Shown: positions 1 to 64,000 of the stretch, one piece after another
Layout: the number at the start of each line of letters is the position of its first letter
Position numbering within the stretch: position 1 is the stretch's first letter
Assembly (NCBI GenBank): GCA_041663185.1
Contig: JBAZQY010000002.1
Coordinates: forward strand, 74,629 to 138,628
Direction: 5' to 3'
DNA length: 64,000 bases
Origin: Minisyncoccota bacterium
GTDB taxonomy: Bacteria; Patescibacteriota; Minisyncoccia; Phycocordibacterales; UBA9973
The notes under the pieces: model-generated
The model's input: only the letters and a program-made list of their open reading frames with translations
Told to the model about the DNA's origin: nothing
Database searches by the model: none
Translations under genes and position numbers: made by a program

Positions 1-379
1 TGGTATTGGACTTGGCAGATTAATGGGAACGATTGTCGAATCGCTTTCTGATGACAAGGGAATTATTTGGCCAGAATCAGTTGCCCCATTTAAAGTTCAC
101 TTGCTCCTTTTGGGTGATGATGATAAAACCAAAAAAGAAGCCGATAAACTTTATGAGGAATTATTGTCGAAAAGTATAGAAGTTTTATACGACGATCGCA
201 CTGATGTGAGTGCTGGAGAGAAGTTTGCTGATTCAGATCTGATTGGTATTCCATTCCGAGTTGTTGTATCAAAGCGTAGTCTAGAGGATCATGGTTTTGA
301 AATTAAGAAGCGTACAGAAGAGAAAGGTAAGATTGTTGGGAGTGAGGAGTTATTTAATTTGCTAGAAACTAGTCACTAG
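1..379 (+). CDS. 3' end of a class II aminoacyl-tRNA synthetase, probably prolyl-tRNA synthetase (anticodon-binding / C-terminal domain). The gene starts upstream of the window.
   Basis: The frame is open from base 2 and reads GIGLGRLMGTIVE...IWPESVAPFKVHLL...YDDRTDVSAGEKFADSDLIGIPFRVVVSKRSLEDHGFEIKKR. This is the typical ProRS C-terminal motif pattern (GIG.sR, YDDR, GiP.r..vG). Confidence 0.55.
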   Translation, partial: GIGLGRLMGTIVESLSDDKGIIWPESVAPFKVHLLLLGDDDKTKKEADKLYEELLSKSIEVLYDDRTDVSAGEKFADSDLIGIPFRVVVSKRSLEDHGFEIKKRTEEKGKIVGSEELFNLLETSH

Positions 380-394
380 AACCTAATTTAAAAA

Positions 395-1441
395 ATGTTT
401 AAAAAATTTTACAAAATGTTTTCAAATGATATAGGGATCGATTTAGGGACAGCCAACACGCTGGTTTATTTGAAGGGACACGGAATAGTAATTAATGAGC
501 CATCAGTAGTTGTTGTAAATCAGAAAACAAGACAAATTGTTGCTGTTGGAGCAGAAGCCAAGCAAATGCTTGGTCGAACTCCGGGGCACATCAAAGCAGT
601 TCGGCCGGTTGTTGACGGGGTGATTTCAGATTTTGAAGTTACCGAAGAAATGCTTACTTATCTAATAAATAAAACAGAAAAAATTTCTAAGAAATTTATT
701 CGTCCTCGTGTTGTTGTTGGTGTACCGACGGGGATTACAAATGTGGAGATTAGAGCGGTGGAAGATGCGGCTCATTCGGCTGGGGCTCGCGAAGTTTATA
801 TTGTTGAAGAGCCAATGTCTGCGGCAATCGGAATTCGTTTACCGATTCATGAAGCCGTCGGTTCGATTATTGTCGATATGGGCGGTGGCACGACCGACGT
901 AGCTGTCATATCTTTATCTGGAGTTGTTCGTTCTAAGAATTTAAAAATTGCTGGTGATCTTCTCAACACGAACATAATGAATTACATGAAAGATGAATTT
1001 AAACTTTTAATTGGAGAAAGGACTGCCGAGAATATAAAGATTGCTATTGGAAGTGTGATAGAAGGAGAGCCAATGGAGGCAGAAGTCAGAGGCCGAGATC
1101 TTGTCACAGGATTACCTCGCCAAGTAATAGTGACTGATTCAGATATTCGCGAAGCGATTATGCCCTCTGTTTATAGTTTGGTAGATGGGATTAAAGAAGT
1201 TCTCGAGACTACTCCACCTGAGCTTCTTTCTGATATTATTCACCGAGGGTTAGTTCTTTCAGGGGGAGGGGCTTTACTTCGAGGCCTTGATGTAATGTTG
1301 CAAAATATACTCAAGATACCTATATACGTAGCCGAAGACCCCTTGACTGCGGTTGCTCGGGGGACGGGAATTATTCTTGAAGAATTTGACACCTTTAAGG
1401 ACGTTTTATTAAACACCGATGACACATCAGTTCCGAGATAA
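395..1441 (+). CDS. mreB: Rod shape-determining actin homologue MreB
   Basis: The N-terminus DIGIDLGTANTLVY is followed by actin-fold phosphate and adenosine motifs (VVGVPTGIT, DMGGGTTDVAV, VLSGGGALLRGL). The start could instead be the internal Met at 416. Confidence 0.9.
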   Translation: MFKKFYKMFSNDIGIDLGTANTLVYLKGHGIVINEPSVVVVNQKTRQIVAVGAEAKQMLGRTPGHIKAVRPVVDGVISDFEVTEEMLTYLINKTEKISKKFIRPRVVVGVPTGITNVEIRAVEDAAHSAGAREVYIVEEPMSAAIGIRLPIHEAVGSIIVDMGGGTTDVAVISLSGVVRSKNLKIAGDLLNTNIMNYMKDEFKLLIGERTAENIKIAIGSVIEGEPMEAEVRGRDLVTGLPRQVIVTDSDIREAIMPSVYSLVDGIKEVLETTPPELLSDIIHRGLVLSGGGALLRGLDVMLQNILKIPIYVAEDPLTAVARGTGIILEEFDTFKDVLLNTDDTSVPR

Positions 1442-2216
1442 AAAACAAATAGAAAGAAAGAAGAAAATTATTCGAAACGTAATTGGTTTTGGTGTGTTTT
1501 TTGTTTTGGCAATCACCGGTGTTCTTTCTTGGTCCGGACATATTTTTAATTTTGTTGGTCGTCCAGTCTGGGAAGCGGAAAAATCTACCACATCTTTTTT
1601 TTATAATATAAATTATTTATTCAGAACAAAAGCGTCCATCACCAAGGAGAATCACAATCTAATAGAAGAGAATATGTGGATCAGATTATCAATGGCAGAT
1701 TATCAAGTATTAAAAAACGATTTGGATGAATTAAAAAAAGTAATGGGGCGTATTCCTGATGTAGAGAATTTTATACTCGGGAACATTCTAACTAAACCAA
1801 ATCATTCACCATACGATACTTTGATTATAGATATTGGCGGTAGTAATGATATTAGAGAAGGGAATAGTGTTTATGCGAATGGTAACATTCCAATTGGTAA
1901 TATTAGTAAAGTCTATGACAAAACTTCTTTAGTTTCTCTATATACAAATCCCGGGCAAAAAACGGAAGGATTTATAGATGGGACAAATGCCAGTGTGGAA
2001 TTAACTGGTCGTGGGGGTGGAAATTTTGAGATGATTATCCCAATTGAGTTAATCGTTGAGAAGGGAACGATTGTTTACTTACCAAGTAGTACTTCATTGG
2101 TTATTGCACAAGTAGATGAAGTCATATCAAAACCCTCTGACCCATTTAAAAAAGTTATTCTTAGTTCACCGGTCAATGTCCAAAATCTTAAGTGGGTGCA
2201 AGTAAAAAAAGATTAA
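1419..2216 (+). CDS. mreC: MreC-like rod shape protein. It has an N-terminal TM helix and C-terminal beta domains.
   Basis: It lies immediately downstream of mreB. It has a basic N-terminus with a TM segment, then a G-rich beta region (ELTGRGGGNFEMIIPIELIVEKGTIVYLPSS). The true start may be downstream of 1419, which overlaps mreB. Confidence 0.55.
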   Translation: MTHQFRDKKQIERKKKIIRNVIGFGVFFVLAITGVLSWSGHIFNFVGRPVWEAEKSTTSFFYNINYLFRTKASITKENHNLIEENMWIRLSMADYQVLKNDLDELKKVMGRIPDVENFILGNILTKPNHSPYDTLIIDIGGSNDIREGNSVYANGNIPIGNISKVYDKTSLVSLYTNPGQKTEGFIDGTNASVELTGRGGGNFEMIIPIELIVEKGTIVYLPSSTSLVIAQVDEVISKPSDPFKKVILSSPVNVQNLKWVQVKKD

Positions 2217-2875
2217 TGAAGTCAATTAATTTTATAATAGAAAAAAAAATAGCCGGTGCGCTGGGGCGTGTCGGAAAACTTGAAACTCCACACGGGACGA
2301 TTTTGACTCCTTCTTTTGTGGTTGTTGGAACTAAGGCGACAGTTAAGGCTCTTAGCCCTGAGCAAGTCAAAGATGCTGGGGCACAAGTTGTCCTTGCGAA
2401 TACTTATCATTTGTATTTACAACCTGGCGATGAACTTATTCGCGATGCTGGTGGGCTTCATAAATTTATGAACTGGAATGGTCCAACCATGACTGATTCG
2501 GGCGGCTTTCAAGTTTTTTCACTGGGTGTAGCTTATGGAAAAGAATTATCAAAAGTTGTTTCAATTACAGATCCAAGTTTGCTTATCCCAGAGCGCTCAA
2601 GTATTGAGGACGGAGTTCCACGGCTTGCAACAATTGGGAATGATGGAGTTTCTTTTCGCTCGCACATTGACGGGTCCCTCCATTATATTACTCCCGAGAA
2701 ATCAATTGAAATTCAGCACAATCTCGGAGCGGATATTATTTTTGCTTTTGATGAATGCACAAGTCCAACAGAAAATGAAAGATACCAAGAAGAAGCACTT
2801 TCTCGAACACACGCTTGGGCGAAAAGGAGTTTGGAAAAACATTTGGAGTTAGAGGAAGCGAGGCAGAAAAATTAA
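2216..2875 (+). CDS. tgt: Queuine tRNA-ribosyltransferase (tRNA-guanine transglycosylase), N-terminal two thirds. The frame ends prematurely.
   Basis: RVGKLETPHGTILTPSFVVVGTKATVK...LANTYHLYLQPG...TDSGGFQVFSL...FDECT...THAWAKRS matches the Tgt catalytic core. The reading frame then runs into a stop at 2873-2875. Confidence 0.8.
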   Translation: MKSINFIIEKKIAGALGRVGKLETPHGTILTPSFVVVGTKATVKALSPEQVKDAGAQVVLANTYHLYLQPGDELIRDAGGLHKFMNWNGPTMTDSGGFQVFSLGVAYGKELSKVVSITDPSLLIPERSSIEDGVPRLATIGNDGVSFRSHIDGSLHYITPEKSIEIQHNLGADIIFAFDECTSPTENERYQEEALSRTHAWAKRSLEKHLELEEARQKN

Positions 2876-3387
2876 GAAAAAAATCTGCCGAAGTGATTGG
2901 TGGGATGGATTTTGATGGTTTTGGTATTGGTGGATCTTTTGCAAAGGAGGATATGTCGACGGCAGTAAAATGGGTAAATGAAATTTTGCCAGAAGAAAAA
3001 CCTCGTCACTTACTTGGAATAGGGGAGCCGGAAGATTTATTTATGGGAGTGGAGAATGGTGTAGATCTTTTTGATTGTGTTGGCCCAACTCGAATTGCGC
3101 GAAATGGAACTTTATTTACGAAAAATGGAAAAATAAATATTACTAATGCGAAATTTGTAAATGATTTCAATCCAATTGATGAAGGTTGTAATTGCTATAC
3201 ATGCAGTAATTATACAAAAAGTTATCTCGCTCATCTTTTTAGAGCTAAAGAGATGCTCGGTGCAACATTAGCTTCAATTCATAATGTATATTTCATCAAT
3301 AAATTGGTTAGTGATATGCGCCAAGCAATTCTCGAAGACAAATTTTTTGAATTCAAAAAAGAGTTTCTAGCGGGTTATTTAAAATAG
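2848..3387 (+). CDS. tgt: Queuine tRNA-ribosyltransferase, C-terminal third, in a different frame (shifted by one base). This is a frameshifted gene or possible pseudogene.
   Basis: FGV...DFDGFGIGGS...HLLGIGEPEDL...DLFDCVGPTRIARNG...NPIDEGCNCYTCSNYTKSYLAHL carries the Tgt zinc site (CxCxxC...H). It continues the N-terminal fragment only after a 1-nt shift, within 2836-2850, next to an A5 run (GGAAAAAC). Confidence 0.75.
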   Translation, partial: VRGSEAEKLRKKSAEVIGGMDFDGFGIGGSFAKEDMSTAVKWVNEILPEEKPRHLLGIGEPEDLFMGVENGVDLFDCVGPTRIARNGTLFTKNGKINITNAKFVNDFNPIDEGCNCYTCSNYTKSYLAHLFRAKEMLGATLASIHNVYFINKLVSDMRQAILEDKFFEFKKEFLAGYLK

Positions 3388-3399
3388 ATATATTTTAAT

Positions 3400-3430
3400 T
3401 TGTCACAAAAGACAAAATGGTAGTATAATA
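3400..3430 (+). promoter_or_regulatory. Candidate sigma70-like promoter. TTGTCA-18 nt-TATAAT ends 9 nt before the uvrB ATG, implying a near-leaderless mRNA.
   Basis: ttgtca (3400-3405) and tataat (3424-3429) with the ATG at 3439. There is no Shine-Dalgarno sequence. Confidence 0.4.
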
Positions 3431-3438
3431 GTTTTTCT

Positions 3439-5634
3439 ATGTCCAATAACATATTCAAGCTTAAAAGTAATTTTTCTCCAGCCGGTGATCAGCCGAAGGC
3501 AGTTTCCGAGTTGCTAAATGGTCTTAAAAAGGGAATGAATAAACAGACATTACTTGGTGCTACGGGGACAGGGAAGACTTTTACTATTGCCAATGTAATT
3601 GAAAAATGGAATAAACCAACTTTAGTGATTGCTCACAACAAGACGCTAGCAGCACAGCTTGCTCAGGAATTTCGAGAGTTTTTCCCTGACTCGGCTGTTC
3701 ATTACTTTGTCTCGTATTATGATTATTATCAACCTGAGGCCTACATGCCAGTGACTGATACTTATATTGAAAAGGACGCTCAAATAAATAAAGAAATTGA
3801 CCGACTTCGTCACGCTACCACCCAATCGTTACTTACACGACGCGATGTGATTATTGTGGCTTCGGTGTCGTGTATTTACGGTCTGGGTAGTCCAGAAGAA
3901 TATGAAAAAGTAAATCTGAAACTAAATGTTGGAATGAAAATTGGTAGGACAGAATTAATGAAGCAATTAATCGGAATTCATTTTGAGAGAACCAATGCCG
4001 ATATAACACCAGGAACTTTTCGTTCAATTGGAGCGAAGGTAGAAGTTATGCCGATCTCGGAAACTTTTATTTATCAAATCGAATTTGAAGGAGGAGCAAT
4101 TTCAAGAATTGCGAAAGTTGATCCAGTTTCTTCACACATAATTAAAGAAGAAAAAAACATTTTTCTATTTCCCGCCAAGCATTTTATTACAAATTCTGAG
4201 CAATTAAAGATAGCGGTAAAAAATATTAAAGATGAACTTAATTTTCAGCTTAAAAAATTTGAGAAAGAAGGGAAACTTCTCGAAGCTGAAAGAATAAAAA
4301 GAAGAACGAATTATGACTTAGCGATGATCAGAGAAATTGGATATTGCAATGGAATAGAAAATTATTCAAGACAGATGTCCGGGAAAAAAGAAGGGGAAGC
4401 TCCAGAAACCTTACTTGCGTATTTTAAGGGTGATTTTCTGACAATTATAGATGAATCTCACGTGACCCTCCCTCAAATTGGTGGAATGTATGCGGGGGAT
4501 GCTTCGCGGAAAAATACGCTTGTGGAATTTGGTTTTCGACTGCCGTCAGCAAAAGATAATCGACCGTTAAAGATTAATGAGTTTGAAGAAAGAACTGGAC
4601 AAACTATTTATGTCTCTGCAACTCCAAGTGAAAAAGAAAAATCAATGAGTGCCCAAATCGTCGAGCAGATAATTCGCCCAACCGGACTTATTGACCCAGA
4701 AGTTATTGTCAGACCCGTTAGTGCGTTTACAAGAGAATCTTCTGAAAAAAATCGCTTATCCCTCTCCGCTCCTTCGGAGCTCCGGCGCGCCCACACCTAC
4801 GATTTTTTGTCAGAAGATTCTCTCTCCAACGCCTACCCTGGCCAAATTCAAGATTTTATTATTGAAGCGGAAAAAACAATCAAAAAAGGTTTTCGAGTTA
4901 TTGCCACAACTTTGACCAAGAAAATGGCCGAAGATTTATCTGTTTATTTAAAAGAGAAGGGAATAAAAGCAGAGTATTTACATAGTGAAATTAAAACTAT
5001 CGAGCGCATTCAAATTCTTACCCAATTTAGAAAAGGAGAAATCGATATTCTAGTCGGAGTGAATTTGCTTCGTGAGGGTTTGGATTTGCCAGAACTCGCA
5101 CTCATTGGTATTTTAGATGCCGATAAGGCTGGATTTTTACGCTCTGAAACATCTCTTATCCAGACTATCGGACGAGCGGCAAGAAATGTGGAGGGGAAAG
5201 TTATTTTGTATGCTGATGTAATGAATGATGCACTTGAAAACGCAATCGGGGAAACAAATCGTCGTCGTAATATCCAGATAGCTCATAATAAAAAACACAA
5301 CATTACTCCAAAAACAATTATAAAAAGAATTAAAGATATTACTGAAGAGCTAGAAGACAAACATGAAAAGGCGGTGAATTTAGAGCTTGGTTTAGACGTA
5401 GAGATATTCAAAAAAGCTTTTGAAAAAAATAAAAGTAATCGCGGAAAGGGGGAGCGGGAGTCAGTTAAGAATTTACTACTTTCAGATGAAGATAGGAATA
5501 AGGTTGTCTATGAGAAAATAATTAAAATGAAAGAGAGGGAAATGAATAAAGCCGTCCGAGAACTGGACTTCGAAACAGCGGCAATTTTGCGTGATGAGAT
5601 AATAGTGCTAAAAGAGAAAATGGAGGTTAAGTAG
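3439..5634 (+). CDS. uvrB: Excinuclease ABC subunit B (UvrB). It carries an in-frame subfamily-A repeat-element insertion at 4732-4823.
   Basis: GDQPKAV, GATGTGKTF, YFVSYYDYYQPEAY, the helicase motifs, the beta-hairpin and a C-terminal UVR domain (ELDFETAAILRDEI) are all present. It is about 70 aa longer than usual because of the insertion between RPV and the TTLTKKMAEDL block. Confidence 0.95.
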   Translation: MSNNIFKLKSNFSPAGDQPKAVSELLNGLKKGMNKQTLLGATGTGKTFTIANVIEKWNKPTLVIAHNKTLAAQLAQEFREFFPDSAVHYFVSYYDYYQPEAYMPVTDTYIEKDAQINKEIDRLRHATTQSLLTRRDVIIVASVSCIYGLGSPEEYEKVNLKLNVGMKIGRTELMKQLIGIHFERTNADITPGTFRSIGAKVEVMPISETFIYQIEFEGGAISRIAKVDPVSSHIIKEEKNIFLFPAKHFITNSEQLKIAVKNIKDELNFQLKKFEKEGKLLEAERIKRRTNYDLAMIREIGYCNGIENYSRQMSGKKEGEAPETLLAYFKGDFLTIIDESHVTLPQIGGMYAGDASRKNTLVEFGFRLPSAKDNRPLKINEFEERTGQTIYVSATPSEKEKSMSAQIVEQIIRPTGLIDPEVIVRPVSAFTRESSEKNRLSLSAPSELRRAHTYDFLSEDSLSNAYPGQIQDFIIEAEKTIKKGFRVIATTLTKKMAEDLSVYLKEKGIKAEYLHSEIKTIERIQILTQFRKGEIDILVGVNLLREGLDLPELALIGILDADKAGFLRSETSLIQTIGRAARNVEGKVILYADVMNDALENAIGETNRRRNIQIAHNKKHNITPKTIIKRIKDITEELEDKHEKAVNLELGLDVEIFKKAFEKNKSNRGKGERESVKNLLLSDEDRNKVVYEKIIKMKEREMNKAVRELDFETAAILRDEIIVLKEKMEVK
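4732..4823 (+). repeat. Structured palindromic repeat element, subfamily A, copy A1. It is in-frame inside uvrB and is translated as ...SSEKNRLSLSAPSELRRAHTYDFLSEDSL...
   Basis: The core cgcttatccctctccgctccttcggagctccggcgcgcccacacctac (4753-4800) is about 70% GC in a genome of about 33% GC. It is flanked by a copy-specific inverted repeat, agagaatcttctgaaaaaaatcg versus cgattttttgtcagaagattctct. The inner hairpin is gctcc-ttcg-ggagc. Confidence 0.8.
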
Positions 5635-5654
5635 AAAGGTGATATACTTAAAGG

Positions 5655-6476
5655 ATGAAAAAGAACTTAATTTTAGTTATATTTTTAATAATAATTTTAA
5701 TAATTATTGGATTTATTTTTAAAAATTCGAATACCAAGAAGGGTACTTCTGAGACAGAAAAACCGTTAATCTTAAACGAGGGGTTAATTGTAGCCGATTC
5801 ATACGAGACGAAAACCATGAATCTTGACGATCCATATTCAACATTTGATGTAAAGTATCCGTATTTTAAAAATGCTGATGTTAGTTTCAATGCTAATGTA
5901 GAGACATTTGTAAAAAATAAAATGGATGAGCATGTAAAAAATAGTGCGGATAGTTGGCAGGCTCGATATAACACACAAGTGAGGGGTGATAATATTCCAA
6001 AAGTTCCCGCAACCACAGATGATAAATTTTCTTTCATTTCCGATTTCACTATTATTCAAAGTAATTCATCATATATAAGCTTCGTTTTAAACTATGGGGG
6101 CTTTAGTGGAGGAGCTCACGGATATGAAAATAAAGTTTCTTTTAGTTATGATGTGAAAAATAAAAAAGTAATTGAACTGGAAGATTTGTTTACTAATAAT
6201 CCCGATTATTTAACTTATCTCTCCGAGCAATCGCGTGAAATTCTCAAAAAAGAATTTGCAACAGTCAGTGAGGAGGACAGAAAAAATTCAGACCCCGAAG
6301 CGATTAAAGAATATGTTGATAACATAGTTTCGATGATCCAAGAAGGAACTGAACCGAAAGCAGAAAACTTTAGTGTTTTCACTTTCACGCCAGAAAAAAT
6401 AAAAATCTATTTTGCCCAATACCAAGTCGGGCCGTATGTTATCGGAATGCCAACAGTAGAAGTGGATAGGGAATAA
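5655..6476 (+). CDS. Secreted or membrane-anchored protein. It is probably a DUF4163/DUF3298-type (RsiV-like) envelope protein.
   Basis: It has a signal/TM N-terminus. YPYF...NANVE and GGFSGGAHGYEN match the DUF4163/DUF3298 pattern. This is recalled from memory and is low certainty. Confidence 0.4.
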   Translation: MKKNLILVIFLIIILIIIGFIFKNSNTKKGTSETEKPLILNEGLIVADSYETKTMNLDDPYSTFDVKYPYFKNADVSFNANVETFVKNKMDEHVKNSADSWQARYNTQVRGDNIPKVPATTDDKFSFISDFTIIQSNSSYISFVLNYGGFSGGAHGYENKVSFSYDVKNKKVIELEDLFTNNPDYLTYLSEQSREILKKEFATVSEEDRKNSDPEAIKEYVDNIVSMIQEGTEPKAENFSVFTFTPEKIKIYFAQYQVGPYVIGMPTVEVDRE

Positions 6477-6483
6477 AAAAAGC

Positions 6484-6502
6484 GGGGGTAAAAAATACCC
6501 CC
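6484..6502. terminator. GC hairpin (gggggtaaaaaataccccc). The T-run is on the minus strand, so it is oriented as a minus-strand intrinsic terminator.
   Basis: An inverted repeat of 6 or more bp of G/C is preceded on the plus strand by an A7 run. Confidence 0.4.
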
Positions 6503-6654
6503 ACTCAATGCTTACCAGACAGTATTCTGTGTTTGACCCATCTCTTCACGTCTGAAAAAATGAACGAATTAATGTTTTTCAACAAACCTTCCGCCCGGTT
6601 CTATCAAACCAGTATCTGAGCTATATAAATGTAGATTACTAATTTATTATATTT

Positions 6655-6682
6655 TTGTCAAATATAATATTTATGCTACAAT
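6655..6682 (+). promoter_or_regulatory. Candidate promoter for uvrA (TTGTCA-16 nt-TACAAT) with a leader of about 130 nt.
   Basis: ttgtca at 6655-6660 and tacaat at 6677-6682. An AT-rich extended -10 lies upstream. Confidence 0.3.
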
Positions 6683-6818
6683 TGGACTAGTTAAATATTG
6701 GTGTACCCCCTCATAGAACAAATGTGGGGCTTATAGCGTTATATAAAAAGACTTGTCCCGTTAGAAATTTACGAGCTCAAGTTATAAGATAAATTTAATA
6801 ATTAAAATTTCTAATGGG

Positions 6819-9611
6819 ATGAAAAAAAACGAAGAAGGAAAAATAATAATAAAAGGGGCGCGGACACATAACTTGAAGAATATTAGCGTCGAGATGCCTC
6901 GGAATAAGATGGTTGTTATTACAGGTATGTCAGGAAGTGGAAAGAGCTCGCTTGCTTTTGATACTATTTTTGCTGAAGGCCAACGTCGGTATGTTGAGTC
7001 GCTTTCAGCGTATGCCAGGCAATTTTTAAACCAAATGCCAAAGCCAGATGTCGATGAGATAACAGGTCTTTCGCCGGCAATTTCGATTGACCAGAAATCT
7101 CGTTCGAACAATCCACGCTCGACAGTGGCGACGATTACAGAGATATATGATTATCTTCGAGTTTTATATTCTCGCATTGGACATCCGCATTGTCCGCTTT
7201 GTGGGGATGAAATAAAAAAACTTTCGAACGAAGAGATAATAAATTTTGCCTTGGATAAAATAAAAGAATTTCAAAAAAGTTCAAAAAAGAAAAAAGTTCT
7301 TGGTGTGGAATGGGACGAAACACCAATTTCTATTTTATCTCCAGTTGTTCGTGGCCGAAAAGGTGAATACTATCAGCTTCTGTATGATTTACTTGGCAAA
7401 GGCTTTACAGAAGTTCGCATGGATGGAAATATTAAAAAGTTGCGCGAGCGAATAGATATATCAAAAACAAAAACACACAACATTGAGGTTATAGTGGATT
7501 CTTTTCAAATCCATGAATTTAAAGATAATCCGAGCGATGCTCGAATGCGACTATCTGAAGCGGTGGAGAGAGCAATAATTGAGTCTGAGGGATTGGTTGT
7601 AATTGCTTTTGGGGATATAACTTTGCAGAAACACGCAAATTCTCCGCGCTTAACCCTAAAGGGCTCCGACACGACGGAGAATTTGCGTGTTTCTGCTCCG
7701 CTCCCTAATTATGAAGAATTTTTATTATCGTCAAAATTCTCTTGTCCACGAGATGGATTTGCGTTCCCGGAAATTGAACCACGACTTTTTTCTTTTAATT
7801 CTCCATACGGAGCTTGTCCGACATGTAATGGACTTGGGACAAAATATTTCGGTGGAACGGAAATATGTGATGATTGTCATGGTGCTCGACTAAGAGTTGA
7901 AGCCCTTAATGTGTTTATTGGGGAAAAAGTGAAGCAGGAACATAAAAATTCTTCCCGCTTAACCCTAAAGGGCTCCCTGCCCGACAGTGTCAGTCATAGG
8001 CAGGCGGGCGACACGGATAAGAATTTTCATATTCCTGCTTCGCTTAATATCGTTGACCTCACGCATTTATCGATAGACAAAGTTGCGGACTTTTTTATTG
8101 AACTTGAATTAAATGAACAAGAAAAAGAAATTTCAAATGTAGTGATTAAGGAAATTGAATCGCGTCTTCAGTTTTTATTGAACGTTGGTTTAAATTATTT
8201 ATCATTGGATAGAAAAGCCAATACTTTATCAGGTGGAGAAGCCCAACGTATTCGCCTCGCCAGCCAGCTGGGCTCACGATTAGTTGGAGCACTGTATGTT
8301 CTTGATGAACCGACGATTGGTCTGCACCAACGTGACAATGATAAATTAATTAAAACACTTGAAAATTTGCGTGATATTGGAAATACAATTATTGTTGTTG
8401 AGCACGATGAAGATACAATTTATTCATCGGATTATATCATCGATATTGGGCCAAAAGCCGGAGTCCACGGTGGGGAAGTTATTGTTGCTGATTATTTAGA
8501 CAAACTTCTAAGTGCTCCGACAAACTCTTCAAAATCAAGAACTTTGGCATATTTGCGTAATGAAGAAAGAATTGAAATCCCAGAGAAAAGACGTACGGGT
8601 GAAAAAGGTTCGATCAAAGTTGTTGGGGCAAAAGTTTTTAATATAAAAAACATGAATGTGGAAATTCCGCTCGGCAAGATGGTTACGATTACTGGAGTTT
8701 CTGGGTCTGGTAAAAGTTCTCTGATGTATGAAGTCCTCCATAAAAATCTACAGGCGCGTTATGAACGTAAATACAGAACAGCAACAGTGTTTAACTGCGC
8801 GTCTTTTTCAGGGACAGAATACTTGTCACGAGTAATTTTGATTGATCAATCACCAATCGGACGAACACCACGTTCAAATATTTCTACTTATACTGGCTCG
8901 TTTACTTTTATTCGTGATCTTTTTGCTAGCACCGAAGAAGCTCGTCTTCGGGGTTGGAAGGCCAATAGATTTTCTTTCAATGTAAAAGGGGGTCGTTGTG
9001 AGGCCTGTGAAGGTAACGGTGAGATAGCGGTAGAAATGCATTTCCTACCAACCGTCTATGTGACTTGTGATGTTTGTAATGGTAAAAGATTTGATAAAGA
9101 AACATTAACCATAAAATATAAAAAGAAAAATATTTACGATGTCCTCCAGATGACCGTCGAAGAAGGGTTGAAATTTTTTGAAGATATTCCAAATGTTTAT
9201 GACCGAGTTAAAACCTTAATGGATGTCGGGCTTGGATATGTGAAGCTCGGCCAATCAGCCACAACTCTTTCTGGTGGGGAAGCGCAAAGGGTAAAAATTT
9301 CTTCGGAGCTTTATCGCCCTTATTTGGAGAAAACAATTTATTTACTCGATGAGCCGACTGTCGGGCTTCATTATGATGATGTGGTAAAACTACTTGAGGT
9401 TTTGAATAAGTTAGTAAACAAAGGCAATTCTGTTGTTCTTATTGAACACAATATGGATATTATCAAAAATTCAGATTATATTATTGATGTAGGTCCTGAG
9501 GGAGGACTCGGTGGTGGTAATTTAGTGGCTAAGGGAACGCCAGAAGAAGTGGCCAACAATCCAGCTTCTCATACTGGTAAATATTTGAAAAAAGTGTTGA
9601 GGAGAAAATAA
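6819..9611 (+). CDS. uvrA: Excinuclease ABC subunit A (UvrA). It carries two in-frame subfamily-B repeat insertions.
   Basis: There are two ABC ATPase modules (GMSGSGKSSL and GVSGSGKSSL; LSGGEAQR twice; LDEPT twice) and zinc-finger Cys clusters (CPLCGDEI, CPTCNGLG, CEACEGNG, CDVCNGKRF). It is 930 aa. Confidence 0.95.
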   Translation: MKKNEEGKIIIKGARTHNLKNISVEMPRNKMVVITGMSGSGKSSLAFDTIFAEGQRRYVESLSAYARQFLNQMPKPDVDEITGLSPAISIDQKSRSNNPRSTVATITEIYDYLRVLYSRIGHPHCPLCGDEIKKLSNEEIINFALDKIKEFQKSSKKKKVLGVEWDETPISILSPVVRGRKGEYYQLLYDLLGKGFTEVRMDGNIKKLRERIDISKTKTHNIEVIVDSFQIHEFKDNPSDARMRLSEAVERAIIESEGLVVIAFGDITLQKHANSPRLTLKGSDTTENLRVSAPLPNYEEFLLSSKFSCPRDGFAFPEIEPRLFSFNSPYGACPTCNGLGTKYFGGTEICDDCHGARLRVEALNVFIGEKVKQEHKNSSRLTLKGSLPDSVSHRQAGDTDKNFHIPASLNIVDLTHLSIDKVADFFIELELNEQEKEISNVVIKEIESRLQFLLNVGLNYLSLDRKANTLSGGEAQRIRLASQLGSRLVGALYVLDEPTIGLHQRDNDKLIKTLENLRDIGNTIIVVEHDEDTIYSSDYIIDIGPKAGVHGGEVIVADYLDKLLSAPTNSSKSRTLAYLRNEERIEIPEKRRTGEKGSIKVVGAKVFNIKNMNVEIPLGKMVTITGVSGSGKSSLMYEVLHKNLQARYERKYRTATVFNCASFSGTEYLSRVILIDQSPIGRTPRSNISTYTGSFTFIRDLFASTEEARLRGWKANRFSFNVKGGRCEACEGNGEIAVEMHFLPTVYVTCDVCNGKRFDKETLTIKYKKKNIYDVLQMTVEEGLKFFEDIPNVYDRVKTLMDVGLGYVKLGQSATTLSGGEAQRVKISSELYRPYLEKTIYLLDEPTVGLHYDDVVKLLEVLNKLVNKGNSVVLIEHNMDIIKNSDYIIDVGPEGGLGGGNLVAKGTPEEVANNPASHTGKYLKKVLRRK
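7623..7700 (+). repeat. Structured palindromic repeat element, subfamily B, copy B1. It is in-frame in uvrA and is translated as ...NSPRLTLKGSDTTENLRVSAP...
   Basis: The core cgcttaaccctaaagggctccgacacga is flanked by the copy-specific inverted repeat aaacacgcaaattctccg versus cggagaatttgcgtgttt. The conserved outer ends are ttgcagaaa and tttctgctccg. Confidence 0.8.
7931..8041 (+). repeat. Structured palindromic repeat element, subfamily B, copy B2. It is in-frame in uvrA (NSSRLTLKGSLPDSVSHRQAGDTDKNFHIPAS) and carries a nested 31-bp palindromic insertion.
   Basis: The outer inverted repeat is gaagcagg versus cctgcttc, and the arms are aaaattcttcc versus ggataagaatttt. The core cgcttaaccctaaagggctcc...gacacgga is split by ctgcccgacagtgtcagtcataggcaggcgggc, which is itself an inverted repeat (ctgcc/ggcag, gcccg/cgggc). 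Confidence 0.75.
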
Positions 9612-9614
9612 AAA

Positions 9615-9633
9615 AGGGACAGACGCTGTCCCT
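9615..9633. terminator. Bidirectional hairpin between the convergent uvrA and a small minus-strand gene. The T-run lies on the minus strand.
   Basis: agggacagacgctgtccct with flanking A5 and A5 runs. Confidence 0.5.
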
Positions 9634-9653
9634 TAAAAAGATATTGGTTTTAT

Positions 9654-9872
9654 TTACCAATAATAGTCCATAAACTTGTAGAAGTATCTAAAAATTAAGA
9701 GTCCACCAAGAAAGCTCAGTCCTAAGGTTAAAAACAAAGGATTAAAAGGAGTTGAGTTTTCTATCCATTTTGTTATGTTTTCATTATAGCCAAGAGCAAT
9801 AATTCCAGTTTTAATCATAACAGCTGCTCCTAATACAATCATCGACAGGTAAAAAATAATTTTTTTGTTCAT
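9654..9872 (-). CDS. Small two-TM membrane protein, hypothetical.
   Basis: The ORF reads MNKKIIFYLSMIVLGAAVMI... with two hydrophobic helices. There is no recognisable family. Confidence 0.3.
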   Translation of the reverse strand: MNKKIIFYLSMIVLGAAVMIKTGIIALGYNENITKWIENSTPFNPLFLTLGLSFLGGLLIFRYFYKFMDYYW

Positions 9873-9913
9873 GATGTTGTTTTTTAGTTTCTTAAATGAT
9901 AACATAAAAAGAT

Positions 9914-11215
9914 ATGAAAGTCAAAGATTTAAAAAAATTTAAATTGCCAGAGAAACCAGGAGTTTATTTTTTTTACAAAAATAAAGATATTTTATATATA
10001 GGCAAGGCCACTTCGCTTCGCGATAGGGTAAAAAGCTATTTTGGTAAAGATCTCATAGTAACTCGTGGGCCAATTATTCTCGACATGGTAACTCAGGCAA
10101 CCTCGATTAAATGGCAGGAAACTGACAGTGTTCTAGAAGCGCTTATCTTAGAGGCAAATCTGATTAAAAAATATCAGCCGAAGTATAATACTAAAGAGAA
10201 AGATAATAAGAGTTTTAATTATGTTTGTATTACAAAGGAGGAAATACCCAAAGTTTTGGTTGTTCGTGGAAGGAACTTAAATTACCGAGCTGAAGGAAAG
10301 TTTTTCTCAGGTCCTCGGACGAGGGAGGACGAGGGGCCAGACCATTCAAAAAATCTTTCCTTCGGCTCGGTCTATGGCCCATTTCCAAATGGTTCACAAT
10401 TAAAAGAGGCGATGAGAATCGTGCGCAGGATTTTCCCATATATTGATGAACAATCCAGCAAAAAAAATAACAAAGAATTCTACAAACAATTGGGGCTAGT
10501 TCCTATTATTGGGGAGACAAAGCAGAAACATAAAAATTTTTATGTTTCTGCTTTGTCTGATTACAAGAAAAATATCAGAAATTTGAAGTTATTTTTTGAA
10601 GGCAAAAAGAAAAGAATAATTTCAAATTTAAAGAAAGAAATGGCAGCATTTTCAAAATCGCGAGATTTTGAAAATGCTGCTCGAATTCGCGACCAGATTT
10701 TTGCTTTAAATCATATAAACGATGTGGCTTTAATCAAAGAGGATAAGATATTCGGAAGTCCGACTTCCGAATATAGAGTTGAGGCATATGACATAGCTCA
10801 CATGTCAGGGCAAAATATGGTTGGAGTTATGACAGTTATGGAAGATGGACTACTCGCCAAAAATGAATATAAAAAATTTATAATTCGTTCGCAAAAATCT
10901 TCGAATGATACCGGCGCTCTTGAGGAAGTTCTTTCTCGTCGCTTTCGACATATAGAATGGGGCTTACCAAACCTCATTGTTGTCGATGGAAGTACTGCCC
11001 AGATAAATGTTGCCAAACGAGTTTTAAATAGATATCAATTCAAAATCGCAGTTGTTTCTGTTGTCAAAGACGACAAACATAAAGCCAAAGCAATAATGGG
11101 GGATGAAATACTCATCAAAAAATACAAAAAAGAGATTCTCCTAATAAACAGCGAAGCGCACCGTTTTGCAATTGCCTTTCATAAACAAAAAAGAAATAAA
11201 AATTTCCTCAGATAG
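9914..11215 (+). CDS. uvrC: Excinuclease ABC subunit C (UvrC), short form. It has GIY-YIG, UVR and endonuclease domains but no C-terminal (HhH)2. It carries an in-frame subfamily-C repeat insertion.
   Basis: GVYFFYKNKDILYIGKATSLRDRVKSYF is the GIY-YIG motif. FENAARIRDQIFAL is the UVR domain. The RNase H-like region is present. The 433-aa length is shorter than the canonical roughly 600 aa. Confidence 0.8.
   Translation: MKVKDLKKFKLPEKPGVYFFYKNKDILYIGKATSLRDRVKSYFGKDLIVTRGPIILDMVTQATSIKWQETDSVLEALILEANLIKKYQPKYNTKEKDNKSFNYVCITKEEIPKVLVVRGRNLNYRAEGKFFSGPRTREDEGPDHSKNLSFGSVYGPFPNGSQLKEAMRIVRRIFPYIDEQSSKKNNKEFYKQLGLVPIIGETKQKHKNFYVSALSDYKKNIRNLKLFFEGKKKRIISNLKKEMAAFSKSRDFENAARIRDQIFALNHINDVALIKEDKIFGSPTSEYRVEAYDIAHMSGQNMVGVMTVMEDGLLAKNEYKKFIIRSQKSSNDTGALEEVLSRRFRHIEWGLPNLIVVDGSTAQINVAKRVLNRYQFKIAVVSVVKDDKHKAKAIMGDEILIKKYKKEILLINSEAHRFAIAFHKQKRNKNFLR
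10285..10370 (+). repeat. Structured repeat element, subfamily C, copy C1. It is in-frame in uvrC and is translated as ...SGPRTREDEGPDHS...
   Basis: The core gtcctcggacgagggaggacgaggggccagaccat has an internal GGACGAGG x2 direct repeat. It is flanked by a copy-specific 26-bp inverted repeat, ccgagctgaaggaaagtttttctcag versus tcaaaaaatctttccttcggctcgg. Confidence 0.8.
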
Positions 11216-11223
11216 GAAAGATT

Positions 11224-11300
11224 ATATGCAAAAATTATGAGTAGGTGTGGGCGCGCGCCGAGCGAAGCGAGGTAGGGATAAGCGAATAATTTTTGTATAT
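11224..11300 (-). repeat. Structured palindromic repeat element, subfamily A, copy A2. It is intergenic between uvrC and ddl, in reverse orientation.
   Basis: The reverse complement is cgcttatccctacctcgcttcgctcggcgcgcgcccacacctac. The arms are atatgcaaaaattat versus ataatttttgtatat. The ORF-track N-terminal extension of ddl (MGARRAKRGRDKR...) is just this element translated. Confidence 0.8.
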
Positions 11301-11369
11301 AATCTTTCCTATTTTCAAATAAAAGCTATTTCAATTCCTATTATTTTAAATAATTGTTATAATGAATTT

Positions 11370-12374
11370 ATGATAAAAGTTGGAGTTATTCGTGGGGGAA
11401 TAAGTGGGGAATATGAAGTATCACTTGCAAGTGGTGCTCAAGTTCTTGAACATTTACGAAGCGACAAGATGAATAAAAAATACAAACCCGTTGATATCTT
11501 TATTGATCGCGATGGTATTTGGCATGTGAGTGGCATTCCTACAACGATGGATAAAATAATTCACAAAGTAGATGTTATTGTAAATGCTCTTCATGGGGAC
11601 TATGGTGAAGATGGTAAGGTCCAACAGTTGCTTGAGCAGTGGGGGATTCCATATACCGGTAGTGGGCCTTTTGCTTCAGCTATTGGCTACAACAAACTGC
11701 TAACCAAACAAGAATTTTCAAAGTTAGGAATAAACACACCAAGGCATATTCTTTTCCCAGCATATCAGGAAGATTTTGATGGACCAAAAGATAAATATGC
11801 ACTTTCAAAAGCTCGAGAAGTTCTTGAGCGCTTGCCCCCACCATGGATTGTAAAGCCCCTAACTGGTGGGTCATCGATGGGTATGCATATTTGTAAAACG
11901 TTTCAATCTCTTATTGATGCATTTAAAGATGGTGTCAATGGAAAGGTTAGTGTGCTTGTCGAAGAGTTTATAAAAGGCAAAGAAGCGACGGTAGGAGTGA
12001 TAGATAATTTTCGAGGAAAAGATATTTATACTCTCCCTCCGATTGAAATCCGAATTCCAAAAACGAGTGCATTTTTTGATAATGAAGTGAAATACAACGG
12101 TCAATCACAAGAAATTTGCCCGGGAAATTTTACAGATACTGAGAAAGAAGAGCTTGAACGCCTAGCTTCTCTTATCCACACCGGATTGGATCTTAGCCAC
12201 TATTCAAGAAGCGATTTCATTATTCACCCAAAGAGGGGCATTTTTGCTCTCGAAGTAAATACCTTGCCAGGGCTTACGGGAGAGTCACTAATGCCTAAAG
12301 CACTCAAGGCTGTCGGTTCTGATTTGCCTGAGTTTATTGAACATATCATTAAATTGGCGAAGAATCGAAGATAG
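11370..12374 (+). CDS. ddl: D-alanine--D-alanine ligase
   Basis: MIKVGVIRGGISGEYEVSLASG is the N-domain. ATP-grasp motifs (WIVKPLTGGSSMGMHI, EEFIKGKEATVGV, ALEVNTLPGLT) are present. The start is moved to the ATG at 11370, which is in-frame and downstream of the repeat. A TATAAT 8 nt upstream suggests a leaderless mRNA. Confidence 0.85.
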   Translation: MIKVGVIRGGISGEYEVSLASGAQVLEHLRSDKMNKKYKPVDIFIDRDGIWHVSGIPTTMDKIIHKVDVIVNALHGDYGEDGKVQQLLEQWGIPYTGSGPFASAIGYNKLLTKQEFSKLGINTPRHILFPAYQEDFDGPKDKYALSKAREVLERLPPPWIVKPLTGGSSMGMHICKTFQSLIDAFKDGVNGKVSVLVEEFIKGKEATVGVIDNFRGKDIYTLPPIEIRIPKTSAFFDNEVKYNGQSQEICPGNFTDTEKEELERLASLIHTGLDLSHYSRSDFIIHPKRGIFALEVNTLPGLTGESLMPKALKAVGSDLPEFIEHIIKLAKNRR

Positions 12375-12430
12375 TTATTTAAAGGGTATTGATTTTTCTA
12401 CATAAATATGATATAATATTAAGATAAATT

Positions 12431-13438
12431 ATGAAAAGATTTCTCGAAAAAATTACTCATACTATTATTCCCCACGAAAAGAACAGCAACGTTCCTCATA
12501 TTTTGAAGATAGAATCTCTGTTTGTTATCGCTACTTTTGCTATTGTTTTATTTTATTTTAATCAAAACAATTTTAGTATAATTAGGAATTTAAATTTATC
12601 AGCAACAGTTTATCCGGCGGTGCTTGCAGACCTCGCCAATCAAGATCGAGCAGTTTCTGGTGTATCTCTACTTACTTGGAACAATACTCTTGCCGAGGGA
12701 GCCAAATTAAAAGCCCTTGATATGGCGGAGAATAGTTACTTTGCCCACACGAGCCCATCTGGGGTTACTCCATGGTCATGGTTTGCAAAAGTAAATTATA
12801 ATTTTATCTATGCTGGAGAGAATCTGGCGGTAGATTTTACTGAATCAAAAAATGTACAGAACGCTTGGCTTAATTCTCCGACCCATCGAGCCAATATTTT
12901 AAGTTCACATTTCACTGAAGTGGGGATTGCGACCGTTGATGGAGTTTTTGAGGGTAAGAATACGACTTTTGTTGTCGAGTTTTTTGGCAGACCAGCTGAA
13001 GCTAAAGTGATTGAAAAATCTATTCTCAAAACACCCCAAACATTACCAAAAGAAACAAATAAAGTTACAACATCAAGTGTCGCCGGAGTATCAGCCGAGA
13101 AAGTACCGTCTCAAAATACTAAGCAAGATTTAAATATTAAAACAGTAGAAGAGACAGACAAATATATTGTTGTTAAAAATGAAAACATTCTAGGTGAAGA
13201 GTTTCCGATAATTTCAGATAATTTGAAAAGTAAATCATTGTCGACTTGTTTTGAGCGTTTTATCGTAAGCCCAACACAGACAATTAAATATATTTATATG
13301 ATTGTTCTCGTGCTAGTTTTGATCGCTATTTTATTAATGCTTTCAAAAGAGTACAAGAAACACCACATAAAACATGTAGTTATGGGAGTGGTACTCGTCA
13401 TTATAGTGGCGGTACTTTTATACACTATCTCTGTATAA
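12431..13438 (+). CDS. Membrane-anchored CAP/SCP (YkwD-like) domain protein.
   Basis: It has an N-terminal TM helix. The CAP-like motifs are AHTSPSG, YAGENLAVDF, NAWLNSPTHRANIL and HFTEVGIA. A C-terminal TM helix is present. Confidence 0.5.
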   Translation: MKRFLEKITHTIIPHEKNSNVPHILKIESLFVIATFAIVLFYFNQNNFSIIRNLNLSATVYPAVLADLANQDRAVSGVSLLTWNNTLAEGAKLKALDMAENSYFAHTSPSGVTPWSWFAKVNYNFIYAGENLAVDFTESKNVQNAWLNSPTHRANILSSHFTEVGIATVDGVFEGKNTTFVVEFFGRPAEAKVIEKSILKTPQTLPKETNKVTTSSVAGVSAEKVPSQNTKQDLNIKTVEETDKYIVVKNENILGEEFPIISDNLKSKSLSTCFERFIVSPTQTIKYIYMIVLVLVLIAILLMLSKEYKKHHIKHVVMGVVLVIIVAVLLYTISV

Positions 13439-14072
13439 TTTCTTCTTTTTTGTGACGGAAAAGGTCTATAATATAGAACATATATTTTGTTCCATTTTTT
13501 GATAAGTTGAAGAGTATTGCTATTGTAAACAATAAGATTGCAATCTTTGTACTATAAAATGCCACAACTATTGCGATAACAGCAGATATCACTGGGAAGA
13601 GGATATGCATATTTGCATGTTCGTTTTCTGTTTTAGTAAATGGTAGATTTTCAATCGTCTCGGATTTGATAGCATATCGTCTCATACGGTAAAGAATTAT
13701 ACCAATTAATATAATATTTATAGCAAAGAAAATGACTCCAGTTTTAGAATCGATATATCTTCCCAAGAAGTCAGAAGAGAATGGAACCAAAGCCACAAGG
13801 AATAAAAAGATTCCACTCAAATTTGAAAATTGCACATCAATATTTTTTGCAAGAACTGAGGCGATGATGTGGTGTGATCTCCAGTAAGTAAAAAGGAGAG
13901 AGAAGCTCAGCATGTAACTAAGCAGAAGTGGGTAGATACTAAACAGAGAACTAATAAGTGCTTGCTCTCCGACAATACCCGAAAGGATGGGCACTCGTAT
14001 TTCGAAAACTAAAATAGTCATAACGATAGCAAAGATACCATCTGATAATTGATCTAATCTTGATTGTTTCAT
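13425..14072 (-). CDS. DUF1211 / TMEM175-family membrane protein (putative K+ channel family).
   Basis: RLDQLSDGIFAIVMTILVFEIRVP is the signature motif, duplicated in the second half (FSSDFLGRYIDSKTGVIFFAINIILIGIILY). Confidence 0.6.
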   Translation of the reverse strand: MKQSRLDQLSDGIFAIVMTILVFEIRVPILSGIVGEQALISSLFSIYPLLLSYMLSFSLLFTYWRSHHIIASVLAKNIDVQFSNLSGIFLFLVALVPFSSDFLGRYIDSKTGVIFFAINIILIGIILYRMRRYAIKSETIENLPFTKTENEHANMHILFPVISAVIAIVVAFYSTKIAILLFTIAILFNLSKNGTKYMFYIIDLFRHKKEEIIQR

Positions 14073-14102
14073 ATAGGTAATTATATTATAATACTATTCA
14101 TC

Positions 14103-15077
14103 ATGCAAAGAAAAATATTAATTACTGGTGCCTTGGGCCAAATTGGCTCAGAGCTGATACCTGCCCTAAGAGAGAAGTATGGAAGTGAGAATGTCATTGC
14201 TGTCGGGCATCACAAAGAACCAACCGAAGAATTCAAGCAAGCTGGGCCTTTTGAGATGGCAGATGCAAGTGACAAGGAAGCCGTCCGAGCTTTGATTGAA
14301 AAATATCAAATCAATACGATTTACCATTTAGTTGGTATTTTGTCGGCTGTGGGGGAGAAGAATCCGAATCTAGCTTGGGATGTGAATATGAAAAGTTTGA
14401 AAAATGTTTTAGATTTGGCTGTGGAGTATAAAATCGATAGGGTATTCTGGCCAAGTTCGATAGCGGCTTTTGGGCCGACAACACCTTTATACGATACTCC
14501 TCAACAAACTATTTTGGAACCGACGACAATGTATGGAGTCACAAAAGTTTCAGGGGAATTATTATGTCAGTATTACTTTGTTAAATATGGCTTAGATATT
14601 AGAAGTTTACGTTATCCTGGAATAATTTCTTGGAAGACGCCCCCAGGTGGTGGTACGACTGACTATGCAGTTGCGATTTATTATGATGCTATCGCAAAAG
14701 GGAAGTATGAATGTTTTGTAAAAGAGGATACAGTTCTACCGATGATGTATATGGATGATGCTGTTCGTGCGACGATCCAATTGATGGAAGTCGAAAAAGA
14801 AAAAATAAAAGTGCATACTGCTTACAATCTAACAGCCATTAGTTTCTCGGCCAAAGAATTAGCCGACAATGTCGGGAAATATGTTGAGGATTTCGTCTGC
14901 ACATTTGTTCCAGATGAACGACAAAAAATTGCCGACTCATGGCCGAAGACGATCGATGATAGTAAGGCGAGAGGCGATTGGGGCTGGCAACATGAATTTG
15001 ATTTAGACAAAATTTCAGTTGAGATGATTAAAAATCTTAAAAATCCCAGTAGTAGAGCGAAGCTCACTACGGGATAA
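14103..15077 (+). CDS. NAD-dependent epimerase/dehydratase-family L-threonine 3-dehydrogenase-like enzyme.
   Basis: ILITGALGQIGSELIPALREKYGSENVI closely resembles the N-terminus of short-chain TDH (ILITGGLGQLG...). The YxxxK active site is present (YGVTK). Confidence 0.65.
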   Translation: MQRKILITGALGQIGSELIPALREKYGSENVIAVGHHKEPTEEFKQAGPFEMADASDKEAVRALIEKYQINTIYHLVGILSAVGEKNPNLAWDVNMKSLKNVLDLAVEYKIDRVFWPSSIAAFGPTTPLYDTPQQTILEPTTMYGVTKVSGELLCQYYFVKYGLDIRSLRYPGIISWKTPPGGGTTDYAVAIYYDAIAKGKYECFVKEDTVLPMMYMDDAVRATIQLMEVEKEKIKVHTAYNLTAISFSAKELADNVGKYVEDFVCTFVPDERQKIADSWPKTIDDSKARGDWGWQHEFDLDKISVEMIKNLKNPSSRAKLTTG

Positions 15078-15092
15078 ATAAAAAGGATTAAT

Positions 15093-15255
15093 TGGGCAAT
15101 AAAAAAGACCTGACATTGCTGTCAGGCCCAACCCTCATATCGAGGATTAATTAAGGTCACGCAAAAGCGGACGTGACATGTCCCCCAGGATACGGCGTTG
15201 CCAGGAACCGTTAAAATATTAGGGGGCTCGTATCTTATTTAGAATTAATATATCT
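15093..15255 (-). ncRNA. Candidate structured small RNA of unknown class, ending in a strong minus-strand intrinsic terminator.
   Basis: There are several G/C hairpins (gtcacgcaaaagcggacgtgac; ccccc...ggggg). The 3' hairpin cctgacagcaatgtcagg is followed by TTTTTT on the minus strand (15101-15126). No ORF is present. Confidence 0.3.
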
Positions 15256-15341
15256 AATTATAGTATTTTTGTCAAGTATTGTTTATACAACCCCAAAAAC
15301 AGATATTTGAGAAGTAAGTTAAAAAGTATTATGATTGAATT

Positions 15342-15557
15342 ATGCAAAAAAGAACAATCCTAAATGGGGGATATATTGGCATTCTAATGCTTTTGCTTGG
15401 AGTGGCTATTATTGTATTTTTTATTATTCGGACAGATTTATTTACAAATGAAAAAGATGGTAAAAATATGATTGAACAGAATAAGGATGCTATCGATAAA
15501 GCCAATGCAGTTAAGGCGCTGATGGAACAAAAAAGTAGGGAATCGGTTGGGGAATAA
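15342..15557 (+). CDS. Small single-TM protein, hypothetical.
   Basis: The ORF has a hydrophobic helix (GYIGILMLLLGVAIIVFFII). There is no family match. Confidence 0.3.
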   Translation: MQKRTILNGGYIGILMLLLGVAIIVFFIIRTDLFTNEKDGKNMIEQNKDAIDKANAVKALMEQKSRESVGE

Positions 15558-15756
15558 ATAAGAATTGATTATTTTGCTATGGAGTGCTACGCACACCAAA
15601 TTATTGTGTATCACAAGTTACTAAATATTTTACTCCAAGCATTCGCAAAATATGTAAGTACTCGCGACCCCAGCTCGGCAATTTTTCTGCTGAAAAATTA
15701 TGCCTGTGCTTTCCACAAACTAAAAATTCCCAAGCAGTTGGGAATTTTTTACGTTT

Positions 15757-15830
15757 GTGGACCCTACAGGACTCGAACCTGCCACCCCCTCATTGCAAAT
15801 GAGGTGCTCTACCAGATGAGCTAAGGGCCC
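15757..15830 (-). tRNA. tRNA-Ala (anticodon UGC)
   Basis: The reverse complement GGGCCCTTAGCTCATCTGGTAGAGCACCTCATTTGCAATGAGG...GGTTCGAGTCCTGTAGGGTCCA forms a cloverleaf. The G3:U70 pair and a TTTGCAA anticodon loop are present. Confidence 0.85.
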
Positions 15831-15989
15831 AAACTTAATTCTTAATTCTTAATTCTTTCATTATATATTACCTGATTTATATTTTTTTGCAATAGTTAAA
15901 GATTAGATATTATTTTGAATTTATTGACAATATTCTTACTTCATGCTAGTATTCAGAAAAACGAAAGATAAACCTTTAAACTGAAAATT

Positions 15990-16358
15990 ATGGCACTTAT
16001 TAGCACTAGCGCAGTAATACTCCTTATCATTGCGATAGGTTTGAGTATTTATACTACAAGACCCCCGGCTCCCCAGATTCCCCGGAATTGCCCAAACTGT
16101 GGAGATCATCTGGATCTCAAGGAATCAATGGCCATTGTTTTTGCCCCTCCAATTTTATTGGAAAAGGGAGAAATAAAGCAGGAAGTTGAATTCTGTTTAA
16201 AGTGTTTGAGTCCAGAAACCCGACTGAATCAGGGAAATATGAAAAACAATTTGCGCTTATTCTTCTCCTATGATGAGAAGCAAATTGAGGAAGTAATTAG
16301 TGCTTTCAATGATTACAGAAGAAAAGCGCTAAAACCCGTTCACTCTTTTCAAAAATAA
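15990..16358 (+). CDS. Hypothetical membrane protein with a CxxC...CxxC zinc-ribbon-like motif.
   Basis: It has an N-terminal TM helix, then CPNCGDH...CLKCLSP. Confidence 0.35.
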   Translation: MALISTSAVILLIIAIGLSIYTTRPPAPQIPRNCPNCGDHLDLKESMAIVFAPPILLEKGEIKQEVEFCLKCLSPETRLNQGNMKNNLRLFFSYDEKQIEEVISAFNDYRRKALKPVHSFQK

Positions 16359-16933
16359 TAATGAGATATAATTTATAGGCCGGTGCAATATGCATTGGCC
16401 TTTTTAATTTTTAAAATAAAAACCCCCGGAACAAATTGTTCCAGGGGAGTTGTTAAACTTTACTTAAATGAAAAGGTTTCACCAAAAAGGCTGGCAGCTT
16501 TACCACGACTGTTCAGCAAGTGAGAACCCTTTATCTTGAATTCTCATAAAGAGAACAATTTATTTCCCTTATATAGTATCAAATACCTTAGATAAGTCAA
16601 GAATAGAGACTACAGAGGTTTAAACTCAAATAAGATTAAAAAAAGCCCCAAACGAAATATCGCTTGAAGGGCTTTTCAACAATCAAAAACCACTATTATG
16701 GAAACATTACGAAGTCTATTAAAGAACAAAATAAGGATCCCGATAAGATACCTATAAAAATGGAGGTAAGCAAAAATGGTACTTACACGGGATCCCCAAT
16801 TTAATAACCAAAAACTACTTATATTATCGAAAATTAAAATCAATCTGTCAAGCATTATTTCCTTACCAAAATGTTTGAAAAATGAAGAGAAAAAGAGTAC
16901 CATGAAGGGGTAATTACGAATTAAAGAGGGGAA

Positions 16934-17815
16934 ATGCACATGGAAGAAATTGAGATAAAGCACAAAAAATCTATGCCGAAATTTCTGAAACGAATTTTGA
17001 AAATTTTCGGGTTGTTTTTGCTTATTTTTGTCGCTTCCGGCGTTTCGTATTTTGTTTATGATTCTGTTTTATATAGTTCTTACCAAAATATTTCCGGTGG
17101 AGCGATGCAAGGGGATTGCAATGTCTTGGGTATCAATATCCGAGGCGACCTTTATACCTATCTCGTCCGGGATGAGGACGGCTACGTTACAGAAGATTAT
17201 CTAGATGCGACTTCATCAGAAGAGATTATTGATTCATTAGAAAACGCCAAAAATGATACGAATGTCAAAGCAGTTATGTTCGATGTCGATTCTTATGGGG
17301 GCGCGCCAGTTGCTGGTGAGGAGATAGCGATTGCGATAAAATCAACCGAGAAGCCGACAGTGGCTTTCATTCGCCAAGCCGGAGTTTCGGCCGCTTATTG
17401 GGCAATTTCGAGTGCTGATTGGATATTGGCTTCGAAAAGTTCGGATGTTGGTAGTATTGGAGTCACTATGTCTTATCTTGAAAAGGCTAAACAAAACGAA
17501 GATTCGGGACTCAAATATATTGAACTTTCTTCCGGCAAATACAAAGATGCTGGTGATCCGGACAGGATTCTCTCGAAAGAAGAAAAGGAAGTTTTGCTTC
17601 GTGACGTCCTACTTACGCACGAGAATTTCATTCGCGCAGTTTCGGAAAATAGAAATATTCCACTGGAAAAGGTTGCAAGTTTTGCCGATGGCTCGAGTGT
17701 GCTCGGCGAACAAGCAAAAAGTTTGGGACTAATAGATGCAGTCGGCGGTTATGAGGAAGCAAGAAATTATCTGTCGGAAAAAATTGGGGAGGAAGTCGAA
17801 GTTTGCTGGTGGTAG
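16934..17815 (+). CDS. sppA: Signal peptide peptidase SppA (S49 family, 36K type)
   Basis: An N-terminal TM helix is followed by VKAVMFDVDSYGGAPVAG...AAYWAISSADWILASKSSDVGSIGV (ClpP/crotonase fold with a Ser/Lys dyad). Confidence 0.75.
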   Translation: MHMEEIEIKHKKSMPKFLKRILKIFGLFLLIFVASGVSYFVYDSVLYSSYQNISGGAMQGDCNVLGINIRGDLYTYLVRDEDGYVTEDYLDATSSEEIIDSLENAKNDTNVKAVMFDVDSYGGAPVAGEEIAIAIKSTEKPTVAFIRQAGVSAAYWAISSADWILASKSSDVGSIGVTMSYLEKAKQNEDSGLKYIELSSGKYKDAGDPDRILSKEEKEVLLRDVLLTHENFIRAVSENRNIPLEKVASFADGSSVLGEQAKSLGLIDAVGGYEEARNYLSEKIGEEVEVCWW

Positions 17816-17945
17816 AATATATGAGTGTTATGCGAAATAGAATTTATGCTAAAGTAGGGAATAGGAAAGAGATGCTCGAAAAAAGATCGAGATTTTAGAA
17901 ACGAAATGAAAAGGCAAACATACGAAATATAATAAGTTATAATTT

Positions 17946-18782
17946 ATGAAACCAAAAACACTGCAGATGCTTGTTCCAGGAGGAAATCCTAATGGAATGA
18001 AAATAATAGAACTTCCTGGATGGTCTGGCAAGTGTTTTTTATTACCTCGTCAAAATTTAAAAGAATTAAAGGATTCCTCTGATGTAAACCAACCGGGTCT
18101 TTATATTTTATTTGGTTCGAATGAAGAGTCAGGAGATGATCTTGCTTATATAGGTGAATCAGAAAATTTTTACAGTCGTATTACAAATCATGATGCAAAT
18201 AAAGACTTTTGGAATACAGCTGTTATTTTTACCGGGGAATTAAATAAAGCCCATGTTAAATATTTAGAGTATAAGGCTACGGCATTAGCCCATAAAGTAA
18301 ATCGTATGACGGTTCAAAACAAAGTACAACCTCCAGAAAATTCATTATCATATTTTGATAAGATTTCAGCCGAAGAATATTTTGAAAATGTACAATTTAT
18401 TTTAGAAGCATTGGGGTACCAACTTTTTGAAGCTGTTGCTGAGTCAATTTCTGACACTAAGCTTTATTATTTAAAAGCTGAAGGAGCAGACGCTAAAGCT
18501 CAATTATTAGAAGACGGTAGTCTTAATATTCTTAAAGGATCTACTGCAAGAATTAGAGAAACTGAAGCATTTTTTGGTTGGTCAAAGGCTGCAAGAGAAA
18601 AGTTTCTTAAGGATGGTATTTTAATTGAGAAGGGAGACGGGATATCTTATTTATTTACAAAAGATGTTTTATTTAAAAGTCCTACTGCTGCTGCCGCTAC
18701 GACCACAGGAAGACCAATCAATGGGTGGACATCATGGAAAGATGAATCTGGTAATACGTTAGATGAAAATTTAAGGAAATAG
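17946..18782 (+). CDS. GIY-YIG nuclease family protein with a C-terminal DUF4357-like domain. This family is commonly associated with R-M and defence loci.
   Basis: GLYILFGSNEESGDDLAYIGESENFYSRITNH is the GIY-YIG motif. The C-terminal block reads GSTARIRETEAFFGWSKAAREKFLKDGILIEKGDGISYLF. It lies directly upstream of hsdM. Confidence 0.65.
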   Translation: MKPKTLQMLVPGGNPNGMKIIELPGWSGKCFLLPRQNLKELKDSSDVNQPGLYILFGSNEESGDDLAYIGESENFYSRITNHDANKDFWNTAVIFTGELNKAHVKYLEYKATALAHKVNRMTVQNKVQPPENSLSYFDKISAEEYFENVQFILEALGYQLFEAVAESISDTKLYYLKAEGADAKAQLLEDGSLNILKGSTARIRETEAFFGWSKAAREKFLKDGILIEKGDGISYLFTKDVLFKSPTAAAATTTGRPINGWTSWKDESGNTLDENLRK

Positions 18783-18983
18783 GCTTTAATTAGTCTTTCT
18801 CAAATTAAAAGTTGAGCTGTTAATCTTTAATTTGACTTTTATATATTAAAGGTATAGTTTCATCTGCCATATTCTACCAGAATATAGAGTAAAAGGTATT
18901 TAAGCCCTAACCTATGAAAAATAGTCAATTTTGTTGTTCCTAGGTTAGCAACATAGGAAGAGTTAGGAAAATAGTCAAATAGC

Positions 18984-19012
18984 TTGACTTTTAGATTCAA
19001 AGGGTATATACT
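18984..19012 (+). promoter_or_regulatory. Candidate promoter for hsdM. TTGACT-17 nt-TATACT ends 7 nt before the ATG, giving a leaderless configuration.
   Basis: ttgact at 18984-18989 and tatact at 19007-19012, with the ATG at 19020. The direct repeat aaaatagtcaa occurs twice upstream, at 18912 and 18968. Confidence 0.45.
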
Positions 19013-19019
19013 ACCCTAT

Positions 19020-20717
19020 ATGACAAATAATTATTCAATAAAACAAGTAGCTAAAAGATTGGGGGTTCATGAAGATACTCTTCGCAATTGGGAAGATCAA
19101 GGGCTTATTAAACCTTTGCGTGTAGGCAAAAGACAAGATAGAAAATATACAGATGAAATTATAAATACAATAATTGAGAAAGGGTTAGCTCATCCAATTT
19201 TGAGTTTAGATAAAGACGCTCCAGAGAAAAAAGAAAAAATGAAATTATCAGAGCTTCAATCATTTTTATGGAAGAGTGCTGATATTCTCCGCGGGAAAAT
19301 TGATAGTGGCGATTATAAATCATATATTTTCGGACTTCTCTTTTATAAGAGAATAAGCGATATGTGGGATGAAGAGTATGAAGATATTTTAGCAAAATTT
19401 CACGATGAAGAACTTGCCAATGCCGACTACAACCACAAATTCCAAGTTCCGAAAGATTGCCGTTGGTTAGAAGTTCAGAAAGAAGCTACAAATATTGGCT
19501 CAAAGCTCAACGATGTTTTTGATAAATTAACTACTGCAAACACTCCCAAGCTTGATAAGATTTTCAACAACTTAAATTTCGCTGATAAAGACCGCTTCCC
19601 CAACGAAACAACTCAACGCCTCATAAACCATTTCTCAAAATATAATTTTGGTAATACTTACATCAATTCGGATATTCTTGGTGATGCATATGAATATCTT
19701 ATAAAACAATTTGCTTCAGATGCCGGGAAAAAGGGAGGCGAGTTCTACACTCCACGAGAAATTGAAAGAGTAATAATAAAAATAATAAAACCTGAAGCCA
19801 AAAGTCATGTAAATGACCCAACATGTGGCTCGGGAGGATTTTTATTGGAAGCTTATCATTATGTTCGTGAAAAATTTGGAGATAAGGAAGCTCGCAAGAT
19901 GTATTTATCGGGGCAAGAAATAAATATTGGAACTTATGCAATTTCAAAAATAAATATGTTCTTACACGGGCTTGAAAGTACCGACATCCGCCGAGGAGAT
20001 ACATTAGCAGATCCTCAATTTTTAGATAAAGCTGGGAAAATCCAAACATTTTCTCATGTAGTTGCAAATTTTCCGTACTCAATCAAAGAGTGGGAATGGG
20101 AAACTTTTACTCATGACAAATATGGTCGCACAGATGGGTATGAACTTCCTCCACAGAAAAATGCTGACTACGCTTTTATTCTCCACATAATAAAATCTTT
20201 GAACGAAAACGGCAGAGCTGGGATTGTTGTCCCGCATGGTGTGCTTTTCAAATCTGATACTTCGGGGAGAATTCGTGAGCAAGTTTTAAAGAATGACTTA
20301 ATAGAGGCAATTATCGCAATGCCTGCAAAGCTTTTCTCGGGAGTTGGTATTCCTGTGGCTCTTGTGATATTAAACAAGGCAAAAGCACCAAATCATAAAA
20401 ACAAAATTCTTTTCATAGATGCCGAAAGTGATTATCAAGAAGGGAAAAATCAAAATTCGCTACGAAATCAAGACATAGAAAAAATTGTTTCAGCTTTTGA
20501 TAATTGGAGAGATGTTGATAAATATGCTCGTGTTATAAATATGAAAGAAATAGAAGAAAACGATTATAATTTAAATGTTCGTAGATATATTGACTCATCG
20601 GAAGTAGAAGAAGTTATTGATGTTTCCGTTGTGTGGAAAGAATTAAAACAAACAGAAAAAGAGCGTGATGAAATCAATAAAAAAGTCGAGGGATATTTAA
20701 AAGAATTAATATACTAA
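19020..20717 (+). CDS. hsdM: Type I restriction-modification system methyltransferase subunit HsdM, with an N-terminal MerR/excisionase-like HTH.
   Basis: IKQVAKRLGVHEDTLRNWEDQGLI is the HTH. The HsdM N-terminal domain (LWKSADILRG) is present. The SAM-binding motif is DPTCGSGGFL and the N6-adenine motif is VVANFPYS. Confidence 0.9.
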   Translation: MTNNYSIKQVAKRLGVHEDTLRNWEDQGLIKPLRVGKRQDRKYTDEIINTIIEKGLAHPILSLDKDAPEKKEKMKLSELQSFLWKSADILRGKIDSGDYKSYIFGLLFYKRISDMWDEEYEDILAKFHDEELANADYNHKFQVPKDCRWLEVQKEATNIGSKLNDVFDKLTTANTPKLDKIFNNLNFADKDRFPNETTQRLINHFSKYNFGNTYINSDILGDAYEYLIKQFASDAGKKGGEFYTPREIERVIIKIIKPEAKSHVNDPTCGSGGFLLEAYHYVREKFGDKEARKMYLSGQEINIGTYAISKINMFLHGLESTDIRRGDTLADPQFLDKAGKIQTFSHVVANFPYSIKEWEWETFTHDKYGRTDGYELPPQKNADYAFILHIIKSLNENGRAGIVVPHGVLFKSDTSGRIREQVLKNDLIEAIIAMPAKLFSGVGIPVALVILNKAKAPNHKNKILFIDAESDYQEGKNQNSLRNQDIEKIVSAFDNWRDVDKYARVINMKEIEENDYNLNVRRYIDSSEVEEVIDVSVVWKELKQTEKERDEINKKVEGYLKELIY

Positions 20718-20721
20718 ATAT

Positions 20722-21543
20722 ATGGATATAACACCATTTGAGAAAATAAAAAAGGTTACAGATTATGGAGCAGAGTATTGGATAGCCAGAGAGTTAATGG
20801 AGGTTCTTGGTTACGATACATGGAGAAGATTTGAAGATGCTATCCAAAGAGCGATAGAATCATGTAATAACGCAGGAGGAGATGCAAGTCAAGAGTTTTT
20901 GCCGGCTCCGGCAAAAACCCAAGAGGTAGGTGGAAGACCCGGAAAAGACTATATTTTATCAAGATATGCTTGTTATCTTATAGCACAAAATGGAGATCCA
21001 TCAAAAGAGCAAATAGCTAATGCTCAGACTTATTTTGCAATACAAGCAAGAAAACAAGAAGTATATGAGACAACAATTGAGGATAAAAAGAGAGTAATGT
21101 TGCGAGAAGAAATGAAAAAGCATAATTTAGAACTTGCTTCAGCTGCTAAACAAGCCGGTGTTATAGATCCATACGATTATGCGATTTTTCAAAATTTTGG
21201 TTATAAGGGTTTATATGGGAATCTTGGTGTGCAAGATATTCACAGGAAGAAAGGTCTCAAAAAATCTCAGAAAATATTAGACCATATGGGGAGTGAAGAG
21301 TTAGCTGCAAATCTTTTTAGAACTACTCAAGCAGAGGCAAAATTACGACGAGAGAATAGAAAAGATAAAGGCAGAGCAAATGAATTACATAGAGAAGTAG
21401 GTGCTATGGTTAGAAAAACAATAAAAGAAATAGGAGGTACTATGCCAGAAAATTTACCCGTTGCTGAAGGGATAAATAAAACTGTTCTTAAATTGAAAAA
21501 AGGTACGATAGATAAAAAATTACTTAAACCTAATAAAAAATAA
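20722..21543 (+). CDS. DinD-like (DNA-damage-inducible protein D family) / Bro-N-domain protein, embedded between hsdM and hsdS.
   Basis: PFEKIKKVTDYGAEYWIARELMEVLGYDTWRRFEDAIQRAIESC resembles the Bro-N/DinD N-terminal signature. At 273 aa it is about the same length as E. coli DinD. This is recalled from memory and not searched. Confidence 0.5.
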   Translation: MDITPFEKIKKVTDYGAEYWIARELMEVLGYDTWRRFEDAIQRAIESCNNAGGDASQEFLPAPAKTQEVGGRPGKDYILSRYACYLIAQNGDPSKEQIANAQTYFAIQARKQEVYETTIEDKKRVMLREEMKKHNLELASAAKQAGVIDPYDYAIFQNFGYKGLYGNLGVQDIHRKKGLKKSQKILDHMGSEELAANLFRTTQAEAKLRRENRKDKGRANELHREVGAMVRKTIKEIGGTMPENLPVAEGINKTVLKLKKGTIDKKLLKPNKK

Positions 21544-21547
21544 ATTT

Positions 21548-22651
21548 ATGAGTATTTGGGATATTTTTAGAACAAATGAAGCAGAAATTATAAACAATAA
21601 AAAAATTGGGGTAATTTATGTTGCTGACTTTCCACAAGATACTGGTAAATATGTTTCTATTGCCGAGGGTAGTGTTAATAATTCAGATTTAGATATAAAA
21701 ATTTCAACTCGTATTCATTTACGCATTACTTATATAACACATTCAGAGAAGATTAGTGGAGTTGAGATTGCAAAAGTAGATGGGGATAAAATTGAGAAAA
21801 TTCATTTTTCTACTTTAGATTTTGAACGCATCCTACAGTTACTAAGTTTATTTTCTGAATTAGATTTAAAAGCAGTAGTCAATAAAACGGTGATGTTTGA
21901 TGAGTCTATAATAGGTGACTCTAAAGAAGTTTCAAGATTTTTAACATTAATAGCTTCAGACCCAGAAGGCAAAGAGAAATTAGGAGAAGTTGCTAAAAAT
22001 TATGGGCTTATTAAGGTTGGTGATATAGATAACATAGTTCAGAAAAAAGAAGCAGTTGCTCTTTTTGAGAAAATTTTAAATGATCAAAGGGAATTTACAA
22101 AATATAAGAGTGAGCTTGGAGTAGGAAAAGACGAAGAGGTTTGGCAGAAATTCTTTTCTCAAAATTCATGGATTCTAGGTTCTGATTTTGTTGAAATTCT
22201 TGATGAGAGACGGCTAGATGTTGAAAATATAACAGATTACCTTTTAAAATCATTTGATGGTTTTGTGGATATTATTGAATTAAAACTTCCTTCTGTTCAA
22301 TTTTGGACAACAGAGAATATTCCAAGAAGTGAATTAACTTCGGCAACTATGCAGTGTAATAGATATATTTTACAAACAGAAAGAAAAATAAATGATTTAG
22401 AGTTTAATAAGAAAATTCAAAATACTCCAATTGTAAAACCAAGGATTACTTTGATATATGGACGCTCTAATTCATGGGGTGACAACGAGAAAGAGGCGTA
22501 TAGAGTTTTAAATTCAAGTTATTATAATCTAAATATTATTTCTTATGACCATTTACTTGAACGAGCAAAAAGATTAATAGGGATTATTAGTACAAAAACA
22601 ATTATTGTTGAAAACGAAGATGAAATAAACACAGAAGATATCCCTTTTTAA
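21548..22651 (+). CDS. DUF4263 (Shedu SduA-like) PD-(D/E)xK nuclease-domain protein; candidate anti-phage effector nested in the type I R-M operon.
   Basis: The C-terminal domain reads FDGFVDIIELKLP...MQCNRYIL...PRITLIYGRS...YNLNIISYDHLLERAK. This is the D...ExK + QxxxY pattern and the terminal ...SYD.LL pattern typical of DUF4263. The N-terminal roughly 220 aa are of unknown fold. Confidence 0.5.
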   Translation: MSIWDIFRTNEAEIINNKKIGVIYVADFPQDTGKYVSIAEGSVNNSDLDIKISTRIHLRITYITHSEKISGVEIAKVDGDKIEKIHFSTLDFERILQLLSLFSELDLKAVVNKTVMFDESIIGDSKEVSRFLTLIASDPEGKEKLGEVAKNYGLIKVGDIDNIVQKKEAVALFEKILNDQREFTKYKSELGVGKDEEVWQKFFSQNSWILGSDFVEILDERRLDVENITDYLLKSFDGFVDIIELKLPSVQFWTTENIPRSELTSATMQCNRYILQTERKINDLEFNKKIQNTPIVKPRITLIYGRSNSWGDNEKEAYRVLNSSYYNLNIISYDHLLERAKRLIGIISTKTIIVENEDEINTEDIPF

Positions 22652-22653
22652 TT

Positions 22654-23841
22654 ATGAAAACTAACCAATTACAAAAGAAGATTCCAAATGGGTGGATGGA
22701 GGATAACATAGGAAAATATGGGTCTTGTATTCGTGGAGTAAGTTACTCTCCACGAGATCTTAGGGATACAGAAGACGAATCCTCTATCTCTTTATTGCGG
22801 TCTAATAATATTAAGGATGATAAATTGAATCTTTCAGACGTTCAAATTGTTTCAAAAACAAGAGTTTCAGATAATCAGATTCTTAAAAAGGGTGATATTT
22901 TTGTATGTATGTCCAACGGTTCTAAATCTTTAGTTGGTAAAAACGTTTTTATAAAAGATGATGCAGAATATACTATTGGAGCTTTTTGTTCTTTGTTTCA
23001 TTTGAATTCAAACAAGGTTGTTCCTTTGTTTATTAAGCAGTTGTTTCTCTCAGATAGTTATTTAAGACAAATTCAAGATAGTTTAGCTGGAACCAGTATA
23101 AATAATTTAAAAAATTCTCATATTGAAGATTTAAAATTTTTATTTCCTCCAAAACCAGAGCAAGAAAAAATTGCGGAGATTTTAAGTTCAGTTGATGAAG
23201 ATATAGAAAAAACTGAAAAAGTTATTAAAAAAACTGAAAAATTAAAAAATGGATTGTTTAAAAGTCTTTTAAATGAATGTAAAAATACAAAAGAAGTAAA
23301 TTTTTCTGAATTAGTTAAATTAAGAAATGAAAAATTCAGAGGATTAGATAATAAAAAATATGTATCTTTAGAGCACATAGAACAAGGCACTGGCAGGTTG
23401 CTGGGATTTGGAGATTCCGAGGAAACAAAAAGCATAAATTCTGTATTTAGCATAAATAATATTCTTTTTGGGAAATTACGCCCTTACTTACGAAAATATT
23501 GGAAGGCTGATTTTGAGGGTGTTTGTACTGGAGAAATATTGGTATTTGAGCCAATATTAGAGAGTGATATTGATTTCATTTTTCAATTAATACAAACTGA
23601 TGAATTTATCAATCATTCTGTCTCTGAATCTTTTGGAACTAAAATGCCAAGGACTGATTGGAATATAATTTCAAACTTTCAAATAAAAGTTCCGCCTCAA
23701 AAAGAAAGAGAAAAAATAGGAGAAATTCTTTCAGCTGTCGATGAAAAGATTTTGGTCAATAAAAAATTAAAAGAAAAACTTACTCAATTAAAGAAGGGAT
23801 TAATGTCGGATCTCTTGAGTGGAGAAGTAAGAACAATATAG
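22654..23841 (+). CDS. hsdS: Type I R-M specificity subunit HsdS (two target-recognition domains).
   Basis: The N-terminus KIPNGWMEDNIGKY and the conserved central and C-terminal coiled-coil repeats (EQEKIAEILSSVDEDIEKTEK / EREKIGEILSAVDEKILVNKK) are present. There are two variable target-recognition domains. Confidence 0.85.
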   Translation: MKTNQLQKKIPNGWMEDNIGKYGSCIRGVSYSPRDLRDTEDESSISLLRSNNIKDDKLNLSDVQIVSKTRVSDNQILKKGDIFVCMSNGSKSLVGKNVFIKDDAEYTIGAFCSLFHLNSNKVVPLFIKQLFLSDSYLRQIQDSLAGTSINNLKNSHIEDLKFLFPPKPEQEKIAEILSSVDEDIEKTEKVIKKTEKLKNGLFKSLLNECKNTKEVNFSELVKLRNEKFRGLDNKKYVSLEHIEQGTGRLLGFGDSEETKSINSVFSINNILFGKLRPYLRKYWKADFEGVCTGEILVFEPILESDIDFIFQLIQTDEFINHSVSESFGTKMPRTDWNIISNFQIKVPPQKEREKIGEILSAVDEKILVNKKLKEKLTQLKKGLMSDLLSGEVRTI

Positions 23842-23845
23842 TAAT

Positions 23846-24664
23846 ATGGATGATTTTAATAAAAGATGGGGAATAATAGAAGAGATAGACTACAAAGAAG
23901 AATTTGAAAAATTTAAAATAAGAGTTTTAACTGTTTTTCGTGAAGTTGATAGTCATGTTGAAGAAGAAGTTGTTGAAAACTTTTGTAATAAGTTGGGTAT
24001 TCCAGTTAATTGGACTTATGATGACTTTAATTATAGAAATTATGGAGAAAATATAATAAATATATTGACTTCAATTAAGGAAGAAAAAAAATTTTATTTT
24101 GCATTAGAATTATTATTAAATTTACCCATTCAAACTTTAATTGGTTACTCTCATGATGAAAAATATAGTAGAAATATATTAGTTAAAAAGTTTTTTGAGA
24201 TTTTAAATTATTCGAAAGTCAACCTTAAAGTTATTATAGAAGATAAAAAAGTAGTTTTGTATCCAGCAGGCGATGAAATGTTAGATGTAGAATTGGTTGA
24301 TAATACTTTAAATTTTTTAAATGCAGAAGCCAAAAAACATTTTGTAGAAGCATTAAAATTTTATCAAGATAAAAAATATATTAAATCTGCTGAAGGTCTT
24401 AGAAGGTCATTAGAAGAATTTTTAAGAAATAGATTGAAAAATACAAAAGGATTGAATGCTAACATTACTGAATTGCAGGCAAAACTAAAAAAAGACGGAC
24501 GCGATCCTCAAGTTAGGAATATAATTCAATCAACTTTTGGATGCCTAGACCAATATTTTAATGAGAATAGTAAACATAATGATGGCGATATTGATGATTC
24601 TGAAAATGAATTTTTAATATATCAGACAGGATTATTAATGAGGTATATAAATAGCAATATATGA
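23846..24664 (+). CDS. Hypothetical 272-aa protein embedded between hsdS and hsdR. It is a candidate accessory defence or abortive-infection-type gene.
   Basis: No family is recognised. It is acidic and alpha-helical, with a possible Rx4H at residues 32-37 (REVDSH). The position inside a type I R-M operon is typical for passenger anti-phage genes. Confidence 0.4.
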   Translation: MDDFNKRWGIIEEIDYKEEFEKFKIRVLTVFREVDSHVEEEVVENFCNKLGIPVNWTYDDFNYRNYGENIINILTSIKEEKKFYFALELLLNLPIQTLIGYSHDEKYSRNILVKKFFEILNYSKVNLKVIIEDKKVVLYPAGDEMLDVELVDNTLNFLNAEAKKHFVEALKFYQDKKYIKSAEGLRRSLEEFLRNRLKNTKGLNANITELQAKLKKDGRDPQVRNIIQSTFGCLDQYFNENSKHNDGDIDDSENEFLIYQTGLLMRYINSNI

Positions 24665-27579
24665 AATTCAACGAACAATACACAGTAGAAAATTACATTA
24701 TTAAGTTTCTTAAAGAGACACTAGGTTTTGAATATATAAAGCCAGAGATTTTTGAGAAGTTTCGCTCTTATGAGAATGAATATATTGCAGAGCCACTTTT
24801 ACAAGATGCCATCCGCAAGATTAATGGCAAGGTAGAAAGTGGTGAAATGAGAAATATCATTCAGATAATTCGTGGAGTTGAGACGAATAAAGAATTTCTG
24901 AATTTATTGCGAAATGGTATTGATTTAATTGATTCAGAAACTCGCAGGACAAAAAATTATCAAATTGTGGATTTTGATATTGTAGACAACAATCACTTTG
25001 TCGTTACCAATCAATTTTATTTCGCTGGAAATGCTGAGAATATCAGACCTGATATTATTCTTTTCTTGAATGGAATACCTATTGTTGATATTGAAGCCAA
25101 AAGTCCTACAGCTTCAGAGCAAGTTGATTATGCTATCGCTATCGGGCAGATAAAACGCTATGAAAGAAACGCTAAAAGCCTTTTTATCCCCAACTGCTTC
25201 AATATAGCTACAGATGGACTTAAGACTGTTTATGGGGCTACATATTCGGGAGAACAATTCTTTTCAGAATGGAAAGATAAGGATTTAGAAGAACAATATG
25301 GTGGAAAGTTAGAAAGCACACTTGTTGCACTTTTAGCGGGGCGAAATTTACTTGATATAATTCAAAATTTTATGGTTTTTGAAGATACTGACGAGGGGTC
25401 AATAAAGAAAATAGCTAGATATCAACAGCTTCGCGCTACCAATAAAATTTATGAACGAGTAAAAGAAGGAAAGCAAAAAAGAGGGCTTGTCTGGCATACT
25501 CAAGGATCTGGAAAAAGTTTGACGATGTTTTTCACAGCGTGGAAATTACGCTATGAAAAACTTTTAGAAAATCCTAAAATTTTTGTGCTTGTAGATAGAG
25601 TAGATTTGGATGACCAGATTTTTGAAACCTTTATAAACTGCGGTGGAGAAAATGTTGAAAGAGTGACATCAAGAGAAGAGTTGTTAAAAGTTATTGAATC
25701 AAAGGAGGCTGGGATTTTCGTTTCTACGGTTCATAAATTTGATGAAAATGTGAAAGATATAAAAAATGAAGCTTCAAATATCATTGTGCTAATTGATGAA
25801 GCACACCGTACTCAATATGGAAGTTTAGGTATCTATTTAAGGAGTTCTTTGCCAAATGCTAGTATGATAGGTTTTACAGGCACTCCAATATCTAAAACGC
25901 ATGAAGAATTTGGGCTTTTGACTTCTGGTAATCCCGAAAGGTATCTTGATTATTATTCCATCAAGCAAGCGATAGAAGATAACGCGACAGTTCCTGTTGT
26001 TTATGAAGCAAGGTTGTCAAAGTTTTCTATAGACGAAAAAGAAATTGATGCTCAATTTGATTTAGCAACAAGTGATTTATCAATAGAACAAAAAGATTTA
26101 CTTTCTAAAAAATACGGCAGAAAAGAAGCTTTTACAAAACTTGATAAAAGAATGGAAGCTATCGCTAGAGATATTTATGAGCATTTCAATACTTATGTCG
26201 CACCAGCTGGGTTTAAGGCACAAGTTGTTTGTTATGACAGAGAGACAACAGCTAAATATAAAGAAATTTTTGACCAAATAATGCCGAAAGAATATTCTGA
26301 AGTTATTTATTCCCCGGGCGAAGTTAATACTGATTCTCCAGAACTCAGCAAATACAATAAAACTAAAAGTGAAATAAAAGAGGCTATTAAGAAATTTAAG
26401 GACAAAAATCATCAACTTAAATTCTTACTTGTCTGCGATATGCTTTTGACTGGATTTGATGCACCTGTTGAGCAAGCTATGTATTTAGATAAGCCACTAC
26501 AACATCATAATCTTTTGCAAGCTATTGCTCGTACAAACAGAACCTATCCGCAAAAAGCGAATGGGTTGATAATTGATTATTATGGAATTACTAAAAACTT
26601 GAAAGACGCCTTGGATTTTGATGAAAGTGAAATTGCTGATTCTATGATAGATATGGATACTATTAAAAAAGATTTTGAATCTAGTTTTGAAAAAGTAAGC
26701 AAAATCTTTCACGGTATAAATACCGAAGACCCAAGAATGGAAAATTTAAGGAAATGTTTTGATATTTTCAGGGATAATACACAAAAGCAAGAAGATTTTA
26801 AAGAGGAATGGAATAAACTAAAAATCTTTTACGAAATAATTTCTCCAGACCCATACCTCTTACCATTTACTAGACAAGTAGAATGGTTTGCTTGTTTCTA
26901 TATTGCATTTAAAAAAGAATTTGAAGCCGACACTCGTGATGTCCACGCTCTTCTTTTTGAATATGGTTCAAAATTAAAAGCCATTATTCAATCTGAAGTG
27001 GATTTCGAAGGAATTACAAAAAATTATACCCCTATTCGGTTAGATCAGTTTACAGAACTTGAAAAATACAAAGACCCTGATGAAGATAAGGTTCGTATGC
27101 TTGAGAGAGCTTTAAATTATGAAATTTCTATAAATTTCGATGCTAGCCCTGTGTTTAAAAAATTCTCTGAAAGATTGACTCATATCAAGACAGAGTTTGA
27201 GAAACGTCAGGTGGCATTGCAAGAAACATTAAAAAAACTGCATGATTTAGCTGATGATATTAAAAAAGTTGATGATGAAGCCAAAGATTTAGGTCTTGAT
27301 ATGAAGCAATTCGCTCTATATTCTCTCTCAAAAGAAGAAGGATATATTAAAGAGGCTGAAAAGGGTGTTCTAAAGCAATTTTCAATTGATTTAGGTGAGT
27401 ATTTGGATGATTTACTTCCAGAGGGTTGGCAAGATACTCTTCGCAGAGAAGATTTTTTGAAAGATATAAAAAGACAAATTCAGCAAATGCTTCTACAAGA
27501 ATATAGAGATAATTTAGTTGTTCGTGATTTTCAAAAATATCTAAACAGGCTTGTTGATGTTATTTTAAAAAAGTTTTAA
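24661..27579 (+). CDS. hsdR: Type I restriction enzyme R subunit HsdR (nuclease plus SF2 helicase).
   Basis: The N-terminal PD-(D/E)xK region (VDIEAKSP) is present. The helicase motifs are I (HTQGSGKSLTM), II (VLIDEAHRTQ) and VI (QAIARTNR). It is 972 aa. Confidence 0.9.
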   Translation: MKFNEQYTVENYIIKFLKETLGFEYIKPEIFEKFRSYENEYIAEPLLQDAIRKINGKVESGEMRNIIQIIRGVETNKEFLNLLRNGIDLIDSETRRTKNYQIVDFDIVDNNHFVVTNQFYFAGNAENIRPDIILFLNGIPIVDIEAKSPTASEQVDYAIAIGQIKRYERNAKSLFIPNCFNIATDGLKTVYGATYSGEQFFSEWKDKDLEEQYGGKLESTLVALLAGRNLLDIIQNFMVFEDTDEGSIKKIARYQQLRATNKIYERVKEGKQKRGLVWHTQGSGKSLTMFFTAWKLRYEKLLENPKIFVLVDRVDLDDQIFETFINCGGENVERVTSREELLKVIESKEAGIFVSTVHKFDENVKDIKNEASNIIVLIDEAHRTQYGSLGIYLRSSLPNASMIGFTGTPISKTHEEFGLLTSGNPERYLDYYSIKQAIEDNATVPVVYEARLSKFSIDEKEIDAQFDLATSDLSIEQKDLLSKKYGRKEAFTKLDKRMEAIARDIYEHFNTYVAPAGFKAQVVCYDRETTAKYKEIFDQIMPKEYSEVIYSPGEVNTDSPELSKYNKTKSEIKEAIKKFKDKNHQLKFLLVCDMLLTGFDAPVEQAMYLDKPLQHHNLLQAIARTNRTYPQKANGLIIDYYGITKNLKDALDFDESEIADSMIDMDTIKKDFESSFEKVSKIFHGINTEDPRMENLRKCFDIFRDNTQKQEDFKEEWNKLKIFYEIISPDPYLLPFTRQVEWFACFYIAFKKEFEADTRDVHALLFEYGSKLKAIIQSEVDFEGITKNYTPIRLDQFTELEKYKDPDEDKVRMLERALNYEISINFDASPVFKKFSERLTHIKTEFEKRQVALQETLKKLHDLADDIKKVDDEAKDLGLDMKQFALYSLSKEEGYIKEAEKGVLKQFSIDLGEYLDDLLPEGWQDTLRREDFLKDIKRQIQQMLLQEYRDNLVVRDFQKYLNRLVDVILKKF

Positions 27580-27581
27580 AT

Positions 27582-28142
27582 ATGAAAAGAAAACTTGTAA
27601 TAAAAAATCAAAATATTACTGTTGAAATAAGGAAAAGCAAGAAAGCGAAGAGAATGAGAATAGCTGTCTATTGTGATGGCTCAGTTGTCGCTGTGCATCC
27701 AGAAAATATTAGCTTTTTGAAAATTTTATCAGTTATTGAAGATAAAATTAATTGGATAAAAGAAAAAGTTGATTTTTTTAGTTCGAAGCAAGATATTGCT
27801 GTTTTAAAAGGAACGAAAAGAGAATATTTAAAAAATAAAGAAGAAGCTCTTTTATTAGTTAAAAGTAAAGTTGAGTATTTTAATAATTTTTATAAATTTC
27901 ATTACAATAAAATTTATATTAAAAATCAGAAAACACGCTGGGGCAGTTGTTCGGTTAAAAAAAATTTAAATTTTAATTATAAAATTATATTTTTACCTAA
28001 AGAATTGCAGGATTATCTAATCGTGCATGAACTATGTCATTTGAAAGAATTTAACCATTCAAAAAAATTCTGGGACTTAGTGAGATTAAGAATTCCAAAT
28101 CTTAATCAAGTGAGCAAAATGTTAAGAAAGCATTTAAGATAA
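27582..28142 (+). CDS. M48/YgjP-family (DUF45) zinc metallopeptidase-like protein, commonly encoded next to hsdR.
   Basis: The HExxH motif is HELCHLKEFNHSKKFW. The size and position downstream of hsdR fit. Confidence 0.7.
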   Translation: MKRKLVIKNQNITVEIRKSKKAKRMRIAVYCDGSVVAVHPENISFLKILSVIEDKINWIKEKVDFFSSKQDIAVLKGTKREYLKNKEEALLLVKSKVEYFNNFYKFHYNKIYIKNQKTRWGSCSVKKNLNFNYKIIFLPKELQDYLIVHELCHLKEFNHSKKFWDLVRLRIPNLNQVSKMLRKHLR

Positions 28143-28159
28143 TTTTTTATATTAATTTT

Positions 28160-28687
28160 ATGAATTCACATTCAATATTAACTACTGATGGAGAAACAAC
28201 TATTTCTTTAGCATCTGGGAAAGTTGTTAATTTGCCTATTTGTCATCCACAATTTTCTTTATGGAGGGAACCAGTAAATAATTTTAATTATGGCGGAAAG
28301 CCATTGATTAATCATAATAATGAACCCATATTTGCGGAATTAGCGATATTGCGTATATTACAAGCAGATGGTTGGGAGGGTGTATGGGTTGAAACATATG
28401 GGGGAACTCATTTTCTTCAATCTATGCCAAAAGAATGGAAATTAAAATCAGAACATGTTTCAATTCCTAAAGACAAGGAAGAATTATTAAAAAAAATATG
28501 GAAAACAGCAAAAACAACTGCATGTTTTGATATTTTTGCGTGGAAGGGGAAAGACTTTATTTTTTGTGAAGCAAAAACTAAAGGAAAAGATAAACTCACC
28601 AACGGGCAGATTAAGTTTATTGAAGGAGCCCTGTTCTGTGGAATATTGCCTGAATCATTATTAATAGTGGAGTGGGAAGGTAATTAA
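28160..28687 (+). CDS. Hypothetical protein with a PD-(D/E)xK-like signature (possible small nuclease).
   Basis: FDIFAWKGKDFIFCEAKTKG gives D...ExK spacing. No further family can be assigned. Confidence 0.3.
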   Translation: MNSHSILTTDGETTISLASGKVVNLPICHPQFSLWREPVNNFNYGGKPLINHNNEPIFAELAILRILQADGWEGVWVETYGGTHFLQSMPKEWKLKSEHVSIPKDKEELLKKIWKTAKTTACFDIFAWKGKDFIFCEAKTKGKDKLTNGQIKFIEGALFCGILPESLLIVEWEGN

Positions 28688-28693
28688 ATAAGA

Positions 28694-28716
28694 TTAGCAA
28701 GGACAGTCCTTGCTAA
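28694..28716. repeat. Palindromic repeat TTAGCAAGGAC-AGT-CCTTGCTAA. It belongs to a four-copy hairpin family (28.7-29.9 kb).
   Basis: It is a perfect inverted repeat. It is related to the copies at 29041, 29643 and 29842. Confidence 0.6.
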
Positions 28717-28998
28717 AAAAAGAAATAGATCAAAAATTAAATTAAAAATATGGTTATAGATATTGAACTTACTTTGAATAGATTCGGTTTTGGGAAAATT
28801 GCCAAGAATAAATTTCAATTTTTTTGGTTAAGATTTTCAAAGTGGAATATCCCGGGCAAATACTCCATCTCTTTCGAGATAAATTGGCGAAAGAAAGAAG
28901 AAAATAAAAATTTATGATTTACACCCCAAAAATGCAACAAGCGACAAGATTTGCGTCAAAAACGCATCAAAAATCCCCAATGACATTCCAACATTCTC

Positions 28999-29026
28999 AA
29001 GAATGTGAGAATGTTGATAATATAGA
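28999..29026. promoter_or_regulatory. Palindromic operator-like site, candidate ArsR-family box (CAACATTCTCAAGAATGTGAGAATGTTG).
   Basis: It is a perfect 11-bp inverted repeat around AAGAA. It is preceded by the half-site-like gacattcc. It belongs to a four-member family. Confidence 0.5.
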
Positions 29027-29040
29027 TTGTGAGAAAATTA

Positions 29041-29069
29041 GGACTAGCAAGAACAGTTCTTGCTAGTCC
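29041..29069. repeat. Palindromic repeat GGACTAGCAAGAAC-AGT-TCTTGCTAGTCC.
   Basis: It is a perfect 13-bp inverted repeat. It overlaps the 3' end of the minus-strand kinase-like gene. Confidence 0.6.
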
Positions 29070-29581
29070 TTTAGTAATTTCTCAATATTTAATTTTCTGG
29101 GACTGTTTGTTATGACAACCCTTTTATCTTTTATAGATTCTAATATGGCAAACATTTTCTTTCTATGACTTCTATTCCAATTTAATATCCACTTTAAGAA
29201 TTTATAATCAACTGTTTCTTTTTTGTCACTAGAAGTTCCATGTCTTTTTTCCAATTTCAAGCTAACCCTAATTGCTCTCTTTAAAACATTAAATAAATGT
29301 AAACGAGTGGGCATATCAACAAAAATTATAAGATCAGACCACTTTATTCTTGCTTCTAAGACAGAAGAATAATTTCCATCTACAACGCCAATCTCTTTTG
29401 AGAGAAATTCATTTTTACAAATATTTAACCATTCACTTTTTTCTTTCATTGACCAATCTGAGTTCAAAAGCAAATTATCTAGATGATAAATAGGATAACC
29501 TGTATATATGCTAATTCTATTAGCAAGAGTAGATTTACCTGAACCACTACCACCTAGGACTATTATCCTTTTGTATTTCAT
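29063..29581 (-). CDS. P-loop NTPase / nucleotide kinase-like protein (topology-modulation FlaR / AAA-kinase family).
   Basis: RIIVLGGSGSGKSTLA is the Walker A motif. The small size of about 170 aa fits. Confidence 0.55.
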   Translation of the reverse strand: MKYKRIIVLGGSGSGKSTLANRISIYTGYPIYHLDNLLLNSDWSMKEKSEWLNICKNEFLSKEIGVVDGNYSSVLEARIKWSDLIIFVDMPTRLHLFNVLKRAIRVSLKLEKRHGTSSDKKETVDYKFLKWILNWNRSHRKKMFAILESIKDKRVVITNSPRKLNIEKLLKD

Positions 29582-29642
29582 ATATTATATAATATCATTT
29601 TTAAATATCTTTTTAAACTAAAAGATAGTAACTAGCAAGAAC

Positions 29643-29663
29643 GGTTCTTACTAAAATAAGATA
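29643..29663. repeat. Palindromic repeat TAGCAAGAAC-GG-TTCTTACTA (one mismatch).
   Basis: It is an inverted repeat of the same family as 28694, 29041 and 29842. Confidence 0.5.
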
Positions 29664-29717
29664 AAGTTCTCTAGCCCGCTAAAGTAACAAAACCTTCTAA
29701 GCCTCCCATGACATTCC

Positions 29718-29743
29718 GACATTCTCAAGAATGTGAGAATGTC
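29718..29743. promoter_or_regulatory. Palindromic operator-like site (GACATTCTCAAGAATGTGAGAATGTC), second copy of the 28999 variant.
   Basis: It is a perfect inverted repeat. It is preceded by gacattcc. It lies between the divergent kinase-like gene and the acyP fragment. Confidence 0.5.
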
Positions 29744-29756
29744 AAATATGCAAAAG

Positions 29757-29840
29757 AAAATTATTTTAAAAATTTACGGGAAAGTGCAGGGAGTGTTTTT
29801 TTGTGATTCGGTGAAAAGAAAAGCCGAAGAGCTCGACTTG
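29757..29840 (+). pseudogene. Truncated 5' fragment of an acylphosphatase gene, paralogous to the intact acyP at 31014.
   Basis: It translates IILKIYGKVQGVFFCDSVKRKAEELDLIS then stops. This matches INLKIYGRVQGVFFRDSAQKEARKLGL of the full gene. It is preceded by the same operator type. Confidence 0.55.
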
Positions 29841-29841
29841 A

Positions 29842-29869
29842 TTAGCTAGAATCGTTCTAGCTAGCTAAT
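29842..29869. repeat. Palindromic repeat TTAGCTAGAA-TCG-TTCTAGCTAGCTAA.
   Basis: It is an imperfect inverted repeat related to the TAGCAAGAAC family. It lies immediately after the acyP fragment. Confidence 0.5.
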
Positions 29870-29913
29870 TCAAGTCAAGAACTCTCTTTTTTGCTTTGTG
29901 GTATAATTAGAAT

Positions 29914-30582
29914 ATGAAAAAAATATATTTATATCTAATAATAGTGATAGTTATTGGAGTAGGGGCATGGTTTGTATTTAATAGTCAATTAACAAAAAAG
30001 CAAGATGCGGGCTTGGCAAATCCTGCCTCGGTATTTTGCGTAAACAATGGCGGACGGCTGGACATAAGAACTAATGCAAGTGGGGGGCAAACAGGGTATT
30101 GTATTTTTAAAGACAATAGCGAATGTGAGGAATGGGCGTATTCTCGAGGTGAATGTAAACAAGGCGAGCCCGTTTTGCCAGAGACAGAAATATCGATTCG
30201 CTTGTATTATTATAACCCCGCATTGGATCAAGGTCCTGGCGGAGCGCAATGCACTTCCAAGGGGCTTGTCGCCGTCGAGCGCATGATTCCAAAGACCACT
30301 ATGCCACTTACAGAATCGATCAAGCTTTTATTGAAGGGTGAGATATCGCAGGCAGAAAAAGCTCAAGGTCTTACCAGCGAGTTTCCACTCGCCGGTGTGA
30401 CACTCGCTCTGGCAACAGTCGAGAATGGAGTCGCAACGCTAACCTTTAGTGACTCTCAAAATAAAACTGGCGGTGGGTCATGCCGAGTCGCCATTTTATG
30501 GGCTCAAATCGAAGCCACAGCAAAACAATTTCCGACTGTTACCTCAGTCCGCTTTTTGCCAGAAGAATTGTTCCAACCCTAA
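29914..30582 (+). CDS. Secreted or lipoprotein with a DUF333 (putative-haemolysin-like) N-terminal domain and a GerMN-like C-terminal domain.
   Basis: A signal or TM peptide is present. NPASVFCVNNGGRLDIRT...GYCIFKDNSECEEWAYSRGEC is the DUF333 pattern. LYYYNPALDQGPGGAQC...LKGEIS is GerMN-like. Confidence 0.45.
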   Translation: MKKIYLYLIIVIVIGVGAWFVFNSQLTKKQDAGLANPASVFCVNNGGRLDIRTNASGGQTGYCIFKDNSECEEWAYSRGECKQGEPVLPETEISIRLYYYNPALDQGPGGAQCTSKGLVAVERMIPKTTMPLTESIKLLLKGEISQAEKAQGLTSEFPLAGVTLALATVENGVATLTFSDSQNKTGGGSCRVAILWAQIEATAKQFPTVTSVRFLPEELFQP

Positions 30583-30653
30583 ATAATTTTGGGATAGGGG
30601 GGAGGGGGCGCATTTTCGAATCTTACAAATTAAAATAACCCCATATTAATCAT

Positions 30654-30691
30654 TAACATTCCAACATTCTGCAGAATGTTGGAATGTTAAA
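30654..30691. promoter_or_regulatory. Perfect 38-bp palindrome TTAACATTCCAACATTCTGCAGAATGTTGGAATGTTAA upstream of the ArsR-family regulator; a likely autoregulatory operator.
   Basis: It is a perfect inverted repeat with duplicated AACATTC half-sites. It lies 24 nt upstream of the arsR-like ATG. Confidence 0.6.
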
Positions 30692-30714
30692 TTAAATATG
30701 CTAATATAGTAAAT

Positions 30715-30984
30715 ATGAGAAAAACATCAAAACAATTAGAACGTTATTTTAAGGGGGTATCTAATCATAGACGAATTGATATTTTATTAGCGGTAGAAAA
30801 AAATGAGGGGATCTCAGTTGAAGAAATTGCAAATTTATTGGAGACAAATTTTAAAACTATTTCTCAGCACACACATTCATTAGTTCGCGCAGGGCTTTTG
30901 AATAAAAAATATGCCGGTCGGCAGGTCACACATTCGCTTTCTCCATACGGAAGATCTTTTATAAAGTTCATGAAATCATTCTAA
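30715..30984 (+). CDS. ArsR/SmtB-family winged-helix transcriptional regulator.
   Basis: LERYFKGVSNHRRIDILLAV...ISVEEIANLLETNFKTISQHTHSLVRAGLL is the ArsR HTH signature. Confidence 0.7.
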   Translation: MRKTSKQLERYFKGVSNHRRIDILLAVEKNEGISVEEIANLLETNFKTISQHTHSLVRAGLLNKKYAGRQVTHSLSPYGRSFIKFMKSF

Positions 30985-31006
30985 CATTCTGCAGAATGTT
31001 AGAATG
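30977..31006. promoter_or_regulatory. Palindromic operator CATTCTAACATTCTGCAGAATGTTAGAATG upstream of acyP.
   Basis: It is a perfect 30-bp inverted repeat. It overlaps the end of the arsR-like gene and lies about 8 nt upstream of the acyP ATG. Confidence 0.6.
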
Positions 31007-31013
31007 TTAAAAT

Positions 31014-31286
31014 ATGTCAAAGAGGATAAATCTAAAAATTTATGGTCGGGTGCAAGGAGTGTTTTTTCGCGATTCGGCACAAAAGGAAGCGAGGAAGCTT
31101 GGCTTGGTCGGCTTTGCGCGTAATGATGTGGATGGGACCGTTTATATTGAAGTCGAAGGAGAAGAAGAAAAATTAAATGAATTCATCAAATGGTGTCAAA
31201 ACGGTCCCGACCATGCTCAAGTAGATAAAGTAGAAATGCAATGGCTCAAGGCCACCGAAACATTTTCCGATTTTAAAATAAAATAA
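31014..31286 (+). CDS. acyP: Acylphosphatase
   Basis: IYGRVQGVFFRDSAQKEARKLGLVGFARNDVDGTVYIEVEGEEEKLNEFIKWCQNGP is the acylphosphatase signature. It is 90 aa. Confidence 0.85.
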   Translation: MSKRINLKIYGRVQGVFFRDSAQKEARKLGLVGFARNDVDGTVYIEVEGEEEKLNEFIKWCQNGPDHAQVDKVEMQWLKATETFSDFKIK

Positions 31287-31304
31287 TAATGATATAATAG
31301 AAAG

Positions 31305-31697
31305 ATGCAAAGCGATTGGTACGCACAACTCATCAAGCCTTCTTGGGCGCCCTCTAGCTGGCTTTTTGGGCCGGTTTGGACTTTTTTGTATGCCATCATT
31401 TTTGTTTCTTTCGGTACGGTTTTTTATAAAGTTTTTAAAAAAGAGATTCCAGTAATCGTTGCTCTGCCTTTTGTTTTGAATTTGATTTTCAATTTCTCTT
31501 TTACTTATTTACAATTTGGATTAAAAAGTAATATATTAGCGGCTATTGATATACTACTAGTTCTTGGCACTTTGATTTGGGCGATGATAGCGATTTGGCC
31601 TCATTTACGTTGGGTGGTTCTCGCCAATATTCCATATCTCTTGTGGGTTTCCTTTGCCACAATTTTACAATTAACTATTACTTACTTGAATAAATAA
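31305..31697 (+). CDS. TspO/MBR-like tryptophan-rich membrane protein (short).
   Basis: LIKPSWAPSSWLFGPVWTFLYAIIFVSFG matches the TspO N-terminal motif. There are 4-5 TM helices in 130 aa. Confidence 0.45.
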   Translation: MQSDWYAQLIKPSWAPSSWLFGPVWTFLYAIIFVSFGTVFYKVFKKEIPVIVALPFVLNLIFNFSFTYLQFGLKSNILAAIDILLVLGTLIWAMIAIWPHLRWVVLANIPYLLWVSFATILQLTITYLNK

Positions 31698-32135
31698 ATG
31701 GAAGTTTTTTTTATTTTTATTACTTTAGCTGGTTTTATTATAGGACTTGGAGCAGTGACGGTTATTGATCTGCACGGCTTTCTTGGACGAAAATCAAGTT
31801 ATTGGACTGAAGCAACTATTCGCACTCATAAAATAACAAAACCTTTGATATGGATTGGTATTCTTCTTGTAAGTATAGGACACATTTTTCTTGCCAAGTT
31901 TGAAATAATCAATGCTTACCAATTAGAAATTAGATCTTTAATCATTGTTCTTTTGATAGTCAATGGGATTTTTCTTTCTTTTGTCGTAAGCCCAGCACTT
32001 CTTGCACAAGAAAAAGAAGGAAGGCAAAAAGAGCTTTTGCCAAAAATTCTGCAAAATAAAATAACAGCAAGTTTTGTTGTCTCATTTTTAGGCTGGTGGG
32101 GTTTGGTATATCTGTTTGCAATTATTTTTATATGA
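31698..32135 (+). CDS. Hypothetical multi-TM membrane protein.
   Basis: The ORF has 4 hydrophobic helices. There is no family. Confidence 0.3.
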   Translation: MEVFFIFITLAGFIIGLGAVTVIDLHGFLGRKSSYWTEATIRTHKITKPLIWIGILLVSIGHIFLAKFEIINAYQLEIRSLIIVLLIVNGIFLSFVVSPALLAQEKEGRQKELLPKILQNKITASFVVSFLGWWGLVYLFAIIFI

Positions 32136-32437
32136 GAGTCTGGGATATACATCCGAAACATTTATGTAGAAAACACTTACTGGCTGAGCACCGGGAACTT
32201 CACGGACTCTGGAATATTTTAACAATTCACAAGGCTAAGGGTGGATATTCTAGACATCCGGAGACCTTACGTTGGGTCGGGAAAACCAGAGCTCTTTATG
32301 ACAGGCATGAAGCATTAATAAAAGAATTCAAACGTCGAGGGTACAATCATTATACTCCGCTTAATAAGAAGTTCGCTAAAGGGAAGAAAGATCAGAATAT
32401 TTTTATAAATACAGTAAAAGAGCAAAAAAAATTCTGA
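32132..32437 (+). CDS. Pyrimidine-dimer DNA glycosylase (T4 endonuclease V / DenV-like).
   Basis: MRVWDIHPKHLCRKHLLAEHRELHGLW matches the T4 endoV N-terminal catalytic helix (..L.AEhRELp). The start is adjusted to the internal ATG. Confidence 0.6.
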   Translation: MRVWDIHPKHLCRKHLLAEHRELHGLWNILTIHKAKGGYSRHPETLRWVGKTRALYDRHEALIKEFKRRGYNHYTPLNKKFAKGKKDQNIFINTVKEQKKF

Positions 32438-32506
32438 AGAAAAAGCCGTGCGACTGTCTGCCTGATTAATATATTTATTAAAATAAATAAATGATATGAT
32501 ATATCT

Positions 32507-34108
32507 ATGACTCAAAAGGAAGCACTTTCGATTTTAAAAACTGGTGCAAATGTTTTTCTGACAGGAGAACCTGGAGCCGGGAAAACTTACACGATAAATG
32601 AATATGTAAAATATTTGCGTGATGCTGGTGTTGAAGTAGCCATTACGGCTTCGACGGGAATTGCCGCGACTCATATTGGCGGAATGACGATTCACTCATG
32701 GAGTGGGATTGGTATAAAAAGAAAACTTGATAAATATGATTTAGATAAACTTGGAAGTAATGAATATGTCGTTAAAAGAATTAACCGAGCCAAAGTACTT
32801 GTCATTGATGAAGTTTCAATGCTCTCGGCTGTGACTTTGTCGATGGTGGATGCAGTTTGTCGAGAAGTCAGGCGAAGTTCTGAGGCTTTTGGTGGTTTGC
32901 AAGTAATATTTGTTGGAGATTTTTTTCAATTACCACCAATAATAAAAAAAATGGTTGATGAGGAAATACAAATCGATGAAGATTTACAGATGACAATGAT
33001 GCCCGAAGGTAAAGAGCAAATATTTGCGTATGATTCGCAAGCGTGGCAAAGGGCAAGGCCGGTAGTTTGCTATATTAGTGAACAGTATCGTCAGGACGAC
33101 GAAGATTTTTTATCAATTCTCTCAGCAATCAGAAAAAATGATTTTCAAGATAAGCATTTAAAGAAAATTGAATCGCGGGTGGTTGATGAATTGAATTTCC
33201 CTAAAAATGTACCAAAACTTTTTTCGCATAATGTGAATGTCGATTTTGTAAATACTGAAACTCTTTCTAAGATTGACAATCCAACAGTTGTTTTTGAAAT
33301 GACTTCGAAAGGCCCAGATGCGCTTGTAAATATTTTAAAAAAGGGATGCCTATCGCCAGAAACTTTGTCTTTAAAAGTCGGAGCAGAAGTGATGTTTACA
33401 AAAAATAATCAAAAAGAAGGATTTGTAAATGGAACACTTGGAGAAGTTGTTGATTTTAAAAATGGGACTGGTTACCCACTTGTCCAGACGAAAAAAGGAA
33501 AAACAATTTTAGTCGAGCCGATGGAGTGGAGTGTTGAAGAAAATGGAAAAATTAAAGCCAAGATTATACAAATGCCACTACGGCTGGCTTGGGCAATAAC
33601 TGTCCACAAAAGCCAAGGGATGAGTATGGACTCGGCCTTGATGGATTTATCTGAAGTATTTGAATATGGCCAGGGATATGTGGCTCTTTCGCGAGTTAGA
33701 CGCTTGTCGGGGCTTCACATTATTGGATTAAATGAGAAAGCTTTCAAGGTTCATCCTGATGTTCTATCGAAAGATAAAATATTTAAAGAAGAATCATCTG
33801 AAGCCGAAAAAGCTTTTGCTCAAATTCCACAAGATGAGATGTCAACAATGCATGATAATTTTATTTTTGCCTCAGGGGGAACTCCTCGGAAAAATATTCC
33901 AAGTAAAAATAAAGGTTCCAAACTAGAAGAAATTAGAAAAAAATACCCAAATGCTTACAGGTCTTGGAGTAAAGAAGAAGATGATAAATTGCGGCATCTT
34001 TTTGTAAAAAAGATAAAAGCGCGAGATATCGCTCGTGAATTTGGGCGCAAAACCGGCGCAATCCATGCCCGATTAGAAAAACTTGGTTTAGAAGAAAAAA
34101 AGAAATAA
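32507..34108 (+). CDS. Pif1/RecD-like SF1 DNA helicase with a C-terminal HTH.
   Basis: GEPGAGKTY is the Walker A motif. ITASTGIAATHIGGMTIHSW, VIDEVSML (Walker B) and AITVHKSQGM (motif VI) follow. The C-terminus has DIAREFGRKTGAIHARL. Confidence 0.75.
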   Translation: MTQKEALSILKTGANVFLTGEPGAGKTYTINEYVKYLRDAGVEVAITASTGIAATHIGGMTIHSWSGIGIKRKLDKYDLDKLGSNEYVVKRINRAKVLVIDEVSMLSAVTLSMVDAVCREVRRSSEAFGGLQVIFVGDFFQLPPIIKKMVDEEIQIDEDLQMTMMPEGKEQIFAYDSQAWQRARPVVCYISEQYRQDDEDFLSILSAIRKNDFQDKHLKKIESRVVDELNFPKNVPKLFSHNVNVDFVNTETLSKIDNPTVVFEMTSKGPDALVNILKKGCLSPETLSLKVGAEVMFTKNNQKEGFVNGTLGEVVDFKNGTGYPLVQTKKGKTILVEPMEWSVEENGKIKAKIIQMPLRLAWAITVHKSQGMSMDSALMDLSEVFEYGQGYVALSRVRRLSGLHIIGLNEKAFKVHPDVLSKDKIFKEESSEAEKAFAQIPQDEMSTMHDNFIFASGGTPRKNIPSKNKGSKLEEIRKKYPNAYRSWSKEEDDKLRHLFVKKIKARDIAREFGRKTGAIHARLEKLGLEEKKK

Positions 34109-34111
34109 AAA

Positions 34112-35503
34112 TTAAAATAGGGAAATAATTGCGGCGATAGCAGTAATGCTCATAAGTCCGATTGTCAGCCAGCCGACTATTTTTTGTGATTTTGAATTTT
34201 TATGGTAACCCATTATTTTTTCATTGCTACTGATATGGACAATAAAAATTAAAATTATCGGTGAAATGATACCATTTGTGATTGCTGAATAAATCAAAGC
34301 TTTGATTGGGTGAATACCAATAAAGTTTATAAGAATACCAATTAAAATTGAGATGATGATAATTGTGTAAAAAGCGCGAGCTTTTTTGAATCGACGATAC
34401 AATCCTTCTTTCCAGCCAAAACTTTCTGAAATTGCATACGATGTCGAGCTGGCCAGTACCGGGACGGCAAGCATACCAGTTCCAATAATACCAATTGCAA
34501 ATAAAACAGTAGCGAAGCTTCCGGCAAATGGCAGAAGGGCTAACGCGGCGTCACTGGCTGTGTCGATATCATGAACTCCATTTACAAAAAGTGTATTGGC
34601 ACAAACGGCGATAATGAAAAACATCACTAAGTTTGACAAGAACATTCCTGTCCAGATATCTCTTCTCATTTTTTTAATTTCTATTTTATTTGTTCCTCGT
34701 CGGGAATGAACAGTTGTTTTACCCTCGGCTATTTCTTCTTCAACTTCTTGTGACGTTTCCCAGAAGAAAAGATAAGGGGAAATTGTTGTCCCCAAGATTG
34801 CAGTAATTAGAAGTATTTGGCTTTTAGAAAAAGTGATATGGGGGATAAGACTATGATCGAGTAAATTACCCCAATCCATATGAATGATAAACCCAGTAAT
34901 AATGTATGAAAAAAGAGTAATTACTAACCATTTTAAATACCGGGCGTATTTTTTGTAAGGAATGATAACAGGCAAAGTTAAACACACTATTCCAATAGCA
35001 ATAATTAAAAAAGTGAAAGAGACACCAGGAGTGATTAATTGAAAAGCTGTCGCCATTGCTCCTAAATTAGCGCCGATATTAAAAATATTAGCAATCAGAA
35101 GAACGATAGTTACAAAATAAAGTAATTCTTTTTTATAAGAATGTTTGATATTAGCAGCCAGTCCGTTACCAGTCACAAGGGCGATACGGGCGCACATTTC
35201 TTGGACAGTTATAATTAAGGGAAGGGTCCAGACAGATAACCACAACAGATTTGGTCCAAACTGAGCTCCAGCTTGTGAGTAAGTGGCAATTCCCGAAGGG
35301 TCATCATCAGCAGCGCCAGTTATGATGCCCGGGCCTAATTTTTTGATATAGTCTTCTCCTTCTTCAAGAAGAGTTTCTTTTTTTATGGTAGAAGTGGCGC
35401 CAGAAACTTCTTTGACGAGGTCCTCGGACGAGGGAGGACGAGGGGCCAGACCATCGCCAAAGGAGTTTCTGGCGTCACTATTTTTATTTTCGGATGTATC
35501 CAT
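34112..35503 (-). CDS. mntH: NRAMP-family divalent metal (Mn2+/Fe2+) transporter MntH. It has an in-frame subfamily-C repeat in its N-terminal cytoplasmic tail.
   Basis: GPGIITGAADDDPSGIATYSQAGAQFG is the Nramp signature. It has 11-12 TM helices. The N-terminal tail ...GDGLAPRPPSSEDLVKEVSG is encoded by the repeat. Confidence 0.85.
   Translation of the reverse strand: MDTSENKNSDARNSFGDGLAPRPPSSEDLVKEVSGATSTIKKETLLEEGEDYIKKLGPGIITGAADDDPSGIATYSQAGAQFGPNLLWLSVWTLPLIITVQEMCARIALVTGNGLAANIKHSYKKELLYFVTIVLLIANIFNIGANLGAMATAFQLITPGVSFTFLIIAIGIVCLTLPVIIPYKKYARYLKWLVITLFSYIITGFIIHMDWGNLLDHSLIPHITFSKSQILLITAILGTTISPYLFFWETSQEVEEEIAEGKTTVHSRRGTNKIEIKKMRRDIWTGMFLSNLVMFFIIAVCANTLFVNGVHDIDTASDAALALLPFAGSFATVLFAIGIIGTGMLAVPVLASSTSYAISESFGWKEGLYRRFKKARAFYTIIIISILIGILINFIGIHPIKALIYSAITNGIISPIILIFIVHISSNEKIMGYHKNSKSQKIVGWLTIGLMSITAIAAIISLF
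35397..35473 (+). repeat. Structured repeat element, subfamily C, copy C2. It lies inside the 5' end of the minus-strand mntH and is in-frame.
   Basis: The core gtcctcggacgagggaggacgaggggccagaccat is identical to C1. It is flanked by a 21-bp inverted repeat, cgccagaaacttctttgacga versus tcgccaaaggagtttctggcg. Confidence 0.8.
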
Positions 35504-35552
35504 ATTAAATATATTATACTATTTTTTTATAATTTGATACAATTATAAAAGT

Positions 35553-37058
35553 ATGGCTTTGAACAAACCTAACAAGATTCAGATAATTAAATATGCTCCT
35601 CCGCCTCCTGATCTGCCGACTCTTGGTAAATCAGATCCGAGCGAGGTAGTATTTATCGGACGCACCAACTACGTGGCGGCTCTCGAAGAGAAAAAATTTG
35701 TCTTTGGAATCAAGCGCATCGACCGTCGCCGTCATATGTACATTATTGGTAAGTCTGGAGTCGGTAAATCAAAACTTTTGGAATTAATGATTCGCCAAGA
35801 TATCGCCTATGGCCAAGGAGTCTGTGTGATTGACCCACACGGAGAGTTGATAGATGATATTTTAAACTTCATGCCGAAAGAAAGAATCGAAGATGTCTGT
35901 ATTATTGACCCAGGGGATATTGATTATCCATCATCATTTAATCCACTTTCAAATATTGATCCAGCCTTCAAACATCAACTCACTCAAGGGTTGATAGAAG
36001 TTTTGCGTAAACAATTCGGAGCAAACTGGACGCCACGTCTGGAGCACGTTTTTCGTTTTACAACTTTGGCGCTACTGGATTATCCTCACGCGACAATGCG
36101 TGGAATGATTTCGATGCTGACCGACCGTAACTATCGTCAAAAGGTTGTTGAGTATATCGAAGATGACATGGTCAAAAGATTCTGGGCAATTGAATTCGCC
36201 GACTGGTCTGAAAAGTTCGATACCGATGCTATTATTCCGCTTGTTAATAAATTAGGGCAGTTTCTTTCTGATCCAATGCTTCGAAACATTTTCGGACAAA
36301 AAGAAAATAAAATTGATTTGGAAAAATTGATGAATGAACAAAAAATTCTTTTGATTAATTTGTCTAAAGGAAAAATAGGGGAGGAGAATTCTTCTTTCTT
36401 TGGAGCAATGTTCTTGACCAAAATCAAACAAGCTGGAATGGCGCGAGCAAAACTTGAACCACAAGATAGACATGACTTTTATCTGTATGTCGACGAGTTC
36501 CATAATATTGTGACAGATACCTTCGAAAATATTCTCTCCGAAGCGCGTAAATATGGAATAAATCTTATCGTAGCACATCAATACGTCGGCCAACTTTTGC
36601 CAAAAGTTGAGCAAGCTGTTCTTGGAAATACTGGTTCGATTATTACATTCCGTGTGGGAGGTGATGATGCCGTCAAACTCAAATCTGACTTTGCACCGAT
36701 TTTTGAAGTTAAAGATATGATTAACTTAGGGGTTGGAGAATTTTTTATAAAAATGACAATTGATGGAGAAAGCTATGACCCATTCTCAGCCGAGACACTT
36801 CGAGTTCTGCCAGCGACTCATCCATCGTATCGCCAAGAGGCAATTGATGCATCTCGTCGCAAATACGCAATCTTGGCCGGCGAGGCCCAGAGATTGATTG
36901 CGGAAGAAGAAGCAACCATCATTCGTTCAGCACAAGAAAAAGCCGCAATTGTTGGAAATAAAAAGCCAGGAGAAGAAGACAAAGCAGAAGGAGAAGAAAA
37001 AACAAACACCAAAGGTGAATCTCCAAAAGAAGAAAAGGGCGGAGAACCACTAATATAA
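35553..37058 (+). CDS. TraD/VirD4/TrwB-like (type IV coupling protein-like) P-loop ATPase with an acidic, K/E-rich C-terminal tail.
   Basis: HMYIIGKSGVGKSKLLELMI is the Walker A motif. VIDPHGEL, YLYVDEFHN (Walker B) and AHQYVGQL follow. It is paralogous to the 43513 gene. Confidence 0.55.
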   Translation: MALNKPNKIQIIKYAPPPPDLPTLGKSDPSEVVFIGRTNYVAALEEKKFVFGIKRIDRRRHMYIIGKSGVGKSKLLELMIRQDIAYGQGVCVIDPHGELIDDILNFMPKERIEDVCIIDPGDIDYPSSFNPLSNIDPAFKHQLTQGLIEVLRKQFGANWTPRLEHVFRFTTLALLDYPHATMRGMISMLTDRNYRQKVVEYIEDDMVKRFWAIEFADWSEKFDTDAIIPLVNKLGQFLSDPMLRNIFGQKENKIDLEKLMNEQKILLINLSKGKIGEENSSFFGAMFLTKIKQAGMARAKLEPQDRHDFYLYVDEFHNIVTDTFENILSEARKYGINLIVAHQYVGQLLPKVEQAVLGNTGSIITFRVGGDDAVKLKSDFAPIFEVKDMINLGVGEFFIKMTIDGESYDPFSAETLRVLPATHPSYRQEAIDASRRKYAILAGEAQRLIAEEEATIIRSAQEKAAIVGNKKPGEEDKAEGEEKTNTKGESPKEEKGGEPLI

Positions 37059-37078
37059 TTACGAATTATAATTAAAAT

Positions 37079-37546
37079 ATGAAAAAAATATATAAACACA
37101 TTATTCTCGTTCTCAACTTAATTTTAGTAGGATCTCTTGTTTTTTTCTTATTTGGTGAGGATAAGGATACTTTACCGCGTTCTTTCGTTATGGAATTTCG
37201 TAATAATTCTACCAGCTCAGGAGCTAATCGTATTCATCATGGAGGACTCACTTTTATAAACAATAAATTGATAAATGGTTATCAGTATTATAATCTTGCA
37301 GTAAACCCATCGGCCTGCCCAGACCAAAAAAGTTGCGGTAAAGATATTGCTTGTGTGATAAAAGAAAATAAATGGGTAAGTACTATTGACGGCGATAAAT
37401 GCGAAATATATTGGTTTACGGTGATATCAAAGAAAGAGCTTGAACAAAAAATAGGAGAAATTAAACAAAACTCATCCCTGTTTAAAAAGACTGATAATAT
37501 ATATAATTGTCATTATGATACTTGTTATAAAATAACTAAATTATAA
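37079..37546 (+). CDS. Hypothetical exported protein (N-terminal TM/signal, Cys-containing).
   Basis: The ORF has a hydrophobic N-terminus. There is no family. Confidence 0.3.
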   Translation: MKKIYKHIILVLNLILVGSLVFFLFGEDKDTLPRSFVMEFRNNSTSSGANRIHHGGLTFINNKLINGYQYYNLAVNPSACPDQKSCGKDIACVIKENKWVSTIDGDKCEIYWFTVISKKELEQKIGEIKQNSSLFKKTDNIYNCHYDTCYKITKL

Positions 37547-37594
37547 TTCTAATACATTACTTAACACTATCGAGCAAATGATGTAAATAAAAAA

Positions 37595-38002
37595 ATGGAG
37601 AATAATAAAAATGTATTAGAAGTAAAGAGAAAATACAATAAATTAGCAATAATCAGCTTTGTTTCTTCTTTGGTTTCTTTTTTAATCTTGTTAATAATAA
37701 CCCTTGATGTCTCTAATTTATTCTTTAGAGAACTTCCTTTTGCTCAATTTTTGTCTTTTAGAGAACTTCCTTTTGTTCGATTCTTGTCTTTTCTTACTGG
37801 TTATTTGGGTGTCTTTTTCTTCAATTTAGTTCCAATATGTTTTATAATAGGCGGGATAGGGGGCATGATAACAATCAGAGAAATTAAGTATTCTCGTGAA
37901 AAAGGAAAAGGTTTAGCTATTAGTGCAATATTTTTAGCAATACTTAGTATATTTATGTTTTTGCATGGTTTATATGCAATTGTGACTGTTTTTCGCGACT
38001 GA
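37595..38002 (+). CDS. Hypothetical membrane protein containing a 33-bp tandem duplication (RELPFAQFLSF / RELPFVRFLSF).
   Basis: The ORF has 3 TM helices. The tandem DNA repeat is at 37727-37792. Confidence 0.3.
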   Translation: MENNKNVLEVKRKYNKLAIISFVSSLVSFLILLIITLDVSNLFFRELPFAQFLSFRELPFVRFLSFLTGYLGVFFFNLVPICFIIGGIGGMITIREIKYSREKGKGLAISAIFLAILSIFMFLHGLYAIVTVFRD

Positions 38003-38091
38003 TTATCAAATAATGTTATAATTAAAAATTTAAATTGTCATATTAATACATTTTTTATATGCTATAGCACACAGAAAATGTAAATAAAAAT

Positions 38092-38514
38092 ATGGAAAAA
38101 ATTTGTGAACATTATATAATATATAAACTAATGATGTTCTCAAATATCTTTCTTGCTTTACCTGTAATCTTTGCAGGAATTTATCAAGAGTGGCTTTATT
38201 GCTTTTTAGCAAGTGGACTTTTAATTTTCTCTCCACTATACCATTGGTATAGAATTTCTAAACCTTCTTCTTTGTATTTTCGCTTATTCAAAAAATTAGA
38301 TTGGTCTTTTGCAGTGGGTGCCTTTATTTATATGTATTACTATGCCTATCAAAACATAGTAGGGTATAATCAAATTATTTTTTATGCATTACTTTCTCTC
38401 GTTTTGATATTTTTCTGGTATGGATATAAAAAGAATGATTATGAAAAATGGCATCCTTGGTTTCATATCATTGCCCCTATAATTTCATCAGCAATTCTTA
38501 TTGTTGCTAATTAA
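38092..38514 (+). CDS. Hypothetical multi-TM membrane protein.
   Basis: The ORF has 4 hydrophobic helices. Confidence 0.3.
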   Translation: MEKICEHYIIYKLMMFSNIFLALPVIFAGIYQEWLYCFLASGLLIFSPLYHWYRISKPSSLYFRLFKKLDWSFAVGAFIYMYYYAYQNIVGYNQIIFYALLSLVLIFFWYGYKKNDYEKWHPWFHIIAPIISSAILIVAN

Positions 38515-38668
38515 AGTTATTCGAACATCGTCCCAAGTTCGCCAGCCTGTAAAAGCTATGCTTTGGCATTTGCGGGTAGGTTTAATAGAAGTTCGAACCT
38601 GATTGATATTTTTTTTGAAAAGGAGTAAGGTAAAGAAAAAGTATTATAAACAACAAAAATTGAATACT

Positions 38669-39034
38669 ATGGTCACACTCGAAACCCCTATTGAAGAATT
38701 GGTTGAACGTTATACAAAAGATATATTGTATGATTGTCACTCAGTTGAAGCACGGATAGATCGCTCGCCAGCGAGAGTTTGTCTTCAATTAAAAGGGAAA
38801 GAAGCCCTTGATTACATTGCCAAGGAAATGGAATCCTTGTTCTCCTCAGGAGAGATTGATTATGATCTCTTTATGGCATACGTCAGACTAATTTGTGGGA
38901 TTATTGAAGAACACAATTTACCAGAAGCCCCATATCTTCCAAATGTGAAATATGGGAATCAAAATCCATTAATTTGGATTAATTATTGTAAAGCAAATGG
39001 TTGTTTAATCAACCCCCCCACGATGATCTGTTGA
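38669..39034 (+). CDS. Hypothetical protein.
   Basis: The ORF start is placed at the internal ATG, which has better context. There is no family. Confidence 0.25.
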   Translation: MVTLETPIEELVERYTKDILYDCHSVEARIDRSPARVCLQLKGKEALDYIAKEMESLFSSGEIDYDLFMAYVRLICGIIEEHNLPEAPYLPNVKYGNQNPLIWINYCKANGCLINPPTMIC

Positions 39035-39287
39035 TGGTAAATTTGGAGGGGATTGGAGATACTACATTTTCCAAACAAGATTTTTCGAAAGCAAAAGAGA
39101 CTTACGTCCCGTCTGATCCCGATTGTCAGACATGTTGATTTTATCTGGTATTTCAAAAAACTAGGCTGTTTGACTACTATTTTCAAACAGCTTTTTTTAT
39201 TTATCACTCATAATATACCTAGACCGATAATCAAATAATGTTATAATTAAATAGTAAAGGTCGTAGTTTAATTTACCTCTATATTTT

Positions 39288-39593
39288 ATGGTATTTATAT
39301 ATACAACATGTAAAAATATGGATGAGGCAAAAGGGCTCGGGGAATTAATTATCGAAAAAAAGATTGGTGCCTGTGTGGATTTCTGGCCAATTTCGTCTTG
39401 TTATAATTGGCAGGGTTCTATGACATGTGTCTCGCAAGCGATGCTTTTGATAACTACTTTTGAAGCAAAATTGGAAGAAGTTAATCAGATTATTTCCGAG
39501 CACCATACTTATAGTACCCCTCTTATTGCCGGAGTAGATGTCCGTCGAATTAATCACCCTTATAAAGAATGGATGATGGAAGTTATTGAATAA
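39288..39593 (+). CDS. cutA: Divalent-cation tolerance protein CutA.
   Basis: IGACVDFWPISSCYNWQGSM...HHTYSTPLIAGVDV...YKEWMMEV matches the CutA1 motifs (AC.n..p.sS.Y.W.G.i; HpYe.P). Confidence 0.7.
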   Translation: MVFIYTTCKNMDEAKGLGELIIEKKIGACVDFWPISSCYNWQGSMTCVSQAMLLITTFEAKLEEVNQIISEHHTYSTPLIAGVDVRRINHPYKEWMMEVIE

Positions 39594-39596
39594 ATT

Positions 39597-40016
39597 ATGT
39601 CAAACAAAACTGTCGCAATTTTCGGCGTTTTTGATGGTGTGCACGAAGGCCATTTATTTTTTATAAAAGAAGCAAAAAAGCAGGGGAATCATCTTGTGGC
39701 AATTGTGGCGCGCGATAATATTGTAAAAGAATTGAAAGGGAAGTCACCTCGATATACTGAAGCCCAAAGAGTGAATGAACTTTTAAAAATTGAGGATATA
39801 GATTTAGTTTTGCTTGGAGACCCTAAGTTAGAAACATACCACGTCTTAAAAGAAGTTAATCCAAATATTATTTATCTTGGCTACGACCAAGAAGATTTAT
39901 TAGAGAATTTAAATAAAGTAGTAAAAAATGGAGATTTATCAGAGGTTGAAATTGTCTGCGGAGAATCGTACAATCCAGAAATTTTTCATTCTTCAATTTT
40001 GAATAAGAATAAGTAG
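39597..40016 (+). CDS. Cytidylyltransferase-like nucleotidyltransferase (HxGH family, for example FAD synthase / RibL-like).
   Basis: VAIFGVFDGVHEGHLFFIKEA is the (T/H)xGH nucleotidyltransferase motif. It is 139 aa. Confidence 0.55.
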   Translation: MSNKTVAIFGVFDGVHEGHLFFIKEAKKQGNHLVAIVARDNIVKELKGKSPRYTEAQRVNELLKIEDIDLVLLGDPKLETYHVLKEVNPNIIYLGYDQEDLLENLNKVVKNGDLSEVEIVCGESYNPEIFHSSILNKNK

Positions 40017-40126
40017 TATGGAAAATTAATTAAGAATTAATAATTACGAATTAAGAATTAGAATAAGTAGAAAATAGTAATTACCAACTCAAACCCATAG
40101 GATTGACTTGGTAAATAGAAAAAAAG

Positions 40127-41824
40127 ATGAAAGAAGAAACTAAACAATGTCAGAATTGTAAGAAAGAGTTCACGATTGAACCAGATGATTTTTCATTTTA
40201 CGAAAAAATTAAAGTTCCTCCACCGACTTGGTGTCCGGAATGCAGGATGATCAGACGTTTTAATTATAGGAATGAAAGTTTCTTGTTTCGAAGGAATGAT
40301 GCTCATTCGGGTAAAGAAATTTTTTCTGGATTTTCCCCTGAAGCAAAAGTGATTACATACGATAATAATTACTGGTTTGGTAATGAATGGGATCCATTAG
40401 AAAATGGATTTGATTATGATTTTTCTCGCCCGTTTTTTCAACAATTCGAAGAACTTACTTCGCGTGCTCCTTATCCAGCTCGTTCTAGTCTAAATATGAC
40501 GAATTCAGATTATTGTAATGAAATAAGTTATACGAAAAATAGTTACTTGTGTTTTAATAGTGACTATTTGGAAAATTGTGCATATTTAAGGAAGGTTAAT
40601 CGTTCGCAAGATTGCTTCGATTCTTATGAAGGGACTGAAAATGAACTTTGTTATGAGGATGTTATGGTAGATAAATGTTATAAAACATTTTTTTCTCTTG
40701 ATTGTGAAAGTTGTGTTGATGTTTGGTTCTCAAAAGGATTAAGGGGGTGTACTAATTGTTTTGGATGCGTAAATCTAATAAATAAAACTTATTACTATTT
40801 TAATGAGCAGTGTACAAGAGAAGAATATTTATCTAAGTTTAAAAATGAATTTTACGGCTCTTATAATTCTTTGCAGAATATTATAAAAAAAACAAGAGAA
40901 TTTTGGAACAAATTTCCAGTAAGGTATGTTCGAGGGCTTCGCGCCATCAATTCAACGGGTGAGCGTATTTTTGATTCAAGAAATGTGAAAAATAGTTATT
41001 CAGTTAGAAATTCCGAAAATTTAAAATTTTGTCAGGATATTCAATTAAAGGCTGCTAATTCATATGATCTCACTGTTTGGGGAGACGGAGCAGAAAATAT
41101 TTACGAATGCGTGACTTGTGGAATGGGTAGTTATAATTTAAAATTTTGTTTTAATTGTTGGCAAGAAGTTCAAAATTTGGAGTATTGTTCATATTGTATT
41201 GGTTCTAAAAATTGTTTTGGTTGTGCTGGTTTATACAAAAAGGAATATTGTATTTTAAATAAACAATACACAAAAGAAGAGTATAATGAATTAATTCCGA
41301 AAATAATAAACCAAATGAATGAAATGCCGTACGTAGATAAAGTTGGGCGAGTTTATAAATATGGCGAATTCTTTCCTTTTGAAATTTCACAAGTCGCTTA
41401 TAATGAAAGTATAGCTCAAGACTTTTTTCCTCTGGACTCAAAAACTGCCCTAGAAAATGGTTATATATGGTGGGATATAAATAGACGTGAATATAAAACT
41501 ACAATTGATGCTATTAGTTTACCAGACGATATTAAAAGCACAGACGAAGATATTACTTACGAAATTATAAAATGTAAAAATTGTAGTAAGGCATACAAAA
41601 TTGTAAAAATGGAACTACAGTTTTATCAACGTTTTCTTTTGCCCTTACCACGTATGTGTCAGGACTGTCGTTTTACAGAGCGTTTTAAATTAGTAAATCC
41701 TCCAAAACTTTGGCACAGGAAATGTATGAAAGAAGGTTGTCAAAATGAATTCGAGACATCATATGCTCCCGACCGACCGGAAATAGTATATTGTGAAAAA
41801 TGTTATCAGCAGGAAGTGTATTAG
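40127..41824 (+). CDS. Large Cys-rich protein with similar zinc-ribbon modules at both termini and internal Cys repeats; hypothetical.
   Basis: It has about 60 Cys. The N-terminal FYEKIKVPPPTWCPECR resembles the C-terminal FYQRFLLPLPRMCQDCR. The repeated C..C..Y patterns are unassigned. Confidence 0.4.
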   Translation: MKEETKQCQNCKKEFTIEPDDFSFYEKIKVPPPTWCPECRMIRRFNYRNESFLFRRNDAHSGKEIFSGFSPEAKVITYDNNYWFGNEWDPLENGFDYDFSRPFFQQFEELTSRAPYPARSSLNMTNSDYCNEISYTKNSYLCFNSDYLENCAYLRKVNRSQDCFDSYEGTENELCYEDVMVDKCYKTFFSLDCESCVDVWFSKGLRGCTNCFGCVNLINKTYYYFNEQCTREEYLSKFKNEFYGSYNSLQNIIKKTREFWNKFPVRYVRGLRAINSTGERIFDSRNVKNSYSVRNSENLKFCQDIQLKAANSYDLTVWGDGAENIYECVTCGMGSYNLKFCFNCWQEVQNLEYCSYCIGSKNCFGCAGLYKKEYCILNKQYTKEEYNELIPKIINQMNEMPYVDKVGRVYKYGEFFPFEISQVAYNESIAQDFFPLDSKTALENGYIWWDINRREYKTTIDAISLPDDIKSTDEDITYEIIKCKNCSKAYKIVKMELQFYQRFLLPLPRMCQDCRFTERFKLVNPPKLWHRKCMKEGCQNEFETSYAPDRPEIVYCEKCYQQEVY

Positions 41825-42041
41825 ATTGGCATATAACCATTTCTGACGATCGTCTGAAAAGGTTAAAAGTTACAGTAAAGATGAGATTAGTTAAAGGTCA
41901 TCTTTGACCCTAGGCTTATTTGACTAAATAAGTAATTAATGCTATTTTGTAAATAAAGATGGTTTCTTGATAATGGTTTTATTGGTGACCACAGAAGATA
42001 TAAAGTTGTCTTTTATGGTCACTAATTAAAACCAAAAAATC

Positions 42042-42449
42042 ATGAAAAAAATAATAATTATCGAGGACGATCCAATTGTCGTTTCGAATATCGAAAAAGC
42101 GTTTAAGGAAAAAACTGATACAGAAATTATTTCTTTTTATCCAAGCATTTCGACGTATCCTTGCGAGGAAGAAGTTCGTAACCAACTTAAAAAGGTTTGC
42201 CAGGAGAATATTTTTGACTTTGCCTTACTTGATTATGGACTATGGAACAAACTAACGGGGGTGATTTTTGTTGATATATTAAAAAATACCCAGATTCCAT
42301 TTGTTACTTTTTCAAGTTATGATGAGCACAATGATGAACTTATGGAGCTAGGTGCTATTTATGAAATAAATAAAAAATCGCTTTTCCGGTTTGGTCTTGA
42401 TAGAAAAAGACTATTTAGTGAAATAGAAAAAATTTATTCCTTAATTTAA
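42042..42449 (+). CDS. Stand-alone CheY-like receiver-domain protein (atypical).
   Basis: IIIIEDDP...ALLDYGLW fits the REC fold pattern. This is low certainty. Confidence 0.35.
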   Translation: MKKIIIIEDDPIVVSNIEKAFKEKTDTEIISFYPSISTYPCEEEVRNQLKKVCQENIFDFALLDYGLWNKLTGVIFVDILKNTQIPFVTFSSYDEHNDELMELGAIYEINKKSLFRFGLDRKRLFSEIEKIYSLI

Positions 42450-42455
42450 GGAACT

Positions 42456-42480
42456 GTGGCCAGTGTTTTACACTGGCCAC
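42456..42480 (+). terminator. Intrinsic terminator after the receiver gene.
   Basis: gtggccagtg-tttta-cactggccac is followed by tttgaatatttt. Confidence 0.6.
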
Positions 42481-42581
42481 TTTGAATATTTTATACCTTA
42501 CTAGCTAAAATTCACTATTAGATGCTATAAGTAGAAGATTTTAAGGAAGTGAATAATAGACAGGAAGTGTATTAAAATTAT

Positions 42582-42621
42582 CAGTGGTAAAAAATCCACG
42601 GCCGTGGATTTTTTACCACTG
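42582..42621. repeat. Perfect 40-bp palindrome (cagtggtaaaaaatccacgg|ccgtggattttttaccactg).
   Basis: It is a 20-bp perfect inverted repeat with no loop. It is intergenic. Confidence 0.6.
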
Positions 42622-42750
42622 AAAAGTAAATGAGTAAGGCAAGACCTTGCTCACTCGAAAATTATGGAATACAAATTATTTAAAATCCCTATCGTAATCC
42701 CTAGTCATTTCCCTAGGGATTATTAATTTTATAAAAATAAAAACCCTGGC

Positions 42751-43317
42751 TTATGGTGCAGGGCTTTTTGTTCTCTTTTTTAGGAGTTTTCTTATTAGTG
42801 GTATTATGTCAACCACTGTTTGGGTTCCAAGGGCGATAGGGAACAAGTGCTCTTCGGTTATGTATTCATTTAAAACACTTTTTTCAAATGTTAAAGAAAA
42901 AATACAGCCCAAAATAAAAAATGAATAGCCAATGATGTAGATAGGCCTTGGTTTTTTCCAACTTTCTTTTGTAAGTGGCCAACCGGCTATAACTTGAGCA
43001 ATTACCCCAAGGGTAATCACCAAATTTTTATCTTTAACAATTGGTTTTTCTCCATATTCTGACAAAGCCCAGAGAAGGAAAGTAACAATTACTAAAAATA
43101 AACTTATCATTTCATTTTTACCCCACCTTACCTTTTTTACCTTGAAGAATAAATAACCAGAGATTACCAATGATCCTCCTGACGATGCCATCAGTAAAAT
43201 AAATGGTGCTCGTCCTCCCTGCTCCAGGGTTGGAATTATAAGGGCAATATCAAGTAATAACCAAAGTATCCAGCTACAGAAACTTTGACCTTCACCCTTT
43301 TCTTTTATTATCCCCAA
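42751..43317 (-). CDS. Hypothetical multi-TM membrane protein.
   Basis: The ORF has 5-6 TM helices. Confidence 0.3.
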   Translation of the reverse strand: MGIIKEKGEGQSFCSWILWLLLDIALIIPTLEQGGRAPFILLMASSGGSLVISGYLFFKVKKVRWGKNEMISLFLVIVTFLLWALSEYGEKPIVKDKNLVITLGVIAQVIAGWPLTKESWKKPRPIYIIGYSFFILGCIFSLTFEKSVLNEYITEEHLFPIALGTQTVVDIIPLIRKLLKKRTKSPAP

Positions 43318-43512
43318 AAGTATGAAAATGTACGTAAGAACTCCTAATAGGATTAACAGTCAGTCATGACCAGTTAACCCCCAAAAAACTTGAAAAAACA
43401 TATTACCTCCTTTGTTTACTTTTAATTTACTCCTTTAATTATTTGTGGTCAAGTTAAAAGGGGTAATTTATTTGCTTGTGGTTGCTATTTACTGTTATAA
43501 TGCAAGTAATCT

Positions 43513-45807
43513 ATGGACAACGAAATTCCACACAATCGAGACGTCACTTATTTTGGAAAGACGAACTTTCGAAATAGCGATGACATCTTTGGAATAAAAC
43601 GTAAAGACCGTCGCCAGCACATGTACGTACTCGGAAAATCTGGTACTGGTAAATCTGTGCTCTTATCTAATCTTATTGTTCAGAATATTCAAAATGGAGA
43701 AGGTGTTTGTGTGGTTGACCCGCACGGAGAATTGGTGGAAGAGATTCTTCACCTTATCCCTGACTATCGAGCAAAAGATGTAATTTATTTTAATCCGGCT
43801 GATGCGGATTTTCACATTGGCTTTAATGTTATACAACTCGATGACCCAAAGTATAAGCACTTGGTAGCTTCAGGGTTGATGGGAATTTTCACGAAAATTT
43901 GGGCTAACGCTTGGAGTTCTCGTATGGAATACATTTTGAATAATGCAATTTTAGCGCTCCTTGATACTCCCGGAACGACGCTTTTGGGAATTCCAAGGTT
44001 GCTTGTGGACAAAGATTATCGTCAAATGATAATTGGTAATTTGAAAGATCCTGTTGTCAAAGCTTTTTGGGTTCACGAGTATGAACAGTGGCGTGATCAA
44101 TTCAGAAATGAAGCGATCGCTCCGATTCAAAACAAAGTTGGACAATTCCTCTCGACTTCGATTATTCGTAACGTCGTCGGTCAACAGAAATCGACCATTG
44201 ATATTTTTAAAATAATGAATGAGGGTAAAATTTTCCTTGTGAACGTTTCAAAGGGGCGTATCGGTGAAGATAACTCGGCACTTTTGGGAGGAATGATTAT
44301 TACCAAAATTCAGCTTGCGGCGATGGAGCGTGTCCGAATTCCAGAAGACGAAAGAAAAGACTTCTATCTATATGTCGACGAATTTCAGAACTTTGCGACT
44401 GACTCGTTTGCAAACATTTTATCTGAAGCTCGTAAGTATCGTCTCAATCTTACTATTGCTCACCAATATACAGCTCAACTTGAGAATAAAGACGGGTCAA
44501 AAGTTCGTGACGCGGTTTTTGGTAACGTTGGAACGATGATAATATTCCGCGTGGGTGCTGATGATGCCGAATTTTTAGAAAAAGAGTTTGAGCCAGAATT
44601 TACTGCTCAGGATTTAGTGAACTTACCAAACTTTCATATCTATCTAAAATTAATGATTGACGGGATTACTAGTCGGCCATTTTCGGCATCGACCCTACCA
44701 CCCATAAAAGTAGATTTATCAAAAGGAATTAAAGACAAAATTATAGAATCATCTCGTAAGCTTTATACTCGTTCGAGAGAAGTAGTTGAGGGTGAAATTA
44801 CAAAATGGAGTGGTATGCTCCAAATGACTGACGGGGAATCAAAATATAAAGCAACTTGTTCCAACTGTAAACAAGAGACGATGGTACCCTTTGAACCCAA
44901 AGAAGGTCGCCCCGTATATTGTAAAGATTGTATGTTCAAAATTAAAAATGGCGAACTTAATCCTGGGCAGGGATTTGTGGCTTCTCGTTCTGCAGGCCAG
45001 ACAGAAAAAGCTTCGACGGAACCGTTAGCTCTTTTAGGAATTGAATTCAAATCAACAACAGGTCCTGGTGGCGCAGGGACTCGGTCATCTACCCCTAGTG
45101 ATTCAGGGAGCTTTTCAAAAGGTTCTGAACAAACATATCAAAAACCAGACTATTCTAATAAAAAAGATTATCAAAATAAACCGAATTATTCTAATAGACC
45201 CAATAATGGGAACAAGCCGAATTTTCCAGAGAGAAAAAAACATGCTGGCCCGTCGCCACTTTTGAAAGGGTTATTAGAAAAAATTGGAATGGGTAAAAAT
45301 GAGGAAGACCAGAAGGGAAATTTAAAAGTAGAAGAAGTTAAAATTCCGACACCCGCTCCGATGTCTTTGTCTAGTTTAAAAAGAAATAATAATGGAACCC
45401 CTCAAGTACCAGCTACACCACCAGTCACAAAGGAAGCTTCCGAGGAGAATAAGGCATCACTTAAAGATGTATTAGCAAGAGTGACGAATAATGTTCCCCC
45501 TAAACAAGAGGAAGTTAAACCAGAACCTGTTGTAAAAAAACCCCCTTCCGTACAAGGTTCTATCGAGGCCAAGGAAGAGCCCAAAGTGGAAGAAATAAAG
45601 AAAGAAGAAGTAAGGCCAGAACCTGTGATACAACCTGAAATTAAAATCGAGGAGGCAAAGCCTGCTTCCACACAAAGCTCCAGCGATGCAAAGCCCGCCT
45701 CCGCCTTAAGCTATAGTGAGGCGAAGGGAGACAAAGATGATTCTTGGCAGAAACCTAAAGCAAAAAAAGAAGTCCCTGAAGATGTTTTACGTAAATTATT
45801 AGAGTAA
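43513..45807 (+). CDS. TraD/VirD4-like coupling-protein-type P-loop ATPase with a C-terminal zinc ribbon and a long low-complexity tail.
   Basis: HMYVLGKSGTGKSVLLSNLI, VVDPHGEL, YLYVDEFQN and AHQYTAQL are present. The zinc ribbon is CSNCKQ...CKDC. The tail has KPEPV/KEE repeats. It is paralogous to the 35553 gene. Confidence 0.55.
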   Translation: MDNEIPHNRDVTYFGKTNFRNSDDIFGIKRKDRRQHMYVLGKSGTGKSVLLSNLIVQNIQNGEGVCVVDPHGELVEEILHLIPDYRAKDVIYFNPADADFHIGFNVIQLDDPKYKHLVASGLMGIFTKIWANAWSSRMEYILNNAILALLDTPGTTLLGIPRLLVDKDYRQMIIGNLKDPVVKAFWVHEYEQWRDQFRNEAIAPIQNKVGQFLSTSIIRNVVGQQKSTIDIFKIMNEGKIFLVNVSKGRIGEDNSALLGGMIITKIQLAAMERVRIPEDERKDFYLYVDEFQNFATDSFANILSEARKYRLNLTIAHQYTAQLENKDGSKVRDAVFGNVGTMIIFRVGADDAEFLEKEFEPEFTAQDLVNLPNFHIYLKLMIDGITSRPFSASTLPPIKVDLSKGIKDKIIESSRKLYTRSREVVEGEITKWSGMLQMTDGESKYKATCSNCKQETMVPFEPKEGRPVYCKDCMFKIKNGELNPGQGFVASRSAGQTEKASTEPLALLGIEFKSTTGPGGAGTRSSTPSDSGSFSKGSEQTYQKPDYSNKKDYQNKPNYSNRPNNGNKPNFPERKKHAGPSPLLKGLLEKIGMGKNEEDQKGNLKVEEVKIPTPAPMSLSSLKRNNNGTPQVPATPPVTKEASEENKASLKDVLARVTNNVPPKQEEVKPEPVVKKPPSVQGSIEAKEEPKVEEIKKEEVRPEPVIQPEIKIEEAKPASTQSSSDAKPASALSYSEAKGDKDDSWQKPKAKKEVPEDVLRKLLE

Positions 45808-45819
45808 ATTTAATTTTTT

Positions 45820-47202
45820 ATGAATATAGATAAATTAAAATCCTACATTATTTTTGTCGCGGTGTTTTTCTCTTGGGTAAGTTTTGCTAGTGCTAATTTA
45901 GAAATTTCTAATATAATGTATGACCCAGAAGGGGCCGATACTAATCGTGAGTGGGTAGAATTATATAATAATGGGAATGAAAGTATTACAATAGTGTCGG
46001 GTAAATCTGGTTCGGCTTGGCGCTTGGGAGATGGTCCGACAGGAGAAACACTTCACTATATTAATGATACCTTAACAATAGCACCTGGTGAATCTGCTAT
46101 CTTAGCCAGTGATAAAGATACTTATCTTTCAGAATATTCATACTCTGGAGAAGTTGCAGATACTTCAATGTCCCTAAATAATACAAGTGGTATTGTGACA
46201 ATCTGGGATGGATCAGATCCTAGAAATGTAATAGTTTCAAAATCATACAGTTCAAGTGATACAGGAGAGAGTGAAGAAGTAGCTAGTGGGGATGAAAATA
46301 ATACAAATGATGCTAAAGATGACTTAGAGCCCACACAGGATAATTCAACTATTCTTAAAATAACAACGAAAATTATTTCACCCAAGATTGTTGTTGCTCG
46401 AACGCCGTTCTCTTTTAATTCATTAACTACAACGAATAGGGGACAAACTTATGCAACGGGGAAATGGGTTTGGAATTTTGGTGATGGGATGACAAGCCAA
46501 GTTATTGAAACTGGACCATTTGCTTATGTATATGAATATCCTGGTGAGTATGCTTTAACCTTGTCATATTTTGATAATAGTTTCACTTTGGTACCAGACG
46601 CCACAGATAAAATTATTATTAAAGTTATAGAATCGGAAGTTTATATAAGTGCAGTTGGAGATAATGGTGACCCATTTGTTGAAATTGAAAATCAATCAAA
46701 ATACGAAGTAGATCTTTCTGGTTGGATTGTCACAGCTGGGACACATTATTTCAAGATTCCTGAGGGGACAATACTCTTACCAGATAAAAAAATAAAACTT
46801 TCACCCAAGATTACCGGGTTTACTTCTTTTGATTTAGCCTCAATTGTGATTACAAATCCAAATAAATTTGTAATTGCGACTTACCCAGTTCAGATAAAAC
46901 AATTTAAGGTAGATAAAATTGATACAAATGGAACAACTCCTGAATCAGACAAAGTTTATATCAATAATAAAGCTTCTGAAAATTCTCCATCAGATGATTC
47001 AGAAATCATAAATCTAAATGATCTGGGAGCAAGCGCGTCTGGGGCAAAAGTTAATATTTCAAAAACTGTTTACTCACTTGTGGGGCTTTTGCTTATAATT
47101 GGTCTAGGAGTCACTAGTTTTTTGTTAATAAAAAAGAAAAACAACACCCCTGATTATGTAGAAAAACAAATCCGTGCTGAAGATATGACGATAATTGAAT
47201 AA
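45820..47202 (+). CDS. Cell-surface protein with two lamin-tail (LTD) domains, a central PKD-like domain and a C-terminal TM anchor.
   Basis: A signal peptide is present. The LTD motifs are LEISNIMYDPEGADTNREWVELYNNG and FVEIENQSKYEVDLSGW. The PKD-like motif is WNFGDG. A C-terminal TM helix follows. Confidence 0.55.
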   Translation: MNIDKLKSYIIFVAVFFSWVSFASANLEISNIMYDPEGADTNREWVELYNNGNESITIVSGKSGSAWRLGDGPTGETLHYINDTLTIAPGESAILASDKDTYLSEYSYSGEVADTSMSLNNTSGIVTIWDGSDPRNVIVSKSYSSSDTGESEEVASGDENNTNDAKDDLEPTQDNSTILKITTKIISPKIVVARTPFSFNSLTTTNRGQTYATGKWVWNFGDGMTSQVIETGPFAYVYEYPGEYALTLSYFDNSFTLVPDATDKIIIKVIESEVYISAVGDNGDPFVEIENQSKYEVDLSGWIVTAGTHYFKIPEGTILLPDKKIKLSPKITGFTSFDLASIVITNPNKFVIATYPVQIKQFKVDKIDTNGTTPESDKVYINNKASENSPSDDSEIINLNDLGASASGAKVNISKTVYSLVGLLLIIGLGVTSFLLIKKKNNTPDYVEKQIRAEDMTIIE

Positions 47203-47212
47203 AGCAGGAGAC

Positions 47213-47298
47213 GAAAACGGAGCAGAAATTTGAAAATTATTCGCGCTTTACCCTAAAGGGCTCCGACACGACTCATAATTTTCAAATTTCTGCTCCGT
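47213..47298 (+). repeat. Structured palindromic repeat element, subfamily B, copy B3 (intergenic). It forms a large hairpin acting as a bidirectional terminator between convergent genes.
   Basis: The 27-bp perfect inverted repeat is aaaacggagcagaaatttgaaaattat versus ataattttcaaatttctgctccgtttt, around the core tcgcgctttaccctaaagggctccgacacgac. A T-run follows. Confidence 0.8.
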
Positions 47299-47300
47299 TT

Positions 47301-47879
47301 TTAACCTATTTTTTCTAACGCTTTTGGAATTTTTTTGAAATCTTTTATTAGTGTTTCTCTCATTCCGCCATTATACAAAGCGGCGGCGGGATGATATAAG
47401 GGAAGGAACGCTTGTTTGCCGAGTTCTGGGGTGGTTTTTATCAAAAGTTTACCGTGAATGTCGGATATTTTTTCAGTAGGAAAGAATCTAGTCATTGAAT
47501 GTCGGCCAAGAAAAACAATTAATTTGGGAGAAATTATTTTTAATTCATTTATAAGCCATTCGTTGCAGGCTTCTTTTTCTTCAGGTTCAGGGTCACGATT
47601 GTTTGGTGGACGATATTTTACAATATTTGTGACATAAATATCTTCACGTTTTTTTCCGATACCCATTAGCATTTCTTCTAGAAACTTTCCGGCGGATCCG
47701 ACAAATGGAATTCCTTTTAGGTCTTCATTTTTACCCGGCGCTTCACCAATAAAAACAATTTCGCTTTCTGCATTTCCGTTGCCAAAAACAGCCTGGGTGG
47801 CTGTTTTTCTCAATCCACACTCGCAATTCTCCTGCCAATACTTATTTAATTCGTCTAATTTTTCACGTTTTGATAGCAT
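47301..47879 (-). CDS. Family-4 uracil-DNA glycosylase.
   Basis: GEAPGKNEDLKGIPFVGSAGKFL is the family-4 UDG motif A. HPAAALYN is motif B. An Fe-S Cys cluster is at the N-terminus. Confidence 0.8.
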   Translation of the reverse strand: MLSKREKLDELNKYWQENCECGLRKTATQAVFGNGNAESEIVFIGEAPGKNEDLKGIPFVGSAGKFLEEMLMGIGKKREDIYVTNIVKYRPPNNRDPEPEEKEACNEWLINELKIISPKLIVFLGRHSMTRFFPTEKISDIHGKLLIKTTPELGKQAFLPLYHPAAALYNGGMRETLIKDFKKIPKALEKIG

Positions 47880-47993
47880 GGTGTTATTTTAGCATTTTAA
47901 GTATAAGTAGTATAACCCCGTAGTGAATTTTTGAAAAAAAATCTACTACGGGGTATAATAACGAAAAACAAACAAATATAGGAGGCAAAAAAT

Positions 47994-48242
47994 ATGCGTC
48001 AGATAAGAACATATAGACATAAAGCCCGAACTTACCATTGGTGTTGTCTATGCACAAGACAGATTGCTCCCGGGGACATTTACGCAGGAAACGTGATGGT
48101 TATAAACAACAAATTATTTGTCCACAAGGAACATGTTGACCCATGTTGTAACCCACCTGAAGAAGAATTTCTTAGTTCTATGAATGAGAAAGAAGGGAAA
48201 GAGGTGTTAATGGAACAACAATCTCAAAAAGTAGCGGCTTAA
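47994..48242 (+). CDS. Small Cys-containing hypothetical protein.
   Basis: This is an ORF only. Confidence 0.2.
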   Translation: MRQIRTYRHKARTYHWCCLCTRQIAPGDIYAGNVMVINNKLFVHKEHVDPCCNPPEEEFLSSMNEKEGKEVLMEQQSQKVAA

Positions 48243-48283
48243 TTAAAAACTACCAGGTAAGATCTAGTAGTTTTTTTAATTTC

Positions 48284-49798
48284 TTATTTAATAATTTTGA
48301 TATCAGCACCAATGGAGTTTAAGCGTTCAGCAATTTCTTCGTATCCGCGACTAATCATATAGACATTGCGTAGAATTGAAGTCCCTGGGGCCGCTAACAT
48401 TGATACAAGGATAACCATAGAAGGACGAAGAGCCGGTGGACAGACAACTTGAGCAGGTTTTAATGGTGTTCCACCTTGGATATAAACGCGATGTGGGTCA
48501 GCGAGAGTTACATTGGCTCCAAGGCGATTTAGCTCTGTAAAATAAATTGCTCGATTTTCATAAACCCAATCGTGAATCATTGTTTGGCCTTTGGCTTTTA
48601 TGGCAATTGGGACAAAAAATGGTAAGTTATCGATGTTTATTCCAGGGTAAGGATTGGTGGAAATTTTATCGAAAAGGGCTGTTAATTTACCAGGTAATAT
48701 TTTAATATCAACTAATTTCGTTCGTCCATTAAAGGATAAATATTTTTTAAGTATTTTGTATTTCAGGCCCATTCTTTTCATTTTTTCTAATTCAAGAGAA
48801 AGGAAATCTATCGGGCAACGAGTGATTGTCAGTTCTGAGTCAGTGATAACAGCGGCAGATATAAACATCATCGATTCGATTGGATCTTCACTGTTCCAGT
48901 ATTCAATATTTTTATTAATATCTTTCACTCCATGTACAGTTAAGGTGGAAGTTCCAATGCCGTCTATTTTTACGCCAAGCGCCTCAAGGAAGAAACAAAC
49001 TTCTTGGACCATATAATTTGCACTAGCAAAACTAATATTTGTTACACCATTTATTTTTGCCGAGGCAGTAAGAACATTCTCACAAGCAGTATCACCAGAT
49101 TCATACATGACGATGTTGTTTGGTTTTAGCTTTTTTGATTCTATCTCGTAGTTTGTTGCTGTCGTCTTTATTTTAACTCCTAAATCCTCAAGAGCATATG
49201 TATGGGCGGCAATAGTTCGTTTTCCGAGGTTACACCCCTGGGCATGGGGGAGTTTGAAAGCAGGGAACAGGTGAATAAGTGGACCCATAAACATAACGAT
49301 AGAGCGAGTTCTGATTGCTGATTCAACATTTATTTTGTTCAAATCGAGTTTTTCAGGTGGAATAATAATGAGAGAGTTACGGTCAATCCATTTAATTTCT
49401 ACTCCGATACTCTCAAGAATTTCGATAACCCTATTTACTTCTTCAATACGGGCAATGCCATGGAGAGTTGTTTTTCCCTTATTGAGTAGAGAGGCGCACA
49501 AAAGTCCAACAGAGCCATTTTTAGAAAAGTTTGTTTTAATACTCCCGTGTAATTTTTTCCCACCGCTCACCTTGAAATCAATAGAATCATTGATTGAGAC
49601 AATTTGATGATCAAGCACCTTACTTATTTTAAGAAGTAGTTCGGTTGTGAAATTTTGTTCACCTTTTTCCATCCGGGGAACTGAACTTTGTGAAGTATCT
49701 AACGCTTTGGCGAATGCCTCCTGAGTCATTCCTCGACGTTCCCGTAATTCCTTTATAAAATAACCTATTTTTTGTTGCTCTGTTTTTTCTTTTTTCAT
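48284..49798 (-). CDS. murA: UDP-N-acetylglucosamine 1-carboxyvinyltransferase MurA with an N-terminal XRE-type HTH domain fusion.
   Basis: GMTQEAFAKALDTSQSSVPRMEKGE is the HTH_XRE motif. The EPSP-synthase fold of MurA follows (KVSGGKKLHGSIKTNFSKNGSV...). Confidence 0.75.
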   Translation of the reverse strand: MKKEKTEQQKIGYFIKELRERRGMTQEAFAKALDTSQSSVPRMEKGEQNFTTELLLKISKVLDHQIVSINDSIDFKVSGGKKLHGSIKTNFSKNGSVGLLCASLLNKGKTTLHGIARIEEVNRVIEILESIGVEIKWIDRNSLIIIPPEKLDLNKINVESAIRTRSIVMFMGPLIHLFPAFKLPHAQGCNLGKRTIAAHTYALEDLGVKIKTTATNYEIESKKLKPNNIVMYESGDTACENVLTASAKINGVTNISFASANYMVQEVCFFLEALGVKIDGIGTSTLTVHGVKDINKNIEYWNSEDPIESMMFISAAVITDSELTITRCPIDFLSLELEKMKRMGLKYKILKKYLSFNGRTKLVDIKILPGKLTALFDKISTNPYPGINIDNLPFFVPIAIKAKGQTMIHDWVYENRAIYFTELNRLGANVTLADPHRVYIQGGTPLKPAQVVCPPALRPSMVILVSMLAAPGTSILRNVYMISRGYEEIAERLNSIGADIKIIK

Positions 49799-49838
49799 AT
49801 TTACAATTTTATCTCATATATGATATAATTGCAATAGG

Positions 49839-50963
49839 ATGAATGTCAAAGAATATGTGGATATCAAAAATTATTCCACCCTTAAAATAGGTGGGCAGTT
49901 TCGCTATTTTGCAGAAATAGATAATAAAAAAGAGCTGAAGGACGTTTATGATTTTGCGGAACAAAAGAATATTCCTGTGTTTATATTGGGAGGTGGTTCA
50001 AATATTGTTTTTTCCGATGGAGTTATAAATGTTTTAGCTCTGAAGGTTGAAATTAAAGGTTTCGACATAATAAATGAAGACGACGATTTTGTTGATATAA
50101 AAGTTGGGGCGGGAGAAATTTGGGATGAAATTGTCGAAAAAACCATCGAGATGAATTTATCGGGGCTTGAAGCTCTTTCGGCCATTCCAGGTACTGTCGG
50201 GGCAACACCAGTTCAAAATGTCGGAGCTTATGGAGCAGAAGTTAAAGACACGATTATTTCTGTAGAGGTTTTTGATATTAAAAATCAAACGATAACTTTT
50301 CTATCAAATGAGGATTGTAAATTCGGATATCGAGATAGTATTTTCAAAAATGAAGCCAAGGGTAAATATGTCATAACGGCGGTGACCTATAGATTGAAAA
50401 ATATAGACATAGACCAGCAAGATATTCCTTCTAAAAATCGCTTATCCCTACCGCATCCTTCGGATTCGGCGCACGCCCACACCTACGATTTTTATAAGCA
50501 ATATCTTGCTGGTCTTCCGGTTATGAATTACCCAGGAGTTAAAAAGTATTTTGAAGATAAAAAAATAGAAAATCTCACCTTGAAACAAATTCGGGAGGCG
50601 ATAATAGAGATAAGAAAAGAGAAATTACCAAATCCAAAAATAATTCCGAATGTTGGCTCATTTTTTAAAAATCCAATTGTTGAAAATAAAATAGCTGAGG
50701 ACATTAAGGAAAAGTTTCCTAATTTGAGATTATTTCCAGTTGATGAAAAAATAACAAAAATTCCCGCTGGCTGGCTTATCGAAAATGCTGGGTTAAAAGG
50801 GAAGTCGCTTGGTAATATTTCTGTCTATGATAAAAATGCACTTGTCTTAATAAATAATGGAAATGCTTCAAAAGAAGATTTACTAGAAGCAAAAAATGAA
50901 ATAGTTAAAATAGTCAAAGAAAAATTCGGAATAACCTTAGAGCAAGAACCCGAGATTTTATAA
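49839..50963 (+). CDS. murB: UDP-N-acetylenolpyruvoylglucosamine reductase MurB, carrying an in-frame subfamily-A repeat insertion.
   Basis: The FAD-binding domain (LKIGGQ...ILGGGSNIVF, GLEALSAIPGTVGATPVQNVGAYG) and the C-terminal domain are present. The insert is translated as ...KNRLSLPHPSDSAHAHTYDFYKQ... Confidence 0.8.
   Translation: MNVKEYVDIKNYSTLKIGGQFRYFAEIDNKKELKDVYDFAEQKNIPVFILGGGSNIVFSDGVINVLALKVEIKGFDIINEDDDFVDIKVGAGEIWDEIVEKTIEMNLSGLEALSAIPGTVGATPVQNVGAYGAEVKDTIISVEVFDIKNQTITFLSNEDCKFGYRDSIFKNEAKGKYVITAVTYRLKNIDIDQQDIPSKNRLSLPHPSDSAHAHTYDFYKQYLAGLPVMNYPGVKKYFEDKKIENLTLKQIREAIIEIRKEKLPNPKIIPNVGSFFKNPIVENKIAEDIKEKFPNLRLFPVDEKITKIPAGWLIENAGLKGKSLGNISVYDKNALVLINNGNASKEDLLEAKNEIVKIVKEKFGITLEQEPEIL
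50414..50512 (+). repeat. Structured palindromic repeat element, subfamily A, copy A3. It is in-frame in murB.
   Basis: The core cgcttatccctaccgcatccttcggattcggcgcacgcccacacctac is flanked by a 27-bp copy-specific inverted repeat, ccagcaagatattccttctaaaaatcg versus cgatttttataagcaatatcttgctgg. Confidence 0.8.
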
Positions 50964-51033
50964 TTAATTACGAATTACTAATTAAGAATTAATAATTTAA
51001 AATCACTAAACAATGTTTAGTGATTTTGCTTTG

Positions 51034-51115
51034 TGCCGGAGGAGAGAATCGAACTCTCACCCCTTACGAGACACGATTTTGAGTCGTGCGCGTCTACCAA
51101 TTCCGCCACTCCGGC
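51034..51115 (-). tRNA. tRNA-Leu (anticodon CAA)
   Basis: The reverse complement GCCGGAGTGGCGGAATTGGTAGACGCGCACGACTCAAAATCGTG...GGTTCGATTCTCTCCTCCGGCA has a long variable arm and a CTCAAAA anticodon loop. The 51013 ORF on the plus strand is an artefact of this tRNA. Confidence 0.8.
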
Positions 51116-51172
51116 AATGTCAACATTCTATCAGAAAAGAAGGCAAAAGCAATAAAAAACATATATTATTGA

Positions 51173-51628
51173 CTAATATATGTTTTTGGGAAGTTCATTT
51201 TCTGTAAACACTTTAATTTTTTCTTTTAATAAAAGATTTGTAAATACTCCGTTTCCAGGAATTAATTTTCCTGAAAAGGTACCGTCATATACTTCACCGT
51301 AACCGCAAGATGGAGATTTTGATTTTAAAATTGCCATATTACATTTTCTAGTTTTTGCGACTATCAGTGCTTCTTTTGCTCCATCAATAAACTGATTAGT
51401 GAGATCTTCCCCACTTTTTGTAATAATTTTATTATTATTACATTCGGCTGGTTCTCGTGGGGTGGTCATTCCACCTAATATTTCTGGGCAAACAGTGATT
51501 GCCTTACCTTGATTAACTAAATCAATAACTTGTTTACAGGGACTTGCTTTTCTGTTGTATCGGCAATGTATTCCGGCAAGACACGCGCTAACAATAAATT
51601 TATTTTTCATAGGGAAATCTTTTTTCAC
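51173..51628 (-). CDS. DUF523-family protein (TudS-like 2-thiouracil desulfidase family).
   Basis: FIVSACLAGIHCRYNRK...VCPEILGGMTTPREPAE matches the DUF523 Cys motifs. Confidence 0.6.
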   Translation of the reverse strand: MKKDFPMKNKFIVSACLAGIHCRYNRKASPCKQVIDLVNQGKAITVCPEILGGMTTPREPAECNNNKIITKSGEDLTNQFIDGAKEALIVAKTRKCNMAILKSKSPSCGYGEVYDGTFSGKLIPGNGVFTNLLLKEKIKVFTENELPKNIY

Positions 51629-51700
51629 ACTTTATAATATTCTAATCAATTTGTCAAAGGTTTTTAATAAGAGATATTTAGTGCTAGAATAACATTACAG

Positions 51701-52834
51701 ATGAATGATTTACCGCTTTCATATATAGAGATTTCGAAAGAAAATTTGATACACAATATCAAGCAATTTCGTAGTTTATTGAAAAACAGGACTAAAATAG
51801 CCTCTGTGGTCAAGGCCAATGCTTATGGTCATGGGGATTATGAAGTGGTTAAAATCATTAGCCCTTATACAGATTATTTTCAAGTGGATAGTATGGAAGA
51901 GTTGGAAAGAGTTAGGAAGGTTACAAAAAAACCAGTATTAGTTTTTGGTTATCTAAATGAGGAAGGAATAAAAAAGGCAATTAAAATGAAAGCAATAATT
52001 TCTGCTTTTGACCTGATTCATCTTTTAAAAATTAATCGCATTGCGGGGAGTTTAAAAACTAAAGCAAAAGTTCACATCGCAATTGATTCATATCTCGGAC
52101 GTGAGGGGATAATGCCGAATCAAATAATTAATTTTATTGTTGAAGTCAAGAAAATGAAAAATATTGAGATTGATGGTATTTATTCTCATTTTGCAAATAT
52201 TGAAGATACGATGAATTTTACTCACGCCCAAAAGCAGATTGATATGTATCATGAATACATAGAAATTTTTAAAGGGAAGGGTTTTGGAAAAATAAATACG
52301 CACATATCGGCAACTTCAGGAATTCTTGTCTATGAGAAGGGGAATAGCTTACATAGTATTGTACGTCTGGGCATTGGGCTTTATGGTCTTTGGCCTAGTG
52401 AACATTTAAAATATTTGAATAAAAAGAAAATTAATTTAAAACCAGTTTTGAAATGGGTAACTCACGTCGCTCAAATAAAAATTCTTCCACCGAATCATCC
52501 TATCGGTTATGGTTTAACTTATATAACAAAGAAGACAACCAAGATAGCAGTTATCCCTCAGGGTTATGCTGATGGTTTACCTCGTTCACTTTCTAATAAC
52601 GGTGAAGTTTTGATAAAAGGCAAAAGAGCAAAAATTTTAGGAAGAGTAGCTATGAACATGACCGTTGTGGATGTTTCTCATATTAAAGATGTTTTACCCG
52701 AAGATGAAGTTATAATTTTGGGGAAGCAAGGCAATAATGAAATTACAGCCGAACAGATTGCCAAAGAGTCAGGCACTATCAACTATGAGGCAGTGACGCG
52801 AATAAGCCCACTTTTACCGAGGGTAGTTAAGTAG
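51701..52834 (+). CDS. alr: Alanine racemase
   Basis: ASVVKANAYGHG has the PLP lysine. The C-terminal beta domain is present. Confidence 0.85.
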   Translation: MNDLPLSYIEISKENLIHNIKQFRSLLKNRTKIASVVKANAYGHGDYEVVKIISPYTDYFQVDSMEELERVRKVTKKPVLVFGYLNEEGIKKAIKMKAIISAFDLIHLLKINRIAGSLKTKAKVHIAIDSYLGREGIMPNQIINFIVEVKKMKNIEIDGIYSHFANIEDTMNFTHAQKQIDMYHEYIEIFKGKGFGKINTHISATSGILVYEKGNSLHSIVRLGIGLYGLWPSEHLKYLNKKKINLKPVLKWVTHVAQIKILPPNHPIGYGLTYITKKTTKIAVIPQGYADGLPRSLSNNGEVLIKGKRAKILGRVAMNMTVVDVSHIKDVLPEDEVIILGKQGNNEITAEQIAKESGTINYEAVTRISPLLPRVVK

Positions 52835-52933
52835 CAAGTAGAAGGTAGTATGTAGAAAGGATAAATACAGAATTTGTTCTTTTTATATTTGTGTGCTATA
52901 CTCATTTTGCGTTTGGGAATTAGTAGTATTCCC

Positions 52934-52963
52934 TTACTACTTACTACTAACTACTTACTACTT
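52934..52963. repeat. Short tandem heptamer repeat (TTACTAC-like x4) upstream of rpmG.
   Basis: The sequence is ttactacttactactaactacttactactta. Confidence 0.5.
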
Positions 52964-52969
52964 ATAAAT

Positions 52970-53134
52970 ATGTCACAAGATAGATTATTTAAATTAAAAT
53001 GTAGTGTTTGCAAAAGTGCAAATTATTATACAGATAAGAACAAAAAACTCGTTACAAGAAAGATTGAGCTTAAAAAGTATTGTAAGAAATGCAGAAAAAG
53101 TACTAAGCATAAAGAAGCTAAAATCACTAGTTAA
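52970..53134 (+). CDS. rpmG: 50S ribosomal protein L33
   Basis: MSQDRLFKLKCSVCKSANYYTDKNKKLVTRKIELKKYCKKCRKSTKHKEAKI is the L33 zinc-ribbon signature (C..C...Y.t.KN......KLEL.KYC..C..H..HKE). Confidence 0.75.
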   Translation: MSQDRLFKLKCSVCKSANYYTDKNKKLVTRKIELKKYCKKCRKSTKHKEAKITS

Positions 53135-53245
53135 ATAAAATCCCCAATTGGGGATTTTATTTTTTAGCTTTAAAATTAATATTTTATTAAAAATTAAAAC
53201 CCTTGACTTAAACAGTACAAGGGTTTATAACCAAAATTGCTTAAT

Positions 53246-53782
53246 TTAATGGATGAGAAATACATTTACTCCAGCGTTATGACTTCCACCATCTACATAA
53301 TCAACATCATATAAAAAATGTCCACCAGTAAACTGATAATCCGCGGAGTGAAGAATTCCATCATCTCCCATAAAATAACCCATAATGTTTCTTTCACTCC
53401 AGATTTGCTTAATTCTTTGGCCGGAGAACTTCTCATCTTTTCTTTTACACATTGTCGCAATCATAGACCAAAGAATTTGTTGTTTAGAAAGTATTTTATT
53501 GTTTTCAATTATACTAAGTTCAGATATAATCTCTTCATCTTTCATAATAAATCGCTCATAATGTGGTTCTGGTTTTACTTTGTACAACGAATAATGCATT
53601 TCTGGTATTGGATTAAGAGGGCTTGTGATATTCAGAAGATGTTTTTTAAACTTATCACTGGAATTATTAAAGTACCATCTTGTGTAATCTTCCATGGTAA
53701 GAGGCTTCAAAAGTGATGGTAATTTTATATTTCTCTCTACCAATTTCAGATGTCTTGTTTCTTGCAAAATCTTGATTTCCAT
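53246..53782 (-). CDS. Hypothetical protein.
   Basis: This is an ORF of 178 aa with no family recognised. Confidence 0.3.
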   Translation of the reverse strand: MEIKILQETRHLKLVERNIKLPSLLKPLTMEDYTRWYFNNSSDKFKKHLLNITSPLNPIPEMHYSLYKVKPEPHYERFIMKDEEIISELSIIENNKILSKQQILWSMIATMCKRKDEKFSGQRIKQIWSERNIMGYFMGDDGILHSADYQFTGGHFLYDVDYVDGGSHNAGVNVFLIH

Positions 53783-53938
53783 TTTTGTGATATTTAGGGT
53801 TAAAATACTTAATTTATTTATCTTTATCCCCCTTAAGAAACAAAGATAAATAAACTAAGTAATCAACTCGTTGATATTATCAAAAAACTGTTATTGTATA
53901 AGTAATAACATATTGTATAAATAAATCAAGTCAAGCGG

Positions 53939-54009
53939 GCGGTGAAGGAATCGGACCCTCGCCAATTCTTTTGGAGAGAATTGTACTACCACTATACTAA
54001 CCGCCCTTA
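53939..54009 (-). tRNA. tRNA-Trp (anticodon CCA)
   Basis: The reverse complement GGGCGGTTAGTATAGTGGTAGTACAATTCTCTCCAAAAGAATTGGCGAGGGTCCGATTCCTTCACCGCCCG forms a cloverleaf with anticodon loop CTCCAAA. Confidence 0.75.
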
Positions 54010-54034
54010 TGGGTGAGTATACTACAAGAACATC

Positions 54035-54964
54035 TTATTTTCCACCCTCTTGGCGGGCAGACAAAAACTTTTTTATTTCTTTTAAAACTTTTGTTTCAGA
54101 GCCATTTTTTCTTGGGTCAATCCAAATAATATTTGCGTCGCGTTTGAACCAGGTTTTTTGACGTTTGGCATAATGCCAGATTGCTGTATTTAATTCCTCA
54201 AGCATCTTATTTTTAGGAAGTTTCCGTTGTAAATATTGCGATACGTACCTGTATTCAAGACCGAGCTCATTCATTCGCTTCCACGAGACACCGTTTTTAT
54301 GTAAATTTTCAATTTCTTTAATCATCCCTTCTCTAATTCGCGCGAATAGGCGACTACGGATTTTTTCTTTTAGAATTTCAGGTGGTAAAGTAAGACCAAT
54401 TTTTAAAACCTCATAATTTTGCAAAGGAAGGACCTTTGCAAGGAGAGGGACCTTACCTAGAGCTTTGGCTATTTCAATAGCGCGAATTAATCTGATTTTA
54501 TTATTTTTATCGATTGTTTTTGCTCGGGCTGGGTCTAATTTTTCTAAATACCCCAATAATGCTATCGCTGTTTTTGGGTAAAGTTTTTCACGGAGTTTTT
54601 TATTGGGTGGAACTTTTGGAAAGGTTGTTTCATTTGTGATTGCATCAATATAAAATCCTGTGCCTCCGCAAATAATTGAAACCTTCCCACGTTTATTTAT
54701 TTCTTCAATTTTTTTAAAAGCTCTCTTTTGAAAATCACTCACCGAAAAAACGCGTGAAGGGGAAGAAATATCAAGCAGATGATGGGGAACCCCACGCATT
54801 TCTTTTTTTGTGATTTTACCTGTTCCTAGGTTCATTCCCTTATAGACCTGACGTGAATCAGCAGAAATTATTTCCCCGTCAATTTTTTTAGCAATTTCCA
54901 CAGCAAAATCACTCTTTCCAGTGGAGGTTTGACCGAGTATTACAACTAGTTTATTTTTTCTCAT
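54035..54964 (-). CDS. miaA: tRNA dimethylallyltransferase MiaA
   Basis: VVILGQTSTGKSDFAVEIAKKIDGEIISADSRQVYKGMNLGTGK is the P-loop plus MiaA signature. Confidence 0.85.
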   Translation of the reverse strand: MRKNKLVVILGQTSTGKSDFAVEIAKKIDGEIISADSRQVYKGMNLGTGKITKKEMRGVPHHLLDISSPSRVFSVSDFQKRAFKKIEEINKRGKVSIICGGTGFYIDAITNETTFPKVPPNKKLREKLYPKTAIALLGYLEKLDPARAKTIDKNNKIRLIRAIEIAKALGKVPLLAKVLPLQNYEVLKIGLTLPPEILKEKIRSRLFARIREGMIKEIENLHKNGVSWKRMNELGLEYRYVSQYLQRKLPKNKMLEELNTAIWHYAKRQKTWFKRDANIIWIDPRKNGSETKVLKEIKKFLSARQEGGK

Positions 54965-54986
54965 ATTTGGTTAGAAAAGAAAAGTA

Positions 54987-55066
54987 ATATTCAAAATTTA
55001 TGAGTAGGTGTGGGCGCGCCGGAGCCCGAAGGGCGGAGAGGGATAAGCGAATAAATTTTGAATATT
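54987..55066 (-). repeat. Structured palindromic repeat element, subfamily A, copy A4. It is intergenic upstream of miaA, in reverse orientation.
   Basis: The reverse complement is cgcttatccctctccgcccttcgggctccggcgcgcccacacctac. The arms are aatattcaaaatttat versus ataaattttgaatatt. Confidence 0.8.
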
Positions 55067-55128
55067 ATTTTTCTTTCACATATATTATATTCGCACAAAA
55101 ATAGTTTTTTTGCTATAATATCAAAATT

Positions 55129-55431
55129 ATGGGATTTAAAAAATTTATTACAAAACAAGCTCTTCGAATGAAAGGTGTGTCTTCTGATAAGGCGGAAGAA
55201 ATAGCTAAACAACTTGATGAAAACCCTAAAATTGCTCAAAGTTTGAAGGCTCTTGAAGGGAACAAAGAAGTTAAAGAACTTTTTGAAAAAATTACAAAGG
55301 AAATTGAAGAAAAGAAAAAAACTGGACTTGGCGAGCAGTACGCTGCAGTTTTGGTTATGGGGAAATATAAAGCGGAAATTATGAAGCATCGCGAAGCCCT
55401 TGAACCACTGATGGGTTTGATGCAGAAATAA
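55129..55431 (+). CDS. Hypothetical K/E-rich small protein.
   Basis: This is an ORF only. Confidence 0.3.
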   Translation: MGFKKFITKQALRMKGVSSDKAEEIAKQLDENPKIAQSLKALEGNKEVKELFEKITKEIEEKKKTGLGEQYAAVLVMGKYKAEIMKHREALEPLMGLMQK

Positions 55432-55433
55432 AA

Positions 55434-55688
55434 ATGTTATCATTTTCGGAAAAAGTTTATAAGGTAGTAATCAAAATCCCGAGAGGAAAAGTTCTGACAT
55501 ACAAAGAAGTTGCAAAGCGAGCGGGCAATTCAAACGCGAGTAGAGCTGTCGGAAATATTTTAAATAAAAATCATAATCCAAAAATTCCTTGTCACCGTGT
55601 AATTAGGTCAGACGGAAAACTTGGTGGGTACAATAAAGGGACTCGACAAAAGAGAAAAATTTTAAAAATGGAGGGATATATAAAATAA
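55434..55688 (+). CDS. MGMT/Ogt-family methylated-DNA--protein-cysteine methyltransferase DNA-binding domain protein (stand-alone).
   Basis: IPRGKVLTYKEVAKRAGNSNASRAVGNILNKNHNPKIPCHRVIRSDGKLGGY carries the PCHRV active-site motif. Confidence 0.65.
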   Translation: MLSFSEKVYKVVIKIPRGKVLTYKEVAKRAGNSNASRAVGNILNKNHNPKIPCHRVIRSDGKLGGYNKGTRQKRKILKMEGYIK

Positions 55689-55734
55689 TTTTTTTAATCT
55701 TTATTTTTCGGTCATAATTTGCTAAAGTTCTTTT

Positions 55735-56724
55735 ATGTCACTATCAATTGGAATTGTAGGTCTGCCAAACGTCGGGAAATCGACTCTTTTTAATGTACTA
55801 ACAAAAAAGGGTGTACCGGCCGAAAACTATCCTTTTTGCACAATCGATCCATCTGTGGGAATTGTGCCTGTTCCTGATGAGAGATTATTTAAATTATCTG
55901 AATTTTCAAAATCAGCGAAAACGATACCGGCTGTTATAGAGTTTGTCGATATTGCTGGACTTGTGAAGGGAGCTTCAAAAGGAGAAGGATTAGGTAATAA
56001 ATTCTTAACAAATATTCGGGAAGTGGATGCGATTGCTCACGTCGTTCGAACATTTGAAGATAATTCGGTGATTCATGTTGATAATAAGATTAGCCCAATG
56101 GATGATATTGGTGTTATAAATCTCGAGCTTGTTCTGGCAGATTTTGAAACAGTTTCAAAACGAATTGCAAATATTTCCAAAGAATTAAAGAAGGGGGATA
56201 AAGATGCGATTACTGAGGAAATTATTTTAAAAAAATTAATGAAAGTGTTTGAGGAGGGGAAGATGGCAACAGATGCTAATTTACATGATGAAGAAAAATT
56301 TAAAATAAAATCACTTAATTTACTTACATTAAAACCGATGCTTTATGTTCTAAATACGTCAGAAGCAAGTGAAAATATTGAAATAAATTCACCTGGAATG
56401 TTTGTTAAAATTGACCCAGTATTCGAGCGGGGATTTGATAATTTGATTAAAAAAAGTTATGAACTTTTGGGACTTGAGACATATTTTACAACCGGAACTG
56501 ACGAAACTCGGGCCTGGACGATTAAAATTGGTAGTACCGCACCGGTGGCTGGAATGGCAATCCACACTGACTTTAGAGACAAATTTATTCGCGCCGAAGT
56601 TATTAATTGGAAGAGTTTACTTGAAGCAGGAAGCTATGCCGAAGCAAGAGCCAAAGGGAAAGTGCGGACAGAGGGTAAAGAATATATAGTTAAAGACGGA
56701 GATGTGATTGAATTTAGAATCTAG
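55735..56724 (+). CDS. ychF: Ribosome-binding ATPase YchF (Obg-family GTPase)
   Basis: IGIVGLPNVGKSTLFN is the G1 motif. DIAGLVKGASKGEGLGN is G3. A C-terminal TGS domain is present. Confidence 0.85.
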   Translation: MSLSIGIVGLPNVGKSTLFNVLTKKGVPAENYPFCTIDPSVGIVPVPDERLFKLSEFSKSAKTIPAVIEFVDIAGLVKGASKGEGLGNKFLTNIREVDAIAHVVRTFEDNSVIHVDNKISPMDDIGVINLELVLADFETVSKRIANISKELKKGDKDAITEEIILKKLMKVFEEGKMATDANLHDEEKFKIKSLNLLTLKPMLYVLNTSEASENIEINSPGMFVKIDPVFERGFDNLIKKSYELLGLETYFTTGTDETRAWTIKIGSTAPVAGMAIHTDFRDKFIRAEVINWKSLLEAGSYAEARAKGKVRTEGKEYIVKDGDVIEFRI

Positions 56725-56882
56725 GCAAAAAAATACGCCCCACAAATTTGTGAGGCGTCCCTTGCGGGATATTATAGCATATATTAACTTACTTATATCA
56801 TAGCAAATCTATCTAATTTTGTCAAGTTCAGAAGATGGTAGTTTTATAAAGTTTAGGATTTAAAAAACAATTAAATATCTTC

Positions 56883-56957
56883 ATAAACTTTATCAATAAA
56901 AAAGTCCTCGGAGGAGGGAGGACGAGGAGCCAGACATTTACACTTTCAAAAGTTTAT
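56883..56957 (+). repeat. Structured repeat element, subfamily C, copy C3 (intergenic).
   Basis: The core gtcctcggaggagggaggacgaggagccagacat has 3 substitutions versus C1 and C2. The outer inverted repeat is ataaacttt versus aaagtttat. Confidence 0.65.
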
Positions 56958-56972
56958 TTTAGTAAAGACACT

Positions 56973-57572
56973 ATGAAAAATTCATGGGAAAAAGCTGAAA
57001 TAGTTTTAAAACACAATGGCCTGCCTCGACACAAGGCGGGGGTAATCATACTTCCGACTGATACGATTTACGGTATTGTCGGGGATGCTTTTTCGAAGAA
57101 GGCAATTTTGAGAATGTATAAAATCAAAGGACGGAATACAAAAAAGCCGTTTATAGTTCTTATTTCTGATCTGAATGATTTAAAAAAATTTAAAATTGAC
57201 CATTTACCTATTCGTACGAATAAGCGAATAGAAAATCTTTTAACAAAAAAAATAAGCATATTGTTGTCTTGCCCCAGTAAAAAATTTTCTTATTTACACC
57301 GGGGTACAAAAAAAATTGCTTTCCGACTAATAACAAAGAACAATAAAAATCTTTTTAATTTAATAAAAAAAGTTGGGCCAATCGCGACAACAAGCACTAA
57401 TCCGGAAGGATTGAAACCAGCAGAAACAATTACAGAGGCAAAAAAATATTTTGGCTCAAAAATTGATTTATATGTTTCTGGAGGCAGGAAGAAGGGGACT
57501 CCCTCCACTTTAATTGAATATAAAAACAACAGAATAGTGGTTCTCCGTCAAGGTCAAACGATAATAAAATAA
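56973..57572 (+). CDS. tsaC: L-threonylcarbamoyladenylate synthase TsaC/YrdC
   Basis: GVIILPTDTIYGIVGDAF and PFIVLISD match the YrdC/Sua5 motifs. Confidence 0.7.
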   Translation: MKNSWEKAEIVLKHNGLPRHKAGVIILPTDTIYGIVGDAFSKKAILRMYKIKGRNTKKPFIVLISDLNDLKKFKIDHLPIRTNKRIENLLTKKISILLSCPSKKFSYLHRGTKKIAFRLITKNNKNLFNLIKKVGPIATTSTNPEGLKPAETITEAKKYFGSKIDLYVSGGRKKGTPSTLIEYKNNRIVVLRQGQTIIK

Positions 57573-57612
57573 AGTTTATATCGGGCCATATTTCTGCTAT
57601 AATAAGGCCATT

Positions 57613-58629
57613 ATGGAACCAACAATAAAAAAAGCATCTTTGACACCCAGATTCTTCTTTGTGTCACTTGGAGTCATTGTGACTCTCATTACTAGTGTTT
57701 CCTCATTTTTGTTACTTTTTTTCGCGACTTTAGAAAAAAAGTTTCCTGATGTTTTGAATTCTGCTTATCAGTATGGATACAATACTACGACATTTGATAG
57801 TATTCGTGGATCACTGGCCACTCTCATAATTATTTTCCCAGTATTTTTTATTCTGGCATATTTTTGGAGAAAATTATCGAAAGGTGAATTAGGAAGTACC
57901 GATATTATTATTCGTAAATGGATGATTTATTTGATTCTTTTCTTGGCGGCTATTGTTATCATTGCTGACCTAGTCACTCTGGTTCGATATTTTGTTGCCG
58001 GAGAAATTACAAATAGATTTATCTACAAGGTTATCGGGACATTGGTGACAGCTCTGATTGTCGGTAAATATTTTTATATTTCTGAATTTTGGAATGGCAA
58101 AGAAATAATTAAAAAATTAAATAGTATTATTAATCCAATTGTTAGTGTTGCCTTGGTAATCCTTGTGATTGTTTGCAGTTTCATTATTATGGGTAGTCCA
58201 GCAAAACAAAGGTTACTTAGGTTAGATGATAGAAGGGTCTCTGATTTACAGAGTATCCAATACCAGGTGATCAATTATTGGCAACAGAAAGAAAAGTTGC
58301 CAACAACGCTATCTGAATTATCAAATCCGATGTCTGGCTATTCTCTACCAGTTGATCCTGAGTTTGAAAAAGGAAAGGTATATGAATATATTCCAAAAGA
58401 CAAACTCTCATTTGAATTGTGTGCAACTTTTTCTCTTGATATGCCAAAGGGTTGGCAAGAATATAATTATGGTGGGGGAGTAATACCAATGTATGCAGAA
58501 AAAGATATCGCTGTTTCATCTTATCCATATCCTGGAGGAGGAACAAATGAATCATGGGATCATAAAGCTGGACGAACTTGCTTTACTCGAACAATAGATA
58601 CAGATATCTATCCACCATTTCAGAAATAA
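57613..58629 (+). CDS. Hypothetical membrane protein. It has an N-terminal polytopic region and a C-terminal soluble domain.
   Basis: The ORF has 6 TM helices. The C-terminal domain is unassigned. Confidence 0.3.
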   Translation: MEPTIKKASLTPRFFFVSLGVIVTLITSVSSFLLLFFATLEKKFPDVLNSAYQYGYNTTTFDSIRGSLATLIIIFPVFFILAYFWRKLSKGELGSTDIIIRKWMIYLILFLAAIVIIADLVTLVRYFVAGEITNRFIYKVIGTLVTALIVGKYFYISEFWNGKEIIKKLNSIINPIVSVALVILVIVCSFIIMGSPAKQRLLRLDDRRVSDLQSIQYQVINYWQQKEKLPTTLSELSNPMSGYSLPVDPEFEKGKVYEYIPKDKLSFELCATFSLDMPKGWQEYNYGGGVIPMYAEKDIAVSSYPYPGGGTNESWDHKAGRTCFTRTIDTDIYPPFQK

Positions 58630-58634
58630 AAATA

Positions 58635-61019
58635 ATGAAAGAATACGATCATAAAAAAATTGAATTAAAATGGCAGAAAGATTGGGAGAAGAAAAAGATT
58701 TTCTCGGCTATTAATGGATCTAAAAAACCAAAATTTTATGCTCTAATAGAATTCCCATATCTTTCTGGGTCCGGACTTCATATTGGCCACATACGCTCAA
58801 ATACAGCAATGGATATAATTTCTCGAAAACGTTGGATGGAAGGATATAATGTTATGTACCCAATAGGGTATGATGCTTTTGGCCTACCAACTGAAAACTA
58901 TGCAATTAAAACTGGAAAGCAACCGACAATCATCAATAAAGAAAATACAGAGATGTTTCGTCGACAACTCAAAAAAATTGGGTTTGCTTTTGACTGGTCT
59001 CGAGAATTAAACACAGCAAACCCAGCTTATTATAAATGGACCCAATGGATATTTTTACAAATGTTTAAAAAAGGTTTGGCTTATAAACAAAAAACGATGA
59101 TTAATTGGTGTCCGAAAGATAAAATTGGTTTAGCTAATGAAGAAGTAGTAAATGGAAAATGTGAGCGATGTGGAACAGAAACTATAAAAAAGGAAAAGGA
59201 GCAATGGATGCTTGCTATTACAAAATATGCCGAGCGCCTCGATAAAGATTTAGATGATGTGGATTATTTAGAAAGAATAAAAGCCCAACAAAGAAACTGG
59301 ATAGGTAAGTCAGAAGGAAGTGAAATTGAGTTTAAGGTTAAAGGTGATTCTCAATCAGTGCGAGTATTTACCACTCGAGCTGATACTATTTTAGGAGTAA
59401 CGTATGTTGTGCTTGCACCGGAAAGTGTATTGGTTCAAAATCTAAAATCACAAATTACAAATTGGAATGAAGTAGAGAAATATATTGAAAAAGTAAAAAA
59501 AGAGTCAGAGCAAGAAAGAACGAAGGAGGATAAAGAAAAAACTGGAGTTGAACTGAAGGGAATTAAGGCTATAAATCCAGCAAACAAAGAAGAGCTTCCT
59601 GTTTGGATTGCCGACTATGTTCTTGCGTCTTATGGAACAGGCGCAGTTATGGCAGTTCCACAACACGATAGTCGTGATAAAGAATTTGCTGAAAAATTTA
59701 ATCTTTCAATTATTGATAGACCATTAGTGGATGCAGAAGAAATAACAAAAAGAGTTGGCGGGAAAATGGTTACAAAATATAAATTACGTGATTGGATTTT
59801 CTCAAGACAAAGATACTGGGGTGAGCCTATTCCTTTGATTCACTGCGATCGATGTGCCCTAAACGATCCCGACGGGCAAGGATATATTCCAGTGCCCGAT
59901 AAAGATTTGCCAGTAGTTTTGCCGAAAGTTAAATCGTACACCCCTACAGATACTGGCGAATCACCACTGGCTAATATTTCCAAATGGGTAAATGTTAAAT
60001 GTCCTAAATGCGGAGGTAAAGCGCGCAGAGAGACAGACACAATGCCAAACTGGGCGGGTTCTTCTTGGTATTATTTGCGCTATACTGATCCTAAAAATAA
60101 AAAAGAGTTCGCTAGCGCAAAAAATTTAAAATATTGGACTCCTGTGGATTGGTATAACGGTGGGATGGAACACACGACACTTCATCTTTTGTATTCTCGT
60201 TTTTGGCACAAGTTTTTATATGACATGAAATTAGTTCCAACAAAAGAGCCATATAAAAAACGCACAGCACATGGGATGATTTTGGCCGAAGATGGAGAGA
60301 AAATGTCAAAATCAAGAGGCAACGTGGTTAATCCAGATGAAATCGTTAAGCTATATGGAGCTGATACTTTTCGACTTTATGAAATGTTTATTGGTCCATT
60401 TGATCAGACGGTTACTTGGAATACAAATAGTATTATTGGCCCTCGAAGATTTTTGGAAAAAGTTTGGAAGATAGGAGAAAAAATCACTACACAGAAACAG
60501 ATAAATTCTTCGCGCTTAACCCTAAAGGGCTCCGACACGACGAAGAATTTTTCTGTTTCTGCTTCATTCCAAACGCTTTTAAATAAAACAATAAAAAAAG
60601 TTTCTGAAGATATTGAGAGTATGAGTTTTAATACAGCTGTTTCTTCAATGATGGTTTTGGTCAACGAAATGGAAAAACAAGATGTTGATAAAAAAGATTT
60701 TAAAATATTTTTACAGATTTTAGCACCATTTGCTCCACACATTACCGAAGAATTGTGGAATATGTTAGGTGAAAAACAATCAATAAATAAAAGTAAATGG
60801 CCAAAGTGGGATGAAAAGAAAATTATTGATGATAAAATAAAAATAGCTGTTCAAATAAATGGCAAAGTTCGCACCGAAATTATGGTCTCGAAAGATATGT
60901 CCGAAGGGGAAATTAAACCTTTAGTTTTGAAAGATCAAAAGATCATCAGTTGGATGGAGGGAAAAGAAATTAAAAAATTCATATATGTTCCAAATAGAAT
61001 AATAAACATAGTCATTTAG
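58635..61019 (+). CDS. leuS: Leucyl-tRNA synthetase, carrying an in-frame subfamily-B repeat insertion in the linker before the anticodon-binding domain.
   Basis: HIGH is present (SGSGLHIGH) and KMSKS is present. The editing domain is present. The insertion is translated as ...INSSRLTLKGSDTTKNFSVSAS... Confidence 0.9.
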   Translation: MKEYDHKKIELKWQKDWEKKKIFSAINGSKKPKFYALIEFPYLSGSGLHIGHIRSNTAMDIISRKRWMEGYNVMYPIGYDAFGLPTENYAIKTGKQPTIINKENTEMFRRQLKKIGFAFDWSRELNTANPAYYKWTQWIFLQMFKKGLAYKQKTMINWCPKDKIGLANEEVVNGKCERCGTETIKKEKEQWMLAITKYAERLDKDLDDVDYLERIKAQQRNWIGKSEGSEIEFKVKGDSQSVRVFTTRADTILGVTYVVLAPESVLVQNLKSQITNWNEVEKYIEKVKKESEQERTKEDKEKTGVELKGIKAINPANKEELPVWIADYVLASYGTGAVMAVPQHDSRDKEFAEKFNLSIIDRPLVDAEEITKRVGGKMVTKYKLRDWIFSRQRYWGEPIPLIHCDRCALNDPDGQGYIPVPDKDLPVVLPKVKSYTPTDTGESPLANISKWVNVKCPKCGGKARRETDTMPNWAGSSWYYLRYTDPKNKKEFASAKNLKYWTPVDWYNGGMEHTTLHLLYSRFWHKFLYDMKLVPTKEPYKKRTAHGMILAEDGEKMSKSRGNVVNPDEIVKLYGADTFRLYEMFIGPFDQTVTWNTNSIIGPRRFLEKVWKIGEKITTQKQINSSRLTLKGSDTTKNFSVSASFQTLLNKTIKKVSEDIESMSFNTAVSSMMVLVNEMEKQDVDKKDFKIFLQILAPFAPHITEELWNMLGEKQSINKSKWPKWDEKKIIDDKIKIAVQINGKVRTEIMVSKDMSEGEIKPLVLKDQKIISWMEGKEIKKFIYVPNRIINIVI
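60492..60565 (+). repeat. Structured palindromic repeat element, subfamily B, copy B4. It is in-frame in leuS.
   Basis: The core cgcttaaccctaaagggctccgacacga is flanked by the inverted repeat cagaaacagataaattcttcg versus cgaagaatttttctgtttctg (1 mismatch). Confidence 0.8.
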
Positions 61020-61081
61020 GTTTATTTAAATTATCGATGTATAATGAGTAGGTCTGATTAATTAATAATTTTTTACATAAA

Positions 61082-63433
61082 ATGGAATCAAAAAAAATAG
61101 AATTTTTTAATAAGTTATCATTTTCAATTTTTCTTTTAACCATATTTCTGTGCTTTTTTTTCTTTGTGCCCAATACTTTAGTGGGGTTGGATGCCAGTAA
61201 AGGATTTATATTGTCAATTGGCATGACCCTGTCTCTATTTTTTTGGTTGGTTTCCAGATTGGGTGATGGAAAATTTGTAATTCCCAAAGACAAATTACTT
61301 TTATTTGCTGGAATTGTACCATTAGTATTTCTTATTTCATCATTCTTTTCTTATTCTTTCTACTCCTCACTTTTTGGTAATGGTTTTGAAATAGGAACAT
61401 TTGGAAGTATGTTGATACTTTTTATTGTTTTATTTTTATCTTCCATTTACTTTCAATCAGAAAAACGTTTGTGGTATTTTCTCGGAACCGTATTTATAGG
61501 AGGGTTGATTATTGTTGTGTTTGAATTAATCAACATAATATTTATTGGTTTAAATTTTGCTTTACCAAGTTTTTTGGGCTTAAATGCCGATAATCTTGTG
61601 GGGGATTGGGGTAATTTTGCTTTACTGATGGGAATTATGGTTTTGCTTTCTCTCTTTACTATTGAATTATTAAAAACCAGACGTTTAGTTAAAATAATTC
61701 AATATATTTTGTTAATTTTGGGTATTTTGTTTCTTGTAATGGTCAATATTTCCTGGATTTGGTTATTAGTAGGATTGTTTGCCGTAATTATTTTTGTTTA
61801 TATTTTTTCTATTCAACGTTCGGGGGTCAAAATTATTCAAGATGGAGGAGAAAAAAGTAAATTCCCATTGACTTCTCTGGTTGTTATTTTTATTTCTTTA
61901 ATATTTTTAATTGGTAGTAATTTAACGAGTAATTTTCTTTCGAATTATATAAGTATTAACACTTCGGAAATTCGCCCATCTATTGTGACCACATCTAAAA
62001 TTGCCTACAAATCACTTCTACACAATCCACTTTTAGGAACTGGTCCAAATACTTTTGTAATTGATTGGGCACTTTGGCAACCGAAAGAAATAGCCCAAAC
62101 AGTTTTTTGGAATGTTGACTTTACAAATGGATTTAGTTTGCTCGCTACTTTTGCCGTAACCACCGGCTTACTAGGAGTTATTTCTCTATTGTTGCTATTT
62201 ATTGTTTATCTTGCTAGAAGTATACAGTCAATCAGAGTAGCTTTACGTGATACTCTCTCGAATTATTTTATCATTACTATTTTAATGATTTCTTTATATT
62301 CATGGATTACGATTATATTTTTTAATCCTAATATTACATTATTAATGTTGGCTTTTTCTTCTAGTGGTATTTTGGTGGGTATCCTAGTTAGCAAAAATGC
62401 GATTCCAGCCAAAGAATATTCTTTTTTATCTGATCCTCGTAACAATTTTCTGTCTATTTTAGGAATACTCTCCTTGATGATTTTTGCAGTTTTTTTAACT
62501 TATGTTTATGTGGAAAAATTTACTTCAGTCATATACTTTTCTAAGGGTTTATCAAATCAAAACACAATTGAATCTTTAGCTCATTCAGAAAAAATGTTTT
62601 TAAAAGCAATAGCTCTAGATAAAAATGATGCATATTATCGTTCCTTATCTCAGATATATGTTAATCAAATAAGTATTTTAATCACTGATAAAACATTATC
62701 GCCAGATATATTAAAATCAAATTTACAACAATTAATTTTCCAAGCTGAGAATTCAGCTAACTTAGCGATAGAACAAAATAAAAAACAATACCTAAACTAT
62801 ATTAATCTTGGAGATATTTATAGTTCTTTGGTTCCATTATCAGTTGAAAACAGTTACGAACGAGCTGTCTCGGCTTATAACAAGGCATTAACTCTTGCCC
62901 CCAACAATCCATCTATTCCTTTAGCTCGGGCTACTTTGGAATTTATAAATAAAGATAATAGTGAAGCAAGAAAATTTATTAAACAATCGCTTGATTTAAA
63001 ACGAAATTACATTGATGCTATTTTTCTTTTAGTTCAAATTGAAACAAATGAAGGTAATCTACCTGAGGCAATTAAACAAGCTGAATACGCTGGTGAGATG
63101 GCTCCCAATGATGAAACAGTCTTCTTTAGATTAGGGCTACTGCGTTATTATAATAGTAATTATAATGGAGCAATTAGCGCTTTTGAAAAAGCTGTTATTC
63201 TTAATAATGGTTATTTGAATGCTCGTTTTTTCCTTGGACAATCATACAAAAAAGTGGGAAGAACCAATGATGCCTTAACGCAATTTAATATTTTAAATAA
63301 AATTATTCCTGATAATCAAGAAATAAAAAATGCAATCAATTCAATAAGTGAACCAACTAGTGTTACCGGTGAAGCAACAGATCATACCGCAGACTCACAA
63401 CTCAAGCCACCTCTAGAAGAGAAAAATAATTAA
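61082..63433 (+). CDS. Large polytopic membrane protein with C-terminal TPR repeats (O-antigen ligase / Wzy_C-like glycosyltransferase-type).
   Basis: It has about 12 TM helices. The periplasmic loop is HNPLLGTGPNTF. The C-terminus is TPR-like (AYYRSLSQIY..., YERAVSAYNKALTLAPNN, AISAFEKAVILNNGY). Confidence 0.45.
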   Translation: MESKKIEFFNKLSFSIFLLTIFLCFFFFVPNTLVGLDASKGFILSIGMTLSLFFWLVSRLGDGKFVIPKDKLLLFAGIVPLVFLISSFFSYSFYSSLFGNGFEIGTFGSMLILFIVLFLSSIYFQSEKRLWYFLGTVFIGGLIIVVFELINIIFIGLNFALPSFLGLNADNLVGDWGNFALLMGIMVLLSLFTIELLKTRRLVKIIQYILLILGILFLVMVNISWIWLLVGLFAVIIFVYIFSIQRSGVKIIQDGGEKSKFPLTSLVVIFISLIFLIGSNLTSNFLSNYISINTSEIRPSIVTTSKIAYKSLLHNPLLGTGPNTFVIDWALWQPKEIAQTVFWNVDFTNGFSLLATFAVTTGLLGVISLLLLFIVYLARSIQSIRVALRDTLSNYFIITILMISLYSWITIIFFNPNITLLMLAFSSSGILVGILVSKNAIPAKEYSFLSDPRNNFLSILGILSLMIFAVFLTYVYVEKFTSVIYFSKGLSNQNTIESLAHSEKMFLKAIALDKNDAYYRSLSQIYVNQISILITDKTLSPDILKSNLQQLIFQAENSANLAIEQNKKQYLNYINLGDIYSSLVPLSVENSYERAVSAYNKALTLAPNNPSIPLARATLEFINKDNSEARKFIKQSLDLKRNYIDAIFLLVQIETNEGNLPEAIKQAEYAGEMAPNDETVFFRLGLLRYYNSNYNGAISAFEKAVILNNGYLNARFFLGQSYKKVGRTNDALTQFNILNKIIPDNQEIKNAINSISEPTSVTGEATDHTADSQLKPPLEEKNN

Positions 63434-63449
63434 TATATAAATTATAGTA

Positions 63450-64000
63450 ATGGTCAATCGCATTATAACATTTCTTAATAAAGAATTTCGTGGAGTTAAT
63501 GAAGCCGCCTTATTGCTTGGCGGTTTTGCTTTTCTTTCACAACTATTAGGGCTTGTTAGAGATAGAATGTTGGCTCACATTGTGGGCGCAGGGCCAATGT
63601 TGGATATTTATTATGCAGCATTTAGAATTCCAGATTTTTTGTATATATCAATAGCATCTCTGGCTTCAGTTACAGTCCTGATGCCATTTTTGGTGGATAA
63701 AATAAATAATGATAATAATACTTCAAATAAAGCACGAGCATTTATGAATAATATTTTTAGTGCTTATATGTTATTCATGGCTATTACTAGTGTGATTATA
63801 ATTATTTTTATGCCGTATTTTGTTTCTCTAATTGCCCCGGGGTTTAATGAATCACAGACTAATTTATTAATTACAACCAGTCGGATAATGTTGCTCTCGC
63901 CGATTTTTATTGGCTTGTCAAATCTAATTGGAACAGTTACTCAACTCTTTAGGAATTTTCTTATTTTTTCACTTTCTCCAATATTTTACAATATAGGTAT
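63450..64000 (+). CDS. murJ: Lipid II flippase MurJ (MviN), 5' part. It continues beyond the window.
   Basis: LLLGGFAFLSQLLGLVRDRMLAHIVGAGPMLDIYYAAFRIPDFLY is the MurJ N-terminal signature. Confidence 0.7.
   Translation, partial: MVNRIITFLNKEFRGVNEAALLLGGFAFLSQLLGLVRDRMLAHIVGAGPMLDIYYAAFRIPDFLYISIASLASVTVLMPFLVDKINNDNNTSNKARAFMNNIFSAYMLFMAITSVIIIIFMPYFVSLIAPGFNESQTNLLITTSRIMLLSPIFIGLSNLIGTVTQLFRNFLIFSLSPIFYNIG

Follow-up and report, generated by a model that had tools for sequence, protein, structure and literature searches.

Type I restriction-modification (R-M) operons that carry additional genes between their own subunits have already been described. In the EcoprrI-PrrC locus of E. coli, ordered hsdM-hsdS-prrC-hsdR, a HEPN-fold effector gene is placed between hsdS and hsdR and layered defense is delivered from a single transcript (PMC3710099). 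The linkage of HEPN proteins to R-M is a recognized defense theme, and HEPN families that have the histidine but lack the arginine of the Rx4-6H motif are described (PMC3710099). For TgvAB of Vibrio cholerae VPI-2, experiments have verified a second defense system within a Type I operon (PMC11411939). The PDC models come from Payne et al. 2024 (10.1101/2024.01.29.577857), who derived them from genes lying inside Type I R-M, BREX and DISARM loci; PDC-S13, PDC-S14 and PDC-S32 owe their candidate status solely to genomic association. For the Shedu nucleases, Gu et al. reported 602 of 5,499 genes (~11%) within R-M systems of all types, Type I included.

Here we analyzed a window of 64,000 nucleotides from an uncultured Ca. 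Paceibacterota (CPR) MAG. Judged by its domain content, the Type I R-M operon in this window is complete, comprising MerR-HTH–HsdM, HsdS, HsdR and a YgjP-like peptidase. Three already-catalogued defense or candidate defense genes are nested in it: DinD and the Shedu nuclease SduA at the hsdM/hsdS junction and a 272-aa HEPN-fold protein at the hsdS/hsdR junction. The locus shares with EcoprrI-PrrC both the HEPN-fold gene between hsdS and hsdR and the apparent layering of defense on one transcript. It differs from the TgvAB locus, which carries a GmrSD-like Type IV system of two proteins, in that two of its junctions hold three single-gene modules unrelated to one another. We read the ~10.7 kb region as a defense island in which independently mobile single-gene defense modules are nested at the gene junctions of an intact Type I R-M operon, and assign this reading a probability of about 0.8. 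The original prediction of a Type I operon with embedded passengers is borne out by domain matches and ORF packing. Its claim that the layout is undescribed does not hold, since PrrC, TgvAB, the genes of Payne et al. and the 602 R-M-embedded Shedu genes are already known, and all four flagged proteins match existing PADLOC models. The DinD, GIY-YIG/DUF4357 and 272-aa proteins match PDC-S13, PDC-S14 and PDC-S32, respectively, and combine, as PDC members do, an HMM match with a place inside or next to a Type I R-M, BREX or DISARM locus, here Type I.

All nine ORFs lie on the + strand at the coordinates first predicted (Table 1). From hsdM to the peptidase the genes are separated by 4, 4, 2, 4, -4 (overlap) and 2 nt, followed by 17 nt to the last gene, and no terminator-like site was found on the + strand between 19 and 28.7 kb. 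The proposed gene order and tight packing therefore stand from hsdM onward, not for the GIY-YIG gene, which forms a transcription unit by itself, has its own promoter-like site (17906-17933) and precedes the probable start of hsdM by ~237 nt. Its GIY-YIG domain matched Pfam at 24.1 bits (cutoff 22.6, 4.4e-5). In a survey of ~90 loci, labeled by L-numbers, homologues of this gene come after hsdR in L012 (61% identity) and L023. The GC content is 0.27-0.32 over 21-29 kb compared with 0.35-0.41 in the flanks, which supports horizontal acquisition of the island. A second, related copy of the hairpin behind the last gene is found at 29040-29070.

Table 1 Features of the Type I R-M locus and the evidence used for their assignment.
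Feature	Coordinates	Strand	Evidence or remark
GIY-YIG + DUF4357/RAMA protein, PADLOC candidate PDC-S14	17946..18782	+	DUF4357 3.4e-17, PDC-S14 4.6e-86
hsdM with N-terminal MerR-type HTH	18984..20717	+	N6_Mtase PF02384 1.2e-103, HsdM_N PF12161 1e-23, MerR_1 3e-11
DinD, Bro-N domain protein, PADLOC candidate PDC-S13	20722..21543	+	Bro-N 7.7e-10, PDC-S13 1.5e-103
Shedu nuclease SduA, 367 aa	21548..22651	+	SduA_C 1e-17, PADLOC SduA 4.5e-65
SduA tail ISTKTIIVENEDEINTEDIPF: variable acidic linker, then SSB-Ct-like tip EDIPF-COOH	22588..22648	+	pLDDT, tip logo
hsdS, two target-recognition domains	22654..23841	+	Methylase_S 3.9e-20, two stretches
272-aa two-domain protein, PDC-S32-related	23846..24664	+	overlaps hsdR start by 4 nt
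hsdR restriction/translocase subunit	24661..27579	+	HSDR_N 2.3e-33, SWI2_SNF2 1.9e-71, TIGR00348 1.9e-161
YgjP-like (M48-type, HExxH) metallopeptidase	27582..28142	+	PF01863 2.5e-35
175-aa protein, CPR-wide family	28160..28687	+	no significant family match
Perfect palindromic hairpin, 11-bp stem	28694..28716	.	7 nt past last stop codon

The three subunits display the domains that define a Type I enzyme. HsdM joins HsdM_N to an N6-adenine methyltransferase and matches TIGR00497 at 263 bits (cutoff 242.75), both halves of HsdS are matched by PADLOC Specificity_I models (1.5e-59), and HsdR combines an N-terminal nuclease with an SF2 translocase and additionally matches T1R_D3-like and T1RH-like_C. 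Methylation and restriction activity are predicted from these domains. A promoter-like TTGACT-17-TATACT (18984-19012) lies ahead of hsdM, whose true start is more likely the ATG at 19020, and the MerR-HsdM fusion is also present in L093 and L097. A YgjP-like gene recurs downstream of hsdR in L001, L004, L048, L049, L052, L053 and L097. The 175-aa protein had no match in Pfam or PDB searches; one of its 96 homologues is annotated as PF08774 VRR_NUC, and the protein is possibly VRR-NUC-like. Its gene is probably co-transcribed with the operon across the 17-nt gap, and the family is not Type I-specific, with homologues in unrelated contexts.

The 367-aa passenger had been identified correctly as a Shedu SduA. 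Its SduA_C (DUF4263) domain scores 65.2 bits against a Pfam gathering cutoff of 27, the SduA entries 8ti8/8ti9 in the PDB were matched at 5.7e-8, and all four PD-(D/E)xK motifs align with B. cereus SduA 8ti8 (E196, D230, E244/K246 and Q269 with E204, D249, E264/K266 and Q295). These residues are invariant across 35 homologues. Using Foldseek on the predicted structure we obtained B. cereus Shedu as the top 7 matches. The protein is composed of a beta-rich N-terminal domain (~1-105), a helical linker (~107-190), the DUF4263 nuclease (194-345) and an acidic C-terminal tail. In a low-confidence model this architecture resembles Type 1A Shedu of B. cereus (8ti8), with which it shares the nuclease core with motifs I-IV and apparently the order of N-terminal domain, linker and nuclease, at only ~20% sequence identity. 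Its secondary-structure elements come in an order that fits the sPC4/Whirly N-terminal domain plus helical linker of Type 1A. The model does not establish the Whirly-like fold for the N-terminal domain, which has a pLDDT of only ~46-64 and a weak Foldseek match to a Pur-alpha repeat (prob 0.92, E 0.17). This domain family is rare, with 38 cluster representatives. The region is nevertheless not unrecognized, as had been stated, for PADLOC model PDLC00392 spans residues 6-343.

SduA ends in ...NEDEINTEDIPF at its extreme C-terminus, behind a disordered linker (pLDDT below 50 for residues 348-367), which is where an SSB-Ct is placed. The final E-D-I-P-F is a near match to the SSB-Ct consensus D-D-D-[I/L]-P-F, with T at the third acidic position; the tip of E. 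coli SSB is MDFDDDIPF (PMC7145534). Within the SduA clade the tip logo reads [ED][DN][IL]PF and the tip codons show synonymous variation. A C-terminal [DEN][ILV]PF was present in 24/77 SduA proteins compared with 0/1410 other ORFs. The SduA of B. cereus has no such tip, and we found no paper in the Shedu literature that describes an SSB-like SduA ending. From its sequence, the tail appears to imitate the tip that SSB, the bacterial single-strand DNA-binding protein, uses for docking. This is the one new detail of the locus, the nested arrangement being already known.

The 272-aa protein was originally left as unassigned. It has no Pfam match, but it consists of an alpha/beta N-terminal domain (residues 1-140) and a helical bundle with the HEPN fold (144-271), and it is related to PDC-S32. 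This match (8.5e-19) is partial, covering residues 109-269 only, and the family has its own N-terminal domain. Its 239 homologues are mostly from CPR bacteria. The E-x3-[KR] motif has an invariant E190, and among 75 sequences position 194 is an arginine in 66 and a lysine in 8. H244 is also invariant, while the arginine of the canonical Rx4-6H is not present (N239-x4-H244, motif N-E-N-S-K-H). RNase activity is uncertain because this arginine is missing. PrrC differs in having both this arginine and an N-terminal ABC-ATPase domain; no NTPase match was obtained for the 272-aa protein in Pfam.

The passengers might be functionally coupled to the Type I enzyme instead of acting autonomously, which we consider unlikely. 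If so, the R-M complex would keep the HEPN protein latent and free it upon phage inhibition, as for a PrrC-type guard, and cleavage and translocation by HsdR would yield the DNA ends or single strands on which SduA acts; studied Shedu senses free DNA ends. The genomic distribution speaks to this in both directions. Of the loci with SduA clade members, 21/21 at >=70% identity and 19/25 at 45-70% have the gene inside a Type I operon, far above the ~11% of Gu et al. for all R-M types, and this near-exclusive embedding suggests more than random hot-spot insertion. In two HsdS families, the hsdS start repeatedly lies 1-4 nt behind the SduA stop. Likewise, the HEPN gene occupies the PrrC position (PMC3710099): in the window as well as the three independent loci L093, L095 and L097 it directly precedes hsdR and overlaps it by 4 nt. 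On the other hand, the SduA partners span 11 HsdM and 9 HsdR clusters at 50% identity, making a specific protein-protein interface less likely, and among relatives below 45% identity with the same N-terminal domain 0/9 are in Type I loci. The HEPN family is Type I-embedded in four of six independent contexts; the other two (L098/L099 and L100/L101) are without any Type I genes, where a PrrC-type guard would be expected essentially only in Type I operons. The HEPN protein also lacks an NTPase domain like that of PrrC.

The same survey shows that the passengers move independently of the backbone, as the defense-island reading has it. SduA proteins that are 73-89% identical occur in loci whose HsdM are only 24-37% identical. 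Within the Type I family of the window, L093 carries different cargo (M-AAA_15-S-251-HEPN-82-206-R) and L097 has neither DinD nor SduA (M-S-HEPN-R-YgjP), so both are dispensable to the R-M system. HEPN genes outside Type I loci and dinD genes standing alone on plasmids likewise mark these two as separable from the operon. On these observations the passengers are not housekeeping genes.

The 273-aa passenger is a true DinD/Bro-N protein, as predicted, matching the NCBIfam equivalog NF008573 well above its cutoff (1.8e-98, 329.4 bits, cutoff 242) over residues 4-260, with ~52% identity to E. coli DinD. The E. coli gene is a stand-alone SOS gene, whereas the window dinD has no promoter of its own and begins 4 nt after hsdM. 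E. coli DinD is a RecA modulator that inhibits RecA filaments, the sole experimentally known DinD activity and not one in defense. DinD had been proposed to form a pair with SduA, and one could imagine a dedicated two-gene system in which DinD acts as the sensor for the nuclease or regulates it. Two-component Shedu systems do exist, as KELShedu shows (PMC12577705), dinD and sduA are neighbors 4 nt apart in the window, as in L012, and lie close to each other in L001 and L025, and the L100 island holds both a Bro-N and an SduA_C protein. The pair is not conserved, however: DinD is beside SduA in 3/21 non-redundant loci of the >=70% clade and in 0/25 of the 45-70% clade, and in those three its identities to the window protein (55, 60 and 34.5%) do not track those of SduA (81, 77 and 75%). 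Moreover, an extra ORF separates the two in L001, and dinD is found alone on plasmids and in E. coli. SduA has no fixed neighbors besides the hsd genes, which fits a single-gene system, and we regard a dedicated pair as highly improbable.

Least probable of all is that the passengers are not defense genes but regulators or repair factors for the R-M system, for example with DinD alleviating restriction once DNA is damaged, or mobile-element remnants: Bro-N domains are common in phage regulators, E. coli DinD is SOS-induced and the PDC families lack experimental support, but SduA belongs to an experimentally validated defense family and has intact catalytic motifs, R-M-linked HEPN proteins are an established defense theme, no integrase, transposase or phage structural gene was found between 15 and 32 kb, and L097 does without DinD and SduA.

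For the defense island, we infer the enzymatic activities, triggers and anti-phage effects of the parts as follows. The Type I enzyme would methylate host DNA and cut unmodified incoming DNA. SduA may be an autoinhibited PD-(D/E)xK nuclease whose N-terminal sensor frees its activity on phage DNA structures; by analogy with studied Shedu proteins, free ends or single-stranded DNA could be the triggers. A second line would come from the HEPN protein as a latent effector of abortive infection, of the RNase type, and DinD, a putative Bro-N DNA-binding protein, may disturb phage recombination or replication. The hsdM promoter is the most likely origin of the transcript, which would run through MerR-HsdM, DinD, SduA, HsdS, the HEPN protein, HsdR, the YgjP-like peptidase and the 175-aa gene. 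On such a single transcript all layers would therefore be co-expressed and co-inherited.

All nine open reading frames of the original prediction were recovered in place on the forward strand, and domain scans confirmed and sharpened every assignment. The nine had been proposed to form one tightly packed Type I restriction-modification (R-M) operon. This holds from hsdM through the peptidase gene, where successive gaps measure 4, 4, 2, 4, -4 and 2 nt, followed by 17 nt before the gene for the 175-aa protein; no terminator-like sites were found on the forward strand inside the block. It does not hold for the GIY-YIG gene, a separate unit about 237 nt upstream of ATG 19020 with a promoter-like site of its own. 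This ATG (MTNNYSIKQVAKRLG...), rather than position 18984, is most likely the start of hsdM, and a promoter-like TTGACT-17-TATACT lies directly before it. The region upstream of hsdM also contains direct and inverted repeats that may serve as an autoregulatory operator. The MerR-type helix-turn-helix (HTH) domain at the N-terminus of HsdM is likewise present in two comparison loci from other genomes, L093 and L097.

Features of the Type I R-M operon and its surroundings
Feature	Length	Position	Strand	Match or detail
tRNA-Ala		15757-15830		nearest tRNA
GIY-YIG + DUF4357 protein	278 aa	17946-18782	+	PADLOC PDC-S14, 4.6e-86
Region upstream of hsdM		18783-19060
15-nt inverted repeat		18907-18948
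Exact AAAATAGTCAA repeats (two)		18918, 18968
Promoter-like site		18984-19012
MerR-type HTH fused to HsdM	577 aa	18984-20717	+	N6_Mtase, 1.2e-103
DinD	273 aa	20722-21543	+	NCBIfam equivalog, 329 bits (cutoff 242); Bro-N, 7.7e-10; PDC-S13, 1.5e-103
SduA	367 aa	21548-22651	+	Pfam SduA_C, 1e-17; PADLOC SduA, 4.5e-65
SduA tail		22588-22648		residues 347-367
SduA/hsdS junction		22640-22670
HsdS	395 aa	22654-23841	+	two recognition domains
272-aa protein	272 aa	23846-24664	+	Pfam, none; PDC-S32, 8.5e-19 over residues 109-269
HsdR	972 aa	24661-27579	+	TIGR00348, 1.9e-161
YgjP-like HExxH metallopeptidase	186 aa	27582-28142	+	2.5e-35
175-aa protein	175 aa	28160-28687	+	no significant match
Palindromic hairpins (two)		28694-28716, 29040-29070		core TAGCAAGNACNGTNCTTGCTA
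TraG/VirD4-like protein		35553-37058		type IV secretion coupling protein

The GC content is 0.27-0.32 across 21-29 kb versus 0.35-0.41 in the flanks, where the genes are ordinary, with an epimerase, tRNA-Ala and an S49 peptidase on the upstream side and a P-loop protein and a DUF333/Germane protein on the downstream side. Two unrelated genes lie between the tRNA and the island, and no integrase or recombinase flanks it. About 320 nt of AT-rich, non-coding sequence separate the end of the operon from the convergent P-loop gene, and this spacer is bracketed by two related, perfect palindromic hairpins. Further downstream, the TraG/VirD4-like gene is followed by several small ORFs without assignment in a low-GC stretch (37-43 kb); TrbC/VirB4-like genes adjoin the Type I-Shedu operon in four comparison loci (L008-L011). 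A Candidatus Paceibacterota MAG encodes proteins with 100% identity to SduA and the 272-aa protein, and nearly all related loci stem from Patescibacteria/CPR genomes and metagenomes.

The layout had been described as one that could not be matched to any described system. However, defence genes nested within Type I operons are an established phenomenon, so this statement is not supported. The classic case is PrrC in EcoprrI (PMC3710099), and a recent one, shown by experiment, is TgvAB in Vibrio cholerae VPI-2 (PMC11411939). Payne et al. 2024 used embedding in Type I R-M, BREX and DISARM loci as a discovery method (10.1101/2024.01.29.577857); the phage defence candidates (PDC) of PADLOC are its product, and three proteins of the window match them. 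Among 5,499 Shedu genes, Gu et al. counted 602 that lie within R-M systems, including those of Type I. The observation behind the original prediction stands, and its interpretation finds partial support. The locus is a rich but otherwise unexceptional instance of an arrangement already known, and a single lead, the tail of SduA, deserves testing.

SduA is a Shedu nuclease. A profile built from 35 homologues and searched against the PDB matched the solved Bacillus cereus and Escherichia coli Shedu structures (5.7e-8 to 4.3e-7), and residues E196, D230, E244/K246 and Q269, all invariant in the homologue alignment, align with the published motifs I-IV (E204, D249, E264/K266, Q295). The AlphaFold2 model from 35 close homologues was poor (pLDDT 58), and we used it solely for secondary structure and for matching the Shedu core. 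Its best seven Foldseek matches were B. cereus Shedu chains (E 3e-6 to 2e-4), and the best non-Shedu match was a weak one to a Pur-alpha repeat (probability 0.92, E 0.17). In this low-confidence model, predicted β-strands (residues 23-87) are followed by a helix (92-102), further helices to about residue 190 and the nuclease domain. This order would fit, suggestively only, the Type 1A Shedu plan of an sPC4/Whirly domain, a helical linker and a nuclease (Gu et al.). The two Shedu proteins that have been studied are sensors of free ends or proposed binders of single-stranded nucleic acid. The N-terminal half, first taken as unrecognised, is not entirely so, as the PADLOC SduA model PDLC00392 spans residues 6-343. 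An exhaustive search with residues 1-165 returned just 38 cluster representatives among 1.84 billion, all carrying the region at the N-terminus and with full-length members of SduA size, which marks the domain as rare. No fusion to another effector was seen among the 38.

In order to determine whether the inserts are passengers, related hsd loci were checked for their absence. We retrieved 92 loci by SduA similarity alone, labelled their ORFs with iterated HMMs built from the window proteins and counted non-redundant loci as embedded when a Type I gene lay at most 3 genes away on the same strand. A Type I gene was near in 21/21 loci whose SduA is at least 70% identical to the window's and in 19/25 at 45-70%, several of the six exceptions being short contigs, but in 0/9 loci below 45% with the same N-terminal domain. 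SduA usually sits between hsdM and hsdS; the order hsdS|SduA|hsdR occurs in a 47-50% sub-clade and in L005. At 50% identity, its hsd partners separate into 11 clusters of HsdM and 9 of HsdR. The clade at ≥70% alone spans four HsdM families, and in L013 an SduA 89% identical to the window's adjoins an HsdM that is only 37% identical. Conversely, the window's own Type I family (HsdM 65-67%, HsdR 54-57% identical) carries different cargo elsewhere: L097 reads MerR-HsdM|HsdS|HEPN|HsdR|YgjP without DinD or SduA, and L093 holds an AAA_15 ATPase and three other small genes. This check, which the original prediction had suggested, thus favours true, mobile passengers, and we reject a housekeeping role on the survey and on L097. 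The YgjP-like peptidase gene is regularly found 3' of hsdR, and GIY-YIG/DUF4357 homologues take this position in L012 and L023.

As for a mobility signature, conserved cassette flanks around SduA were not found, the 5' side not being conserved. The stop codon of SduA, a gap of 1-4 nt and the start of hsdS form a junction that recurs in eight comparison loci (L001, L004, L007, L008, L012, L013, L022 and L027) and spans two different HsdS N-terminal types, which suggests either that SduA and the hsdS 5' end recombine as a unit or that translational coupling is selected.

DinD had been regarded as paired with SduA, yet of 21 close loci just 3 (L001, L012, L025) have DinD flanking SduA, with an extra ORF between the two in L001, and no locus of the 45-70% clade does. 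Nor do the proteins track each other: DinD identities to the window are 55, 60 and 34.5%, versus 81, 77 and 75% for SduA in the same loci. On this co-occurrence and these discordant identities we reject an obligate pair. In E. coli and on plasmids, dinD homologues of about 50% identity stand alone, with toxin-antitoxin, integrase or partition genes as neighbours; all three annotated plasmid examples inspected were stand-alone, none inside a Type I locus. The window DinD is also matched over model positions 6-259 (4.4e-82) by PADLOC PDLC03083, a 717-position 'Specificity_I' model, implying that DinD-HsdS fusion proteins exist.

The window SduA ends in ...NEDEINTEDIPF. Across the SduA clade, the last ~20 residues form a linker that is variable, net-acidic and modelled at low confidence; after it comes a conserved tip, whose logo is [E/D][D/N][I/L]-P-F-COOH. 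The tip is present in 17/20 complete SduA proteins at ≥70% identity to the window and in remoter branches with other N-terminal domains (L065, L066, L072-L075); linker and tip were also noted across L001-L027. The ending [DEN][ILV]PF was found in 24 of 77 unique complete SduA ORFs versus 0 of 1410 other ORFs in the same loci. Its codons differ synonymously (ATT/ATA/ATC, CCA/CCT/CCG, TTT/TTC), hence selection acts on the protein. By sequence, the tip resembles that of the E. coli single-strand DNA-binding protein SSB, MDFDDDIPF (PMC7145534). The two Shedu preprints mention neither SSB nor a C-terminal tail, and no paper in the literature searched joins both topics. We tentatively propose, at a probability of roughly 0.3, that this Type I-embedded Shedu clade bears a functional mimic of the SSB C-terminal tip (SSB-Ct), which may combine with a Whirly-like, single-strand-binding N-terminal domain. 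Such a tail could let the nuclease dock on SSB-binding proteins of host or phage, and so bring it to replication or recombination intermediates, or could be a bait for phage SSB-binding proteins. The SSB tip folds back onto the SSB DNA-binding domain; by analogy, the SduA tail could fold back on the nuclease's DNA-binding surface as an autoinhibitory pseudo-substrate. A tail-less SduA sub-clade (57-61% identity) usually has a translationally coupled gene for a 116-aa repeat protein downstream, which may be a partner in place of the tail. This protein, found directly after SduA in ten comparison loci (L034, L035, L037-L040, L042, L043, L045, L055), consists of five 'YDY..S.HISG'-like repeats and has no assigned family.

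The 272-aa protein has 239 homologues, mostly in CPR bacteria and none with a Pfam domain; scans of 75 members gave noise only, apart from four marginal DUF4145 matches. Its AlphaFold model from 75 sequences is confident (pLDDT 86) and comprises an α/β domain (1-140) and a six-helix C-terminal bundle (144-271). Within N239-E-N-S-K-H, the invariant H244 is the histidine of the HEPN Rx4-6H motif, whose arginine is absent; the second HEPN motif, E-x3-[KR], is present (E190...R194), and R186, R187 and R224 are invariant. HEPN families with exactly such a motif deviation, and at least 16 HEPN clades tied to R-M systems, have been described (Anantharaman et al., PMC3710099). The guess that this protein is possibly Abi-like was therefore right at the level of the predicted fold. 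TipC2, the sole PDB profile match, was spurious and partly aligned to a His-tag. In three further independent loci the HEPN gene lies directly upstream of hsdR with the same 4-nt overlap. Elsewhere it accompanies an HTH/AAA_15 pair with hsd genes absent (L098), or, in L100, a DpnII-type Type II R-M island with another SduA_C protein and a Bro-N protein. This island (L100 1-9200, and L101) consists of KilA-N, Dam methyltransferase, DpnII and a second methyltransferase, followed by a 378-aa SduA_C protein, a 73-aa ORF, the HEPN homologue, DUF2726, the Bro-N protein and a PDDEXK_1 nuclease. All three passenger families of the window thus recur there, arranged differently.

For the 175-aa protein, neither PDB nor Pfam gave a match, and its family is found in unrelated contexts. 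The idea of a VRR-NUC nuclease has as its sole basis a precomputed VRR_NUC annotation on one homologue. In L105 (4400-6800), a homologue has an HNH protein on one side and a large serine recombinase on the other; a reverse transcriptase and a bAvd gene, of a diversity-generating retroelement, are close by.

The analysis shows gene identity, folds, catalytic residues, packing and mobility. With the activities and triggers that we infer, a single transcript would provide immunity in layers. The Type I enzyme would restrict unmodified DNA, while SduA would be an autoinhibited nuclease whose N-terminal sensor releases its activity on phage DNA structures. The HEPN protein is a putative latent RNase-type abortive-infection effector and the PDC-S14 protein a candidate GIY-YIG nuclease; as the E. 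coli relative of DinD is an inhibitor of RecA, DinD may interfere with recombination. The passengers might in addition be coupled to the Type I enzyme, the HEPN protein acting as a PrrC-like guard and DNA ends being handed to SduA; the near-exclusive Type I embedding of the SduA clade speaks for such coupling, and the diverse hsd partners and the HEPN contexts lacking Type I genes weaken the case.

The locus is a clean example of defence stacking in CPR/Patescibacteria, with R-M, Shedu, a HEPN effector and two candidates in one operon that we estimate at ~1% of a typical CPR genome. It supports the 'guilt-by-embedding' approach with independent metagenomic data, and HEPN is the first fold-level annotation for a PDC-S32-related family. 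The SSB-tip-like motif, if functional, ties a defence nuclease to the SSB interaction network; if true, SSB-tip mimicry would give Shedu a new principle of regulation or targeting and might explain the tight association with a DNA-translocating restriction enzyme. That this Shedu clade is nearly confined to Type I operons over many unrelated hsd backbones makes it worth asking whether there is mechanistic cooperation between Shedu and Type I enzymes.

Follow-up and report, generated by a model that had tools for sequence, protein, structure and literature searches.

A winged-helix regulator of Patescibacteria and its candidate four-hexamer operator

We report here an 89-aa winged-helix protein of the ArsR/SmtB superfamily together with a long palindrome as its candidate operator, and we show that this predicted protein-operator pair is kept, with the same geometry, in hundreds of Patescibacteria genomes and in some genomes of the PVC group (Planctomycetota/Verrucomicrobiota). 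The pair is lineage-wide, even cross-phylum, rather than a local oddity. The regulator probably binds the four-hexamer operator and represses both its own gene and the acylphosphatase (acyP) side by promoter occlusion, a reading drawn from sequence comparison. We found no published description of the pair.

The regulator, its palindromes and their neighborhood

In the 64-kb window, the whole stretch of DNA that was analyzed, the palindrome ACATTC-N2-ACATTC-N4-GAATGT-N2-GAATGT is present in four copies (Table 1), all at 28983-31007 and no more than 2.1 kb from the regulator gene; neither copies nor half-sites were found in the other 62 kb. The inner motif ACATTCNNNNGAATGT accounts for four occurrences (28991, 29719, 30664 and 30984) against 0.19 expected, a number reached in 0 of 100 shuffles, and the eight occurrences of the double half-site ACATTCNNACATTC (0.62 expected) are exactly the eight arms of the four sites. 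The initial annotation had placed palindromes at the regulator, acyP, a fragment of acyP and the region of 28999, and all of them were located (sites i to iv), including the 38-bp perfect palindrome directly upstream of the ArsR-like gene. Its description of four long perfect palindromes is correct as to number, but perfection over 38 bp is confined to site i. Site ii is perfect across 30 bp (30977-31006), and sites iii and iv are imperfect, with left spacers CG or CA against right spacers GA and with the center TCAA, while retaining all four hexamers. A terminator scan of the window did not call these palindromes, the stems of which are A+T-rich.

The center of site i, here termed O1, lies 44 nt ahead of the regulator ATG. 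In site ii, termed O2, the outermost left hexamer is TCATTC because it doubles as the last two codons of the regulator; together with the adjoining spacer it supplies these codons and the stop (TCA TTC TAA). The O2 center is located 10 nt past the last sense codon of the regulator and 23 nt ahead of the acyP ATG.

Table 1. Features of the regulator region and the genes that follow it, in window coordinates
Feature	Position	Strand	Remarks
Hairpin 1 (TAGCAAGGACAGTCCTTGCTA)	28695-28715	none	just past the stop of a 175-aa gene
Site iv	28983-29014	none	core 32-mer; ACATTC-CA-ACATTC-TCAA-GAATGT-GA-GAATGT
Hairpin 2	29040-29070	none	perfect 15-1-15 palindrome; 3' end of the kinase-like gene
P-loop kinase-like gene	29063-29581	-	resembles "DNA topology modulation protein"; hairpins 2 and 3 on either side
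Hairpin 3	29633-29653	none	between site iii and the start of the kinase-like gene
Site iii	29711-29742	none	core 32-mer; ACATTC-CG-ACATTC-TCAA-GAATGT-GA-GAATGT; 21 nt before the ATG of the acyP fragment
Truncated acyP-like ORF	29748-29849	+	33 codons (29748-29846) and stop (29847-29849); ends in hairpin 4
Hairpin 4 (TAGCTAGAATCGTTCTAGCTA)	29843-29863	none	terminates the acyP fragment; inverted repeat reaches 29832-29874
DUF333+Germane lipoprotein-like gene	29914-30582	+	Pfam; upstream of O1
Operator O1 (site i), candidate	30653-30690	none	perfect 38-bp palindrome; core 32-mer 30656-30687, ACATTC-CA-ACATTC-TGCA-GAATGT-TG-GAATGT
Predicted regulator promoter	30679-30707	+	-35-like TTGGAA 30679-30684, 17-nt spacer, -10-like TAATAT 30702-30707
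Regulator gene	30715-30984	+	89-aa winged-helix protein, ArsR/SmtB superfamily; Pfam HTH_5/ArsR
Operator O2 (site ii), candidate	30976-31007	none	core 32-mer; TCATTC-TA-ACATTC-TGCA-GAATGT-TA-GAATGT
Predicted extended -10 for acyP	30997-31005	+	TGtTAGAAT inside the O2 right arm; ATG at 31014, 8 nt downstream
acyP (acylphosphatase, 90 aa)	31014-31286	+	Pfam Acylphosphatase, NCBIfam; first gene past O2
TspO	31305-31697	+	after acyP; Pfam, NCBIfam
Membrane ORF	31698-32135	+	after TspO; uncharacterized
Pyrimidine-dimer glycosylase	32096-32437	+	after the membrane ORF; Pfam, NCBIfam
SF1B helicase	32507-34108	+	after the pyrimidine-dimer glycosylase; Pfam, NCBIfam

Pfam confirmed the gene identities given earlier (ArsR-like, acyP and DUF333), with an HTH_5 score of 25.8 bits for the regulator against a cut-off of 22. 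A profile of the protein matched HlyU in the PDB at 1e-7, and also ArsR and CadC. The AF2 model (pLDDT 90.8) has the topology expected for the family, a1-a2-a3-aR-b1-b2-a5, with Foldseek matches to MarR, HlyU and CadC and a further resemblance to AspA, the centromere-binding winged-helix (wHTH) protein of pNOB8 (ranks 37 and 41). Homologues number 756 at E<=1e-3, and among the matches listed the best 120 of the 756 are 74-100% identical; the recognition helix is invariant in the family (K47, T48, S50, Q51, H52 and T53). Neither the protein of the window nor the family consensus contains a cysteine, and by inspection of the alignments the a5 helix (SPYGKxFLKFMKTF) is without conserved His, Asp or Glu. 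This inspection thus showed neither the a3N cysteine site nor the a5 His/Asp/Glu site of ArsR/SmtB metal or metalloid sensors. The NCBIfam subfamily models were not reached either (HTH_metalloreg, 41.8 bits against 55; SdpR, 29.5 against 100; CmtR was also considered), and the regulator, being below every such threshold, therefore belongs to an unnamed subfamily. On its sequence and modeled fold it qualifies as a minimal, non-metal-type winged-helix member of the superfamily.

The genes from acyP to the helicase may form one operon. Elsewhere, acyP, TspO and helicase genes lie near the regulator or its palindromes in four, six and seven other loci, respectively, and Germane-type neighbors recur in 12. 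The kinase-like gene, which sits between the two copies of a 38-bp site (iv and iii), matches NCBIfam PRK08118 at 129 bits, below the cut-off of 215, and no homologue was found in the other 200 loci.

A truncated acyP-like fragment is present as annotated, though at 29748-29846 plus a stop codon rather than at 29757-29840. The accompanying proposal, a cassette of about 1.1 kb (DUF333 gene and arsR) inserted into or duplicated with the acyP promoter region, is not borne out. The fragment shares only 70% DNA identity over 104 nt with the 5' end of the resident acyP and 58% identity with its protein (E=1e-9), and resembles more closely the acyP found in a different lineage (70% protein identity with that of locus L120). 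Site iii differs from site ii at every spacer position; it is sites iii and iv that are copies of each other, 95% identical over 38 nt that include a 6-nt left flank (28977-29014 and 29705-29742), with no similarity beyond. Judged by sequence, the fragment with site iii appears to be the remnant of a diverged operator-acyP unit, older or of foreign origin, and the iii/iv duplication to be the local copying of a 38-bp site; site iv is followed by no intact gene.

The second hairpin family of the initial annotation, TAGCAAGAACNGTTCTTGCTA, was recovered; its four copies (28695, 29045, 29633 and 29843; 0-3 mismatches; expectation 0) are the only ones that the window contains. Within this TAGCAAGAAC family, hairpins 1 and 2 differ by a compensatory GGAC/GTCC change, and on the minus strand the terminator scan called both terminator-like. 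These terminator-like stem-loops form a local family of their own, separate from the ACATTC palindromes.

Conservation of the protein-palindrome pair

Two samples, one taken from the protein and one from the motif, agree on the association. The first comprised 80 metagenomic loci, those of the 80 closest relatives, with homologues 64-82% identical. In 75 of 79 loci a palindrome precedes the homologue by no more than 150 nt, and in 74 of 76 a second one overlaps the final two codons and the stop codon of the gene, in most of them with its center exactly 10 nt beyond the last sense codon. For the second, an 18-base pattern was scanned against species genomes (596 Gb), which gave at least 120 matching stretches against a chance expectation of about 17; the majority match on both strands and so have all 24 specified bases. 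A homologue directly adjoins the palindrome in 24 of these 120 loci, against the 1-2% or so of 8-kb stretches expected to hold a gene present once or twice per genome of about 1 Mb. With these frequencies, the palindromes are very probably what the initial annotation took them for, the operator of the ArsR-like protein, serving autoregulation and the control of acyP. Synteny in related loci, which it had suggested comparing, is consistent with this: the order O1-gene-O2-acyP is found again in L120, and in L078 the regulator gene adjoins acyP.

In 298 unique sites the hexamers hardly vary, unlike the center and spacers; the flanks are unrelated beyond about 40 bp. Crude ORF calling places 121 of 136 sites between genes, and distances from site center to start codon cluster at 15-75 nt. 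The motif-first matches come mostly from Patescibacteria and in a few cases from high-GC PVC genomes, in which perfect sites occur at 58-69% GC. Viral contigs are essentially free of the palindrome and show no enrichment. Some genomes carry two copies of the regulator gene (P0038 and P0064, from one MAG; also L173).

The genes behind the palindromes vary and include NUDIX, TspO, acyP, MsrA/B and repair enzymes, and restriction-modification, GIY-YIG, NYN and RhuM/Fic genes are frequent neighbors. No common pathway was found among the downstream genes; only the regulator itself is constant. The absence of a core regulon counts against a regulator circuit, since a conserved regulator would be expected to retain one.

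The scale of this distribution had been overlooked in the initial annotation.

Predicted promoters and alternative readings

The right arm of the palindrome provides either a -35-like element (TTGGAA) or an extended -10 (TGnTAGAAT) close to a start codon, and promoter occlusion by an autoregulated repressor is therefore the most likely mode of action. In the predicted regulator promoter, TTGGAA is formed by the O1 right arm and the ATG follows the -10 by 7 nt, so the regulator mRNA would be leaderless or nearly so. TTGGAA is found in the right arm at 64 of 90 O1 sites. Among the 90, the spacer length seen most often ahead of the best -10 is 17 nt, and most commonly 6 nt separate the -10 from the start codon. 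This TTGGAA-17-TAnnnT geometry predicts, in silico, a palindromic operator over the regulator's own promoter, as in ArsR/SmtB autorepressors. Site iii has the same geometry as O2 (GAGAAT 29735-29740, ATG 29748). Of 13 sites whose center is 21-27 nt from a start codon, eight have A at the second position of the right-arm spacer, and five have TGGAAT, a poor -10. The predicted elements are consensus matches of moderate quality, none of which was listed by a generic promoter scan; the regulator promoter was missed because it matches at 8 of 12 positions only.

We thus propose the following mechanism, with binding and regulation both predicted from co-occurrence and geometry. The 89-aa protein would bind the composite operator, probably as two dimers per 32-bp site, in analogy to overlapping sites bound by dimers of other wHTH proteins. 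At O1, which covers the -35 of the regulator's own promoter, binding would lead to autorepression. O2, fused to the last two codons and stop of the regulator, would carry the extended -10 for acyP and probably also govern the co-directional tspO, membrane ORF, pyrimidine-dimer glycosylase and helicase genes. Bound protein would occlude RNA polymerase at these short-leader promoters, the transcripts of which are likely leaderless or nearly so; repression as the sign of regulation is read from operator position only. Additional copies of the palindrome stand ahead of genes that vary from case to case, most of them accessory or concerned with damage repair. Sites iii and iv may be extra copies produced by local rearrangement, site iii still standing ahead of a dead 5' fragment that would derive from a diverged acyP.

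The palindrome, with or without the wHTH gene, could instead be a portable promoter-operator(-terminator) module that is copied to new places and between lineages, the regulon being the trail of a semi-selfish element. We regard this as unlikely, although it is compatible with the main explanation, in that the protein would still bind the palindrome. Near-perfect sites with at least 24 conserved bases stand ahead of non-homologous genes, which is unlikely to arise by de novo point mutation, and the identity of sites iii and iv ends at exactly 38 nt amid unrelated flanks. Gene fragments adjoining sites, perfect sites in PVC genomes, second copies of the regulator gene and the frequent restriction-modification, GIY-YIG, NYN or RhuM/Fic neighbors point the same way. 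However, no recurrent transposase or recombinase was found close to sites, among the neighbors in 200 loci or in the window region, and neither target-site duplications nor longer conserved element ends were seen; the unrelated flanks beyond about 40 bp, the lack of enrichment on viral contigs and the apparently low number of sites per genome, with none elsewhere in the 64 kb, also speak against it. An equally doubtful extension is that the 32-40-bp palindrome is a self-maintaining mobile promoter, operator and hairpin that spreads between phyla with the wHTH protein, without a transposase of its own, its symmetry kept by hairpin-templated correction.

The symmetry of the palindrome extends past the conserved hexamers, beyond the requirements of a symmetric protein. 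Spacers and flanks show complementary covariation: among 126 non-orthologous sites the covariation score is 0.181 compared with 0.098 in shuffles, none of 500 of which reaches it, and slid controls give 0.04-0.12. Symmetric spacers occur in 83% of sites, where 31% would be expected, the 2-nt center is free and loop-like, and many sites elsewhere are flanked by an A-tract to the left and a T-tract to the right. The complementary covariation points to an additional or alternative role as a hairpin. That the palindromes are mainly nucleic-acid hairpins (bidirectional terminators, RNA-stability elements or cruciforms), with a secondary link to the wHTH gene, could also explain sites at gene 3' ends (O2 everywhere; L096), but we consider it improbable. 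A hairpin does not need four ACATTC hexamers that are invariant across phyla, the sites have fixed positions relative to the start and stop codons of the regulator and overlap promoter elements, and no Rfam family matched (chance miRNA-like matches remained below threshold). Moreover, template switching at quasipalindromes during replication can create arm symmetry without selection.

Just as improbable are readings of the regulator as an activator, a dual regulator or an AspA-type architectural or centromere-like DNA organizer instead of a simple repressor. The arm gives only a weak -35, to which bound protein could recruit polymerase, and the gene is flanked on both sides by its own sites; the resemblance of the model to AspA is one among many wHTH proteins. 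By contrast, an O2-type operator covers the -10 and the start point, the classic position of a repressor. Sites are scattered ahead of ordinary genes, no ParA/ParB-like partner recurs nearby, and O1-O2 spacings of 304-340 bp lack helical phasing (vector strength 0.18-0.25).

Three classes of element did not fit: an AspA-like partition protein, for want of a recurrent ParA/ParB-like neighbor and with a likeness explained by the generic wHTH fold; a dispersed REP- or MITE-like repeat, the ubiquitous generic repeat weighed in the initial annotation, as the palindrome is tightly linked to the wHTH gene and has no copies in the other 62 kb of the window; and an integron-like attC array, given that no recombinase was seen in the recurrent neighbors of 200 loci or in the window region and that the sites lie at 5' ends and are conserved in sequence.

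Significance and relation to known systems

To our knowledge, almost nothing is known about transcriptional control in Patescibacteria (the Candidate Phyla Radiation), which cannot be grown alone and have very few regulators. The pair described here offers a concrete candidate: its sites are precisely located, its promoter geometry is predicted (leaderless transcripts) and its likely target genes are listed. It is among the few regulatory circuits of this group now open to direct testing, for which the 89-aa protein and a 38-bp oligonucleotide would be enough. Its predicted design is unusual in that the last codons and stop of the regulator double as part of an operator, the promoter hexamers are supplied by the operator, and symmetry is kept beyond what protein contacts demand. 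Should the palindrome prove to be a portable module, it would illustrate the way in which small genomes connect new genes to a circuit.

Putative mobile promoters and quasipalindrome template-switch hotspots are concepts known from the literature. Mobile promoters are likewise identical short promoter-bearing sequences before non-homologous genes, and arm-to-arm symmetry is retained at template-switch hotspots as hairpin-templated correction would give; no mobility mechanism was identified for the palindrome here.

HrcA-CIRCE is similar in combining a long, almost perfect inverted repeat, conserved over many phyla, with a dedicated wHTH repressor at promoters, and CIRCE (controlling inverted repeat of chaperone expression) is also reported to work as an RNA-level hairpin. 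However, CIRCE has the form 9-N9-9 and is tied to one orthologous regulon (groE/dnaK), whereas the genes downstream of the palindromes vary and the regulator alone is constant; the two proteins belong to unrelated families. Fur-type boxes, hexamer arrays for two overlapping dimers, resemble the palindrome as repeated-hexamer palindromes over a -35 or -10, probably bound by two dimers. The fold of the protein is different, the two forward hexamers precede two reverse ones with a center spacing of 8-10-8 bp, and the stoichiometry here is a prediction.

The best sequence and structure matches of the regulator come from the small non-metal ArsR/SmtB autorepressors HlyU, SdpR, PagR and NolR, which share with it a length of about 90-100 aa, the a1-a2-a3-aR-wing-a5 fold, an S-x-H motif in the recognition helix and a palindromic operator ahead of their own gene. 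The regulator differs from this group in falling below the NCBIfam subfamily cut-offs and is without Cys or a5 metal ligands. Its candidate operator consists of four hexamers in the arrangement 6-2-6-4-6-2-6 (32-40 bp), whereas those of ArsR/SmtB autorepressors are 12-2-12 or a 17-bp imperfect repeat. Unlike in the HlyU group, the stop codon of the regulator gene is part of a second candidate operator, and the operator sequence is kept across phyla.

The palindrome cluster and its regulator gene

Four composite palindromes of the form ACATTC-N2-ACATTC-N4-GAATGT-N2-GAATGT lie between positions 28983 and 31007, confirming the cluster proposed in the initial annotation. The inner 16-mer occurs four times in the window (0.19 expected) and the double half-site eight times (0.62 expected), each of these eight being one arm of one of the four palindromes. 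Nothing resembling the palindrome was found in the remaining 62 kb of the window, which argues against a generic repeat. All four sites had been described as perfect. This holds for site i, upstream of the regulator gene (O1), and, over 30 bp, for site ii, at the 3' end of that gene and upstream of acyP (O2), but sites iii and iv retain the four hexamers with asymmetric spacers and a non-palindromic centre. The truncated acyP-like fragment is present as claimed, although with the extent listed in the table rather than 29757-29840.

Features of the palindrome region, in window coordinates
Feature	Position	Details	Basis
Putative type I restriction HsdR-like gene (972 aa), YgjP-like metallopeptidase gene, unknown 175-aa gene	24661-28687	directly upstream of the region	HsdR-like, sequence inspection; YgjP-like, Pfam
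Hairpin 1	28695-28715
50-aa ORF	28914-29066	reads through palindrome iv
Hairpin 2	29040-29070	copy at 29045
Hairpin 3	29633-29653
Element within site iii, geometry as O2	29735-29740	GAGAAT; ATG 29748	predicted
acyP-like fragment	29748-29846	33 codons
Hairpin 4	29843-29863
DUF333+Germane protein	29914-30582		Pfam
Site i (O1)	30653-30690	perfect 38-bp palindrome
O1 promoter	30679-30707	TTGGAA 30679-84, 17 nt, TAATAT 30702-07; ATG 30715	predicted
ArsR-type wHTH regulator	30715-30984	89 aa	Pfam
O2 right arm, extended -10	30997-31005	TGtTAGAAT; 8 nt before acyP ATG	predicted
Acylphosphatase (acyP)	31014-31286		Pfam
TspO, pyrimidine-dimer glycosylase, SF1B helicase		downstream of acyP	Pfam + NCBIfam

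After O2, genes run co-directionally in the order acyP-tspO-orf145-pdg-helicase. The unknown 145-aa membrane ORF in this run has no family match in Pfam or NCBIfam and extends 40 nt into the pyrimidine-dimer glycosylase gene, the two together spanning 31698-32437.

Based on profile comparison with the PDB, an AF2 model and Foldseek, the regulator is a standard ArsR-fold wHTH protein. The window comes from an uncultured member of the Patescibacteria (Paceibacterota), and the regulator is 100% identical to P0001, a protein listed by NCBI as "MAG: ... Candidatus Paceibacterota bacterium". The recognition helix is invariant among aligned homologues, and the protein contains no cysteine and no a5 metal ligands. 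The protein scores below every NCBIfam subfamily cut-off, and neither the motif nor the protein subfamily is described in the literature searched, whose coverage is incomplete.

Pairing of regulator and palindrome across genomes

In a motif-first scan, a three-hexamer pattern with 18 specified bases was searched in one-genome-per-species contigs (596 Gb; about 17 chance matches expected), and at least 120 stretches matched. Among the matches listed, most fit on both strands, that is, contain all four hexamers, and nearly all are from Patescibacteria MAGs of many named lineages. A wHTH homologue is encoded in 24 of the 120 palindrome stretches listed. Where the start of the homologue is clear, its ATG is preceded by the palindrome centre at a distance of 31-49 nt, and several of these homologue loci have a further copy at the 3' end of the gene. 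In the protein-first direction, an alignment of 25 homologues yielded 545 metagenomic stretches with a gene for a relative; the analysis used the best 80 of these (64-82% identity) and allowed up to four mismatches in the 24 palindrome bases. Among these best 80 of 545, a palindrome is present within 150 nt upstream in 75 of the 79 homologue loci with enough flank, and 74 of 76 have another at the 3' end, which in most of those 74 is centred exactly 10 nt beyond the final sense codon. The window regulator ends in TCA TTC TAA, which is the outer hexamer plus spacer of O2; most homologues end in ACA TTC TAA at the same place.

Because the motif-first and protein-first tests both link the two, the support for pairing this protein with this site is close to the best that comparative genomics can offer, and O1, gene, O2 and next gene form a conserved module. 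The proposal of an ArsR regulon is supported, and its scope is much wider than first supposed and appears to reach other phyla. Synteny comparison found the regulator adjoining acyP, as in the window, at two other loci, L120 (with O2 between) and L078. Some genomes contain two regulator paralogues with the same operator sequence, for example, P0038 and P0064 in one Giovannonibacteria MAG. At another locus (L173:983-3271), two regulator copies lie about 2 kb apart with near-identical promoter regions.

Perfect 32-mers were also observed in long contigs of 58-69% GC labelled Kiritimatiellia, Verrucomicrobia and Planctomycetota. The PVC-group loci with perfect palindromes, on long contigs of 55-69% GC, are L046, L085, L105 (Kiritimatiellia MAG JBAZEM01), L096 (Planctomycetota 5.97-Mb scaffold), L116, L104 and L056, and at L046 the wHTH gene is present together with O1 and O2. 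Therefore, either the system crosses phylum boundaries, or some PVC-group MAGs are mislabelled or chimeric. The Kiritimatiellia MAG may represent a case of transfer or mislabelling, because the closest relatives of the "Kiritimatiellia" regulator protein are Patescibacteria proteins. On a Planctomycetaceae contig, L056:48-378 encodes an 85-aa homologue (43% identity) ending in ...SILTFLRTLE-stop. Its last ten codons form a degenerate whole palindrome inside the coding sequence (GCATTC-TC-ACATTC-CTAA-GAACAC-TA-GAATGA), and a perfect palindrome follows 60 nt downstream. A palindrome on the Planctomycetota scaffold (L096:1029-1060) overlaps the last codons (...ATFSHS-stop) of a 368-aa minus-strand ORF, which shows that the palindrome can sit at the 3' ends of non-regulator genes, too.

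Predicted promoter geometry, putative targets and symmetry of the site

Among 298 unique sites, conservation at the hexamer positions is 90-100%. The right arm and spacer read TTGGAA in 64 of 90 O1 sites. In O1 sites the best -10-like hexamer, in many cases with TG ahead of it, is located at a modal distance of 17 nt after this element and a modal 6 nt before the start codon. A generic promoter scan of the window did not list the promoters predicted here, for which hexamer matches are moderate. Given this geometry, the operator would contain the -35 or the -10 element, and the transcript would begin at or beside the start codon. Since the operator would thus include a promoter element, its position suggests that the bound regulator would block polymerase. 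We consider it likely that the palindromes are operators of this repressor. DNA looping with helical phasing between O1 and O2 was rejected, as their spacing is 304-340 bp and unphased.

The sole constant target appears to be the regulator itself. NUDIX hydrolases are the commonest downstream family (7 of 105 ORFs after palindromes). Other genes behind palindromes encode TspO, acyP, MsrA, MsrB, PolA, iPGM, PGK, TGT, glycosyltransferases, the ExoVII large subunit, an HhH-GPD glycosylase, kinases, a RhuM/Fic protein and, judged by sequence alone, putative restriction-enzyme-like proteins; restriction-modification and housekeeping genes are likewise among the genes found there. A damage-repair or house-cleaning flavour is visible, not exclusive. 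MsrA, MsrB, HhH-GPD, ExoVII, PolA and TspO hint at repair, but no single pathway can be claimed because targets are mixed and include the glycosyltransferases, kinases, restriction-modification and housekeeping genes. Recurrent neighbours of the regulator are Germane/DUF333 proteins, SF1B helicase, MsrAB, GIY-YIG, NUDIX, TspO and acyP. Restriction-modification, GIY-YIG, NYN, RhuM/Fic and DUF559-type genes recur beside the module in other loci.

The symmetry of the palindrome exceeds what binding by a symmetric protein would demand. Of 129 sites distant from the regulator gene, 83% have two complementary spacers (31% expected), and hexamer variants occur as complementary pairs, with 38 symmetric double changes versus 2 non-complementary ones. 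Covariation reaches up to four flanking bases, with a score of 0.181 compared to 0.098 in shuffles (reached by 0 of 500) and 0.04-0.12 in slid controls. Both central bases vary freely, and many sites are flanked by an A-tract and a T-tract. Either the hairpin matters, for example, as a terminator, or template-switching during replication at quasipalindromes keeps the arms identical. Near-perfect sites before unrelated genes are hard to explain via point mutation. Sequence comparison hints that the palindrome itself gets copied, because sites iii and iv, whose flanks are unrelated, share 95% identity across a stretch of only 38 nt. A known RNA family was rejected, as Rfam at a permissive E-value returned only chance miRNA-like hairpin matches far below threshold. 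A phage origin was dismissed with just 3 one-strand matches in 2.9 million viral contigs, as was an integron, transposon or recombinase context, with no recurrent recombinase among 1339 ORFs from 200 loci.

Local history and comparison with known systems

The initial annotation proposed that a cassette had been inserted into, or duplicated with, the acyP promoter region. This is not supported: the acyP fragment has 70% DNA and 58% protein identity to the resident acyP and is closer to acyP of another lineage, and operator iii agrees with operator ii at none of the free positions. The same DNA identity rules out a recent tandem duplication of acyP. The segment 28690-29900 resembles the debris of a rearrangement, with site iv followed by no gene, a kinase-like gene on the opposite strand, and site iii with a dead acyP start that ends in hairpin 4. 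A possible wHTH 3'-end remnant upstream of sites iii and iv was dropped, the match being limited to the ATG. The 50-aa ORF through palindrome iv has no Pfam match and no counterpart in other loci; its first 21 residues (MIYTPKMQQATRFASKTHQKS) presumably resemble N-termini of HD-domain hydrolases, and the ORF may represent one more gene fragment joined to a copy of the operator.

The second hairpin family, TAGCAAGAAC-N-GTTCTTGCTA, is present in four copies as initially described, with none elsewhere in the window, and the kinase-like gene lies between copies 2 and 3. Differences among the copies are compensatory (GGAC/GTCC in copy 1, TAGCTAG/CTAGCTA in copy 4), so the stem itself seems to be maintained. 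Two copies are called terminator-like, and the family has no exact match in 200 other loci. We read these hairpins as a local terminator stem-loop family outside the operator system.

As a small autoregulated ArsR-type repressor, here inferred from sequence, the regulator resembles HlyU, SdpR and NolR, and the palindrome shares with HrcA-CIRCE a long inverted repeat conserved across phyla. By contrast to all of these, the system described here combines a four-hexamer operator architecture, an operator fused to the stop codon, predicted promoter hexamers built into the operator, and a variable target set.
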